From assembly GCA_964234715.1 (NCBI GenBank), contig OZ174282.1: 64,000 bases of DNA. One strand, given 5' to 3'. The notes beneath the pieces are model-generated. The model saw only the letters and a program-made list of their open reading frames with translations. It made no database searches and was not told the origin of the DNA. This stretch comes from Podarcis melisellensis (Eukaryota). The position numbers and the translations under genes were made by a program. This document shows, in pieces, positions 1 through 64,000 of the stretch; within the stretch, counting starts at the first letter, position 1, and the number at the start of each line of letters is the position of its first letter.

Positions 1-327
1 TGGCAGTGGGAGCTCACCTTGCTCTAGCTGAAATGAAGAATTGGGAGCTTGCATTAAGCTCCCAAACATTTAGTTGTTGCCACATGAGTGCCTGCTTCAT
101 TTCTGATGTCAAGTGTGGAGTGGTGAGCATGTCTTAGGGGAAATGGCCTCACAAGCCAAATTGGGAGCCCTGGTAAGCCACATTTTACTCACGGGCTTAC
201 CCAGCTTTGTCCTAGAGAGCCTGTGAATGCATGAAATAAAGAGCACAGGATGTTTTGAGTGCATCCATGTGCAGAGCAGTCTATAGACCTGCTCATTGGA
301 TGGGATCTGCACAAGGAAATTGAGATA

Positions 328-730
328 AGAGTCATAAGAGTTTGAAGCTGTCTTGGAGAACATCTAGTCCACCTCCCTCCTCAGTTCAGAATCTGCAACT
401 CAGGGTGAAACTACTGCAAAGTCCCTGACAGATGGCTATCCAGTTGCTGCTTAAAAGGCCCCCAGAAAAGGAAAGAGACCATTTCCTGAGGCAGTCTGTT
501 CCACTATCAGAAAGCTCATATCATTGGTATGCCTCTCCCAAGGCTTAGCTGAAATCTGCTTCCCTCTGTTCCCAGCTTTTGTTTCAAAGCCTTCTGGAGC
601 AAGAGAGAATGAGTGCTTCATTTTCTGTGTTACCGCTCTTCAGATCTTTGAAGATCCCAATCATGTCTTTCCTTAACTTATTATAACTTAGGCTGATCAT
701 ATCCAGTTCTTTCAACCGTTCCTCACTGCA
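328..730 (-). mobile_element. CR1-type LINE 3' fragment
   Basis: Starts agagtcataagagtttgaag..catctagtcca, continues into degenerate RT-end sequence (aggcagtctgttccact, ctcttcagatctttgaaga); similar fragment at about 47909-48150. Confidence 0.6.
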
Positions 731-2615
731 TCGATTCCAAGATGGTGCTACTGGCTAGGGATGGGAGTGAACCCTAGAAGGTAATCCCCTTTCCCACAAT
801 TCTCTCTGTTGTGGATACACATTGCGTACAAATTCTGTGAATAGCACTTGGCTCAAAAATGACCTGTGGCAGCAAAACCAGAGAGAGAAATTCCGAGTGT
901 ATTGGAAACCTCCCTGCTTCTTACCTGTCTTCCTTTTTGCCTGTTTTGGATTGGAAAGGAAGCAGCAGGGCTGCGAGAATACTGATTGCTTCTAAAAGAA
1001 AGACAAGGTAGCATTCTGGGGGAAATGAATAGGGACACCAAGCCTTAGAAGTGGAAGTGGTGTGCAGGTGGGGATAACAGCATTGTGTTTGTGCCGCAAA
1101 TTAGATGCAGGGCACGGGTGATTTTTGTATCACAGTATTGTGTCTAGTCTTCTAACTTTGAACAGAGAATGGTGTGGGGCTTTTAATCTGAATATATTAC
1201 CAGGGGACCCTTGCAGATAAAAAAACAGGAAGATGCACTGAATAGTCTTCTGGTAGCAAACCTATACTACAGGGGTGGGGGACCTGTGGCTGCCCAGATG
1301 TAGTTGAAGAACTACAAGCATTTGGAGAGCACCACATACACTGCCTCTGTCTCTAGAGCTCTGTTCTTGTTAAAATTTAATGAGAACAAATGAGCTGGTG
1401 TGCATCAGGAAGAAGGAAGAGCCTTTCCCCTGAGACGTGTGGTATTGATAAGAGTGCCTGCAGTCCCTTGGTATTTGAGAGGGCAAAGGACCTCTTTAAC
1501 CTTGAGAGGGGGGTGATATCTGTAGCCTGAAGTGTCCTTGCCCTATGTTGCAGGGTAGAGCCAGCTTTGCTGGTACATCTGAGAGCCATTCATAGTAGTT
1601 TGGCAATGTTTTCTGACTCCCAGTAGTCTAACCAGAGCAACAGCAGAGAGGCTGCATCACCAACTTTTCATCAGGAAGGCTGGTGAAAAGAAGAAACTTT
1701 AACCAGGGGTGAATGTTTAGTGTGAAAGCACTGTGAGCTCAGTTCTCATGCTGTGAACGAATTATTGGGCTTGGGATGTGCTGAGAGGTGTCCTTAACTT
1801 GAAATGTGTATATTTTGCAACTGTCTCCAATTGGTGGCTCTTCCCAGGGTGTGTGGGTGTGTGTTTAAAAAAGGCAAATTGAAAGTCTGAAACCCACCCA
1901 GCCCTCCCATACAGCAGCTTACCTGTCAGTGGACCTTGCTTGTGTCAAGGGCTATTCGCTTCCAGTTCATTTCACCAATTCTCTTCTCAACTTATGGGTT
2001 TATCATTTTGCTTCTAGCCAAATTAAAGCTGCTGGTCCCCCATTGCTGCTGTAATTGGTCTGGCATAAGGTAGGGTTGAGGAACCCCTGACTCTCCTCAA
2101 CTATGACTCCCTCTTCATGGGCTATATGGCTGGGGCTGGTGGAAATTGGATCCTGGTAACATCTGGAGGGCCACAGGCTTTCAGGAAGAGCTTTCTCCAG
2201 AGATATATCTTGCTCTCAAAATACATTCCCAGAGTGGCTCCCCGCTCCCCACTCTGCAACAGTGAACAAAGGTTGCTATAGGTGCCGTCACCATCCACAA
2301 TAAGATTAACCACAACCAAAAATTTAGCTTTTTTGTGGAGTGGGGGTCTTGCGTTGTAGAATTCCCTTGCAAGACCCTCTTGCTGTTCTGCGAATATATT
2401 TTTTCCATCAAGCCTTTTAAGAACTAGGACTGTTTATGTTTAATATGGTATAAAGCTGCTGATAGTATGGACAGTATGTGTGTTTTACCAATGAATTCTT
2501 TTATGAAGGGTTGTTATTGTTTTATTTTCAGCCATTTTGAGGGTCTGCATAGCTGAAAAGCAGCCTGAAACATTTTCTATAGAACTAAATGTATAATTTT
2601 CAACTTCTGATTAAC

Positions 2616-2734
2616 AAGCCTTCACCAACCTGGTGCCCTCCAGATGTTTTGGACTCCAGATCTCCCTGTGCTGACTGGGGCTAATGGGAGTTTTAGTCCA
2701 AAATGACTGGAGGGCACCAGGTTGGTGACGGCTG
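2616..2734. mobile_element. Short palindromic MITE (related family)
   Basis: gccttcaccaacctggtgccctccag...ctggagggcaccaggttggtgacggc forms a long near-perfect inverted repeat. Confidence 0.75.
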
Positions 2735-3010
2735 CGATAGACTGTGTGTTGAAGACATATCAGTGGCTTCATGAGCAATTCTCCTAGAGTAACAGCTGTT
2801 TAAGTGGAGGATAACTCCTAGACACATGATTACATATGACTGGGATGGGGGGGGGGATATCTCATGTGCATTTATGTTTGTATTGAGAAACCCTAAGCAA
2901 CTTCCAAGGACCTACATGCTTCTCTATAACAAAGCCTGGAAGCTGCTGTTTTAGGCCAAGAGAGGAGGACCCAGTATAGACATAGCAGGACAGGTGGGTT
3001 TGAGTGTTAA

Positions 3011-3195
3011 GTGTCGTAGCTCAGTGGCAGAGCATCTGCTTTCCATGCAGAGGGTCCCATGTTCAATTCCCAGATAGGGCTGGGAGAGACCTCTGCCTGA
3101 AACCCTGGAGAGCTGCTGCCTGTCAGTTTAGACAGTGCTGAGATAGATGCACCAATGATCTGATTCAGTATAAGGTGGCTTCCTAGGTATCTATG
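3011..3195 (+). mobile_element. tRNA-derived SINE (Squam3-like)
   Basis: A-box tagctcagtgg, B-box gttcaattcc, body ctgcctgaaaccctggagagctgctgcc, tail ttccta. Other copies at about 5036-5215(-), 10103-10500(-), 30548-30750(+), 40297-40481(+), 51951-52136(-), 63038-63227(-). Confidence 0.75.
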
Positions 3196-4390
3196 TGAGA
3201 AATAAAGCAGTCATTTATTTTCTTCTTTCATTATCTCCCAATCTTTTTAAACAGATAGGATTGCACTCTTTCTTTCCTCTCTCTGCTTTGCCCCTCTGTG
3301 TGTTCCTTTCAACTGTTGCTTTGTCTCCCATATACACTCTGTGTTCCTCAGTAAGAAGGCATTAAACGCTCTAAATATGAGGCAGCCCAGATTGTGGAGT
3401 GGCGGGGCAGAAGCAGATGGGGAAGGAGGTAGAGTGTGCCAGGCTCTTTTTTTACCCATGAATAAATTCTTTCTTGCACTCACATTGGAGATCCCGAATG
3501 AAATGAAAGCTTTTAGCATCAAATGATGCTTCAGGGAGCAGCCTTTCAACTGGGGGCAGGGGAACCACTGGAGTTCTTTTAAAGGGTCTTCTTCTCCAGC
3601 TGAAAGAGTGATGGGGGTGGAGGGAAGTCTGCATGAGCCCATTAACCTTAGTCGCAGCTCAGTGCATGCTGTCTTCCTCGCATGCCTGTCACCGTGTTCT
3701 CCCAAGAGAGATGGCATAGCCTGTTTCAATCTAAAGCTGCCTTCTGTGGATGGGAAAAAAGATGGCCAGAAAAAAAAGATCTGAAAACCTTAAAGTGCTT
3801 TATGAATAAATGGTTAATTAGCTGCTAGTCCAAGGTGAAGCAGGCAGGCCCAAATCTGGCACTTAAAATAAATTATGTAAATGTGAATGTACATTTACAT
3901 CATTAGTTCTGGTTGCGATAGTCCCCCCTTCCCCCCTCCTGTTTTTCTCCAGCTAGTATAAAAAAGAGGCTTTCAAAAAAGAAGCCAGTTTGCCTTCTCT
4001 TCTATCTTTGTTTTATTGCTCCTTTCATTTTCAGCTTCTTTAAGCCTATCACTGGTACTTAGATCAGAATCTTATCCTGCAAACCAAAGCATCCTTAACT
4101 GGAAGCAAGTCCCATTGAATTCCCTGGGGATTTAATATCTGCACGAACATGCTTAGGCCTTGGCTCTGTAGGAACCTGAAGCAGAACCTTGTATAACAAT
4201 GGTTTTTTGTGGTTTTTCAGATACTGGAAACAAGGCTTTTTATTTAAATAACTGGGGGGGGGGGTACTGCGTTGCCAGTGTGCTGATTACCTGACAAAGC
4301 CTGCAGTTTGAATATTATTCAGAAAAAGCAGTAGTCCATCCATGGCCCTCATTGTACCCTCATATCTGCCATCCTCTGGATACCTTAACC

Positions 4391-4543
4391 CAGTGTTGTT
4401 GTTTTTCTGGGGGTATGCAGGGGTACGCATACCCCTAAACATATTGTGAATCTAAGTTTGGCCTCATTGAGGGGCAGTATTTCAATATGAGTAGAGTAGG
4501 AAAATGAGAGTACCCCTAAACTTTTTTATAGAAAAAAGGACTG
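4391..4543. mobile_element. hAT-like MITE
   Basis: Ends CAGTG..TTTTTCT / AGAAAAAAGGACTG; degenerate 8-bp TSD ccttaacc / ccttagct; internal tacccctaaac repeated. Confidence 0.55.
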
Positions 4544-7124
4544 CCTTAGCTACCTTTTGGATGGCCTCTGTGGGCTGAATGAGATGGGTTTTGTGCAACT
4601 AGATATGTGTGCAAGGGCCCATCTGTGGAAATGTGTCGCTACCGAAGCTGATCTGCAACTTATTTTGGAGGTGCAAAAGAGAATTCTATGCATTGGTTCT
4701 GATAGCTAAAATGGAATTTCCAAATTCAAGTTCAATATTTTTGCCATAAACAAGTAAGCAAGACACAGAATAATGGCAGACCATAGCCCATGTTACCACT
4801 CAGCTATTGACTACCAGCCTGCTCACCTAATTATAAAAAGCCATTTTGGCCTCTTCATTCATCTAGGTAGAGGGCACCTTAGTTCATGTTCTTAGAAACA
4901 GTGGTTTGTGGGAGCCCCTAGGCATTGTGGGGAGAGCGAAGTAACAGGTTCTTGTTCTTGCAAGGATTGTAGCAGCTTGGCTTGCTCTACACTGCCCTCT
5001 ACTGCCAACCTTCAGTTCAACTACATTCCTGAAGCGTAGGAAGATTCCTTATACATACAGAGTCACACTTTTGGTTTTTATGGCATAGTATTTTCTATAT
5101 TAAGTTCTGGAGATCTGCTGCCAGCCAGGCAGGAATCTTGCCAGTCCCCAACTGGAGATTCTAGGGATCAAATCTGGAACTTTATGGATGCAAAGCATGT
5201 GGTGTACCACTGAGTCCCAAATGCTGAACCATTTTGGGAGAACTGGAGTTTTAGGGAACCCAACAAAGCTCCTTAATTTTATTTTAGCTTAAAAAGAAAA
5301 TTTAGTCTCCCCTAATCCAAAGAGGTTTGTTGGAAATAATAAATAAATAATAAATCCGTGATAAGTAAACTACTGATAGTAAGGGAGCAGAATCAATATT
5401 TTTATACCAAAACATTGATCCTCCAGATGTTGTTGCACCATGCTTCCACTATCACTTGTCATTGGCTGTGCTGGCTGGAGTTGTTAAGAGTTGGAATCCA
5501 ACACATTCTTCTGGATGATGCTTGGGCTTGGGAAAGGTCAGGAAGGCAGGATGCAACCAGCAAGTGGCTTCTTAGTATTCTAGTTTATTGCATTAGAAGA
5601 GTCCTGCTGGATTAGACAAGCTACCACCATCGTGTTGTACACAGCCACCAATCTGATGCTTCTGGAAAGCCCACAAGTAGGGCATGAAGGCAGCAGCTCT
5701 CCACTGCCATTTGCTGTCCAGAAACTGGTGTTCATTTGTATTCTGCCTCTGAACATAAAGGTTCAATTTAGCTGTCAGGGCTAATAGACCTATCTGTGGC
5801 TGTCCTCCCATTGGTTAGTATGATCACAGAAAGAGTATGCTTCAGAGGGTGTGTTTGATTTGATCCAAGAAAATGTTGCATGTTATAGCTGAGAAGTGCT
5901 CTTCTCGTGTAATGTATGTAAGGTTCTTTTCCGTTTAGGAACTGAAAAACTTATCAGCTTGCAAATGGGTGGTTCGCTAGCTCCTGCCATTCCTGAAGAC
6001 ACTGGAAGCAGATAGCAGCTGTTCCCTCACTTTCTCAACACACCCATAACAGAAATACTAACAATCATTTTGTTTCTAGTCTGGGAGCTACCAAGGTCTG
6101 GCACACTGAGTCTTGTTCCACATCCTACCAAATGCCAAAATACAGATTGGGTCATACGTAATCACTCAGGAATTTCTGTCCTGAACTTGACTAATCTCAA
6201 CATCCGCTGGGGAACAGGAATTCCAAGTGTTCAGCACCTGTCTCTATACAGAAGTGCTGCACGTGCTACCATGAAGCTGGCAATACCTGTCTGACTGGTA
6301 TGTTGTCACCCAGTCATCTGCATCAGACAGACAGGTCAAATTTGGGGTGTTGAGGGCACGTTGTTGTCATTGGTTGTGATGGGAGGCCAAATGGATCTCT
6401 CTGTGTGTTGGTATTTCACAAGGGGCTTTGGGAGTGAATTTGTTGTGGCCAATGAGGTGTCTGGTGATACACACTGTTTGGGTGGCTTTGTAGAGCAGAA
6501 TCAGGGTCTCCTTGATCCACACTGAAAGGACTGAACTCTACTTGGGAACTGGAGGAAGAAAGCTGGGCTAACACAGGCTGCAGAGGAAATGAGGGTACAA
6601 GAACTTAAGGCGCCTTAAAAAACAACAACCACCACCACCACCTTTCCAGTTTGTTATTTGTCTGGCTATTTAAAGGGAAGGCGCACAGAAGCAGGAAGTG
6701 CGATGGACTTTGCTGAATCACAGTGGAATATTCTATCATTGGGGCTGGATTCAAGGAAGAGAGGGAACGCCTTTCCTTTTTTTGCTGAAATCTGATGAAT
6801 GGAGGAAATCTCGCCCTGGATGCATTGAGCAGGCAAGGTCCAGGCTATGCTTTTCGGAGATCTGGCAGGTGGCGAGGGGCTCCTGGTTTCCATCTCCATG
6901 TACTTCTCTGGCACTCCTCCTTTGTAACCAGATATATTCACCAAAAAGTCAACAAAAGGGGGCTAGTTATCGGGATAGATTAGTTAGGTGGTATTTAAGT
7001 GCATCCCTTATAGAGCTCAACTCTGATAGTATCTGCAGGCTTTTATTTTCAAAGGAAGAGGTGTCGTTTCTACTTTGTTCTAATAAACTCTGGTGTGACA
7101 TGAGAATTGTTTTGCACTGAATGA

Positions 7125-7247
7125 CCCGGAAAAACTATCTGCAGACAAATGCCGGCTCCCTCGGCCTGTAAAGCGAGATGAGCAGCGCAACCCCATAGTC
7201 GTCTGCAACTGGACTTAACTGTCAGGGGTCCTTTACCTTTACCTTTT
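7125..7247 (+). mobile_element. 5'-truncated Sauria SINE (3' end)
   Basis: gccggctccctcggcc..aaagcgagatgag..cgcaacccca..cctttacctttaccttt is the reverse complement of the left part of the 50001 copy. Confidence 0.85.
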
Positions 7248-7258
7248 ATGGTGTAGCC

Positions 7259-7558
7259 CAGGGGTCAGCAAGGTTTATCTTGCCTGGGCCGGATCGATCC
7301 TGCATAGATCCCTCCGTGGGCCAGATCATGTGTACGCACCTGTGATTTTCGGCATCTGCGCGTGCACAGACGTGATTTTCGGTGTCTGTGTCTATGCAGA
7401 CATGATTTCCGGCACTGCGGAAGCGAGTCTCCATGCTGCACTGTGCTGGTTTAGCACAGCACACAAGCGGGCAGCTCGATTTGGGGGTGGCTCGTGGGCC
7501 AGTCAAATTATCTCTGCGGGCCGCTTCCGGCCCATGGGCCTTAGGTTGCTGACCCCTG
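7259..7558. mobile_element. hAT-type non-autonomous element (MITE) with internal ~30-bp tandem repeats
   Basis: TIRs CAGGGGTCAGCAA / TTGCTGACCCCTG; 8-bp TSD GTGTAGCC / GTGTAACC; about 2.5 copies of gtgattttcggcatctgcgcgtgcacagac at 7342-7420. Confidence 0.8.
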
Positions 7559-8000
7559 GTGTAACCCATACTTTCGCCAACCTAATTCCCTCCAGATGAT
7601 TGACCATTAGCCATGCTGGCTGGTTCTGATGGGAACTGGGAGTCCAGCAATGTCTGGAGGGTGCCAGGCTGAGGGTATCTGGTCCAGCCTAATTAAATCT
7701 TCATCTTATTTATTTGCCTACCTCCTCCACTTCACCTCAAACTGCCAGTTCTGCCTTTTTCATCACACCTCAAAACAATGTTTCCTTCCCCGCCCTCTTT
7801 TTTTCATTCTTGCATCCAACCTGAATAATTCTTTATACTATATGTGACCAATGATGGATAGGAGGATGGAATGTGGGTATCTTATAAATATAAGAATAAA
7901 ACTTCTAGTGAGCTCAAAAACATGCTGTTTGTAAGTTTTACTTATACCTAGCTGTTGTCGTTATGCAATCGCCACCCTACAGATGGCGCCATGAGTGAAT

Positions 8001-8032
8001 GAGAGAGAGAGAGAGAGAGAGTGAGTGAGTGT
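8001..8032. repeat. (GA)n/(GAGT)n microsatellite
   Basis: gagagagagagagagagagagtgagtgagt. Confidence 0.85.
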
Positions 8033-10128
8033 AGAGGGGGCTCCTTCAAAGAACTCAAGGAGCCTGTTTTGAGTTTAACTGTGCTACTTCCGGACAACAG
8101 TGAGCTCTCTGAGGGGCTTTCCACCTTGCAAGATTATTTCCTTGGGAAAGGCTACTTTTGATTAAATCTGAACTCACACAGAAAAGGTGTAGGCAGCTGG
8201 TCAGGCCTTGGCTTTCTTTCCGCAGGATTCAAGACTTAAAGGTTTGTGCATGGTTTGTGGAGGTGTGCCAGCTCATCTGGAAACTTGGGGCATGGGTAGA
8301 CATTTGCGTATCCAAGGTGATATGTGGAGGGAGAAACCCTGCTGGCTTAGCATGCTAGAGGCAACTGTGCTTTAGCTGGATTTCAAATGGGTTTTGCATG
8401 CTGCTAGCTGTGGAAAAGCTGCACTAGGGATGTTTGTGGCATTTTGAAGCACCAGAATATATTTCCAGCCCCTGGAGGCAGAGGGACACTAGGTTGATTG
8501 CTGTGTGCTGCATATAAGCAGAAGGCCTGTTAGTAAAAGTGGCCATTTAATTAGCTATTTCATACCATAGTACAGGAAGGCAGCCAGGGAGAGAACTTTT
8601 CTTCTACAGGATGACAAAAGCTTTTACTTGAAAGGTATTGCCTTTGTGTTCTGGGTAAGGTTTAGTGGTACCCCATTGTTGTCTTCTGACATCTTCCCAT
8701 AATAGCTGTGCTAAGAGACCATAGCTAAGAGACCAGCTCTCCCCTTTCTTCACTATAACCTGCTCAGATTGTTAAGGCCAACCAAGAGTACTGTTATTCA
8801 AAATTACATTTCTTTGTATCACGAACCTAATTCTCTGCCATAAGGAAGAATGTGGAGATGAAGTGTATGAGATTAAGGGAAGGAGCTAAGCTCAGGCAAA
8901 CAGGCACTGTGTCCCTTCAGTTCTGACCCATAGTCATGTCTATGGGTGCATCACTAAGTGACATTTCCAGCAAAGCCTGGGACTTCGCAGCTTTGCTTGA
9001 CCATAAGGAAACAGAACTGGTGGTTTAATTTGCAAAGAGGAAGGTGTGGAGATTCATATCTGGCTGGGACCTGTCCCTTTTTACATGGACAAGTTGCTGC
9101 ACGATCAGAGTTGTGGGGTGTATGCTATGAAGAACATAATCACTGTGTTTAGGGCAATCTGGACATGCTCAGAGATTCATTTATTAAAAAGATATGGGGG
9201 ATTGGTCTTCAGTTGGTGGGCTTCATGAGTGGGCTGTGGTTTGGCGGTGACTGACTGGGGCTTTTTCTTAAAGAAGGAAAGAGAGGTAAAGAGGGTGACC
9301 AGATGCTATGGAGGCAGAGTTCCTTTATCTTCAATAGCTGTGTAGAGGGGGGAAATGGTTAGGTGTGGTTTTCTCACTCCTACATGACAAACTGTCTCTG
9401 TAAACATTCCGCCTCTTATGTAGCTATTTAAACAGCCTTGTAAATAAGCCCACAAAAGTTATTAGCATGCAGTGTTTTTTACTAACCTGCTAAGGAAATT
9501 AGTAGCTTGTTGTTTCCATGATGACCACAGAGGAGAGGAAGCTTCTCAACAGGCTTGTTAAAGAAAGTGCCTTCTGCTATACAGGCTGGTGGAGGAGGGA
9601 CAGACTTGGTTCCCATGCTGGCTTCAGAGGAAGCAAAGTGGAGGCTGGTGGGAGGAGGAATGGAGAGATCCACCCCCCCCTTTGCCAACCCACTCACTCC
9701 CCTGTGTGGAATCTCTAGTTGCCATGGGCGATCCAGTGAGTTATTAAATACAGTGCTGTAGATCTGTAAATTCCCTTGCATCTGGTCACTCTAAAGTGGT
9801 GGGTGGGATGGGCAGAGCAGAGAACAGGTTAGTTGCGGGAACACACAAAGTCTCACCTCTAGGATGCCAGGCTAATTGGAGAACTCTCTGCTCTGGCAAG
9901 GGAGTGAAGTGATAGGAGGCGTTAAGAGTTACTGTTGTCTTTTACAAATTTATATAGATGAAGTGGGATATGTCAGCTGATCCTAATAAACTGGGTAGTG
10001 TGCAATGGGTAGTATTACTGGTGTGTGTGCCCGTGTGTGTGTAAAAGAGAGAGAAAAATCCACATAGCTGCATGCGTTTCTGGACTCACCTTGGGGTCAT
10101 ATAAAGGAACACCGAAAGCTGCCTTATA

Positions 10129-10354
10129 CAGTGGTACCTCAGGTTAAGTACTTAATTTGTTCGGGAGGTCCATTCTTAACCTGAAACTGTTCTTAACCTG
10201 AAGCACCACTTTAGCTAATGGGGCCTCCTGCTGCTGCCGCGCCGCCGGAGCCCGATTTCTGTTCTTATCCTGAAGCAAAGTTCTTAACCTGAAGCACTAT
10301 TTCTGGGTTAGCAGAGTGTGTAACCTGAAGTGTATGTAAACCGAGGTACCACTG
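10129..10354. mobile_element. Tc1/mariner (pogo/Tigger-like) MITE, nested in a tRNA-SINE
   Basis: TIRs CAGTGGTACCTC / GAGGTACCACTG with TA on both sides; internal ttaacctgaa repeats; same family at 24698, 62356 and partially at 23521. Confidence 0.85.
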
Positions 10355-12730
10355 TACTTGAGTCATATCATTGGTTCGCATTGCTCAGCATACATAGATT
10401 GGTGATGACAGTCCTTTAGATGTTCAGGCAGGAGTTTTTGCCAGCCCTACCTGGACTGAATTTGGAACCTTCTGCATGCAAATCAGATGCTCTACTGCTT
10501 GGGGGGCTGGGTTTTGTCATAAGTTCTATAGCATTTACTACTATATATGCTAATAAAAATTTGAAGTGGACCTCATGTTGAAGCTTTGGGTTCTGAAAGA
10601 ATGAAGGCTTCTGTTCTTGTTCCAGGGCTGTGATATTTTGGCTAAAGAGAAAAACAGCCCAGCTGTTGACATTCTTGGAAGTTCTTAGACAGTCTTCTCT
10701 GTCTTCCTGATGTGTCTTCTTTCTTCCCCGCCTCCTCCAGAGGCAGGGCTTCCTTCTCTTGCCTCTCCATGGCTGTGTGGCTTTGACTCACCCAGGGAGC
10801 AGCAGGAACTGCAGTGATGTCAGGCTGCGAGGAGGGAAGTGTGGGAGGAGACACACTGCCCTGTTTGGCTGGCTGGCTGGGAGCTCTTGTCCCTGCCACA
10901 TTTCATGGGATAAGGATGAGAGCAAGCAACACTGGTACTCAAGGCCTTGCTCCAGTCTTCAGTGTGGGTGATGCATTAACCCCAGCTTCAAGATGAAAGG
11001 GAAATACAAAGGTAATGGTCTCAGAATATGTCCACTTTTCTTCCTGACTTCCAAACCGTTGTGGTGGGATCCCTAAAATGAAAATCTTGGGAAGGGGGTT
11101 CCAGGCTGAAAAATGTTGAACTGTAAGCCAGGAACTTCTCTGGTTTAAATATCACCTCTGCCATGAAGTCTGGACATGGCCTCAAGCAAATTACAGCTTT
11201 TCAGCAACCCTCAAATGTGCAATATGATAAAACTGACTAGGCAGCCGGATAAGATTGTTTTTTTAAGGATTGCTCCAGTAATGCATGTGAAGACCTTAGA
11301 AAACGTTTAAAGCACTACTTAAACACTAGACAAACTTTGAACCTGAGACAAGGCAGTAGGTGGGATGTTTGCCTGCATGGCTCATTCTAAACTAGGTAAA
11401 TCCCAGTGGATAACAAGAAAGGAAAAGCTTGGAGAGGAGATAGGGACCACCCAGGTGAGCCAGTAGTGACTTTCTCTCTTCAGTGCACCAGGCTAAGTGA
11501 GTGTCAGGTCAAAAGCTTGTTTTCTGTGGCATATGAGTTACTAACTTTGTCTCTTGTTTAATGGCCTGTTGTTTAATTGTAGGATTGTAGTATTTTGGTA
11601 CTGTTTGAATTTTGTTACTGTGGTTGGGGGAAAAAAGTTTTTGTTTAAAAGTTATAAATCAGTAAACTAGAGGGGACTAGAGTTCGAGCTCTGGAGGAAT
11701 TTCAGGGATGGCTCATTTCTGCTTTTCTGGATTTAGGGCACAATGCTGCTCATTTTTGGCTGAATCTTGGGATGGAGATTCTATCGTCTTGTAAGCTGCA
11801 CATCTTGCACCCCAGTATTTGCTAAGGAGTGAGTCAGTAGGCCTGGGGCCACATAGCAGAGACAGTGGCAGTGAAACCTGGCTTTCAAGCTCCTGTTTTG
11901 TTTGTTTGTTCTTTTGTTTTGTAAGCAGATAAGATATTCCTGGTGCTCACATGTGAGCCACGTTCTCTTCCTCTTCCTTTGCTCAGTTATCCCTAATATA
12001 TAGGTTGACCTGATCTGAAGTATTGTGGGAGTGCTGGTGATACTCGCCAGGCCTCATTCCTGGTTTTGTTTTAAGTACTGGGCAGGATAGTTGGGAGGTT
12101 GCCAAAGGTGTTCACAAAGAGGCAGTGATTGGTTGGAAGAGGTATGACTGGATACAGGCATAGTGATGGTAGTGGTGTCAGAGAGGAAAGAGTTGGAGTA
12201 ATGGTGTTTAACTTAGACTAAGGAAGAATAAGTTTGAATCCTTATTCAACCACAAGTCTTACTGGATGACCTTCATTATTTCTGGAGATGATGTTAATGC
12301 TATAAATGTCTTGTTTTAAACAACATAGCTTTCATTTGGTGGTAACAGAGAATAGGGGCTTCAGTGCCTTAAATTCATTCATTTATTTACAGCATTTTTA
12401 TCTTGCCTTTGACTGGAAGGTCTCCAGGACAGCTTAAACAAAACATTTAAAAATAATATTAGTAATAAAATTGAACGTTGAAATGACCATGGAGCAAGTG
12501 TTAATAACACCGACACACCACAAGTAATCATTGAAATAGCTGTGCCATACCTTCTGTGCTAACAGCACTGTGTAGGTGTAGGTATCGGCAGTAGGTTTTC
12601 AAACTCTTTAAGTGTGGGTTTCACTGACAATTACTCAGGCGTAACAACATTTATTTGAGGAACAAGGAAAACAATTGATCTGAGTCTTTGGTTTACTGCA
12701 CATGCAGTTGTAACTAGAAGCTTCCTAAAC

Positions 12731-12870
12731 TAGGGGTGGAGAACTTGTTGCCCTCCTCATGTTGCTGAAATGCAGCAACTCCCATTATTCCTGACCTCTG
12801 GCCATGCTGGCTGGGGCTGATGGGAGTTGAGATCCAACAATATCCGAAGGGTCACAGATCCCCAGCCTTG
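12731..12870. mobile_element. Short palindromic hAT-type MITE (abundant family in this window)
   Basis: TSD TCCTAAAC at 12723-12730 and 12871-12878; self-complementary arms around the core ggccatgctggctggggctgatgggagttg. Confidence 0.8.
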
Positions 12871-12920
12871 TCCTAAACCCAATCCCACCCAGCTAATCCC
12901 CTCTGGCCCATTCCCTTTTT

Positions 12921-13060
12921 CATAGAATTGTAGAGTTAGAAGAGACTACAAGGGTCATTTAGTCCAACCCCCTGCAATGCAGCAATCTTTTGCCGAATAT
13001 GGGGCTCACTCAGACACATGACCCTGAGATTAAGAGTCTCATGCACTGCCGACTGAGCAA
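12921..13060 (-). mobile_element. tRNA-Lys-derived SINE with CR1-like tail
   Basis: The minus strand reads gctcagtcggcagtgcatgagactcttaatctcagggtc (tRNA-Lys-CTT-like, degenerate), followed by a CR1-type 3' end ..ggactaaatgacc..ttctaactctacaattctatg. Confidence 0.7.
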
Positions 13061-16000
13061 TCTACTTTGCAGAGACTGTCAAATGACAGAATTCCACCTC
13101 CAGTAACTGGTCATTTTATGCTCTCTTCATTCCTCACTCCTTACATTTCATTGTCCAAGCATTTTCCTGTCTTCAAAACACAGCCCTCCAAACATGGTTT
13201 ACTACACCACTGTATGCTGAGTGGGGAAGAGAATAATAATGAAAATTAACACAGTGCCTAAATGTTAGTAGCATTTGTCCCTGAGTAATCCTTCTGGAGA
13301 GATGAACTCTCCAGCCAAGATACTATCACAAAGGAAGTCCCTGGCCCTTGCTATTGCCCTCTCTTCCGAAGTTGGGGGCAACCAGAGTGTGACATCCATA
13401 GGTGGGGCCAGCTCCAGGTTTGGGGGGGGGGTACTTATTTTAAGAATTTTTTATCCTACCCTTCATTGTTACCAAGCCCAAGGTGGATTACAAACACACA
13501 ACATATCATAATACAGCCAATAAAATACACGAATTAAAGTACCAGCTATCAAATTCATGCTAAGAGACTCTTGTAAAAATGCACAAAAATGATACCTGGC
13601 CCCCCTCATCCCTAGTGGAGAAAACGATGCTGGATAGTAAACATTTGCTGATCTATAGCGGTCCCAGAAATCATTTTTTCTTGTCACAGAGTTTTGACTA
13701 TTTTTTTTCTTCCTTTTGTAAGTGTGCACATGGCCCTTGCTCTGCCCTTCTTTTGGTTTGCTTTCTGACCACAACCCCCACACTAGCTGAGCTCAAACAG
13801 TGCTTCGGTTTCATCTCTTGCGCTTCCTGCGCCAGATGTTTGGCAGTGGCAAGCGCTGTGCTTCTTCTCGCTATAGGCAGCAGGGAAGCCTCCCTCACAA
13901 CCTTCCCCGCATGGCAGCACGTCTGTCTTGCTGCGCTGCTCTCTTCCTTGTGTCTTAGGAGTTGATCGCTTTAAGGTTTCCGCCCCGCCACACTCCCACA
14001 GTTTTTCCATTTTAAATTGCTACTTACTGATAATGAGAACCCAGAAATAAACACAGGCGGATGCCGTGCAGCTGGGGAGGCCTCAGCAGGGGCACTTTTG
14101 AACTGCTGACTGACTCCTTGGCAGGGAAGGCTGGTGCCAGTCTTGCCTGTAAGGGAGCCCTAGCCAGCTCCCCTGCTGTGGGGATGTGGTTCATTCCTGG
14201 CTCGCCAGTGCCTGTGTGAAGTCAGGTGGGCGTAAGAACATAAGAAGAGCCTTCTGGTTTATATCTAGATCCCTCTAATCCACTGTCCTCTTTCCCACGG
14301 TGGCCAACCAGATGCCTCTGGGAAGTCCTCCATCAATGGCCCTCCCCCACTGTTGCGACCACAGCGAACTACTGGCATTGAAGAACTCCTCCTCCTCTTC
14401 CATGGTTTTGTCTAATGCCCTTCTAAAGCCCTCTGAACCAGTAGCCATCACCACAACTGGATTTCAACTGGATTTATTATTGATCGCACAAGGAAATGCA
14501 ATCTTCTGTCTATCCTGAATTTACAACTCTTACTGCATGTTGCAGTTTTAATTTTTAATTTTTATTTTTAAATGGTACTAATCAGCATGCATGATGTTGC
14601 GCAGAACGTAAGGGATAGATAGCATAGCTGCTGTGCATGTTTGCTTTTATATATGTATTCCTCAGCCACTTTGTAGGGAATTAACCTTCATGAGCTGGCT
14701 TAGGCAAACAAAATGTCAGATACGCTGAGAACATTAGGCAGTTTTAAAACAATTGTAAGACCGCAGTCTAAAAGGCAATAGGCTAGAAGAACCATTCTGC
14801 AATATCTTTTCATGAAAACAGTTTAGAGCCACTCAGGAATCTCAAAAATGAGCAGCGCTGATACTCTTAAGAAAGAGCAACCGGAAACAGGTGAGTTTTT
14901 AAGGACGGTGTGAAGACCTGTGCAGTAGAGGCCGTATGCAATTCATACTTCAGGGAGAGGGCAACCTGTATCCAAGGCAGGACAACTGCAAAGTTCAGTC
15001 TCATAGGATCCAAGCTTTTGTTTTAAACAGTGAGCTACAAATACAGGTTTGAAAGTGGTGGGCAATGGCTCCTAAAATCTCAGAAGGAGTATGTGAAGGA
15101 GACCAAAGTTTTCCAACTGCTTTGATTAGTAAAGGTGAAACCCTTGGTATAAGGACTAGAAGCGTTTAATTGATACAGACAGGAATAGAAGGTTGGCATG
15201 CTGTACTTAGTTATTGCATTTATATCCCACATTTCAATAATATATTCTCAGGGCACCCAACCAAATAACAATAAAATTACAACAAAGCACAGTGAAATCA
15301 AGTTATAAAAATTAACACTGCATAAAAAGAAAAACAGCAGTCGTTGCAGCATAAATTTCCAGGAGGGGAAACATGTCTGAAAGTCTTGGATTGTTGTTTT
15401 TAAAGGTCTTCACATGGCGCTGAAAGGAGATTGAAATGGGTGTTTTGCAAGCCTCCCAAGGGAGAGCATAGCATAAATGGAGTGTTCTAACTGAAAAGGC
15501 CCATTCCCTGGTTTCTTCCTGCCTCATTTCAGATGGCAGGGGCACCAGGAGGAAATTCACACACACCCAGTAACAGAATAAAGCCCAGTTGGTGCCAGTG
15601 GGTACTCAATTTTTACAAGCTATTTATAACAGCTGCGAATGGATGGGGAAGGAAGGATTAAGCTTCGCTCCTCCATGAGCTGTTGTTGCAAACCATGTCA
15701 GGCCTGCACACTTACCTCTGTGTAAGAAAAAAGCTTCGTATTGAACCTAGTGTATAGCTTAACCCTGTGTGATCTGGGAGGTATCTGATTTCACATATCT
15801 GACTTTTAGCTGTGAAGTCACAATATGGCCTGAGGCAGCTTACTGGCTTGGTTCAGAAGCCATGGCTAAATCATGGTGGGGTGATGCCTCAAGCTCCTGC
15901 ACTCTCTTTTCCCCGTGGAAGCTGCAGTTCCCCATCTTATTTCATGACGCCTATTAGTTTGCTCACCTTACAGACTTGCAAGAATGGCTTAGAAAATGTA

Positions 16001-16310
16001 TGTGAAGTAGCGTGGAGATTTTAAACGCCTAGAAAAATGTACATGTTCAGAAGAAGGGTAATAAAGTGGCCAAAGCTGTGGGAGAGAGAGGTTTGCTTCA
16101 TTAACCTAGAAATTGATCAGAACACACTGCACAATTGTATTGGGATTTTTTCCACTCTAGAAATGATGGGCTGGTGTTGATGGTTCTTACTAACTTCTTT
16201 GTGCAAAGTTTTTCACAGCCTGTATGTATGTCATGATTGGAATCCCGAAGAGGCTGCTCATTAGTATTCCCATTGTACGGTTGGAAAAAACTTGAAGCAA
16301 AGAGCTAATG

Positions 16311-16910
16311 CAGTAGTTTTCAACCACTGTGCCGTGGCACCCTAGGGTGCCTTGAATGATGGTCAGGGGTGCCGCAAGCAGCACTGGCCTCTGTCCCTCT
16401 TTCCTTCCCTCCCTCCTCTGGTGCCCTCGTGCATCTCTGCCTCCCAAAGGCTTGCACAGCTGTTTATTGCAGCAGCCCTGGCTACAAGCTCTCCAGGAGA
16501 ATGGTGCCTCTAGTACTGGTCAGAGGGTGCTGGTTGCCAGGAGCTGAGGCAGCCCTGGAGTAAGCAAGCAAGCAAGTGAGGGAGGGAGCCCAGCTAGTCA
16601 ATATACCAGCCCTTGCTGTTGGGAACAGACAGACGAGTCCCAGGCCCCTGTGGGGCAGTGTGAGGAGGCACCTCTCTTTGGAGCGGGGGGGGGGGCAGCT
16701 CAGAGACCAGGGGTGGCAGCTGCCCAGAGAACTTGCAAGGAGAGGAGTCTGAGGGAACACTCCACAAGGGAAGGTGTTCAAAAAAGAGTGAGAGGCTGCC
16801 AGCTCTGGAGGCAAGGGGTGACATAACTGGGCTCCTGAGCCCCACAGGGGTGCCACAGAAAGAATGTAGTTGCTCAAGGGAGCCATGGACTCAAAAAGGT
16901 TGAAAACCTC
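16311..16910. mobile_element. hAT-like non-autonomous DNA transposon, about 600 bp
   Basis: Ends CAGTAGTTTTCAACC ... GGTTGAAAACC; subterminal gtgccgtggcaccc / gggtgccac motifs; TSD not clear. Confidence 0.6.
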
Positions 16911-17381
16911 ATAGCTGAATAGGGATTAGAGGTCACTTCTTCCATCTCCAAATAGAACAGACTCAAGAACCCTACAGTGTCTGGAGAAGTGAACTCTGCA
17001 GAGAACAGCTTCAGTTATCACAGGTTCTTGTTTGGTGTGGCAGGAAGAGCCCTTCCCAAGCATCTTAGCTTTGCACACCCTCCTTTGAGATGCTTGACGG
17101 GTAAGCAACCACTTCCTCCAATTGTTGTTGCTCTTCCTTTTCCCAGTCGCCCTTTTCGTGCATGCCCTTTCATTAACCCGTACTTTGACTTTGCTTGACA
17201 TGAAGATACCTCACACATGCTCCTTAAAATTACAGCTACCCTCTGCTAAACAGAGAATTGCCTTTTCCTTCCAAAGTCTTTCCCCATTTCTGTGGTTTGC
17301 TTTTATCGGTGATGCCATCACTCCAAAATGCTTCTAGAAACAGGAAACCAACTTTTGTGACGGCCATCCACAGTCAGTGCA

Positions 17382-17745
17382 AAAAAAGGTAAAGGTAAAG
17401 GTACCCCTGCCCGTATGGGCCAGTCTTGCCAGACTCTGGGGTTGTGCGCCCATCTCACTCAAGAGGCCAGGGGCCAGCGCTGTCCGGAGACACTTCCGGG
17501 TCACGTGGCCAGCGTGACATCGCTGCTCTGGCAAGCCAGAGCCGCACACGGAAACGCCGTTTACCTTCCCACTGGTAAGCGGTCCCTATTTATCTACTTG
17601 CACCCGGAGGTGCTTTCGAACTGCTAGGTTGGCAGGCGCTGGGACCGAGCAGCGGGAGCGCACTCCGCCGCAGGGATTCGAACCGCCGACCTTTCGATCG
17701 GCAAGTCCTAGGCGCTGAGGCTTTAACCCACAGCGCCACCTGCGT
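17382..17745 (-). mobile_element. Full-length Sauria SINE with TSD
   Basis: (AAAGGT)n tail at left; tRNA-related head ...ttcgaaccgccgacc...ttaacccacagcgccacc at right; direct repeat GTCAGTGCA at 17373-17381 and 17744-17752. Confidence 0.9.
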
Positions 17746-20323
17746 CAGTGCAGATGTGCACAAAATCTCCATATGCACTTCCCAGAATGTGGATTTCTTT
17801 TGTTTCAGTTTCAGTCAGAGACTGCAGATGAATAGTTGTGGGGAGAAGCTAGAGTTCATGACAATGAAGACAGTAGGAATGTCATGCTGGACTGCGACTC
17901 CCTTCAGCCCCAGCAACGTGGTCAGTGGTTAGGGATTCGTGGAGTGGTAATCCGGCACTTGAAGTACCCCTGTCTCCCTGGTTCTGCTTAAAAGGAAATG
18001 TGACCATTCACTGAGAGTGCATGTTTACTTCACCTAAACCCTCAATTGTTTTCAGCCTCCCATTTCTCCCTCTTCGGACATATGGAGGGTGGAGTGTGTC
18101 TGCTCAAGTCTTTTTCTGGGTGCTGCCTTATTTTACTGCATGCATGTAAGGCCCCAGGAGCATGGAAAGGGAAGCCCTGGGCGTGGGTGGAAATATGGCT
18201 CAGTGCTTTTGTAGTGCCATTTCTCATCTATTTGCTTAGAGTCAATCATTCCGTCATAGAAACCTTTGCTCAGACAGACAAAAAATTTAAAATTCTGAGT
18301 GAGTCACAATGCACTTGGATTAAGTTGCGGGTTTGTGACTCATTTCTTGACTTAGCAAAAACGTCGCCATGTTTTGTGAGCTGCTAGAGCAGCTTGCTCC
18401 ATCCTAGAGTCTGGAGAGCCGGCAGCTGAATTTGGAACAGGCTGTTTTGTGTGTCTTTGGACTGTAAAGCAAGATAAATATAATAAATCTCATCTAATCT
18501 GTTCCTCCTTTTCTTATTATACAAACACACTGCCTGTTTGTTGGGGTGACTCCTGTTGGCCATCTGAGGGCTTGTACAAAATACAATCACTTTGTGGACT
18601 TGTGTTAAATCTATGCATATAGTGAAATGGGATGGTACAATCCTGAAATGGGAGAATGGACAGTACCACTTCAGGCTGAAGGGGAGGGTCACTTTTTCCA
18701 TATTATCATGTTAGTACCTTTATCCCTGGAATGCTCTGAGGAAGGGGCTTTGCTTTTTGTTTCCTTACAAGGGTTGTTAAACCGTAACCAGCTAAGACTA
18801 ATAAGGGAATTTAGGGAAGCCACAATTTCTGTTGTTTCCCCTGCCCCCTTTGACTACTGTTTTTACAAATTTGGTTGCTCTGCTAGAAATCTGTTTCCTT
18901 GGCATGTGACCCTGTAAATCACAAGTCCACCTCTATTTTTTAGTTAAAAACCATTTTCGGTAGAATGCTTATTTGTGTCTATGCATGCATATCTAATACT
19001 CAGGAAATCTTTTTTATTATTATTTACAATATTTCTATCCTGCCTCCACTAAAATGTTCAGGCAGCTCATGCAATACAGACAAATCAAAGCAAGCCAAGT
19101 GTTGATAAACATACCTTGTTTGTTTTACTGCCTTCATTAAGAAAGATGCTATTTGTCACACCCAAGGTTTTGTTTGCACCCCTTAAGGAACATGTTTTCT
19201 AGACGGAGCAGACATTAGGGTTGTATCCAATATTAATTCTACTTTGAGTAGATGCACTAGAATTAGTGCATGTGACTAACTTAGGTCCATTAATTTCAAT
19301 GGGTCTGTTCTGAATATAACTTAGTTGGATGCAACCAAGTCCTCTGTCCTGCTGGCAGGGAGTCCTTGTTAGTTTCTCCATCGGTTGCAACTAAAAAACA
19401 GGGTGGTTTGGCAAGCTAGCACCACGAGTGAGGAGATATCAATGGAATTCCAACAGGTTTCCTGTCCTCACCGTCTCAGTGTTAAACACACAAGCTGACT
19501 TTCTCTCCATTAGGCTGTTGCTGCTGCTCAGGGCCAGCCCAACCTATTTTGTTGCCTGAGGTAAAGGACAAGATGGTGTCCCTTCCCAGGTCCATGCACA
19601 GAAGTCAGCTAGACAGCCAGTTGAATCTTACTTCCACACTGGTAACAGGGCAGTGTCCTCATCCCACCACATCTGAGGGTAGAAGGCTAGTTTAGGGGCC
19701 CAGGGCAGGCAGGGTCCTTCAGCACCTCCCCACCCCTCAGCGTCTGCCACCACAGGTGGCCTCATGGTAGGGCCGATCCTGCTGTCTCCACTGGCCTCCT
19801 GGGTCCAAGTTTAGAGAATGATGTTGGCAATGGCAGTGCCAACCAGCCTGCCTCTTAAAGGGTTGCTCCACTCTTCCACCATCTAATCTTGGGTTACATC
19901 TGATGTATAAAGCATGCTGATGAACAGGATGAAAATGTTAATCTCTTGTAAAATAGGAAGGACACAAGCATGAGGTCTGTGTCTAGCAAAACTCCCAAGA
20001 TCTTATAAATGCATTTTATGTTTGGGTCAGACCTTTGGGGCATGAGAAAAGGTATGTGTTGTTGTTTTTTTGTGTTTTTTGTGTTTTGTTTTGTTTTTGT
20101 TTTTGTTTTGCTTTTCTGTCCATTTCCTGTTTTGAACACAGAAGTAGGAAACTCTGATCATAGTGGCCCAAAGTACCAGCTTCATTCCTTCCTGCTGCAG
20201 GTCTCTGTTGCAAGCCCTATTCCTGTGTGGATTTGCTCACCTGTTCTTAGCCTGCCTGCCAGAGGCACCTCCTAGACTCCCCGCCTCTGCTGTCGGCAGT
20301 ACCAGTTGCTGATTATCTTTGAA

Positions 20324-20442
20324 ATGTTAGGAATGCAAGAGTGGAGCCCAGCCCCTCGGGGAACGCACTGGGAAACATCCTGCTTGCTGTACGATGTGTC
20401 CGCTCCGGATTCCAAATACTTTCCTAAGCTTCGAAGAGTTGG
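20324..20442 (+). CDS. RIPOR1: Putative alternative first coding exon of RIPOR1 (39 aa N-terminal extension, phase 2)
   Basis: MLGMQEWSPAPRGTHWETSCLLYDVSAPDSKYFPKLRRV then GG|GTAAAG. Locally CpG-enriched. Joins in frame to the acceptor at 28001 ([10 protein letters not shown]). The start resembles a recalled RIPOR2 isoform N-terminus MLTMQDW. Confidence 0.55.
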
Positions 20443-21067
20443 GTAAAGCGGGTGCACACCTAGACTTCAACCCCTTCAGGGTGAGCTGGCTGTCTTTCAG
20501 CTTCCATCTCCTGTGGCCCCAAGGGTTTCGGCAGTATTTACAGCACCCCATGTTAACCTTGTAGAACAGGTAAGTTCCTGGGACTGGCATTTCTTCTCTG
20601 CCTGGCACCTAAAAGGGCTCAGCGTCTATGCTTCTCCACAAAGGCTCTGCATGGTTTTGTCACCTGCTTTGCTCTTGGCAATAGTACCCTTGCACTGACC
20701 AGATGAGGGCACCCGCCTAGTTTTGTAGTGGGGCAACTGGCTAAATTGTGCTGACCTGGCAGGAGCACCTGTTGCCTCATCATCCTTGCTTGCAGTCCAT
20801 AAAGACCCTCTGAGTTCAGTGGGGGTGGCAGGGCAGGGCTCCCTTGGTGATCTGATTAAATGGCTCCAACAGAGAGGGTAATCCGCTAAGGTCCTACTTG
20901 GATTACAGCTCCTTCATAATGAGTTTAATTGGGCCACTGTTGTCCTAGAAACGGGACCGTTGGAGTAGCAATCATAGGGCTAGCTCCTGAATCTCATACT
21001 GCCTGGGTCTTGAGCTGTGCAGGTGGGAGGGAGTCCAATGTGAGCGGCCTCACTCCTAGCTCCTGGG

Positions 21068-21137
21068 ATGCTACTCCGAAATGTTTGTGACAAAGGATCA
21101 ACCATGGAGGATTTGGATGTTGTGACGGAGATCTTTG
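21068..21137 (+). CDS. Candidate alternative first coding exon of RIPOR1 (phase 1)
   Basis: MLLRNVCDKGST-MEDLDVVTEIF-G|gtgggg. The second ATG (21104) is in a strong Kozak context accATGG. In frame with the acceptor at 27988 ([10 protein letters not shown]). The donor is only moderate. Confidence 0.35.
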
Positions 21138-23520
21138 GTGGGGGAAAGGCTCTGGCTCCTATTGGCTGGTTGCTGATGCTGACTGTCTTGGATTGGCTAT
21201 TGTTCAGGTCTGTGTAGCTTTTGGGGTAAGTGAGAAGAACCTTGCCTGTTATCATTGGCAGATAATCTGTTAGCTGGGTGACAAAGCTATGGACCATGAG
21301 TACAGTGACCTTGCAGTTAGTTTGTACCATTGCTGTCTTATTTCCTCTTCCTCCCACTGATCAGCGTTCATAAAGAACGTAGATAGATATAATGCAAAAT
21401 GGTTCTTAAAATCCATCTTCTGGGTGGGTCAGTTATGTTAGTAGAATCACAAGCTTCTGAGTTCCGCAGGGCTCATCTCCTGCCATAAAGAACTGGGGGT
21501 TTTGTATTCATTCCTCCATGACTGTCTACTACGACTTTCCAGCTCCAAAGTAGCATTCTCCTGGAAGTGTGTGTGTGGCTGAATTAATAACTTTTGTCCG
21601 TTGTTAATGGTGTTTGTAACTGTGCCTTGTTCCAACTCTGGAATGGAAAGTGTTTTGTGATTTGTCCCACGCGGGGCAGGCTCCTTGTTCTGTTTCTGCT
21701 GTAGACCCACCAAATGCCAAATAATGATGCCAGTTCTGCTAGTGTATGAATGAACTCCCTACACATTTCCCCTTCTTTGTCACTGCTCAGCCACCTTCTT
21801 TCCCCTTCCCCTAATTAGCTAATTAAGATGCAAAAAAGGTGAAAGCGTTCTCAAAAGAGGAGCAAAGAAAAACAAAAAAGTCACATAAAAGAGTTACCCT
21901 CTTAATTAGATAATATGATTGACACATTACACACTGGTGTTGATAACTGTATATCATATTGTAAGACTAACATCAACCAGCATTAAATTCAGAACTGAGA
22001 GAAGCTGAATTTTGTGACCTCTGCATAATTAGCAAGATCAAATGAATAATTCCCAACAACAGTGGTTTTTGGGGCTGGATAGTATTCCATGAAGTATTTT
22101 AAGTCTCTGAAATAATGTCAGATGTATTTTAGTCCCTTTTAATAGCAGTATGCTTTATTTTGTTGGGTTCTTTTCTTGGTTGAAGCTAGCCTACAAATAT
22201 AATATGGTGAACTCTTTGTTTTTGTGTAGTCAAATCAATTCACATCTTCACACAGTTATATTCTCAACTGAGAATAGTAATACCATGTGCAAACCCTCAC
22301 ATGGTTTAATACAGTGCTATCTTTCTCAAAAAAGAAGTGCAGGAACTCACCATGTTCTTGTTCTCTCATAATGGAAATGGCGCCCACCTGAGAGGTGCTG
22401 GAACTTAGTTCTAGCTGAAAAAAGCCCTGGATTTATATATATGTTGTAATTCTGAAGGAGCACATAAAAAGCACAGCATCGGTGTTGGCTTCAGAATCCA
22501 GATTTTTATGAAGCTCTGATTTTCCTTTTAAATAGAAAGCCTAGCCCTTGCATTTGTCAGTATGTCCCAAGTGTGTGAACTTTTCAGTGTCCTACATAGC
22601 CTCTCTTCTCCCTGCTAGCAAAGCGAGATTAAACAATGCAAAATATATTTTTTAAAAATAAGTCAGGCATGATTCATTTGCATAAAATTCAGCTTCTATT
22701 AGTACAGAAGTAGGTGTATGTGTGTGGTGTATGTATGCCTAGATTTCTAGAGTGCTAGAAGAGAGCAAGCAGTTATTGAGAGTCCAGAGCACCAAATAAA
22801 CCAATTATGAAAAGAACCACCAGCTCTGGTCTTTGAGCGTTGTGCTTGCATGGCACTTTATCCTTACCCATCTGTTCAGTGCTGTCTGCATGTTGGCAAG
22901 TCCTAGTCCTACGCAGGAAGCAGTCCTGGAAGGGACTGACGACACTGCAGCTTGAGGAATAATGTTTAAGTGCAGCGAGGGGAGGGCAGTTGGAGATAAT
23001 TGGCTGCTTCCTTTTCACAAACTGAACTTCAACTTCTTTGGGTCTGAGTTCTCTGCGCAGAGTGAGAGGATCTGTCTTTAGAGGTGTTGGGAATGTTTTC
23101 TCTGACAGCTATCCAATTCGGGCAAACAGCACACTCATTACCTTCCCCCAGATAAGGTTTGGCCTCTTCCTCCTCCTGCCATGTCATGTCTCAGACTTTT
23201 AGTGCAAGCTTCAGCTCTTAATGTTCCAACCCCTGTTGGAAAGGGTGCTCTGAGGAAATCATGAGCAGCTGTGATTCCTTCACATTTGTTCTCAAGAGAG
23301 AGGTTGTTAAGGACATATCTGAGATGCGGGTTTGAAGGACTGCGATTGCATTGCGTACACCAGGACTGGGTAGACCTGGGCTGAAATCATCCATGAAGCT
23401 CACTGGCTGACTGAGTCAAAATCTCTGCTTACTTACCTCACCAGTCTGTTGTGAGCAGAAAATGAGAAGATGCGAACACATAGCATATATTCAACCTTGT
23501 GTGATGGTTGGGATAGAAAT

Positions 23521-23640
23521 GTGGTACCTTGGGTTAAGAACTTAATTCGTTCTGGAGGTCCGTTCTTAACCTGAGGTACCACTTTAGCTGATGGGGCCTC
23601 CCGCTGCGGCCGCTGCACAATTTCTATTCTCATCCTGAAG
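23521..23640. mobile_element. Truncated copy of CAGTGGTACC-family MITE
   Basis: gtggtaccttgggttaagaacttaattcgttctggaggtccgttcttaacctgaggtaccactttagct matches the 10129 copy. Confidence 0.75.
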
Positions 23641-24011
23641 AACAGGGAGTAACAGGGCAGGCTTATGCATGCATGGGTGCTAGGAACGGAACCCCCACAC
23701 AAAATGGTCGCTGCCTGTATAACAGCTTGCTGATAGGGCAAGAATCTTTTCTTCTTGCTGTGCTAGGTTCCTCCTCACCTCTCTTTGAAGGGTGGGTTTT
23801 TATTTGGGGAGTGGAATATACTCCATCTTGATTCTAAATTGGTACAGTCAGCTATACCATCTCATACTACTGCCTGTGTTGACAGGTCCAAGTTGTCTCC
23901 TGTCAAACCGTGTAAGGGAAAGGAGATGTTTCTTGGGCTGGAGCTTGACATGTTCTCGTCTTGTGTTGAGACAGGCCTCAATGGTTGATTCATCCCTTTC
24001 TGTGTAAAGGA

Positions 24012-24034
24012 CATTCATTCATTCATTCATTCAT
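24012..24034. repeat. (CATT)n microsatellite
   Basis: cattcattcattcattcattcat. Confidence 0.85.
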
Positions 24035-24477
24035 TTAGAATGTCTAAACTGCAGCTTCACCCAGACATGGATTCCAGAAAAAATTACATAAAAACTGCAA
24101 ATATCACTACAATATTAAAAATAAACAATAAAAATCAGAGCAGTATAATAAAACAGAGGTTGTAACCAAAGAAGTATTCAGCCACCTAAAACCATACTGT
24201 AAAATTTTTAAAGACTGAACAGTTTTTAAAAAATATATTAATCTGGCACTGAAAAGAGTACAATGCTGGTGCTAGTCTTGGCCTCTTTAGAAGGAGATCC
24301 CAAAGCCCAGAGGCTTGTGTTTAGGCCCTGACGACTCCTTGACTCTGCCTGCAAGTTGGTGGCAATTGCTTGGTCAAGCAGCTAGCATTCGAAGGGCATT
24401 GAGTTCTTCTGAGATCCTTTGGGCCTAGAAGAGCTTGACAGTGTAAACTGAGAGACTGCCTGGGAGACTCTGTAGGG

Positions 24478-24681
24478 CAGAGCTTTCCAGACTTTTCATA
24501 TTGGTGACACACTTTTTAGACATGCATCATTTTGCAACACAGTAATTCAGTTTTACTAGCAAACCAGAGGTTAAACTAACCTCTTTGCAGCCCTGGGAAG
24601 AGCGCGGGGAGCGTTCGCACAACACACCTACACACTGCAGCTGACACACTAACGTGTCATGACACAGTTTTGAAAGCTCTG
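24478..24681. mobile_element. hAT-type MITE with perfect 8-bp TSD
   Basis: TIRs CAGAGCTTTC / GAAAGCTCTG; TSD CTGTAGGG at 24470-24477 and 24682-24689. Confidence 0.85.
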
Positions 24682-24697
24682 CTGTAGGGTATAAGTA

Positions 24698-24889
24698 CAG
24701 TGGTACCTTAGGTTACAGACACTTCAGGTTACAGACTCCGCTAACCCAGAAATAGTACCTTGTGTTAAGAACTTTGCTTCAGGATGAGAACAGAAATTGT
24801 GCAGCGGCATTAGCTAAAGTGTTAAGAACAGTTTCAGGTTAAGAACGGACCTCCAGAACGAATTACGTTCTTAACCCGAGGTACTACTG
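24698..24889. mobile_element. Tc1/mariner-type MITE (CAGTGGTACC family)
   Basis: TA-CAGTGGTACCT ... AGGTACTACTG-TA. Confidence 0.85.
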
Positions 24890-27800
24890 TAGTCCCTCCC
24901 TTGTGATGTGGAGGGTGATGCCTGCCAGGGCTGGAGGGCAGCTGTGTCAAAGGCACAGATCAGGGGTGGGAAACCTGAGGTCTGCTGGAATGCATCCTTG
25001 CACTCTGATGACTCCTGCTTGCCTGGACGGATGATAGAGAACTGTGCGTCATGTGTGTGGAAACTAGCTTACTGTACAAAGGTAAAAGTTAACATTCATT
25101 GGCCCACCACCTCTGCCTCTGTCCCTGCCCACCATTGGCATGTGGTTTCTGTAAGGCTGCTTATAAGGGAGCGTAGTCCTCAGGTTGAAAAGTTTTCCCC
25201 ACCCTTGCCATAGATCTGCACAATGTGCCATGAGAACTGAGAGCAGAAAAATGGTCACATTGCAAGGGTCTGAGGAGAACCAGGCCCAGTTTGGTTCCCA
25301 GAGAAATGTGTTGTGATACATGTTTACTTTTTTTATATAAAACGCTTTTATACCAGTTTTCAGCCCTAACACACACACGCACCCTAGCAGTTTGCAAGAA
25401 AAGAAAATACCAGTTTAAACAATAACAGAATTAAAACTGAATGTTAAACATGACATTTAAAAAATAGGAAGAATGAATCAAAACCTTCAATCTCAATAAA
25501 GGCAAGAGCCAAGTGGAAAATAAACATTTTTGTTGCTCAACCTAAAAGCCATCAGGGCTGTGGCCTAAGAATCACTGGACAAGGTGAATTGGTGCCCTCA
25601 TCTCAGGCCATGATAGTTTCTTGTTCCTAGCAAGAACATTTTAATAATTCTCCCTAGAAGAAATCAGAAGTCAACGAAGATTTATACTTCTAGTCTATAG
25701 AAAACAGCACAATGACCTACTAAAAATCAGTGGATGGAGAAGAATTGGAAATTTGCAGGTTAGACTGGCTAGGGACACAACTCTGAATATCAATCCAATG
25801 GCAATCCAGTCCCCTTTTATTATATTGCAGCTCTTTTCCAAAGGAAGTAAGTGTATGTGGGTGCCTGCTACATGTGTATGTTTTTACTCTCTAATGATGG
25901 TGGTGTTCTATAAGATCCAATCCTGGGTTTAGATTTGAACTTCTCCAAGTCCAAATACATAGCTCTATCCTCAGGTTTCCCTCCCTCCTATTGGTAAATT
26001 CTTGAAAATCTGAGTTAATGGTCTTAAACCTGAGCCACTCCTACCTAAGCAAATGACATTCCAAAGCATTCTGTTTAGTTTCATTCCAGACACTAGAAAT
26101 AGTTCCCTGAGGGTCAGGAGACAAGGGACCATTGCCTCTTGTCCTCAGCAAGCTATGAAATTGGATATTGTGGGCTCTCTGATCTTGGCAGATCTTTGTT
26201 TATATAAATATGCCAGTCCTTCAAGGTGCAACAAGATTGTGTGTTTTCTGCAGCACACACAGCTCACCCTCTGGAATTTGGCATAATTTGGGGTGCCACC
26301 TTTGGCTAAGAATGTGGTTTATAAATATTTAAATAAATGTGCAGGAAACAAGGTTGATTGGGGATTTCTAAAGGCCGTTGTGTACAGAAAATAGCCAGCT
26401 GGAGTGTGGAGCAGTTCTGTGTATTCCCTCCTCTGCCCTTTTTTTTTTTTTTTGCCTTTCAGGCTCTTTCACTAAACCACAAATGATTAACATATGTGAA
26501 TAGGTAGGCTGGTGACATTTGTAATTGATTTACAAAGCTCCACTAAAAATCCCAAGGTGAACAGTTGCAACAAGAGATGGATTTCCTCTCGGAAGTGAGG
26601 AACTTTGTTTAGCCTGAGGGCCACATTCCACCATGGGTGAACTTCTGGGGGCCACGTGCTGGTGGGGAAAGTTGGTGGAACAAAGGATGTGACTCTTACC
26701 TTTGTACAGCAAGTTGCATTTCAGCTACAAAAAAAGCCAGAGGTTTCTACATATTCAGCCCCAAACACATGAACTACATCTCCATCCAGAATCCAGGCAG
26801 GCCAGAGGTATTATCACAGTTCAAGTACACATTCCTGCCAGATAAAAGCACTCAAGGGCATAGGGCATTCCACAGAGGCCCTATTTGGCCCACAGGCCAG
26901 AGTTTCCTCACCTCTGTCTTAAAAATCAAGCACGGCCCTTTTGTACAACTGTATTAGTTCTCCTGTAAACAGCAAGCGAGTGATCGTGAAGGAAGGACAC
27001 TTAGACAGCCAATTCTGGACAGACTGTTGCTTCCAGCACTTGGACAATAGGGCAACACCTTGACTTTTGCCCTCTACTCAATGTTTGATATGGGACAATG
27101 TCTCCTCTCAAAAATAAGACCTGGTCTGAAGGATCTAGAACAGAGGAAAGGCAGTCTTGTCTGTTTATTCCCATGGTAGATTCGTCAAGTGGGATAGCAT
27201 TTGGGGCAGGGATGGGGAATCTGTGGCCCTTCACATGTTGTTGGACTCCAGCTCCCATCAACCCCAGACAACATGGTCAGTGATGATGCAAGTTGTCCAG
27301 CAACATCTGGAGGCTTGCAGGTTCTTCAGCCCTGACTTGGGGGGAGGGTGTGGGGTGTCAATTGACTCAGCAGCTGTTGTGAGTGAAGAAGTGGTATAGG
27401 AAAGGTCCTACTGCTTTCAAAAACAGTGGACTGACCTACCAGTACATCACCCTCCACTGTATTAACCTGGTGTTGCTATACTTGGTGGAAGAGTAAGAGA
27501 TTGCCAGCAGCTCCAGCTTAAAGGAATGCAGTAGATATCAGGCCTTGGCCATTGCCGGTCATAATAAAATCATAACTATGTGTCTGACTCGGTACAAGGC
27601 AGATTTGTGTGTGTGATATTCCAGGTTGTGTTTTAGCAAATGGAGGTTGAGGAATGAGCTACACAGGAGCCCTTTGCAAGACAGCTGGGTTATGAGCCTC
27701 CCTTATTGATCATAACTTTGATCCTTCTCTTCATTTTCTGAGATGTTGTAGCTCAGCTAAGTCTATTGTTTTTGTGTATCATTGTAATTAGGGGTGTCGC

Positions 27801-28013
27801 TTTTTATAAACTTATGACTCAGTGGTTGTTTTGGTTACATTTAAAAAGTGCTTTTCCCACAGTCATTCCACCTCCTGCAGCTTTGATTCCCTCCTCCCTC
27901 TCCTCTCCCTGTACATTGCTCCCTGACATGGTTCCTTTTGCTCCCCTACTTTGTCCTTGATGCCATGCTCTTCTATTCTCTCCGCAGGGCGTCCCTCCAG
28001 GTGGAGCTCAACG

Positions 28014-28114
28014 ATGTCACTCTCAGTGCGGCCCCAGCGGCGCAGCCTGGTGGTCAGGATCAATAGGAGCCAATCGTTCGCTGGCGTCAACTCCACTCAG
28101 GACAAATCTTTCAG
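28014..28114 (+). CDS. RIPOR1: RIPOR1 coding exon 1 (ATG exon; exon starts at 27988 or 28001)
   Basis: [33 protein letters not shown]; polypyrimidine tract + CAG at 27985-27987; donor AG|GTAGGC. Confidence 0.95.
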
Positions 28115-31100
28115 GTAGGCCCAGAAAAAGCTTCCTTGGTGGAAATAGGAGTTGGAGCGTGCGGAGAACAAGGTGAATGGTGGTGTGTGATGCTTAAATG
28201 GCTAATTGCCTTCCCATCCCACCCAGGACTGAGAGTCATGCTGCTGTACATACATTTTAATTTACTGTGCATAATGTATTTTGTTTCAGCTAGTTATAGT
28301 GGAAGGGCTAGAATATGCAAAATGATCCAATCCCCTGGCAACTGGATGCCTTGCTCAGCCTCCCCCCAAATCTCCTGAGGTACTGCTACTGACCACATGT
28401 TCTTAAGCTTCATTCCCATCAGGACATGAAATACTTACTTTAAAATAACAAAGGTGAAATGCACACAGCTTTGTTCATAACATAGGACATTACTTCAGCA
28501 AGAACAGTGGCTGGCTTCTTACTTTGCAGTAGCAGGTGTATTCGCTCACTGCCTTTGCTCCAGAGATGCTTCAGGAAGCACCCCTACCTATATAAATTGC
28601 CATAATTATTCCCTATGTTGTTTGTTTGTTTGTTTGTTTAAGACATCTACATACCACTTAATTATTTGAATTTCTAAGTTGTGTACATAAAAAAGAAATC
28701 CACAGAAAATTGTACTATAAAAATTGGTCATAAAACTGAACACTACTTTAAAATACCTGCTGGAACAGGGAAGTCTTAGTCATGCACTGGAGATTCAGCA
28801 GGAAGGCTGCATGTCCCATCCCAGCTGAAAGAAAGTTCCACAGGCTGGGGCCCACTACATTGAATGCACAGCTTTTAGTAGTTACAAGCTGTGCATCTGA
28901 GCCATTTCTGCTTTTGAGGCTGTGCATCCCCACAGTAAGAGGGAGGTATCACCAAGCTTTTGGGAATCCCAAGCTTTTCAGAAGTATAGTTTCTTTCACC
29001 ATACAGTCAATCTGTGGCCGTATCTGCTGTCTGGGTGGAGAGTGCTTCTTAGCATGTGAAAAGGTGGAATTTTCTGAAAGCTGGGTATGGCACCAAAATG
29101 CGCAAGGTCTGTAGATAGTCACCTTTCAGCCTGTTGGGTGGGGTGATGAGGTGTTGATATGCTTGCCCCATTTTAAGAATGCTTGAAAACAACTTGTTTA
29201 TCTAGTGAATGCACTCCTAAGACAGTTCTGTGTTTCATTACCACTGGTTTAGAGCGGGAGCAGAATCCCTCGTGGGAGGAAGGAGTAGGATGCAATCTGA
29301 CTAACAAGCCAGTCCATAACATAGACACAGAGACCACATGTTAGAAGGCCCTTTATTTCTTTCTGTAGGAACATTTGGCAAGTGGATAATTTTTTCCTTG
29401 GCGAACTTGAATACGTGAGGCTGGATTCTTGAAGTACTGACCAAAATGAGCCAAGCTAGATGCAACAGAAGTTCCACTTGATGGTGAATGCTCTTGTTTC
29501 TGCAGTAATTAAACAGAGGGAGGGCAGGCCTGCAAACAAGTGCCATCAGCCCACCATACTCAGTGCCCTTATTGCCCATGGGCAGTGCTAGAACATTTAG
29601 GTTTAGGTCAGGGTGAGGCAGAAGGCGCAGGAGTGTCAAAATCCATAACATCAGATTTCTTTAATCACTTCCCCAATGTGTAGAACAATTCTGTAAATTA
29701 GTATTTCAAATCAGCAAACATTTTTGCAGCACAGAATTGCTCCAGATATAACATTCCACGTTTCTGCTGGTGAGCTTGGAACATCTGTGAAGAAGCAATA
29801 CCTGTTGGCTTAGCGACGGTTGCCATCTCAACCCAGAGACTGTTGACATTTGGAATCCTCATTTCTGTCAGTTGCTGTGTTTTGAAAGTTTAGAGCTGAT
29901 ATCAGAATTCCAGCTGTTGGAGTCATTTTGTGTTTCTTACCCTTGAAGGGAGTGGAGTCTACAAAGTACCGTACTGTTGCTTGTGAAGGATCATGGAAAA
30001 ACCTAAGCCTTTGAAAAGAAGCTACAGGCTTTCTAGTACTTATAGAAGTAAGGTAGCAAGTTATTTCCATGAAAAACAGAGATCTAGGTAGGACTACCAT
30101 ATTAGAGGCTTATTGGGTTGGTTGAAAGATAATATTACTTCATGTTGTACAGTACCAGTGCCTCCCAGTTGGCTTCAGTCTCCTGCTCTGTTCATCTCCT
30201 CACCTGCCTCCAAGTCTTTCAAGAGTACCAGTCAGGGGCTGATGTAAGCCTTTAAGTGCCATAGGCAAAATTAGTATAAAAGCCAATGCTGGATCATGAA
30301 GCTGTTGGGCTAAGAACCAATCCTTGGCCATTCTGCTTGGCTCTCTTTCACACCCCAATTCCAACTAGCCATGTTTGTCCTGTTCTGGGGTTCTGGTTTT
30401 GTTTTGTTGGTCTCCTCTGAACTTCTTAATGAGTGCTGGTCTTCAGCTGCTAGCATGCTGCTGCTTATGTCCAGGTTTACTGGGCTTTTCACCCACAACC
30501 TACTGTATCTGGGATTCTTTACTATTGCCCTGTCTGTTCCTGGAAAAGACCGTAGCTTACTGCTAGAAAGCATGCTTTGCGTGCAGTACATCCCAGGTTC
30601 AATCCCTGCCATCCCCAGCTGGAGGGATAAAATAGCAGGCGAGGTGGAAGGCTTTTGCCTAGACTGTGGAGAGCAGCCATAGATGAGGGTTGACAGTATC
30701 AGATTAAACAGACTTACGGTCTGACCTGCTACATCAGCTTCCTAGGTTCCTTTGCTATCAACACTTGTCCATTCTTCCTTCTTACCTCTGTCAGGAGCAA
30801 AAATGTCATGAACGTGATAAGCATGTACTTCCCTACTCGTTATCTGTTACTGCAGAAGACACGCTGTCATGGTCAGCTGTGTAAGGCTTCTAACAGCAAG
30901 GCATCTTTCCTAGTTCCAGTCCTCCATTTCACACATCTCCCAGCAAGATGCACAATTTCTAGACTTGGGACTATTCCTGCAGCACAAGGATGGGGAACTT
31001 GTGGCTGTCTGGTTGTTTATGGACTCCAGATCCCATCAGCCCCGGCCAGAATGGTCAGTGGTCAGGAATGATGGAAGCTGTAGTCAGTAACATATGGGTG

Positions 31101-34100
31101 GCTAAGGGTTCCCTGCTCCCGTTGTAGCAATAAAAGATTGACCAGTAACTCCCAAAATAGCATGGGATATTAATCTGGCAGCAAGAATTTGGAGCCTGAA
31201 TAAAATAATCTATTCTAGGGGGTGCAGGGATCAATTTAACAGTAACAGCCATGCCCATTAAACTAGTCAGTGTTGCTTAGAATCAAATTTAGCACATGTT
31301 TGAGAGAAAACAGGGTTTCATTTTAGCTGGAAGAGAAAAGAAGAGGGAATGAAATTCAAGAGTCAGGAGTTCATTGTGATTCTTCAGTTATACACTAGGG
31401 CAGGATGGGGAGTCTTTAGCCTGTGGGCCAAATTTGTCCTGGCGCAGGTTCCAATTTGACATGCACTATTTCTCTCAAACCATGACCTCCTTCCCCACAT
31501 CTGACAACATGTGTCATGTTAGTTATGGGGCAGGTAGAATTGTGGCTGGATCAGTTGTGCAACCAACTTCCCCATGCAGAACTCCATCATGCAGGTGATA
31601 CCTGCAAAAAGTAGGCTTGGAGTTGTTGCCCATCAGCTGATCAACCCTCCTAATCAGTGGCACTTCAGAGAATTTGCAAGCCCTGTGTACTGTTTTGAAG
31701 TCCTGATGATTGGACAGTTGGGGCACCCTGCTCACCTGTCAGATTTGGCCTGCTAGGCTAGGGTAAATAAGGATCTGGCCCACTGGACAGATCAAGTTCC
31801 TTACCCCTCTACTAGGGTACATGGAATACTTGGGTGACTCTACCAAAACAATCTGATCTGAGTTGTGACAATACTCAGGCATGTGCACTACTCTTTGAGT
31901 AAGGATCATCTTCCTTAGGATAGCATTTGTGAAGTGCTGCATGCTGTTCTCTGCTGGACAAATACTTTAAAGGGTTTAGAAGTGCACTTCCAAATGGCAC
32001 TGTGCAGAGTTGCTGGTTCTCTGTGGTTCTCCCCCTCCCCTTTTGTTCCTGGTAGTCCATATTACAATAGGGGATCCGGTTCATGCAGTCCGAGTGACCC
32101 ACTTTCAGGGTATAAAGCGTGGGAAAATGATCTTTACTGTGAGTTGGTTTTTTAGCATTTTCTGTGCTTTTAGCATTCGCTCTAAGCAGCAGCAGTGGTG
32201 TGGAAAGCTTCCTCCTGAGTGCATGTATTTTTGTGATAGGTGCTCTGCACTGTGAGTCAAAGCTCTCCCCCCCACATGGGTACACTCACTCCATTGTTTT
32301 AAGAGTCAGCCCGGCTCCATGACGTCATGCTTTGCTTGAGGATTTTTATTTTTATTTTTTTAGGAATTTCCCTGCCTTCAGCACCCCAACGGTCTCCAGG
32401 AAGTCTGGCTCCAGGGTCAGTAGGATGTTTTCAATGTCCCACAAATCCCCTCCACCCAAGGTGCCCCAGCCGGAGCGACTCGACGAAGTGTACGAAGCAC
32501 TGAAGAAGGGACTGACGTGAGTGATGCTGCTGCCAGAAGTCCCACCCTCTTAACCTATGGCTTGGGTTTCATTGAAACCCTCTTAACCTATGGTGCCTGT
32601 TTCATTCTTGGGTTTCATTGAAACCCTCTTAACCTATGGTGCCTGTTTCATTGAAAATTGTTTAATGCCATCTTTCTATCACATGTTGATGTTTGAGGCT
32701 CCCTAGAATGAATGTTGGAATGCAAACTCACTAGCAGTACAAACCCAACAGTGGTAGATAGAACCCAGATCTCAAAGGGGTGGGGTGCCAGCTGCCTAGT
32801 GATCATAACAAACACTAAACATAACCATAACTAACATGTGTATGCCCCAGCCTTTGTCAGCCCGGTGTCCTCCAGATGTTTTGGACTACAACTCCCATCA
32901 GCCCCAACCAACTTTCTCAGGCCCCTCCCACCTGTCAAAACTGGTCTGTGGAGGGTGGGATAGTTTTTTGCCCTGCCTCCCTCTGTACACACACAGTATA
33001 ATATTTCTTCCCACACAACAATGCACTACGTACCTGCATATTCCCTCTCCCCACCAACTCTCCAAATGTATGTTTGAGTCAATGAGGGTACATGCAGGCA
33101 AGTAGCACGGTATGTTTGCTTAAACCTTAGTCTATACCAGTAGCCTTCTCAGTGAAGCTGGTGAACCGAAAGCTCTGCTGGACACAGCTGAACTGGGCAC
33201 AGCCTCCTGGGAATCTGGAAGCAAGGATTCTGTTTGGGTCCTTGCTGCCAAGGATAACATCCTGTAGATGTTTGAAAGAGTGGCCGGGATGCTGTCTCCC
33301 CATATCTCTTTACTTAAAGGGGAAGAGTCCTGCTGCTTCTGCTTACCCCATTTCTCCCCTAACAGTGCTTATCTGGAAGTGCACCAGCTGGAGCTGGAGA
33401 AGCTGAGCACCCAAATCCGCGAGTCCAAGAGGAATTCTCGATTGGTGAGTGGAGGGTTGGTGCCAACTAAAAGCATTCCTGCCCTCAGTGTATGCACTTC
33501 ATTCTCCCCAGAGTGCAGGCCTGGCAATAGTAGAGAGACTGTGACGTGTCAGGGAAGGGAAGGAGCCTTCTGGTACTGTTTGTTTTGGAGCCTTTGCCCT
33601 CTCACTCAGCATTGGCTTCTGCCATGTTTGTAGCCTCTCAGCAGTTCTGATCCTGAGGGTGCTTCCCTAGAGCTATGGGGCAGACGACAGTTCTTGGGAC
33701 ACATATACTGTACATGCTTTTTGGGAACAGCTGGTGCTGGCCACCAACTTGAAAATGGTGTTCGACAACTTCATCGGGGAGAAGGATAACAGTAGCAACT
33801 GATCTGTGATGAATGGATTTTATCTCCCAATATGGGATGCAGTGTGCTACTGAATACAACTTGTTGGTGATCGTAAGCAGGAGAAGGCTATTGCATTCAT
33901 GCTTGTGGTATTACCATAGGCATCTGGCTGGCCACTGTGGGAAACTGGATGTTGGACTAAGTAGGCCTTTGGTCTAATCCAGCAGGGCTGTGTATTCAGC
34001 AATCTTTTTTTTCTGACCTCTGCCTAACCTTCACCTTCTCCTTGTTTTCTCCTCTAGGGCTTTCTGTACGATCTTGATAAGGTAAGGCATGCTGCGAAGG

Positions 34101-37100
34101 AAATTGTGCTTGCCCTGGATTGCGGGTGGGGGAGAGCTTGCCAACCCGTTGAGTTCTGTATCCCTTGGATGCAAGACATTGAAGCTTCTGGGCCTTGGGT
34201 TGCATCTCTTATCCCTGCCTTTGCTAGCACAGAAAGTCAAGTTACTTGACTTCAGTGGTGCTTCTCTCCTGCTGCTTCTGCTGCTTTCCTTCAGATGTCA
34301 CTTCCTGAATCCTTTGTTTGGCCAACTGCCTTAAGAGCCAAGCTAGATGTGACGCAGGAGTTCTGCATCTCTTTTCACTGTGTTTCTCTTTAAAAGCTGC
34401 CTCGGAAGTCGTAATCAAAAGCAGAAGAGGGGAAGGAAGAAATGCTTGATCCTGCATTTCTGATCTCTTCAGCTGCTTTCTCAAATGCAGGGGAAGATAT
34501 CCTGGGGGTGGGGGAAGAAGCTTGGGGATGTCTGTTTTGAGCTTTGTACAATGGCTATAGACTAAGGAGTGAAGCAGTTTCTCCTGCACCCTGCTGGCCC
34601 TTCCTTGGCTCAGACTGGCAGCTTATGAGGTTGCTTTTGGTTTATAGTGGAGCAGATGATAACTTCCCCACCTTGGAGAGGGGTGGAAAGTGGTTCCAAG
34701 ACAGGTATTGCTACTTTCATATCAAAAGAGTAGGATCGTCTACAAAAAAAGTGGATGTAAACACCCTATCCTGCTCTTTTGCATCTGATAAACAGTTCTT
34801 GCAAGACTTTGCATTGTTTCAAAAACATGCAAAACCTGTTCAGTGAGACATGAAGTGAATAAAAGAAATACCATTAGGTAAATACCTTGCGAAATCTCTC
34901 TTGAGCCAGTTGCAACTCTCTTATAAAAACTATTTGCCTATCTCCAGCCTGAGGTTAGTCTGTGTATTAGCTGCAGCAGTAACTTCTGGTTGTGGGGCCA
35001 GGAGAACATAAAGAAATCAAGGGGGCAGTTTTTTCAGTTTTAACTCAGGCATCCCTTGGCTGAAGCTGCTCTTTTCCAAGAAGTTTCCTTGAGGAACTGA
35101 AGGCAAAAATAAAAAATAAATATGCTAGAGACATAAGGAAAAGGGGTAGCTAATTTATCTTTTAAATAGGTAATGAAATCTCAAAATACTAATGCTAACG
35201 TCAAAATGATGAAGTTTCAAAGTTAGTTTCTAATCTCTTTTCTTCCCGGTGCATGACATAAAGGAAACCAGTATATTTGCTAAATGTGGTAACTGGGAGG
35301 GAAACAGTCATGGGCTAGTCCTCATTACAACTTACCGTATTTTTCGCTCTATAGGACGCACTTCCCCCCCTCTAAAAATTACGGGGAAATGTGTGTGCGT
35401 CCTATAGAGCGAATGCAGGCTGCGCGGCTAAGCCCAAAGCCAGAACAGGGAGACGGAGCGCTGCGCAGTGCTCCGTTTTGCTGTTCTAGCTTGGGGTTGG
35501 CTGCGCAAAGCCTCTGCAGGGCAGCAGGGTGCCTTCACCTATGTGTCTTATGGTCCAGTGCATCCTATAGAGCAAAAAATAATGTATATGCATCCTGCAC
35601 TCTGCCCTAAGCAACAAAAAGCACAGGAAATGAGCTTTCTCTTTGGGGGTCAGCTTTGCCTGGTGAAAGGATGCTGCATTTGGGCAGGCAGAGGAGGGCA
35701 GATGTGTGGTTCCGAAATTTTGAGTTAAAAAATGAGAGAAGAAAATGAGCACTTCCAGGCCTCCCTTTTATTTACAGTCTGCTGACCTGGACTTCTCTTT
35801 TCATGGGCATATCTGATATGATGTAGTGATGGCCTCTAATTTGATGGATTTTAAAAAAGAAAAGGAGTTGCATGTTTTTAAGATGTGCTTTCTGTTAAAA
35901 GTAGGAGGGAAGCATTGAAAGTGGGAGCAAACCAACCAGCTTTTTGCTTGGTGCCTAAAAGAAAGCAACTTTGCCTGTTTCTCCTACCCTCCTTTCAACC
36001 CTGAATGACTTCCTCTTGCCCATAAAACAGCAGCCAGTTGGAAGGACCCTGGCCACTTGCCCAGTGATTAACCTGAACTAGGCTATATCTGCGTAGCTTT
36101 AAATATTGTTCTTTTGCCAATGAAGATACATATCAGGAACTTGTTGCTCTAAAACAGATCAGCAAAGGAATCAGTTTAGCCTGTAAGCACCAATAATACA
36201 TCTATTGCAAATGGAAAGACCCCAATCCTTTCTTGCGCAAGCTGGGAACGTAGAGGATTTCTGGGACCTTCACTACTTAGTCAGTCGGATTTCCAATTCC
36301 TGTCTAATGGGATTTCCTTTTATTGTTTCACAGCAAGTCAAGTCGATTGAGCGGTTTCTGCGCCGTCTGGAGTTTCACGCTAGCAAGGTACCAGCTGCTT
36401 CTCAGCTTGTAAAACAGAATTTCTGTACTGAGAAAAGCTGAACTCTGTTACCTTTGAATATTATGCAGTTTAAGTATGTTTGTATATATTTGCTCATTTT
36501 GTATAGTCTCGCCGTGAGGCAGATAGCTATGTAGGGGACTGACATTCCAAGCAAAGGAGTCTGTTGTGTTCCATAGAGCACTTCATATCTGTAGTGGGGA
36601 AACTGTAGCACTCTAGGTTATGCTGGGTCCCAGCCCCCATCTTTCCTGACCTTTACTCATGCTAGCTGGGCCTAATGGGAGTCCACTAACAGTGGGAATG
36701 CCACAGGTTTCCCACTTTTGCTTTATGGTGGGAGCAGAAGAGGATTTAGGGAAGTGTGGCTGGTTTGGTCACACTGGGTGCAGAGCCTCAGGGGCTACAA
36801 CTTTGATGTTGAATGGAAGCCGGGAGGTGGGGGACACACACACCAAATTTTGGGTTTGCATAGGGTGCCACTGAAATTTGAGACCCTATTGAATGCTTCC
36901 GCTGATCTGAGTTCGTGGCAACCAAACTTTTGCCAAGCAGCCCCTCATCCTAGCTCTGTGGTTTACTTTCTAACAGATAGATGAGCTGTATGAGGCCTAC
37001 TGCATCCAGCGGCGGCTTCGGGATGGAGCCCACAACATGGTCAAGGCCTACACAGCTGGTTCACCTGGCAGCAAGGAGGCACGAGAGAGCTTGGCTGAAG

Positions 37101-40100
37101 CTAGCAAGGGCTACAAAGAGTACACAGAGGTGAGTCAAGATGGCCTGGTACTGAGGGAGGAGGAAGGAAATGGTGGAATGGGGACCAGGCTTTGTGTTGC
37201 GTTTAATGTTGTGTTTGTGTTTTGTGTTGTGTTTAATGGGCAGTTGTTTGGTTTCTTCCCCTTCCAGAATATGTGTCTGTTGGAGAGTGAACTAGAGAGT
37301 CAGTTGGGAGAGTTCCACATCAAGATGAAAGGTACAGAAAGGAAAACAAGATGTCACATACAAAGGGATGTCTGGTGGCCATTTTGTAACTTGAAAAGCA
37401 GCTTTGGGGAGGGCATAACCCTGAGTGGGTGGGAGGGTTAACCCTTTTTCTTGAAAGCGGATGTTTTACACCAGATCCCATATATGAAATTCCAACTGCA
37501 AGTTTACCTCCTAAACATGTATCTGCACCCTATCCCACACCTCTTGTCATTTATTCAGCAAAATTGTGGGGTCATGACGGAGGCACTGACATTTTTTTCC
37601 CCCTCTTGCAGGATTGGCTGGCTTTGCTAGGCTCTGTGCTGGAGACCAATATGAGGTTTGTGAGTTAGAGATGGGCTCAGAACATGTGGAGAGGGAGGGG
37701 CTTGGGTCCTGGAAACTAGATGAACTGGAGTTGACCGAACAGCTTGTTGGAGGGGAATCTGGTCCCCCAGCACTGATTGCATTAGCTCTTGTCCAGCTCT
37801 AATAGGGTGCACACCTTGTTTCACGTCCATCCAGTTGATCTGAATTCTCTTATTCCTTGTGGCAGATCTTCATGAGATATGGGCGCCAGCGGTGGAAGCT
37901 GCGGGGCCGCATTGAGGCAAACAGCAAGCAAGTGTGGGACAGTGAGGAGATGATCTTCCTGCCCCTCATTACAGAGTTCCTGTCCATCAAGGTATCTGGT
38001 GCCACTCTGGGCAGCTGGCCCCTGTCACAGGAAAGACAATTCATTTCCTAGGCTTATTGGGCCTCAACTCTTCCTTCTCCTCCCAGGTAACAGAGCTGAA
38101 GAGCTTGGCCAGTCATGTGGTGGTGGGGAACGTCTCTTGTGAAACGAAGGACCTGTTTGCAGCACTGCCCCAGGTCGTGGCAGTAGATATCAATGACCTG
38201 GGCACCATCAAGCTGAGCCTGGAGGTTAATTGGAAGTGAGTTATTCTCTTGAGGCTTGTTGAGTTTCTCTGTTGTGGAGCTATGTTAGAAATGCTCTTGG
38301 GGAAGGAAGCTTGTGATCTTACAGAACCTGAAGCGAAGGGGCCTGGTAAGTGAGGGAACTGGGACCATGGTACTATAGATCCTCCTTCCCCAGCTTAGTG
38401 CCCTCCAGGTGTTTTGAACTACAATTCCCAACAGCCCATGGCAAGTATAACGTGCTGACTGGGACCAATGCGATCTGTGGTCCAAAACTTCTGGAAGGCT
38501 GCTCTGGATGGTGACTCCCCAAGAGGATTTAATAATGTGTGACCCTCCCTTTCTCTTCTTACATTAGTGTACAGGAGGGGTGGTTCACTTTTCTCTCTGA
38601 GCACTCTGCTTTCTTTTCACTAGCCCCTTTGACAAAGAGGACCAACCATCATCTGCTAGCACTGTGACAAAGACATCTACAGTCAACAAGAGATTTTCCA
38701 CGTACAACCAGAGCCCACCTGATACACCATCTATGCGTGAACAGGCTTTTTATGTGAGTGCAAAGGAAAAAAACCTGGAAGGGAATCAAAACCCACACTC
38801 CTGGTCCTAGTTGGGAGAACTGTAGCTTTCCTAAGTCCCACCAACTAAGTTTGTGGCTGAGATGTGGCTAAAAATCAGCAGCCTCCTGGATCGCAGCTCA
38901 GACTTTTAGCCACAATGCTATATGAGCTGGAGAGATCTTCAGAGCAAGTCCTACTTTGAACGTATTGCATTAAGGCATGTGGGAGAAGTGGAGGGGTCAA
39001 CACTTGTTCTCAGTCCAAGAAACCATAGTTTATCAAGTCAAGACTTTAGCATTTGAACCAAGCCTTTGTCTTGAGCTGAAGAAGCTGAGGAAATTAGTAC
39101 AGGAAAGGAGAGGACAACATCTGGTTGATTGGAGAAATGTCAGGTTATATATTTTTTTTAATGCATTTATATCCCAGCATTTCCTCCAAGGAGCTCAAGG
39201 TGGTGTGCATCATTCTCTTCCTCCTCATTTAATCCCCACAAGAACCCTGTGAAGCAGGTTAGGCTGAGAGGCAGTGATCTGCCCAAGGTCACCCAATGAG
39301 CATCATGGTTGAGCGGGGATTGGAACCCAGGTCTTTCAGGTCCCAGTCTGAGACTCTAACCAGTATCCCCACACTGGCAGATCGATCAGTTGTGGAAAGC
39401 AGAGTGGTCCTGATTGCCAGGGAGCGGAGTGGTCCTGATTGCCAGCAGATTGTCTGTAAGGCATGTGAGTCTCATGTTGTAATGGAGCTAAGCCCTTGGT
39501 GCTGACCGTTGCCTCTTTCTCCGCTCAAGAGCCTGCCACGGGAGGCTCCCCACAAGCACAGGTGGGCCTTGTTGGACATCTTCCGGGAGACTTTCCTAGA
39601 GAGGCTGCCGCGGAGCTGCTCATGCAGCGACGTCTCCTCAGTGCAGCTCGGCACAAGGGCAACTCGGGGCTGTGTAAGTTCTGGCCCTGTAGCTTAGCCT
39701 AGTCACCTGATGTAGATGTAGCTGTGCTCTGTCTCCCGTGTGCTAGTCTGTGGTTCCTGTTTCAAGGCCTGAATCAGAGCTGTGAATAAGACAAGTGGAT
39801 TCACTGCAGAATCTTCCCCTTCCCTCTGCCGCTTTGCAGTAGTGAGCAGTGGACTTCCCCTGTCTTCCCAGATTGTGGTGTTTTGTGGCGATCGTGTGCT
39901 TCCTTGTGCTGCCACTGAAGGCAGGGTGTGGATCATACAGGCTTTTGTCTGCTGCTTTTTGTAGTCATAGATTTCTTCCTCACACCAGTTTGCCTTCTGT
40001 AATATACCAGCCTTCTATGTGCTGCCCATGTTCATCATATGGCTGCCTTCTGGTGGATTTGGTGGCTGAGGAAGAGCTGCCTCCCTGTAGGCCAGGAATT

Positions 40101-40248
40101 GAGGAACCTTTGACCTTCCAGTTGATGATGATGAACTCCAACTCTCATCATCCCCAGCCAGCATTGCAAATGGTAAATTATGATGGGAGTTGAACATGTG
40201 GAGGATGACAGGTTTCCCCTCCCTGCTCTAGGCCTCCCAAGCTGACAT

Positions 40249-40297
<49 letters not shown>

Positions 40298-43200
40298 GGC
40301 TGTAGCTCAGTGGTAATTCAGATGCTTTGCCCAGAGAATGTACCAGGTTCAGTTCCTTGCAGCTCCAGGTACAGCTGGGAATGTCCCTTATCCCTGGCAA
40401 GATGCTATCAGTAAGTGTAGACAATACTGAGCTAGATGGACTATTGGTTTGACTCAGCATGAGGTGGCTTCCCATGTTCCTCTGTGTAATTTGTGGTATT
40501 TCCAAACTGGAGCAGGTATCTCAAGAAAGGAGGAAATGTCACCTTCAGGGAATTGCGCAACATTCCTTCGTCTGGGGTGCTACCTGAAATAAACAGTGAT
40601 TTCCTCCTTGTCTGCCACAAAGATTAGCAGAGAATTGGCATATAATTTGCCATGTGATTTGTGACATGTGGCTCAGTGCTGGGACCTGGCAAACAAACAA
40701 ATCACTCGTGTGTCTCATCTTGGCTGCAATCTCTGCCTTTATCCATGGGTGGTGGATGTATGGAGGAGTGGTGGAAGCTATGTAAAGAAGTACAAAGGGC
40801 TTTGAATAGAAAGGGTTGGGCTGGAGGGCTGGAAGCCAGTATTCCTCCAAGCAGCCTGTTAGAGAATGGTTAGGGGCTGAAATGTTTCTCAGGTGCCTTG
40901 CCATCTTGTTGAGGGCACCTTGAGTTGTCACAGCAAACCAAGAACAGGACAGCAAACCAAGAACATGAACTAGGAATAATGGCCCTCCTGGCCAGCTCTA
41001 GATCCAACCCCACTTGCAAGGGAGGTTGATTTAACTGCCCACAAGTAGATGGGCTGCTGCCTTGGAGTCTTGTCTCCAAGACTGTTGAGACTTGAAGCAG
41101 AGACTTGCTTTTGTCTGGAAGAGATGCAGCATCACACATCCTGGGCAAGCTGTCTTCTCCAGTGGGGAGCCGAGCCGCAAAATGATGACCAACATTTTGC
41201 GCTTCCTGCTCCTACCAAAGTTGCAGTCTCTCTGATATCCAGCATCTTTCCACCCAAAGGGCACAATCTCCCAAGTGTCTGTTGCTGGCCAAGTGAAGAG
41301 AGTGGGAGCTCAGTTGCAGCCTGGTATAACAATGGAGCTTATCAGGGGGTCAAGGGGCACAAATAAGGAAACCTCAGTGAAACCTCAGTGAGCCTGAAGA
41401 GTAAAGGAGTGGGGTGGTGGAAGGAAGTGATGGTGTTTATGCAGGGGTGTAGGCAGTGACAGATGTTTCCATGCTTTCACACATGCACTATGCTCAGTGC
41501 ATCCCTCATGTCTCATCTATGCTGCATTCTTTCCAGAACATGTTGCGGCAGCAGGAGGAGCTTGAGAATGGGGCAGCCTGGTCCATCTCTTCAGAGTCTT
41601 CGGATGATTCCTCTAGCCCACAGCTGTCTGGAAGTGCCCGCCATACACTCCCCAGGCCTATTGTGCAACCTGCAGTACAGGCAACTCCGCCTGCCATAGA
41701 AATTGCCTTTACGCAACCCGAGGACAAAGAGCCACCAGCCGTTCGCGAGGAGGTGGCTGTGGCTAACGGACATGTGCCCTATGCTCGGACTCTTAGTCAG
41801 ATCAGCGAAGCTAGTGTGGACCTGCCATTGGCAGAGGAAAAGGAGTGCACTGTCCCCAGAGACTCCAGTCCCAGGGACCTGCCTCCGCTGGAAACGAACT
41901 CCTTGCCCCAAAGTGCAGGCTCAGTGCTGGACACTCAGGTCATAGAGGCTGGAGAACAGGAGATTGAGCCTGACGGGGCCACTCCCACTGTAGAAGGGAG
42001 TGAGGACACAGCCTCCCAAGCCCAAGAGGTTGAACAGCCCAAGCTTTCATTGAGCCTGCCGGTCCCAAAGGAGCTTCAGCCAGTGGGACTCTTGGAGCCA
42101 CCAAAGCCCAAGCCTGTGGACTGTGGGCTGGAGGAGGCCATCAACTCACTGGCCTCTGCTCTAGATGACTACCGAGGCCAGTTCCCTGAGCTACAGACCT
42201 TGGAGCAGGAGCTCAAGCACCTAGAGGAGATTCTCTTGGTGAGTGAGAGGGGGTGAAGAAGACCATGGCTGGGGGAAGGACAGCATCCCTGGATCTGTGT
42301 ATATTTAGAGCTGAAATAAAATGTTTTAACCAAACTTTTCTGAATTCTGGAACTTGTGTGAATTGTGCAAACAAACCTCACTTTGTGCATATTTGCTTGT
42401 TGTTGTTTGCATAATTTGTGCCAACCATAGGGAAGAACAAAAGAATAATTTGTTGGACCCCTGAAGCCTCGCTCCCTGACCACTGCAAATCCTTTCTAGT
42501 GTTCCCACCCTGTCTGGTGAAGTTACTGTTGCAGATGCACATAAGCAGTTAACAAAATAGCAATATGTATATATAATAAAAAGAAAACAGAGAAACTACA
42601 ATGTAATAAAATCCATTGCAATGTAATATAAAGCAGAGCTACAATACAGTATAATAAAACAAGAACACCCCCCCCCCCAGAAATGTAACAACAGTTTTTG
42701 AAGCACCTTTAGAGTCCGGGGTCCCTTCCTTTTTCATCCTCTTGCCAAGGCGCATCCTGACTGACAGAATCCAACACTCAGCCCACCAACAGATACACAT
42801 AGAAGCCAAATTCTGCCTTACATATAGAAGCAAAAAAATATATGGTATGTTCCTTCTTCCCAGCATCGTTAAGTGCAACTTGAAAGCTGCATGGCACCTG
42901 AGGAAAATGAGTCTGAATGTCTGCCACCTCCTTCCACATTCCATCTGTGGAGATCAGATGGAGGTTCCCTGGCTTCACTCTCAGCCAAGTTCCCCCTCCC
43001 TTTCTCCCCCACCCCTGGGCCAGCCAGCTTTGTTTACCATCTAGCCTGTTAAAAGAGTTCTGGAGAACTTAAAAGCTTGCACACAAGTTTTGTGACATTT
43101 TGGTGGTTCTGATAAAAGCTATTGCCCAAATATTGCTTTTGACATTTTTCTTATGCTTTTATACTTATGAGATTAGAAGATGTCCCCTCCCTACAACTTT

Positions 43201-43650
43201 CCCCTTAGAAATTGTTCAGAGTTTCTCGCTTCTCGAAGCTACAGCGGCTGCAACCACGGAAGCACAGGTGATCAGGGCTTGCTCTCATGGCCCAGAGTGT
43301 TTTGCTGGCAGACATAGGAAACAGCTGCCAGAGTAGACAAAGTGATACTTGTTTTCTCTCCCCTCATCCCACAGCAAAAGCAGGGTGTGTGCCTGAGCCG
43401 GGCCTCCAGCACCAGCCTAACGGTGGAGCACGCTCTGGAGAGTTTCAGCTTCCTCAATGCTTCTGATACAGAAGATTCAGATGATGATGGGTGAGTGAGG
43501 ATGGGACAGGTTGCTAGGGAACTCAGTGTAGGCTGCTGAAAGTTAAAGTGGGCATAAGCGGAACCCCAGCATGTTGGGATTCTGATCTGTATGACAAGTG
43601 GGGACAAAGTAATATTCGTTGTCCCTGAGAGGGGGCAATGACAATAAAGA

Positions 43651-43708
<58 letters not shown>

Positions 43709-46700
43709 TTCAGTTTTATAGCAAAAAGTGATTGGAGGCTTGCAATGCAAAGGGGCAAAATTAGAAAACTCCTCATCCCAAAATGATGAGGTGTTAACTG
43801 AAGGAGGTGTGGCCTTCCAGTTCCTGCTGGACTACAGCTGCCATCATCCCAGACCATTGGCTGTGCTGGCCAGAGCATTTGGAAACTGGAATGCAAGTAC
43901 CTTTGGAGGGCCACAGGCTTCCCATTCCTGAACAGCAGGAGCCTACAAGCTTTAACATTCTTGGCTAGCATGTGCCTGCCCTGGAGCTTCCTCACACTAC
44001 TGAGGTTCTACAATTTTGTTCCAGGTGGTTATCCTGGAAGAGCAACTGTTTTACAGGAACAAGGAATTCTGGGGAGGTCACCTTCTTCCTCTGTAGCAGC
44101 AAAAACAACAAATATACTAAGGCACCTTAAAATACTAACAAGTTTATTATGGCACTAAAGTACATAAAGTGTTTCTCCCACAACACCCCTTTGTTTAACC
44201 ATCTTTGATGAGACGACAAACTGCAAACTACCCTTACTGTAGCTTTAATCAGGTTGACCAGCTTCTGTAGTCTCAAAGAGCCCTATCTTCTCCAGTTGTG
44301 GCCTAAAAGTATATTTTCTCTCACACTCTCCAAATCCAGCATGGGCGGTCAAGTCCTCTGATAGCACTGGCGACCCTTAACATGGTAAAAGCTTCATAGG
44401 AGCATTGGAAGGTGCCTCACACAAAGTCGGACCCTTGTTCCAACTTTCTTTGTATTGTCTTCGCTGATTGGCAGCAGTTCTTCAGGAACCTCCTGCGTTC
44501 AAGTGCATCACAGCTGAGCTGCAGCCTTTTCCTTCATAATGAACAAACTTCTGTATTCAGTAATAACCAGGAGCATTGTACAGAAAGTCCAATGTGGACG
44601 TAGAATGGAAATATATTCAGCTTTTTCAACCTATTCTTTTTTTTTTATTTGTATGAATATTACTACTACCTTTTTTATTTAAAAAAACCCCACCTTGATT
44701 AAAGGTGGGCCAGATAACACTGATTCATTGGCCTACCAGTTGGCAATGCTCAGCTTAAGTTAGGATGAAGCAGCCTACAGCTGTTGACTCTCCTCCAGTT
44801 TATTTGTGTATCCTCTCCCTGTACCAGAACTTGAAGGGAGCTCAGAGGTCTTTATCTCAGGATAGCTGGTTTTTATAAACAGGCCCATAGTTCAGGGATA
44901 GTTTGGATTCTTAGTGGCTCCCTTGTCTGGCTGGGGCTCTGTGCTTGCTCCAGGCTAATGTCTCTGCTTGGCACGCTAAGAGACCCAGATGGACTTTTCC
45001 CACAGTGCCGATGCAGCTGCCGGAAATGAGCCTGGCCTGACAGGTGAATTCCAGCAGGCTGTGCTGCAACAGTGCCACTCAGCGGCCAGCCCTGGATATT
45101 GCCAGCAGGAATCTGTTCTCTTCCAGCCTCTTCTTTCTCTGTAGAAAAGTAGACCTTTGCAAAAAGGGGGTGTAAATGTCTTGGAGCACAAAGTAGATAA
45201 AAGTGTTTGGGAGTGCTCTGTTGAGACACTGGCAGTCGAAGTTGCAGTGCTCACTCGACTAGATCCGTAACCCAGTTAAGAATATGATAATGGAAGAGGG
45301 TTTAAAATCAATGGATTGATTTGTGTTACTCCATTAAATTTGCATGTTGGGTAAATGTTTGTGAGGCAAGAAGTATATGTTCTCATTTTCAGAAAAAACT
45401 TCTGCCAGATTAACGTGGAGTTGATTAAAGTTTGTTATATATTTGATTTTGCCAGTTAATCAAGTAGATATCACAGCCCTAATTCAGACCTGTTCAGGAG
45501 CTTTTTGGTGTTACGTGGATGCTGGGACAAGCCGAATCATACTTGCAATGCATTCCAATGTTCAGGGGTTGACAGAGTGAAGAAAGTTGGGCTTGCAAAG
45601 GACTGGATCCCTGCTAATATCTTACCTGCTGGCTCTTTTCACAGGAAGGCTAGCAGTGCACAGCCTGCACCCCTGGGCAGGGTACCAGGAACCAGCGAGG
45701 CTGTTACTGAAGACACAGCTGGGTGCTTAAGCTCAGAGGGTGGCTCAGAGCCCATGAGCACTGGCAACGAGTTCCTTGACAGGGCCTTGGTCCTACACCT
45801 GAACCATTGCAATCGCTTGCTGCTGGTGAGTTCACAGTGAGGTTTCAGTGAATAATTGGCTATGTCTTTCATTGTGCAAGATGATTGTCCTTGCATAAAA
45901 ATGAAGATCAGGAGGGCTTGCAAGAGCTTTTTTTAAAAAAACAAAAACAAAATAAGGAATAAAACCAAATAAAAATACAATACAAATGCACATTTAAAAA
46001 AAAAACAGTACTATGGACAGATTTTTTTTAATAAAAAAACACACCCAACAGCCACCCAGAATTAAAACTTTGCAAAGCCATTTGAAGAAACATAAGAAAT
46101 AGGTGCTAGGCAAAAAATTGAGGAGGGCATTTCATGGTTGGGGCTCCACAATGGAAAAGGCTCTGATAACCAGCCAGCAGGAACACCTGGAGCAAGGCGC
46201 TGTTAGATTAGCTCAGTATATAGGCAGGTTGATACCAAAGGAGGTCCTTTGATAACACTGGTCCCAGGCCTTTTAGGGCTTCCTCATTCAAAACCAAGAC
46301 TCTGAAATCTAGATGATGATGATGGACTACAATGCCCATCATTCCTGGCCATTGGCCATGTTGACTTGGGCTGATGGGAGTTGGTGCCCAACAACATCCA
46401 GAGTTAGTTCCCCACCACTAGAGGGAACCTGAGACTTGGCCCTTACCTTGGAACTCCTCCTCCTCGTCTTTCCTGACCATCCTGTCAGTCGGACATCACT
46501 CAAGTTGTTGGGTCCCAGCTTTGATGCCAGGCCTGCCCTTCTGTGTTGTTCTTGTGCATGATACCTAACCAGGGGGGGAGTAGCTACTTGTACTGTAGCC
46601 TTACCTTAAAAGGATTCCCCATATGCCATGCACAGTATGAGCTGAGACTGACCACCTCCACTAAGAATCTTTCCCACTTGTATCTGATTCCTAGAAACTG

Positions 46701-49700
46701 GGCACTTTTGGGCCCCTCCGCTGCCAGGAAATGTATGCACTCAACAGGCTGGCGAGGGAAGCACAAGTCCTGGAGATGGTCTGCCGCTTAGCAGAGGAGC
46801 GAGCCGGGACAGCCAGCTCTGCTGAGGAAGGTAAGGAAAAAAGAGGACAGATGTGGAATGAATCTGGAGTTAGCTACATCAGTGCCGGAATAGGCACTTA
46901 TTTGCAGGATACAGTGAGTCAACTGTTATTCTACAAAGGGTGTCTGCAAATATACAACCAAGCATGCAGCCAGGCTGTTTGTCTTTCTTCCATAGGGTAA
47001 GGTTGGCTTCCTGCTGCCTTGTCTTTGTAAGATACATTTATACCTGCAATAGTTGTTAGTTTTGCCCTTTCTCCCATGCTTTGTTTTTTATATTTAAAAA
47101 AGTTTTTTAAAGCATTGTGTCTGTCTTTATTCAATGTAACATTCCCTGAACCCCTTTCTTTAAAAGAAGAGTTTTTAAAGAGTTGTAAAACTAAATTGAG
47201 AATGGGGAAGGGAGGAGATATTGACCTTACAGCTGCTAGCCAATCAGAGTTGTGCACAGCCATTTTCTGTAGACCTTTGCAACTTGAGCTCATCCTGCAG
47301 AGGAATGGGTACAGCTGACCATAAATATGGTGAGTGTACTTTTAGAGCATTGCTGACTGCTGTTTTCAGTGTAAATTTGTATAGGATACTTTGCAGGGGA
47401 GGGAAAGAGAGACATTTGTGGAGTTTCTAAGAGTAAGACTGGTTCAGGGGGAAATGTTCCTCCTGGTGTTATTATCATAACCAGGGGTCTAAGCTGTCTG
47501 TGTTGTCTTTTTCTCCTCTCAGTGGTAGAGTTTTCTTCATGGAAGGAGGGAGTATTGCTCTTCTGGGACAACTGTGTGGTCATGCCTAATCTATACACCT
47601 GCCCTGTAGAAAAATTCCTGCAGACACTCAATTCCCAGTATGCGGCACGAATCAACGAACGCCAGCAAGGCCTGGCAGATCCAGGTGGGTGTGACTTGGA
47701 CACAGGACAGTACTTACTATATCCTTTACTTCTATCCCAATTTCATCTTACGTTCTGCAATCTTTTTTATATTCTTTGCAATTCAAGCATGGACCTGCAC
47801 ATTGTGCACCATCTATACTTTAGCTAGTGATGTGGGAAGGGCAAGGGGCTAATACCTTGACTGCTAGAAGTCCTCCTCAATCCCACGCTGGCTTTGACAT
47901 TTCACAGTATCATACAGTTGGAAGGTACCTTGGAAGCTATTTAATCCAACCCAAGTTTCATAAAGCAAATTGTTCCACTGTTGCAACGTTTACTTTTAGG
48001 AAGTTTCTCCTAGCACTTAACTTAAATGTGTTTTCTTGCAATTTCCACCCATTAGTACTAGTCCTGCTCTGGAGCAACAGAAAACAAGCCTGTTCCATCT
48101 TCTCTGTCACAGCCCTTCAGATATTTGAAGACGGCTATCACGTCTTCCCCTAAGCACACCTGTGTCTTTCAGGCATTCCTCATTCCACTTGGTTCCCAGC
48201 TTTATGTTCCAGCAGGCATGGCTCATGTTTCATGTTGTCAGGGGTCCAGATGCTTGGGATTTTTTAATGAATGAATCTGGGGGTTCCCCGAGTGCTGAAT
48301 TCTGGGCCAAATATCCATTCCTATGCTTCTTTTATGAGGAAGATGGGTATGGTTAGAGGACAAGGGTTGTTTGTGATATGTTAAAGACTGACAGTATAAC
48401 TGACCCATGATTTGTTTGATGGGGTTGATCTTTGACTATGATTGAACTGTTGAGGGTGGTGGCAAAATGAGTGTAACTCAGAATGAACTCCTCAAAGCTT
48501 TATTCATATCCAAAGAGTGAACCCACCCCAGAGCTTGTTCCCAGGGACTGTTCCCAAGTCTGTATCATCCTCCAGCACCATTCAGAAGCCTGGGTGTAGT
48601 TGCAAGACCCTTGTCATATGATTGGTGCATCTACCAAGCATTTGGGAGCCACTTTGACAGTGTTTTTCCCCCTGCCACAGTGTGTGTTAAGCTGGTGGAG
48701 GAGTTTCTGCAACGCAGACTGCCCAGGCGCCAGGGGAGCTGCCAGGCTGAGCAGATCACTGTTTTCCAATACTGGAGCCACTTTGAGGCTCTGCCTGTCT
48801 TGACGCTGGACTCTTACATCATGGAGTTGGCAGAGGAAGGTATATTGTGTGACTTGTGAAGATTAATGGAGGGTTCCCACATGCATGTTGTGATGCCTGA
48901 TAGCAGCAACATCAAGTGAAGACTTTCACGTGTGACCATACCTCTTGGCTCAAATGCCATTTAAAGGGTTTGATCATCACCCTGCCCATCACAAAGGATG
49001 ACATTTTTTAGGGGAGGCTATTCCTTCTACCTATTAGAGGCCTTCTTTAAAGCTACTTAAGGGATCTTATTAAATTTGTCCTTAAGTGACCCAGGAGTTA
49101 ATGTCATTCGCTGGCATTGTAATTCCTGCTTGTAGTTCAAGCAGATGCAACTTGCATTTATTGGAAATGCCCCCAAATTATGGAATACTTGAAGTTAGCA
49201 ATGACCAACGTACAAGATGACTGGATATATGTATATTACCATCCATAATATTGTGCTATGTTAAATCATTAATATTAGCAGAGGATGGAGAAATGATGAT
49301 ACTGTACATCTTATTGCTGCAGTTAGAACGACTGTTAGTCAAAACTGGAAAAAATAAAGGTTCCATCAATTATAGATTGAATATTATAAATTTGGGTTAT
49401 AATGTATATGCATGATGGGAGTAATGTTAAAATGCTGTAATGATTTATATATTTGTTTTATGCATTTATTTACTCGTTAATTTTGGATTGCTTAAATTAA
49501 AAAAATTCAGGGTTGTAGCCAACCAGCTTTCACTCAAGAGTAGACCCAGGGGTCTATCTATTTCAGTGAGTCTAAATGGCACTAACAGTGGATACAATAA
49601 CCCTTTGTGTCTGGTCTTCAGCTTTCCCAGATGTATTCCTGAAAAGGAGTATGTAAATGAACTTCATAAATAAATAATGATGTAGCTAACCATGGAGCTG

Positions 49701-52700
49701 GTTCTGCCTTCACACTGTAGTGCTGCTAGCACAGAACCTGAATTCTGATGACCAAGACGTGGTCCTGAAGGCCCTGAAGCGCGTTCCTGAGAGCCGGCTT
49801 CGTAAAGATGGGCTGAAAGCCTTAAGCCTGCTTCTTGTTGAAGGAAACAGCAAGGTTGTCGGGGCCGTGTCAGCACAGTTGCGCAACCTTTCAGAGAACC
49901 CTGGCTTCCGGGAACGGGTAAATATCAACTGTGCTTGTCCTGCTGTTGGGAGGGGATTTATTGATCAGGAGATAGCCTGGTTTCAAGTGCAGCTACACTA
50001 AAGGTAAAGGGTAAAGGGACCTTTGACCGTTAGGTCCATTCGTGGCCGATTCTGGGGTTGCGGCGCTCATCATCTCGCTTTATGGGCCGAGGGAGCTGGC
50101 GTACAGCTTCTGGGTCATGTGGCCAGCATGACTAAGCCACTTCAGGCGAGCCAGAGCAGCACACGGAAACGCCGTTTACCTTCCCACTAAAGCGGTACAT
50201 ATTTATCTACTTGCACTTTGACGCGCCTTTGAACTGCTAGGTTGGCAGGAACAGGGACTGAGCAACGGGAGCGCACCCTGTCGCGGGGCTTCAAACCGCC
50301 GACCTTCTGATCGGCAAGTCCTAGGCTCTGTGGTTTAACCCACAGCGCCACCCGCGTACACTACAGATTGCTAAAGCATGTTGGAAGCAGTTAAACTTTC
50401 TTGATTCCTCCTGAAGAACTCTGAGAGTTGCAGTTTCGTGAAGTAGCTGAGAGTGCTTTATTAGTCATTGGTTGCTGATTTCTTAGTTGGGTGTTTTGTT
50501 TGTTGGCACCCATCTGTCTCAAGAAACAAAAGGTGTGTGGTGTACAGAAAGGGGGCACAAGCAGGCTGACTGATGTGTCTTTCCCAGGCCCTGGTCTGTT
50601 ACCTTGAGCAGCTGGAGGATGAAGAGGTGCAAACACGGATTGCAGCCTGTGCAGCTCTGGGCTGCCTTAAGGTGAGGGCTAGATAGAAGCTTTTCTCAAA
50701 GGTCTGCTTTTAATATATTTACTAACTGACATTCATGAGTTTTCTGGATGTAGCTCACCCTCTGTACCTGATCATTTAAAACAAGACTTTGTTGTATGGA
50801 AGAGAGGGAAGCCTTCCCAGTGATTGCCCACTACAAGGTTGAGCAACTGTCTGGGCTGCAGTGGGCTTCAATATCCTGTATTTGTGTATTGGTCCTCCAC
50901 CTTATTTGTAGCTTTGGGTTTTGGGGTTCTGTTTAGAGAAGGAGCTAAAACTTGATAACATCACCTGCTTTTACATTTCCCTCCAATAGGCTAAGGAGAG
51001 TATTGAGCAGCTGGTGTACTTGTGCCAAACGGACAAAGAGGCCGTACGAGAGGCAGCCAAACAGAGCCTAATGCTGTGTGGTGAGTGCCTTCCTTCCCTT
51101 CCCTTGTTTTCAGATATAGTTCTCTCCTGTCTCACCTGGGCAGGGCAGGCAGCTCCCTTTATGACAGTGGTTGACAACCATCAAGGGACACATTCCCTCT
51201 GGGGAATCCATTGGGGCTAAAGTCAGCAGTGTGCAGGGCCAGAGCCTGAGGTGGGTGGAGCTACCTTTTTCATTCTTTCTCCCCCCCCCCTTGCTACTCA
51301 ACAGGCCACTCAGAAAGAGACAGATCACTTCTTCCAAAAATTTAAACCAGTAGGTTGCAGAGGGCTTTGGAAACCACGCTAAAGGCTATATGCAGCCCAC
51401 CCTGCCAGTTGTCCACTCCTGCCTTGTGGCTTGTTGAGGGGTGGGGTCTGGCTCCATGTGGTGCTCACTCTATACTAAATGGCTAGGCTGAACTCCTAGC
51501 CTGTTTGGCCATAGATTTATGCTCTTAAATACCCCATATCTATTCCTTGATCTCTTGCTAGTGTCCACAACATAGGACAGAGCACCCTCTTGGCCCTACT
51601 TTGCTGCTCACTTAGTGAGAGTTGATATGGAACATTGAGTGTGGAAAGCACTAAGCAGTTGTTGTTTATCATTTTGTTAGATGGCACTGAGAGAACCATC
51701 TGATTGGCTAACTAGACTTCCGGGTCATGACAGCAGCTGCACAGGTCGGGATGTGTTGGCCAGTCCGTTCTTCCTCCTTCCCCCTGTGCTGCATGCTTTA
51801 TCGGTGTCTCTTGTCCTGGACTCTGTTGGTCTTTATCTTGTCAGGTCTTTTGTCTCAGCTCACTCCTCCTAGTGCGCTTGTGTTCTGGCTGTGTCTTTGT
51901 CACTGTTGCAAAGGGAATGGCACACCTGTTGAGGGGCTGTGATCCAGATTACATAGGAAGTTGCCTTCTGCCAGGTCAGACTGCTTGTCCATCTTGCCCC
52001 AGTATTGTCTATTCTGGAGCGGCAGTGGCTCTCCCGTATCTGGCTGTGGTTTTCCCACCACCTACTTGTTGATCTTTCCACTAGAGATGCCAAGCACTCA
52101 CCCCTGGGATCTTCAGCATGCAAAGCAAGTTCCACTTTCCTACCCAGACAGGCCTTTTAGATCAGGGGCTTGGCACTGAAAATGCCCCTATTTTTAGGCT
52201 TCCTGGTAACAAGAAGCGTGTAGTTCATCTCTTCCGAATGAAACCTGCCTTCCCAGCTAAAGGTGTCTTCTGTTTTTAAGAAGCTCAAAACACCTGGAAG
52301 ATGAAGGGCTTCTCAAAGGCACACTATTTAGGCTCCTCCTGCATTCCATTAGTGATGGGTGACCAACTTCTGAGAGCTGAAAGGAGTTTAACTATAAGGT
52401 TAGGATGATGGCCTGTTGGTATCTATGTTGTCGAGAATGACAACATTCTTGTCATAGGGCATATTTCTTTGAATTGCACCCTGGGGCTTTCTACCAATGG
52501 TGGGTGTAAAGGCCTCTTGCCCCCATCCCTGCATTAGCCAGTTACAAGGCCAAGCACACCCTTCACTGAGCAGCAGGACATCCTTCACAGCATCTCTCTT
52601 GAGAGCTTCTGCCTACACCCTTGGCTTCCCCTACTGTTCATATGCTGCAACTGCAGGCCCCAGATTGGGAAGATAGGTTTCAGGGGGAAGCTTGAACACA

Positions 52701-53789
52701 CACCAACCGTTATCACTAGAAACTAGGAGCCCAGGAGTCAGCATTGGCACAGAGCTGGTTGTATTTGTTATGGAGTGGGGTGAGATCCACAAGATCTGGC
52801 ATGGCACCCTGTAAATCTTCTAAAATGAAATGGAATCTGGACAATAGTTTTTAATAATTTAAAAGACCCACTAGCAGACCATCAAAGTGCAGCAGGAGGG
52901 GATTGTCAGCAGTTGCAATGCCACAAAAACTGTTGATCCAGGTGCCTGATTGGGGGGACCTGTTGCAATCAGGTCCTGCTTGTGGAGCTTCTCGTGGGCA
53001 TCTGGTTGGCCACTGTAAAAACAGGATACTGAGCTACATGAGTCATTGACCTGATCTAGCAGGCTCTTCTTATGTTCCCTTTCAAGTTCTGCTTAAATCA
53101 GCATGCCTGTTGCGGAGGGTATTTATTTACAAGTTCTAAAGTACTGCAAACAAGCAAAGATCAGCACAGGTACAAAATGAAGGGCAAATTCAAATAGAAT
53201 AGTGCAGTCATGCGCCAATTTGAACATGCAGAGGAAGCAAGACAATTGTTAAATGACTGGCTGATGGACAGAAAAGGGCACCTGGAAACAAACGGTGTTC
53301 AAAAGCTACTAAATGAGCTCTTCAGATGTATCAACTGACTATTCCTACAAGGGTAAATTCTTGTCAGCCTCATCAGTCTTCATTGTTTGATTGGGGAATT
53401 GGGTTCACATTCAAGAAAATATGAATGGACCATCATCAGCAAACAATATTGACCATACATTAATTTTGGAAGTGTAGTCTTATAGATGGCCACACAGCTG
53501 GTTGGATCACCCTTAGGCAACCAAGCAATGAAGTTTTATGAAATTGGGTGGGGGAGGGAATCACCCATTTTCAGGCCAGTGTGTTGCCAAGGAAGATGAC
53601 AGGGAAATTTTATGGTCTGACTCTGTAGACATGTGCAAGGCTGGGGCAAATAATATCGTAATTAACAGCTGATTGCTTTATCTGCTTGCAGGAGAAGATG
53701 GGAAATCTGCTCATCGACGTCTTGAAGAGTCTCTTGACAGTTTGCCCCGAATCTTTGCCCCGGGGAGCATGGCCAGCACTGCGTTCTGA
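28014..53789 (+). CDS. RIPOR1: RIPOR1 / FAM65A (RHO family interacting cell polarization regulator 1), spliced CDS, 21 exons, 1000 aa: join(28014-28114,32364-32516,33366-33444,34058-34081,36334-36387,36977-37129,37268-37331,37612-37655,37866-37991,38087-38235,38624-38753,41537-42238,43375-43490,45645-45825,46695-46830,47523-47684,48681-48839,49721-49917,50588-50671,50990-51080,53692-53789)
   Basis: Manual exon assembly. Every junction is AG/GT, phases are compatible, and the total is 3003 nt with no internal stop. The translation runs [99 protein letters not shown], matching human RIPOR1 as I recall it. Both termini are diagnostic versus RIPOR2/3. Confidence 0.97.
32364..32516 (+). CDS. RIPOR1: RIPOR1 coding exon 2
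   Basis: (R)[50 protein letters not shown](T); tttttag| ... |gtgagt; phase 2-2. Confidence 0.95.
32561..32652. repeat. Perfect 46-bp tandem duplication containing a palindrome
   Basis: cttgggtttcattgaaaccctcttaacctatggtgcctgtttcatt x2 (32561-32606, 32607-32652). Confidence 0.9.
33366..33444 (+). CDS. RIPOR1: RIPOR1 coding exon 3
   Basis: [26 protein letters not shown]; aacag| ... |gtgagt. Confidence 0.95.
34058..34081 (+). CDS. RIPOR1: RIPOR1 coding exon 4 (24-nt microexon)
   Basis: GFLYDLDK; long pyrimidine tract ending ctctag|, donor AAG|gtaagg. Confidence 0.93.
35335..35584. mobile_element. Tc1/mariner-type (Tc2/Tigger-like) MITE
   Basis: TA-CCGTATTTTTCGCTCTATAGGACGCAC ... GTGCATCCTATAGAGCAAAAAATAATG-TA. 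Confidence 0.75.
36334..36387 (+). CDS. RIPOR1: RIPOR1 coding exon 5
   Basis: [18 protein letters not shown]; tttcacag| ... |gtacca. Confidence 0.95.
36977..37129 (+). CDS. RIPOR1: RIPOR1 coding exon 6
   Basis: [51 protein letters not shown]; taacag| ... |gtgagt. Confidence 0.95.
37268..37331 (+). CDS. RIPOR1: RIPOR1 coding exon 7
   Basis: [21 protein letters not shown](G); ttccag| ... |gtacag. Confidence 0.95.
37612..37655 (+). CDS. RIPOR1: RIPOR1 coding exon 8
   Basis: (G)[14 protein letters not shown]; ttgcag| ... |gtttgt. Confidence 0.95.
37866..37991 (+). CDS. RIPOR1: RIPOR1 coding exon 9
   Basis: [42 protein letters not shown]; ggcag| ... |gtatct. Confidence 0.95.
38087..38235 (+). 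CDS. RIPOR1: RIPOR1 coding exon 10
   Basis: [49 protein letters not shown](N); tcccag| ... |gtgagt. Confidence 0.95.
38624..38753 (+). CDS. RIPOR1: RIPOR1 coding exon 11
   Basis: [43 protein letters not shown]; cactag| ... |gtgagt. Confidence 0.95.
39160..39372 (-). mobile_element. MIR/CORE-type SINE
   Basis: cacaagaaccctgtgaag..gttaggctgagaggcagtga..cccaaggtcaccca..ggattggaacccaggtc; the opposite-orientation copy is at about 57590-57762. Confidence 0.7.
39530..39673 (+). CDS. RIPOR1: Putative alternative (cassette) coding exon of RIPOR1, 48 aa, phase 0-0
   Basis: [48 protein letters not shown]. Branch-like gctgac at 39501, pyrimidine tract ending AAG|, donor |GTAAGT, 144 nt and stop-free. 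Resembles the RIPOR2 segment ..RRLSVLSALQDTFFAKLHRSRSFSDLPSL.. (recalled) at the same position. Confidence 0.7.
40247..40294. repeat. (GT)n microsatellite
   Basis: Near-perfect GT run directly 5' of a SINE head. Confidence 0.95.
40297..40481 (+). mobile_element. tRNA-derived SINE (Squam3-like)
   Basis: gggctgtagctcagtgg...ccaggttcagttcc...agacaatactgagctagatggac...ttcccatgttcct. Confidence 0.75.
41537..42238 (+). CDS. RIPOR1: RIPOR1 coding exon 12 (large, mostly low-complexity linker)
   Basis: [32 protein letters not shown] ... [37 protein letters not shown]; ttccag| ... |gtgagt; lies within ORF 41456-42256. Confidence 0.96.
43375..43490 (+). CDS. RIPOR1: RIPOR1 coding exon 13
   Basis: [38 protein letters not shown](G); ccacag| ... 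|gtgagt. Confidence 0.94.
43651..43707. repeat. (TAT)n microsatellite
   Basis: About 19 perfect TAT units. Confidence 0.95.
45645..45825 (+). CDS. RIPOR1: RIPOR1 coding exon 14
   Basis: [11 protein letters not shown]...[26 protein letters not shown]; ttcacag| ... |gtgagt; the 5' part is divergent so the exact acceptor is slightly less certain. Confidence 0.88.
46695..46830 (+). CDS. RIPOR1: RIPOR1 coding exon 15
   Basis: [45 protein letters not shown]; cctag| ... |gtaagg. Confidence 0.95.
47523..47684 (+). CDS. RIPOR1: RIPOR1 coding exon 16
   Basis: (V)[53 protein letters not shown]; ctctcag| ... |gtgggt. Confidence 0.95.
48681..48839 (+). CDS. RIPOR1: RIPOR1 coding exon 17
   Basis: (V)[52 protein letters not shown]; ccacag| ... 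|gtatat. Confidence 0.95.
49721..49917 (+). CDS. RIPOR1: RIPOR1 coding exon 18 (ARM/HEAT-like C-terminal region)
   Basis: (V)[65 protein letters not shown]; ctgtag| ... |gtaaat. Confidence 0.95.
50001..50356 (-). mobile_element. Full-length Sauria SINE with TSD (intron 18)
   Basis: Same family as the 17382 copy (aaggtaaagg tail, cacggaaacgccgtttaccttccc core, ttaacccacagcgccacc head); TSD TACACTA at 49994-50000 and 50357-50363. Confidence 0.9.
50588..50671 (+). CDS. RIPOR1: RIPOR1 coding exon 19
   Basis: [28 protein letters not shown]; tcccag| ... |gtgagg. Confidence 0.95.
50990..51080 (+). CDS. RIPOR1: RIPOR1 coding exon 20
   Basis: [30 protein letters not shown]; caatag| ... |gtgagt. Confidence 0.95.
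53692..53789 (+). CDS. RIPOR1: RIPOR1 last coding exon (to TGA)
   Basis: (G)[31 protein letters not shown]; ttgcag|; stop TGA 53787-53789. Confidence 0.96.
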
Positions 53790-54686
53790 AGGGTGCCACA
53801 CAAACTGACCAGCCAGATCCTTTTGGGACCCAGACTTTGCATGCCACAGAACTTCAACCAAGTCACACAGACTGGGGTCAGACTAGTGTGCCATAGACTG
53901 GGCAGCTCTTTGCCCCTAAGCGCATGCACACACTGCAGTATTAGCATCACCCACACGCTGTCTTATGTGGAGGATGCCTTTTCCTAGCCCCAATGGCTGC
54001 TTCACTCATGGAACTAACATGAGTACAAGACACTGAGAGATCCGCTTGTTTTTTTTCCTACAGGAGCCCACGGGGCTGAGGGATTGAGTATGGCTCTCTG
54101 CCATTTGCCAGGATCAATACACCACATTTTGGAGAAAAACATCAGCTGAGCATTATGGCCATGCCAGAAAGTCTCAGTTGCTAAAGCCATCTCCCATTTG
54201 AGACAAACTTGGAAGAATTTTTGTGTGTTCTTGAAGTCCCACTTAGTGTTCAACTTGTTCTTAGCTTGCCCATGTCCTCCACCCTCTGGGGCTGTGAATA
54301 CTGCAGGAAATTGGGACCAGGTATATTCTGCTACTGAGGAGCTGCAAACTCTTCTCTCGGTTCTGAGAGGTGGGGGGGGGGGAAAGAAAGTGCACAACAA
54401 TTACAGGAGGGAGTTTCCCACCTCCCAGTGGAGGAGGAAGAAAGGACTGATTGTTTTTAACAGTGGTGCTGTGGCAGATGGAAGCAACATGGATAGACAA
54501 ACGCTGCCACTTCTTTGGCTATTTTATTATTTTTATTTACACATTTTTTTGGGGGGGAGGTTGCAGACAAAAGCAAAAAGTCTTTTCTATAAAATCTCTA
54601 TAATTTTATCTGTATATCTACATAGATATATAAATATATATAATGTAATTATCAAGAGGTTTGGCTAATTTTGACTTTAAGCCTGA

Positions 54687-54692
54687 AATAAA
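54687..54692 (+). terminator. Polyadenylation signal AATAAA of RIPOR1 (3'UTR about 0.9 kb; second AATAAA at 54872-54877)
   Basis: AATAAA preceded by an AT-rich tract (54590-54650) and followed about 20 nt later by GT-rich gtgagttgggtgt. Confidence 0.7.
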
Positions 54693-57600
54693 AAGAAGTT
54701 TGAGCAAGTGAGTTGGGTGTACATCATTTTGTGACTGCTGCTGTGGAGTTTCCCTAACCAAACTGGGAAGGAGCGAGGTGTTGTGAAACCTCAAGTGGTC
54801 AAAAACACCTTAGGTAACTCAAGTCAACAAAGTACAGCATTGAAGTTTTTCAGTGGTTTTACAGGTGGTGAAATAAAAAGGAAGATGGACTGAGCTTCTT
54901 TCCAGAAGTGAAAGGGGAACGCTGAAGACCACAGGCAACAAGTCATCCTTGTCCTTCCTGCAGTACAGAAAATAGAAATGGAAACCATTATTCATTGATT
55001 TTCAATATTCATACCCTGCCTTGTTAAATAAGGTTCTCTGAATATTATAGATAGATATAAATCAACACAGCAGCAAAAGCAAGCTGCCAAACTAACAATC
55101 TTAAAGATATTAACAGTGCAATCCTACATATTTTAGTCAAAAGTAAGCGTTCAAGACAGCTTACACTCATTTAGGTAGGTATAGGATTGTAGTGCAAAAC
55201 ACTAAAAAGTTAACGGGAAGATGAAATTCAAGGAGAGTAATCTGAAAAAGTTCACTGAAATAGGTCTTTCCTGCCTATCTGAAAGCAAACAACAAAGGGG
55301 GCAGGTGAACCCCCTTGACATGTTATTCCAGATCTGAAAAGGCCCTGTGGTGGTGAGGGAACGTAGAGCAGGGCCTCAGAAGACAAAGATGTTAAGACAA
55401 GTTTCATATGGAGAAAGGTGATTCTTGAGACAACCTAGGCTGAGAATTCTTTGGGGATGTCTTCTGAAAACATTAGCTCAATGTGTCTGCAACTTGAATA
55501 GAAGCAAAGGTGCTGAACAAGATGCAACATAATTCACATTTTTTTACATTTAAATGCAGGTATGTGCCCCCCTCCCCAGTATGGATCAGAAATATAGGGG
55601 GAGGGCAAAGGGCTAAAGCCTCCACATTTCTCCAAGTCATGGGACTTACGTCTGCCATTTACTTTTTTTTTTTTAAGTAACACAGTTGTAAACTGTGTGG
55701 ATAGAATCTCATCTAGTTTGACCGTAAGAAAATAAGAACGTTCCTCCAGTTGTCTGGGAGCACTTGATGCCGCAGTGTTTTTGAATCAATGCCTGAATGA
55801 GAGCTGCATATAGGCTGTTAGGTAAGAACAGAAAATGCATTTTGAAAGTGGATAAATACAGGTTAGGTAAATGCGCTTATAAAAATATGCATGTGCCCGT
55901 GAATTTCCCTGTACCACTTGTGACTCCAAAAAGCTCCTACACCCAGAAACTAGCATAAAGATGTCCGACTTACATTAACCTAGAGTCACTGGGCAAAATG
56001 AGCTATTTATTGAGGAAAGCCCAAGGGTATATGGATGTAAAGTAAATTAAAACCAAGGTTGTTCCTAAATTAATTCTTCCTTGGCTTGTGACATCAAAAT
56101 GTGGTGTCTTGAGATCCTCAGCTTGAATGAATCCCTTTAGCATAGAGATGGGGAACCCCTGTACTTCCAGACTATCATAGTTTTTGACCATTGGCCATAC
56201 TGACTGGGACAGAGGGCATTTAGCCATCTAACACCTGGAGGGCCACAGTCTCCCTCTCCCTGATGAGGAATACTTCACTCCTGCGAAAGACCCAGCTATT
56301 TGCCCTGTATAATTGTTTCGTTGGAGTTTCTTGTTGGCACATCCCTGGGTTTCGTTTCCACATGGGTACTTCACTAAAATGTATTGAAAGTGCCCTAAGC
56401 TGCTTCCCTAGCCTGCCACTAAGATGAAATGCATAACTTTTGAATTAGGCCTAGTGCCTGGACTATACCACTTTAGGTGGAAGTTCCTGTGATTGTGTAG
56501 AGGTAACTCGCAGCTTATATGAGGGTTTGGTTTCAGGGGTCCACGTGCAAATGCAAAATAGTATAAAGCCAGAAACCTCTGGAACTGCTCTCCCCATGAC
56601 TATCCCTGTCTATAGCAGCCTTGCCCTTGACCTCACTTACTGCCCTCTGGGAAGGATGTGCAAGGCCTAGGGCCCTCATGTAACCTTCCCAGAGCCCAAT
56701 AAGCAAAATGGAAGGCCAAAAAAAGATCTTTTTGCAGTGGGTTTTCTCTGCTCTCCGTTTATTTACCCACTGCCCACATAAAGTTGTGATGTAGGAGAAA
56801 TCAGTGTAAGCTTCATACGTTCAGTTGTACTTGTACCTCCCTCTCCCATACAAAGAATAAAATACCTTTCGAGAGAGAGAGCACACAATCTGTTAACATT
56901 GCTACCCTGTTAACTAGGGGATTGTTAAAGTACCCACAGGCACCTGCAAAGCCTGAGAAAATTCATACAAGGCAAACGATTTCCAACATCTATCATTGCT
57001 GCTGTCTGGTTTTCTAGTGGGAAGCATTGAGTCATGCTTCCCATGAGGTCCACCAAGAGTAAAATGGCCATCCAGCAAATCCAGAAAATAGATGTTTGGG
57101 GGTTTCTTGGGCAGCAGGTTTATGGAGGATCACTGCCTATGCTCAGCATTAAATCCTTCCCTAGCTGTTTTTAGCTGGTGTAAGTAGATGGAAGTGGGGA
57201 GGTTTCCCTGAAGCTGTCGTTTGAGAGGAAACTGGAAAGGGCCAGCCCCAGGTAGGGGTGGTCCTATGCACTGTTCATTCTAGTGCCCGCCCCACCCCCC
57301 GTCAATATGCCCTAGCAGGCATACCTGTTAGTAATGGTTGGCAGAAGCAACAGTGCTGCTTTCAGCAATGCTGGATGGCAGGGACTAGCTACCATGTTAA
57401 TTTCCTTCAATACCTTGTAACAGCACTTTGTCAGGGGTGTTGTGTTGGCCCACAAAAATAAAGGGGAACTCAGAGCAGGTATCAGTGATGTTGGGACCCT
57501 GATGGTTGTCCTGGAACTGGAGATAAAGGGTTGGACCCAGACATAGTCGTCCTCTTTTTGCCAAGAGAGGAAGACAGGTGACAGATGCATAGTGAAAGCC

Positions 57601-58839
57601 ATGAAGCTCACTGGTGACCTTGGGCCAGTCATTGCCTCTCAGCCTAACCTACCTCACAGGGTTTTTGGGAGGATGAAATGGAGAAGAGTACCACCTTCAG
57701 ATTCTTGGAACACCACCTTCAGATTCTTGGAAGATAAAGGGGGTATATAAATGTAATTAATAAAAAATATATATGTTGATTTCTTCTAGGAGAGAACTGT
57801 TCTTTTGTAGAAAACGCTGCTTCCCTTCAAGATGGCATCTTCTGCTGCAAGGCCACAAAAATTACCACAGCTCCAATTAAAGAACTAGGATTAATTAAAG
57901 AATAGGGATTAGAGATATATAGAGGATATTTTGTGGTGAGGGGAGGTATATAAATACTATTAAAGTAGAAGAAATGTATTTTAAAACAACCACCAAACAT
58001 ATAGTCGCTACATTCATGTTACATATGCAGCAAGGAACACCCTGAATAACTATAATCCACTGGCTCCATAAGGACAGGTAAGGGGGTTCTAGACAGAGCT
58101 ACTTCCCATTTTAGAAACCAAGCACCATTTTAAAGTAAAATCTAAACTGCCTGAATGTGGAATGGGACACTAGCAAATCTCTTTAATACGTTTTCTGCTG
58201 AATTTCTGGTAATCACTTTCAACTACAAACTGTTCTCTTAGATATTTGAAGAGGGGTGGGAATCCTTCACTAAAAACTGGGATGGGTTGTAGTTAGTTTA
58301 CCTACATTCCAGGTACGGCTACAAATACTGTATGGACTTTGAAAGGACATCAACCCACCTGTTGTGATCCTTTCCCTAGTTAGGGTCAATTTACCTGATT
58401 ACTGTGTCTTTCAAGTAAGACAAATGAGATTTGAAAAGCAAACATCCCCATGACTTTTAAAGATTGTAAATCTTTAAAATTTTAAAAGATTTAAAAGACT
58501 GTAGATCCCCCCCCCCCCGCTCTTTTGGGTATCAGGGCTTTAATGGCTGTGCATCAAATTAAAAAGGACAGCAGTATTTCTCACCACAGATATACATTAA
58601 GTACTTAATCCGAGATACCACTGTACACTGACAGGTGGCAGCTTTGCCTGTTGAATTTCTGCCTACTATGGGATTGTTAAAGGTTTAATTCTAATATAAA
58701 AATAAGTGGCATATCTATTTTGAGGCAAAGGTGTGCAACCACAAACTGCCTCTGACAAGCTGCAGTTAACTTACATATCCAAGCTCGCCTGTTTTGGTTT
58801 TGGACACGTTTGCACCAATTTGCTCCTGATTATACCAAC

Positions 58840-60240
58840 ACGACGCCCGTGACACCCCCGCCCGTTGACAGAGATTTTCCTTTCTCGGCAGGTGGCAACA
58901 GGGCAAACGTCACCTCAAGAGGGCGCCACACCGCGGAACCAATCCCATTGCCCGCGCTTGCAACGTGCAAGTGCTCTGCACCCTCGGCCCAGGCCGCGCG
59001 TGACGTCACAGCGCCACCCGCCCTCACGTCCGCCGCGGCCCTTCTAGGTCCTCTATTTGAAGTTGGCGCCCAGCGGCTCCTCCCATGGTGCTCCGCGCGG
59101 CCGCTTCTCCCGCTCCCTCCTCCCTTCGCTCGGCTTCGGCGGCCGCGGCTGCCGGGCTGGCGCAGGCGCACTGTTCGTCTCGGCCGCCATTTTGTGTCCG
59201 AGGCGACTGTGGAACGATTAAACCGCGAGCTGGTGCTGGGCGCTGGCGGCGGCCGCTAGCGGCGGGGCAGCGGCAGTAGGAGCTCCGCAGGGCCCGAGCG
59301 GGGCGGGGCCCGGGGCAGCAGGGGCGGCCCGGAGGCGCCTCCGGGACAGGTAAGCAGCGCGGGGGGTTTGCAGTCGCTTTCTCCGGCCTCTAGGTGTCAC
59401 GATGGGGCTCGGGCTGGGACCCGCCGCGGCGCCGCCGATGGGGAGCGGGGCTTTGTCTCCCTCTACCGTCCCCATCGCCCTGATGCCGGCCTGGTACTGC
59501 CGCCCATCGGCCTCCCAGAGCAGCGCCTCTGCCGGAACCAGGCCGGGCCTGGATAAATAGACAGAGGCGCGGCTGCTTAGCTCGGCCTTGCCCAACCCGC
59601 CGCCGCCTCACCCTCTCCGCCGCCGCCAACCACGGCCTGCTGGAGTGACTCGGGTTTTATTTAACTCGTCCGCCATTATGGAAACGACTAACCCCGGGCG
59701 TTCCTGTCCCCGCAAAAAACCTCTGTTCAAAACACCCACCCGCCCGCCTTGATCCTGGCCGAGTCGATTGGGTTTCCTCCCCCCCCCCCGTTTCCCAGCT
59801 CCTCCCGAGCCGCCCCCATAAACCTGCGGCCTAATCCTGCCACCTCCCGCCTCTTCTGGCTCGCTTCTCGTTCCGCCCGGTCGCCTCCGCCCCGCGTCGA
59901 TTCCCGCCCGTCTCCGCTTCTGCTTTTCTCTCCCTCCTCCCCATGCCCGGACGTCCTCGTCCCGTCCCAGCTGACCGTCCCCGGCCTGCTCCGTCCGCGT
60001 CCTTTTCCCCCGATGGTCCTGCGTGTCCGCGCTGCCCGTCCCTGCCCGCCTGCTCCCGCCGGCCGCCGCCTCGCTGTGCGCGCTGCGGAGTGAGAGGCGC
60101 TGCGAGCTCAAGATCGGGACTCGAGCTCCCTCTTGCAAGGCAGGCTGAGCTGCAGCGCCATGCAGCGCGGGAGAGCGCCAGGCGGGGACGCCCGAGCTCG
60201 CCCGCCCGGCCTGGAACCGGGAAGGAGCTCACGCGGGGCT
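58840..60240 (+). promoter_or_regulatory. CTCF: CpG-island promoter of CTCF
   Basis: The only dense CpG/GC island in the window. CCAAT 58939-58943, full CRE TGACGTCA 59001-59008, NRF1-like GCGCAGGCGCA 59160-59170, YY1 GGCCGCCATTTTG 59182-59194. RIPOR1 followed by CTCF on the same strand is the known amniote gene order. Confidence 0.85.
59180..59349 (+). other. CTCF: CTCF non-coding exon 1 (5'UTR); TSS approximate; donor CAG|GTAAGC at 59349/59350
   Basis: GCCATTTTGTGTCCGAG..CTGTGGAACGATTAAACCG closely matches the start of human CTCF mRNA as I recall it (GCCATTTTGTGTCTGAGCCTGTGGAGCGATTAAACCG); strong 5' splice site. Confidence 0.8.
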
Positions 60241-61689
60241 CCCCTTTTCACCTTTACCGGGGAAGACCCTTTCGTAAAGTTATGATGGTGTCAAGGAAAG
60301 GGGGGGGGGAGAGACTTCACGATCTCATACATACCCCGAGTCATGACTTTGGCCTCGACGCTACCACCTAGTCCTGATTATCTTTGTGCAGATACTATTC
60401 TTAAAGGGGGAAAAAAGTAATACTTTAAGGGAAAGCCCTCTAAAATTGCCAGAAAATTGGGCCACGCAATTCCGGAGGTTGTAGAGATCTTCCTTTATAC
60501 ATCCTCATGTATAATCCAAGAAGGTTTGGGGGAGGAGGATCTCCCAGCCCTGAAGCAGAGAAGTCTATTACATACTACTTTGACTCTATAGCTTCCTGAA
60601 GGTTCTCCTGCGGTTTTATTTTAAGAAAAGAACTCTTTCACAAGGGGAATATACCAGAAATTTGCATATTACTTTATATGCCTTGTTTTAAAATATATTG
60701 CTCTGAATATATGCTGTCAATTTAATCTGAGCAGTTGAGAACATGCTTGAGGTTGTTAGTGTGAAATTAGTGGGCCTGTTAGATTTCTCCAAAGTAGGTT
60801 AGGGTGAGTGATAGCAAGTTGCCCAAGCCATCCTGGGTAATCTTGACGGATAAGTCATAATTGCATCACACTAGTGAACTGCCTTCTAAAATGGGGAGAG
60901 GAGGGGTATTGGTCATAGCTAACCAGCTTTGATTCTGACCATTTATTTACAGTTACATGTTCTTTACAGAATGAGGTGGTCCATGAGGGGAGATTTAAGT
61001 GAAATAATAGACCCATGCTACTATAATTATATTATGCTAGCCCATAGTTGGTGCAGCATCTTGATGTAGCTAATGCTTCTATGTTGTCAATGGACATCAT
61101 TGCTGTTTTGCTGTAATAGTTAGAATTCTGCTTGATTTCCCCCAAAAAATTCTTTTCGGCTCCCAGGTTTGTAGTGATTGTCTGAGTAGTCATTTAAACC
61201 TAAAAGTGTATTCCAAACTAGTATCCCTCACCCACATATATTTTAAAACACAGTTCTAAAGTCTTGCTCATTTGTCATTCGTCTGTCACTTTCTAGTGCA
61301 AATGAGTCATCTCTAAATAACCACAGTAAGCTGTTTTATGGGTTACATTCTGTTTCTTATTTTATTTTCAAACTTTCCTACCATGAAAACAGGTGGGCCT
61401 TGTGTGCTCCTTAACTTACTCTTTTGCAGGCTTTGGGCAAGTAGTGTACTGAACAAAGTGGTGCAAGGGAACAAATGAATTTGAGAGGCGGGGAGTAACT
61501 TAATCAAGGCTACTCTTACATATTCATGCTAATCTGATGGTGTTAGAGTTGGCTGATACTGGCGGCAGTAGACTCTATTGAGCAAAAGTTAACCTGTTGG
61601 GACTAGGCTGCGCTGACATCTGAAAGACATGCCTATGTAACAGTGCACTGTAGTTCCATTTATTTCATTGGGGATTCCAGAACAAATAA

Positions 61690-62025
61690 AAGAAAGTACT
61701 TATTCACATAGCACACAGTTAAACTATGGAGCTGTCTCCCATATGAGGAAGTGATGGCCACCAACTTGGTTGGCTTTAAAAAAGGATTAAACAAATACAT
61801 GGAGGTCAAGACTATCATCATCAACTACTAGCCATAATTGCTATGTTGTACCTCCACCGTCAGAGGTAGTATACCAGTTCCTGGGAATTACAGGTAGGCA
61901 AAGAGCTGTTGCACTCATGTCCTACTTGCAAGTTCCCCACAGGAATCTGGTTAGTCATTGTGAGAACAGGATGGTGGACTAGATGAGCCATTGGCCTGAT
62001 CCAGCAGCATCTTCTTATGTTCTTA
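61690..62025 (+). mobile_element. CR1-type LINE 3' end (ttcttatg tail)
   Basis: gtgatggccaccaacttgg..ggctttaaaaaaggattaaacaaatacatggag..ggactagatg..cctgatccagca..tcttcttatgttctta. Related ends at about 5594-5810(-), 14232-14460(-), 33840-33990(+), 52940-53075(+). Confidence 0.7.
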
Positions 62026-62355
62026 TTATTAAATCTTAGCAAATTTCCCCCAGTATCAGATACATTCTTCCTCTAATAGCCTGGTCTTCTGAGCTGTAGT
62101 TCAGACTTGCCTGGTGTTATGCTCCACCTCCATCTACACTGCTTCTACTTATCTTTTTATCTCCACCTGTGTTGAACTCTCATATATCTGTAAAACTTCC
62201 AGAAATCTCCTGGCATATTGAGGCATTCACCTTGGTTTTAGATCTGAATGTATAAATTGATTCTAATGTTGCAGTTGTTGAATTCTCGGCAGTACTGCTA
62301 AGGATTAAATGTACCCTTGCTACTTCCGTCAAAACTTGGTGTGTTTTATGAAATA

Positions 62356-62575
62356 CAGTGGTACCTCGGGTTACATACGCTTCAGGTTACATATGCTTCA
62401 GACTCCGCTAACCAAGAAATAGTACCCCGGGTTAAGAACTTTGCTTCAGAATGAGAACAGAAATCATGCACAGCAGGAGGCCCCATTAGCTAAAGTGGTG
62501 CTTCAGGTTAAGAACAGTTTTAGGTTAAGAACAGACCTCCAGAACGGATTACGTTCCTAACCCGAGGTACCACTG
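62356..62575. mobile_element. Tc1/mariner-type MITE (CAGTGGTACC family) in CTCF intron 1
   Basis: TA-CAGTGGTACCTCGGGTTA ... TAACCCGAGGTACCACTG-TA, perfect 18-bp TIR. Confidence 0.88.
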
Positions 62576-63734
62576 TATTCTGAATGGTTGTGCCAATGGG
62601 CAGCAGTTTGGGAATCTGCTTCATAGCTAGGGAACCTGACTTTATTTTCAAAACTTAAGTTCACTTTTAATGTGAATTCTTGTACCTGGTAGAATTCATT
62701 TATTTTTGTAAATTTCATTTTCCCTACTGTGCCATTACATATAAGCAACTTCTAGTTTGTACATTCAGAGGTGATATTGGACACAGATAAATATGTAAAA
62801 TAAGAACCCTGGAGTAGCTTCAATCAGCCTATTTTATTAGCATAGCTGTAATTACAAAATGTGGTGGTCTTTGTAACATGTAGTATAGAACTCAGGATTT
62901 TTAGAGTTTGCTCCACCTTTGTAAAATAAATTTCAAGTACTGTTGATTTAATCCTATAACCACTTAGCTGGGGGTTAACTGCTTTGAACTCAGTGGAACT
63001 TAGTTCTCAACTGACATGCATAGACTTTGTTGTTAAGAACATGGAAAGTTGCCTTATATAAAGTCAGATTAGCCTAGTATTGTCTTCTCAGATTGGCAGC
63101 AGTTCTTCAGGGTCTCAGGCAGAGGTCTGTCTCATCACTTGCCACCTGATTCCTCTTAACTAGAGATGACAAAGATTGGGCCTAAATCTTTATATTGTAC
63201 ATGCAAAGCAATTGCTCTACAATTGAGGTATGAATACTTCAGTGAAAATGGTTCCACATAAACAAGGGAACCTTTTTGAATCTCACTGCAGTGGAATAGC
63301 TTTCCCTCTGGGTACAGTCTTGGAAACTTACTTAACAAGAAAGAGGAAATTTATCTCTGTGTTATCCAAATAGACCTTCTCCATTGCTTGCTGTCAAATG
63401 GCTTAAATAGCATCTCATGCACAGCATTTTATGCTTTTATTCATATCTGCAGCTTCTGAGCTCCTGGGGGAAAGCTAGGTAAGGAAGGTGTGACGTTTAT
63501 GGACTACAATTTTTTTCATGCCTGACCATTGGCCATGCTTGTTGGGGCTGATGGAAGTTGTAGTCCAGCAACATCCGGAGGGCCAGAGGTTCCCCATACC
63601 TATTGTATGTATGTGTGTCTCTGTGTGTACTCTGTCATTGAGTCTGGGGCAACCTCCAGTTGCTTTCAAGCTCCCTGGAACGTAACAATTTTGTTCAGAG
63701 TTCATAAATCTTTGTGTTGGTTTCTTGTAAGCAG

Positions 63735-63824
63735 ACAATCTTTCACACTGAAGCCAAAGGGATCTTTTTGCATTGGCTAGAAAGTGAAACAAGGCGTTAG
63801 CCAGAAGTGTCCAGTTTAGAAGAG
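63735..63824 (+). other. CTCF: Candidate CTCF non-coding exon 2 (3' boundary uncertain)
   Basis: Acceptor tttcttgtaagcag|. Contains CTGAAGCCAAAG and AACAAGGCGTTAG, similar to recalled human CTCF 5'UTR exon 2. Possible GC donor GAG|GCAAGT. Confidence 0.4.
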
Positions 63825-64000
63825 GCAAGTGTTGAGGGGTTGAGATCTTTTCCCTCTCTCACCCTCCACTTAACCCAGAAGATGGATTCATAAGCTAGTG
63901 TTGGAAAATATCTTTTTTTCTGCATATTCTCTGATTAATCCCAATGGTGGGTCACCTTGATACCTTGTTGATTCCCCAGTGTCAAGAAGGAGCATTCATA

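Follow-up and report, generated by a model that had tools for sequence, protein, structure and literature searches.

A low-inclusion cassette exon in a lizard RIPOR1 gene and its counterparts in birds and ray-finned fishes

The window analyzed here, a stretch of 64,000 nucleotides of contig OZ174282.1 from Podarcis melisellensis, contains a 2.8-kb intron in which a segment of 144 nt is free of stop codons and bordered by splice-site-like sequence. This locus raises the question of whether the segment is a genuine optional exon of its host gene, as the first-pass annotation had proposed, or an open stretch without function. If it is an exon, it has to be asked how old it is, whether it is peculiar to lizards, and how it relates to an optional exon of the paralogous gene RIPOR2.

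Host gene and anatomy of the segment

The host gene was identified by tblastn. The RIPOR1 proteins of Anolis, duck and sturgeon mapped collinearly to the window, from ~27945 to 53786 on the + strand, and the first exons were 92-100% identical to an Anolis carolinensis model. The 144-nt segment itself was located in the window by the collinear tblastn (E 3e-5). Together with the Pfam PL48 domain and HEAT repeats found in RIPOR1 orthologues, the collinear matches indicate that the window carries the lizard RIPOR1 orthologue. The segment lies between exons 11 and 12 of this gene, and the following features were assigned (window positions).

38624..38753, + strand: constitutive RIPOR1 exon 11, upstream, with a phase 0 end at ..EQAFY; supported by tblastn and by contigs and raw reads that end here, the contigs coming from three runs
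39501..39506, + strand: branch-point-like GCTGAC, a putative branch point with its A 24 nt 5' of the acceptor
39510..39529, + strand: CU-rich tract and weak AAG acceptor (AAG at 39527-39529)
39530..39673, + strand: alternative cassette exon of 144 nt and 48 codons, phase 0-0, stop-free
39560..39604, + strand: codons 11-25 of the cassette, a short helix of 15 residues predicted by AlphaFold, where most invariant residues lie
39614..39640, + strand: codons 29-37 of the cassette, the S-C-S-C-S-D-V-S-S cluster with the invariant Cys pair, predicted to be unstructured
39674..39679, + strand: consensus GTAAGT donor, with a GT..AG joint to 41537 in two runs
39680..39765, + strand: conserved intronic blocks 3' of the cassette, candidate splicing-regulatory elements
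41537..42238, + strand: large constitutive exon 12, downstream, starting with NMLRQQ..; its acceptor serves the skip joint and the cassette joint alike

The first-pass annotation had described an open segment in phase 0-0 with a GCTGAC, a pyrimidine tract, an AAG acceptor and a GTAAGT donor, and this anatomy was borne out at 39530-39673. Since the boundaries of exon 11 and exon 12 are both in phase 0, inclusion of the cassette preserves the reading frame. The GC content is 0.64 in the cassette versus 0.49 in the intron. The retention of CpG dinucleotides that had been noted from the letters was also found on counting, with an observed/expected ratio of 0.54 in the cassette versus 0.16 in the intron. 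The stop-free length of the cassette is no evidence by itself, since open stretches are common in this intron, with ~25 of at least 40 codons on the + strand. A search of Pfam with the 48-aa peptide matched nothing. Exonization of a transposon was considered and rejected: the cassette is single-copy in the window and lies outside any repeat, and high-depth repeats are found elsewhere in the intron.

Splicing of the cassette in RNA

Most sampled words of the 144 nt were present in 14 small transcriptome-sized assemblies from four organisms. Assemblies X1, X6 and X7 and the raw bulk RNA-seq run X23 were aligned to positions 38560-41860. All four runs contained the skip joint 38753>41537 (GT..AG), with contig depths of 47, 67 and 40 and, in X23, 17 raw reads that begin at 13 different starts. 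The presence of this joint in the putative RNA runs shows that they represent cDNA.

The cassette joint 39673>41537 (GT..AG) was found at a depth of 4.75 in X1 and 4.4 in X6. At depths of ~4-5, the sides of this joint measure just 23-29 nt, and the skip joint is 10-15 times deeper. In X6, a contig of 176 nt begins with 9 unplaced nt, matches 39530-39673 to the base and ends with 23 nt of exon 12, and the coverage is exon-shaped, falling to zero in the adjoining intron bins. The junction contig of X1 continues upstream into the intron, to 39248, and the cassette occurs in X7 in an unspliced contig alone. No read of the raw RNA run X23 fell on the cassette, corresponding to an inclusion of 0/17 junction reads. 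Overall, inclusion was ~9% in X1 and ~6% in X6, and none was detected in X7 and X23.

These data demonstrate splicing of the cassette donor to exon 12 in two species; for the acceptor at 39530, the contig boundary in one species gives indirect support. Of the two junctions that the first-pass annotation had named as a check, the downstream one was thus recovered in X1 and X6, while the upstream one, 38753>39530, was listed in none of X1, X6, X7 and X23. The cassette joint and the skip joint coexist, as expected of the optional in-frame RIPOR1 exon that had been postulated, and in the RNA sampled the cassette is the minor form and the skip form dominates.

Conservation of the cassette in lizards, birds and fishes

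To evaluate constraint on the reading frame, the window was compared with the RIPOR1 locus of a second lizard, Phrynosoma platyrhinos (locus L001), in which the cassette is found at 12191-12334. Stops or frameshifts in another squamate would have spoken against an exon; the Phrynosoma cassette consists of 48 open codons. The two cassettes share 42 of 48 residues and 87% of their nucleotides, and all six amino-acid differences are confined to codons 4-8 and 45. Codons 9-44 contain 12 synonymous and 0 non-synonymous differences (dS 0.73, dN 0), and when 12 changes were placed at random, a fully synonymous outcome was obtained in 0 of 200000 placements. The dN/dS of the cassette between the window and Phrynosoma is ~0.12. 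Each of the other two reading frames has a stop in one of the species. For comparison, the large constitutive exon shows 75% protein identity between the same two species, the 300 nt upstream of the cassette match at 132 of 267 aligned positions with 66 gaps, and the 300 nt downstream at 196 of 295 aligned positions. Judging from this pattern of substitutions and from the more distant orthologues described below, purifying selection has acted on the reading frame, both between two families of lizards and throughout the bony vertebrates.

Conservation extends to the splice sites and their surroundings. The AAG acceptor and the GTAAGT donor are common to Phrynosoma L001, to a sauropsid contig (L003) in which the cassette follows exons 10 and 11, and to a teleost contig (L004). 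A weak acceptor that is kept over such a long time is expected of a regulated alternative exon. The CTGAC of the branch-point-like element is shared with the sauropsid contig, and Phrynosoma has TTGAT at this place. Approximately 40 nt upstream and 90 nt downstream of the cassette are conserved among the three sauropsids, and 39718-39736 and 39836-39852 are fully conserved blocks in Phrynosoma. The corresponding locus of Lerista edwardsae (L002) was uninformative, with assembly gaps 1.2 kb past exon 11 and exon 12 absent within 10 kb.

A phmmer search of the 48-aa peptide against 1.84 billion representative sequences returned 11 matches. Five of these (P0001, P0005, P0008, P0009 and P0011) were rejected as products of tandem-repeat score inflation, with 2-10 bits per stretch; they are unrelated proteins, among them a repeat protein of a toad and an NB-ARC protein of kiwifruit. 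The other matches were short ORF fragments of genomic contigs and a 1125-aa protein of Acipenser ruthenus, which is named RIPOR1-like isoform X2 at NCBI. The E values of the genuine matches ranged from 1e-12 to 8e-7. When the cassette region of the sturgeon and duck proteins was used for word searches, further named RIPOR1 models with the cassette came to light, from the fishes Polyodon, Polypterus, Pygocentrus, Astyanax and Denticeps and from the birds Cairina, Lamprotornis, two Corvus species, Melanerpes and Mycteria. In 18 models, 47-49 aa were found between EQAFY and NMLR. The sturgeon cassette is optional, as in the lizard: it distinguishes the NCBI isoforms X1 and X2 of Acipenser ruthenus from isoform X3, in which EQAFY is joined straight to NMLR.

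Alignment of these cassettes (alignment A1) revealed 11 invariant residues (W12, L14, D16, R19, T21, E24, L26, C30, C32, D34 and V35) and six further nearly invariant ones, S29, S31 and S37 among the latter. Identity to the window peptide was 46-67% in the alignment rows other than Phrynosoma. The lizard peptide differs from most other RIPOR1 cassettes in having A13, F22, R25 and P27 instead of S, L, K and S, respectively. The bird and fish cassettes share with the lizard segment the host gene, the insertion point, phase 0-0 and the invariant residues. On the evidence of this alignment, the lizard cassette is orthologous to the 47-49-aa RIPOR1 cassette of birds and ray-finned fishes, and it has been protein-coding since the ancestor of bony vertebrates. 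The great age that the first-pass annotation had attributed to the exon is therefore in keeping with orthologues in birds and ray-finned fishes at the same AFY|NML junction.

Two further proposals of the first-pass annotation did not stand. The cassette had been thought to be specially kept in lizards, but the annotation of many birds and ray-finned fishes includes it, and that of squamates lacks it. None of the searches returned a squamate or mammalian protein with the cassette. The squamate models retrieved (Anolis, Micrurus and Phrynosoma) are skip forms, as are three primate partial models (P0066, P0067 and P0095), which were examined for the AFY|NML junction only and kept outside the alignments. 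Thus, the cassette is annotated in birds and fishes, whereas in lizards it is in no protein model found and minor in the RNA sampled. The RSCSCS motif, in turn, had been read as a lizard-specific rewiring, but C30 and C32 are invariant in RIPOR1 orthologues from bichir to birds. The alignment thus identifies the Cys-x-Cys pair as an ancient fixed feature of RIPOR1 and not as a change in lizards.

A candidate isoform module and its relation to RIPOR2

The insertion point of the cassette corresponds to position 343 of the 346 positions of the PL48 profile, and the skip forms match all 346. AlphaFold, run on alignment A1, predicted a single helix at residues 11-25 (pLDDT ~75) followed by a disordered tail. 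The helix was again predicted in the duck N-terminal region with the cassette, in a poor model (mean pLDDT 45) from which no docking can be inferred. A search of the PDB yielded no RIPOR protein. An amphipathic membrane-binding helix was considered and rejected, as the hydrophobic moment is 0.05 and 98% of shuffles score higher. A 14-3-3 mode-1 site (R-S-x-pS-x-P), a context suggested by the first-pass annotation, was likewise discarded: position 28 alternates between R and Q, and the Pro at +2 is absent after S31 and S33.

An optional exon at a comparable position has been published for RIPOR2. In the mouse, Fam65b (RIPOR2) has an isoform without exon 13, and the form with exon 13 occurs only in brain, cerebellum, spinal cord and retina (PMC4898930, eLife 2016). 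In humans, the difference between RIPOR2 transcripts 1 and 6 amounts to exactly 150 nt, or 50 aa (PMC9740487). According to published data, RIPOR2 residues 566-569 are encoded in exon 14, and phosphoserine 341 keeps its number between the isoforms while 523 and 535 become 573 and 585; by this published numbering, the shift arises past residue 344. Taken together, these sizes and numberings indicate that RIPOR2 has an optional exon of 150 nt past the PL48 region and immediately upstream of the large exon. The RIPOR2 counterpart that the first-pass annotation had named therefore agrees with the literature in position and size, and it is these two properties that support a position of RIPOR2 exon 13 equivalent to that of the RIPOR1 cassette. 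Both are optional and in frame, with 150 nt and 50 aa in RIPOR2, the difference between human isoforms of 1068 and 1018 aa, compared with 144 nt and 48 aa in RIPOR1. RIPOR2 exon 13 belongs to a paralogous gene, and the neural restriction published for it concerns the mouse.

At the level of sequence, the comparison is tentative. A putative RIPOR2 string given in the first-pass annotation scored 13.3 bits against the A1 profile, a value equalled by 0 of 1000 shuffles; according to this string, RIPOR2 would have Ser, Arg and Phe where the RIPOR1 cassette has Cys-x-Cys. A word search for RIPOR2 gave RIPOR1-type proteins only among the best 120 matches. A RIPOR1-like short paralogue of teleosts has an insert at the same junction, 44 aa long, between EQVFY and SLLKRQ and starting with S-x-P. 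This insert is also optional, being present in 15 models and absent from ~40, and unlike the RIPOR1 cassette it has no Cys pair. The teleost paralogue inserts were tried as sequence homologues of the cassette and not accepted as such: most single sequences scored no better than shuffles, and hhalign gave a P of 0.016, in register.

Several other explanations of the segment were weighed against these results. The low inclusion, zero in one raw RNA run, and the many open stretches of the intron are what one would expect if a chance open stretch were caught up in functionless cryptic splicing. However, the core of the cassette has diverged from Phrynosoma by synonymous changes exclusively, next to an upstream intron that is barely alignable, birds and fishes have the same peptide at this junction, and the splice sites are conserved to teleosts, so that this explanation is effectively refuted. 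The splice junction, the synonymous-only divergence and the deep orthologues together put the cassette far beyond chance. It is scarcely credible, too, that the segment was conserved for a non-coding role, for instance as an intronic enhancer or a splicing regulator, and is open by accident. The partial conservation of the downstream flanking intron would fit such an element, but nearly all substitutions are synonymous in a single frame, stops interrupt both of the others, and the segment is coding in gene predictions of many species and present in spliced contigs.

An exon that was once functional and now survives as a relic, with trace splicing in lizards and its function gone, as may hold in mammals, would be consistent with an inclusion of 0-9% across four runs and with squamate annotation that lacks the exon. 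We consider this quite improbable, since a dS of 0.73 with a dN of 0 in the core between two lizard families points to recent selection in squamates, and the weak acceptor is itself conserved, as a regulated exon would require. A different alternative accepts the RIPOR1 cassette as real but takes it to be independent of RIPOR2 exon 13, the agreement in position and size being a coincidence or the mark of a favoured intron. In its favor, the library-wide search with the lizard peptide found no RIPOR2 representative at E 1e-3, and the inserts of the teleost RIPOR1-like paralogue at the junction are only weakly similar. An independent origin nevertheless appears unlikely in view of two exons that are both in phase 0-0, optional, of 144 and 150 nt, and placed after PL48 directly before the large exon, and in view of the score of the putative RIPOR2 string, provided that this string is accurate.

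We therefore conclude with high confidence that 39530-39673 is a genuine low-inclusion RIPOR1 cassette exon, orthologous to the cassette of birds and fishes, and we suggest that it may serve as a docking or modification module, probably switched on in neural cells. In the mechanism that we propose, the cassette would normally be skipped owing to its weak acceptor, and it would be turned on either by an activator specific to certain cell types or by repression being lifted through the conserved blocks of the flanking intron. By analogy with RIPOR2 exon 13, this switch would most likely take place in neural tissue. Inclusion would add 48 residues at the C-terminal boundary of PL48, the RHO-binding domain, ahead of an acidic Ser-rich stretch, and the insert would consist of the predicted short helix with its invariant W, L, D, R, T, E and L, followed by an S-C-S-C-x-D-V-x-S cluster. 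It could then act as an isoform-specific docking and modification module, in which, to speculate, acylation of the Cys residues or phosphorylation of the Ser residues might alter the partners of RIPOR1 or its localization to membranes or the Golgi.

A more far-reaching version of this conclusion is doubtful, and we offer it tentatively. It would hold that a neural-regulated cassette predates the split of RIPOR1 and RIPOR2, that the invariant Cys-x-Cys pair and the helix have been kept for >400 million years as a lipidation, redox or docking switch, and that mammals lost or silenced the exon, so that the literature on human and mouse RIPOR1 missed it.

The cassette is already known to bird and fish annotation and is new for squamates. 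No description of a RIPOR1 cassette was found in the literature searched, in which a TDP-43 paper mentions Ripor1 for an expression change only. The RIPOR1 models of Anolis, Micrurus and Phrynosoma can be corrected, as they miss a conserved coding exon already present in the models of birds and fishes. The cassette points to an optional module of RIPOR1, conserved over great evolutionary distances, that borders the RHO-binding domain where RIPOR2 has a neural isoform exon, and the invariant cysteine pair is an obvious target for mutagenesis. For the family as a whole, the finding suggests that RIPOR proteins may have a neuron-type isoform switch that is older than the split between the paralogues.

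RNA reads across the RIPOR1 exons

In the raw bulk RNA-seq run (X23), the first mate was found on the minus strand in all RIPOR1 exon reads mapped on window positions 38560-41860. This orientation fits a stranded library and a location of RIPOR1 on the plus strand. Fixed differences relative to the window, among them 38651 A>G and 38678 T>A, show the sequenced organism to be closely related but not the window's source.

Repeats and conserved blocks in the cassette intron

Within the intron that harbors the cassette, the alternative 144-nt exon, two short stretches (39226-39336 and 40336-40446) had contig depths ranging from the hundreds into the thousands in every RNA run. Both showed numerous loose ends as well as unusual joints, e.g., 39269>40418, and they behave as fragments of an abundant interspersed repeat that is transcribed at many loci rather than as RIPOR1 exons. 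Two simple or tandem repeats were identified in the same intron:

39398-39445: tandem duplication with a 23-nt unit and 25-nt spacing, 96% identical
40243-40303: GT/CA dinucleotide microsatellite

The microsatellite, which corresponds to a Val-Cys run in one frame, was left out of read mapping as a repeat. The tandem duplication is located ~85 nt 5' of the cassette acceptor and was not found in the alignment with the RIPOR1 locus of Phrynosoma platyrhinos. Comparison of the window with this lizard revealed an identical 19-nt block (39718-39736) and an identical 17-nt block (39836-39852), while the adjoining intron has diverged. The two blocks are candidates for elements that regulate splicing of the cassette.

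The 3' flank of RIPOR1 and a teleost paralogue

A few kb beyond the final RIPOR1 exon match (53786), the stretch 58001-60000 is CpG-island-like (GC 0.565, CpG observed/expected 0.89) and probably represents the promoter of the gene that follows.

Many teleost protein models (P0069-P0102) are of RIPOR1 type by sequence, although some are named RIPOR2-like in the source. The models of this short RIPOR1-like paralogue have their own optional insert of 44 amino acids, located at the EQVFY|SLLKRQ junction, the same junction as that of the cassette.
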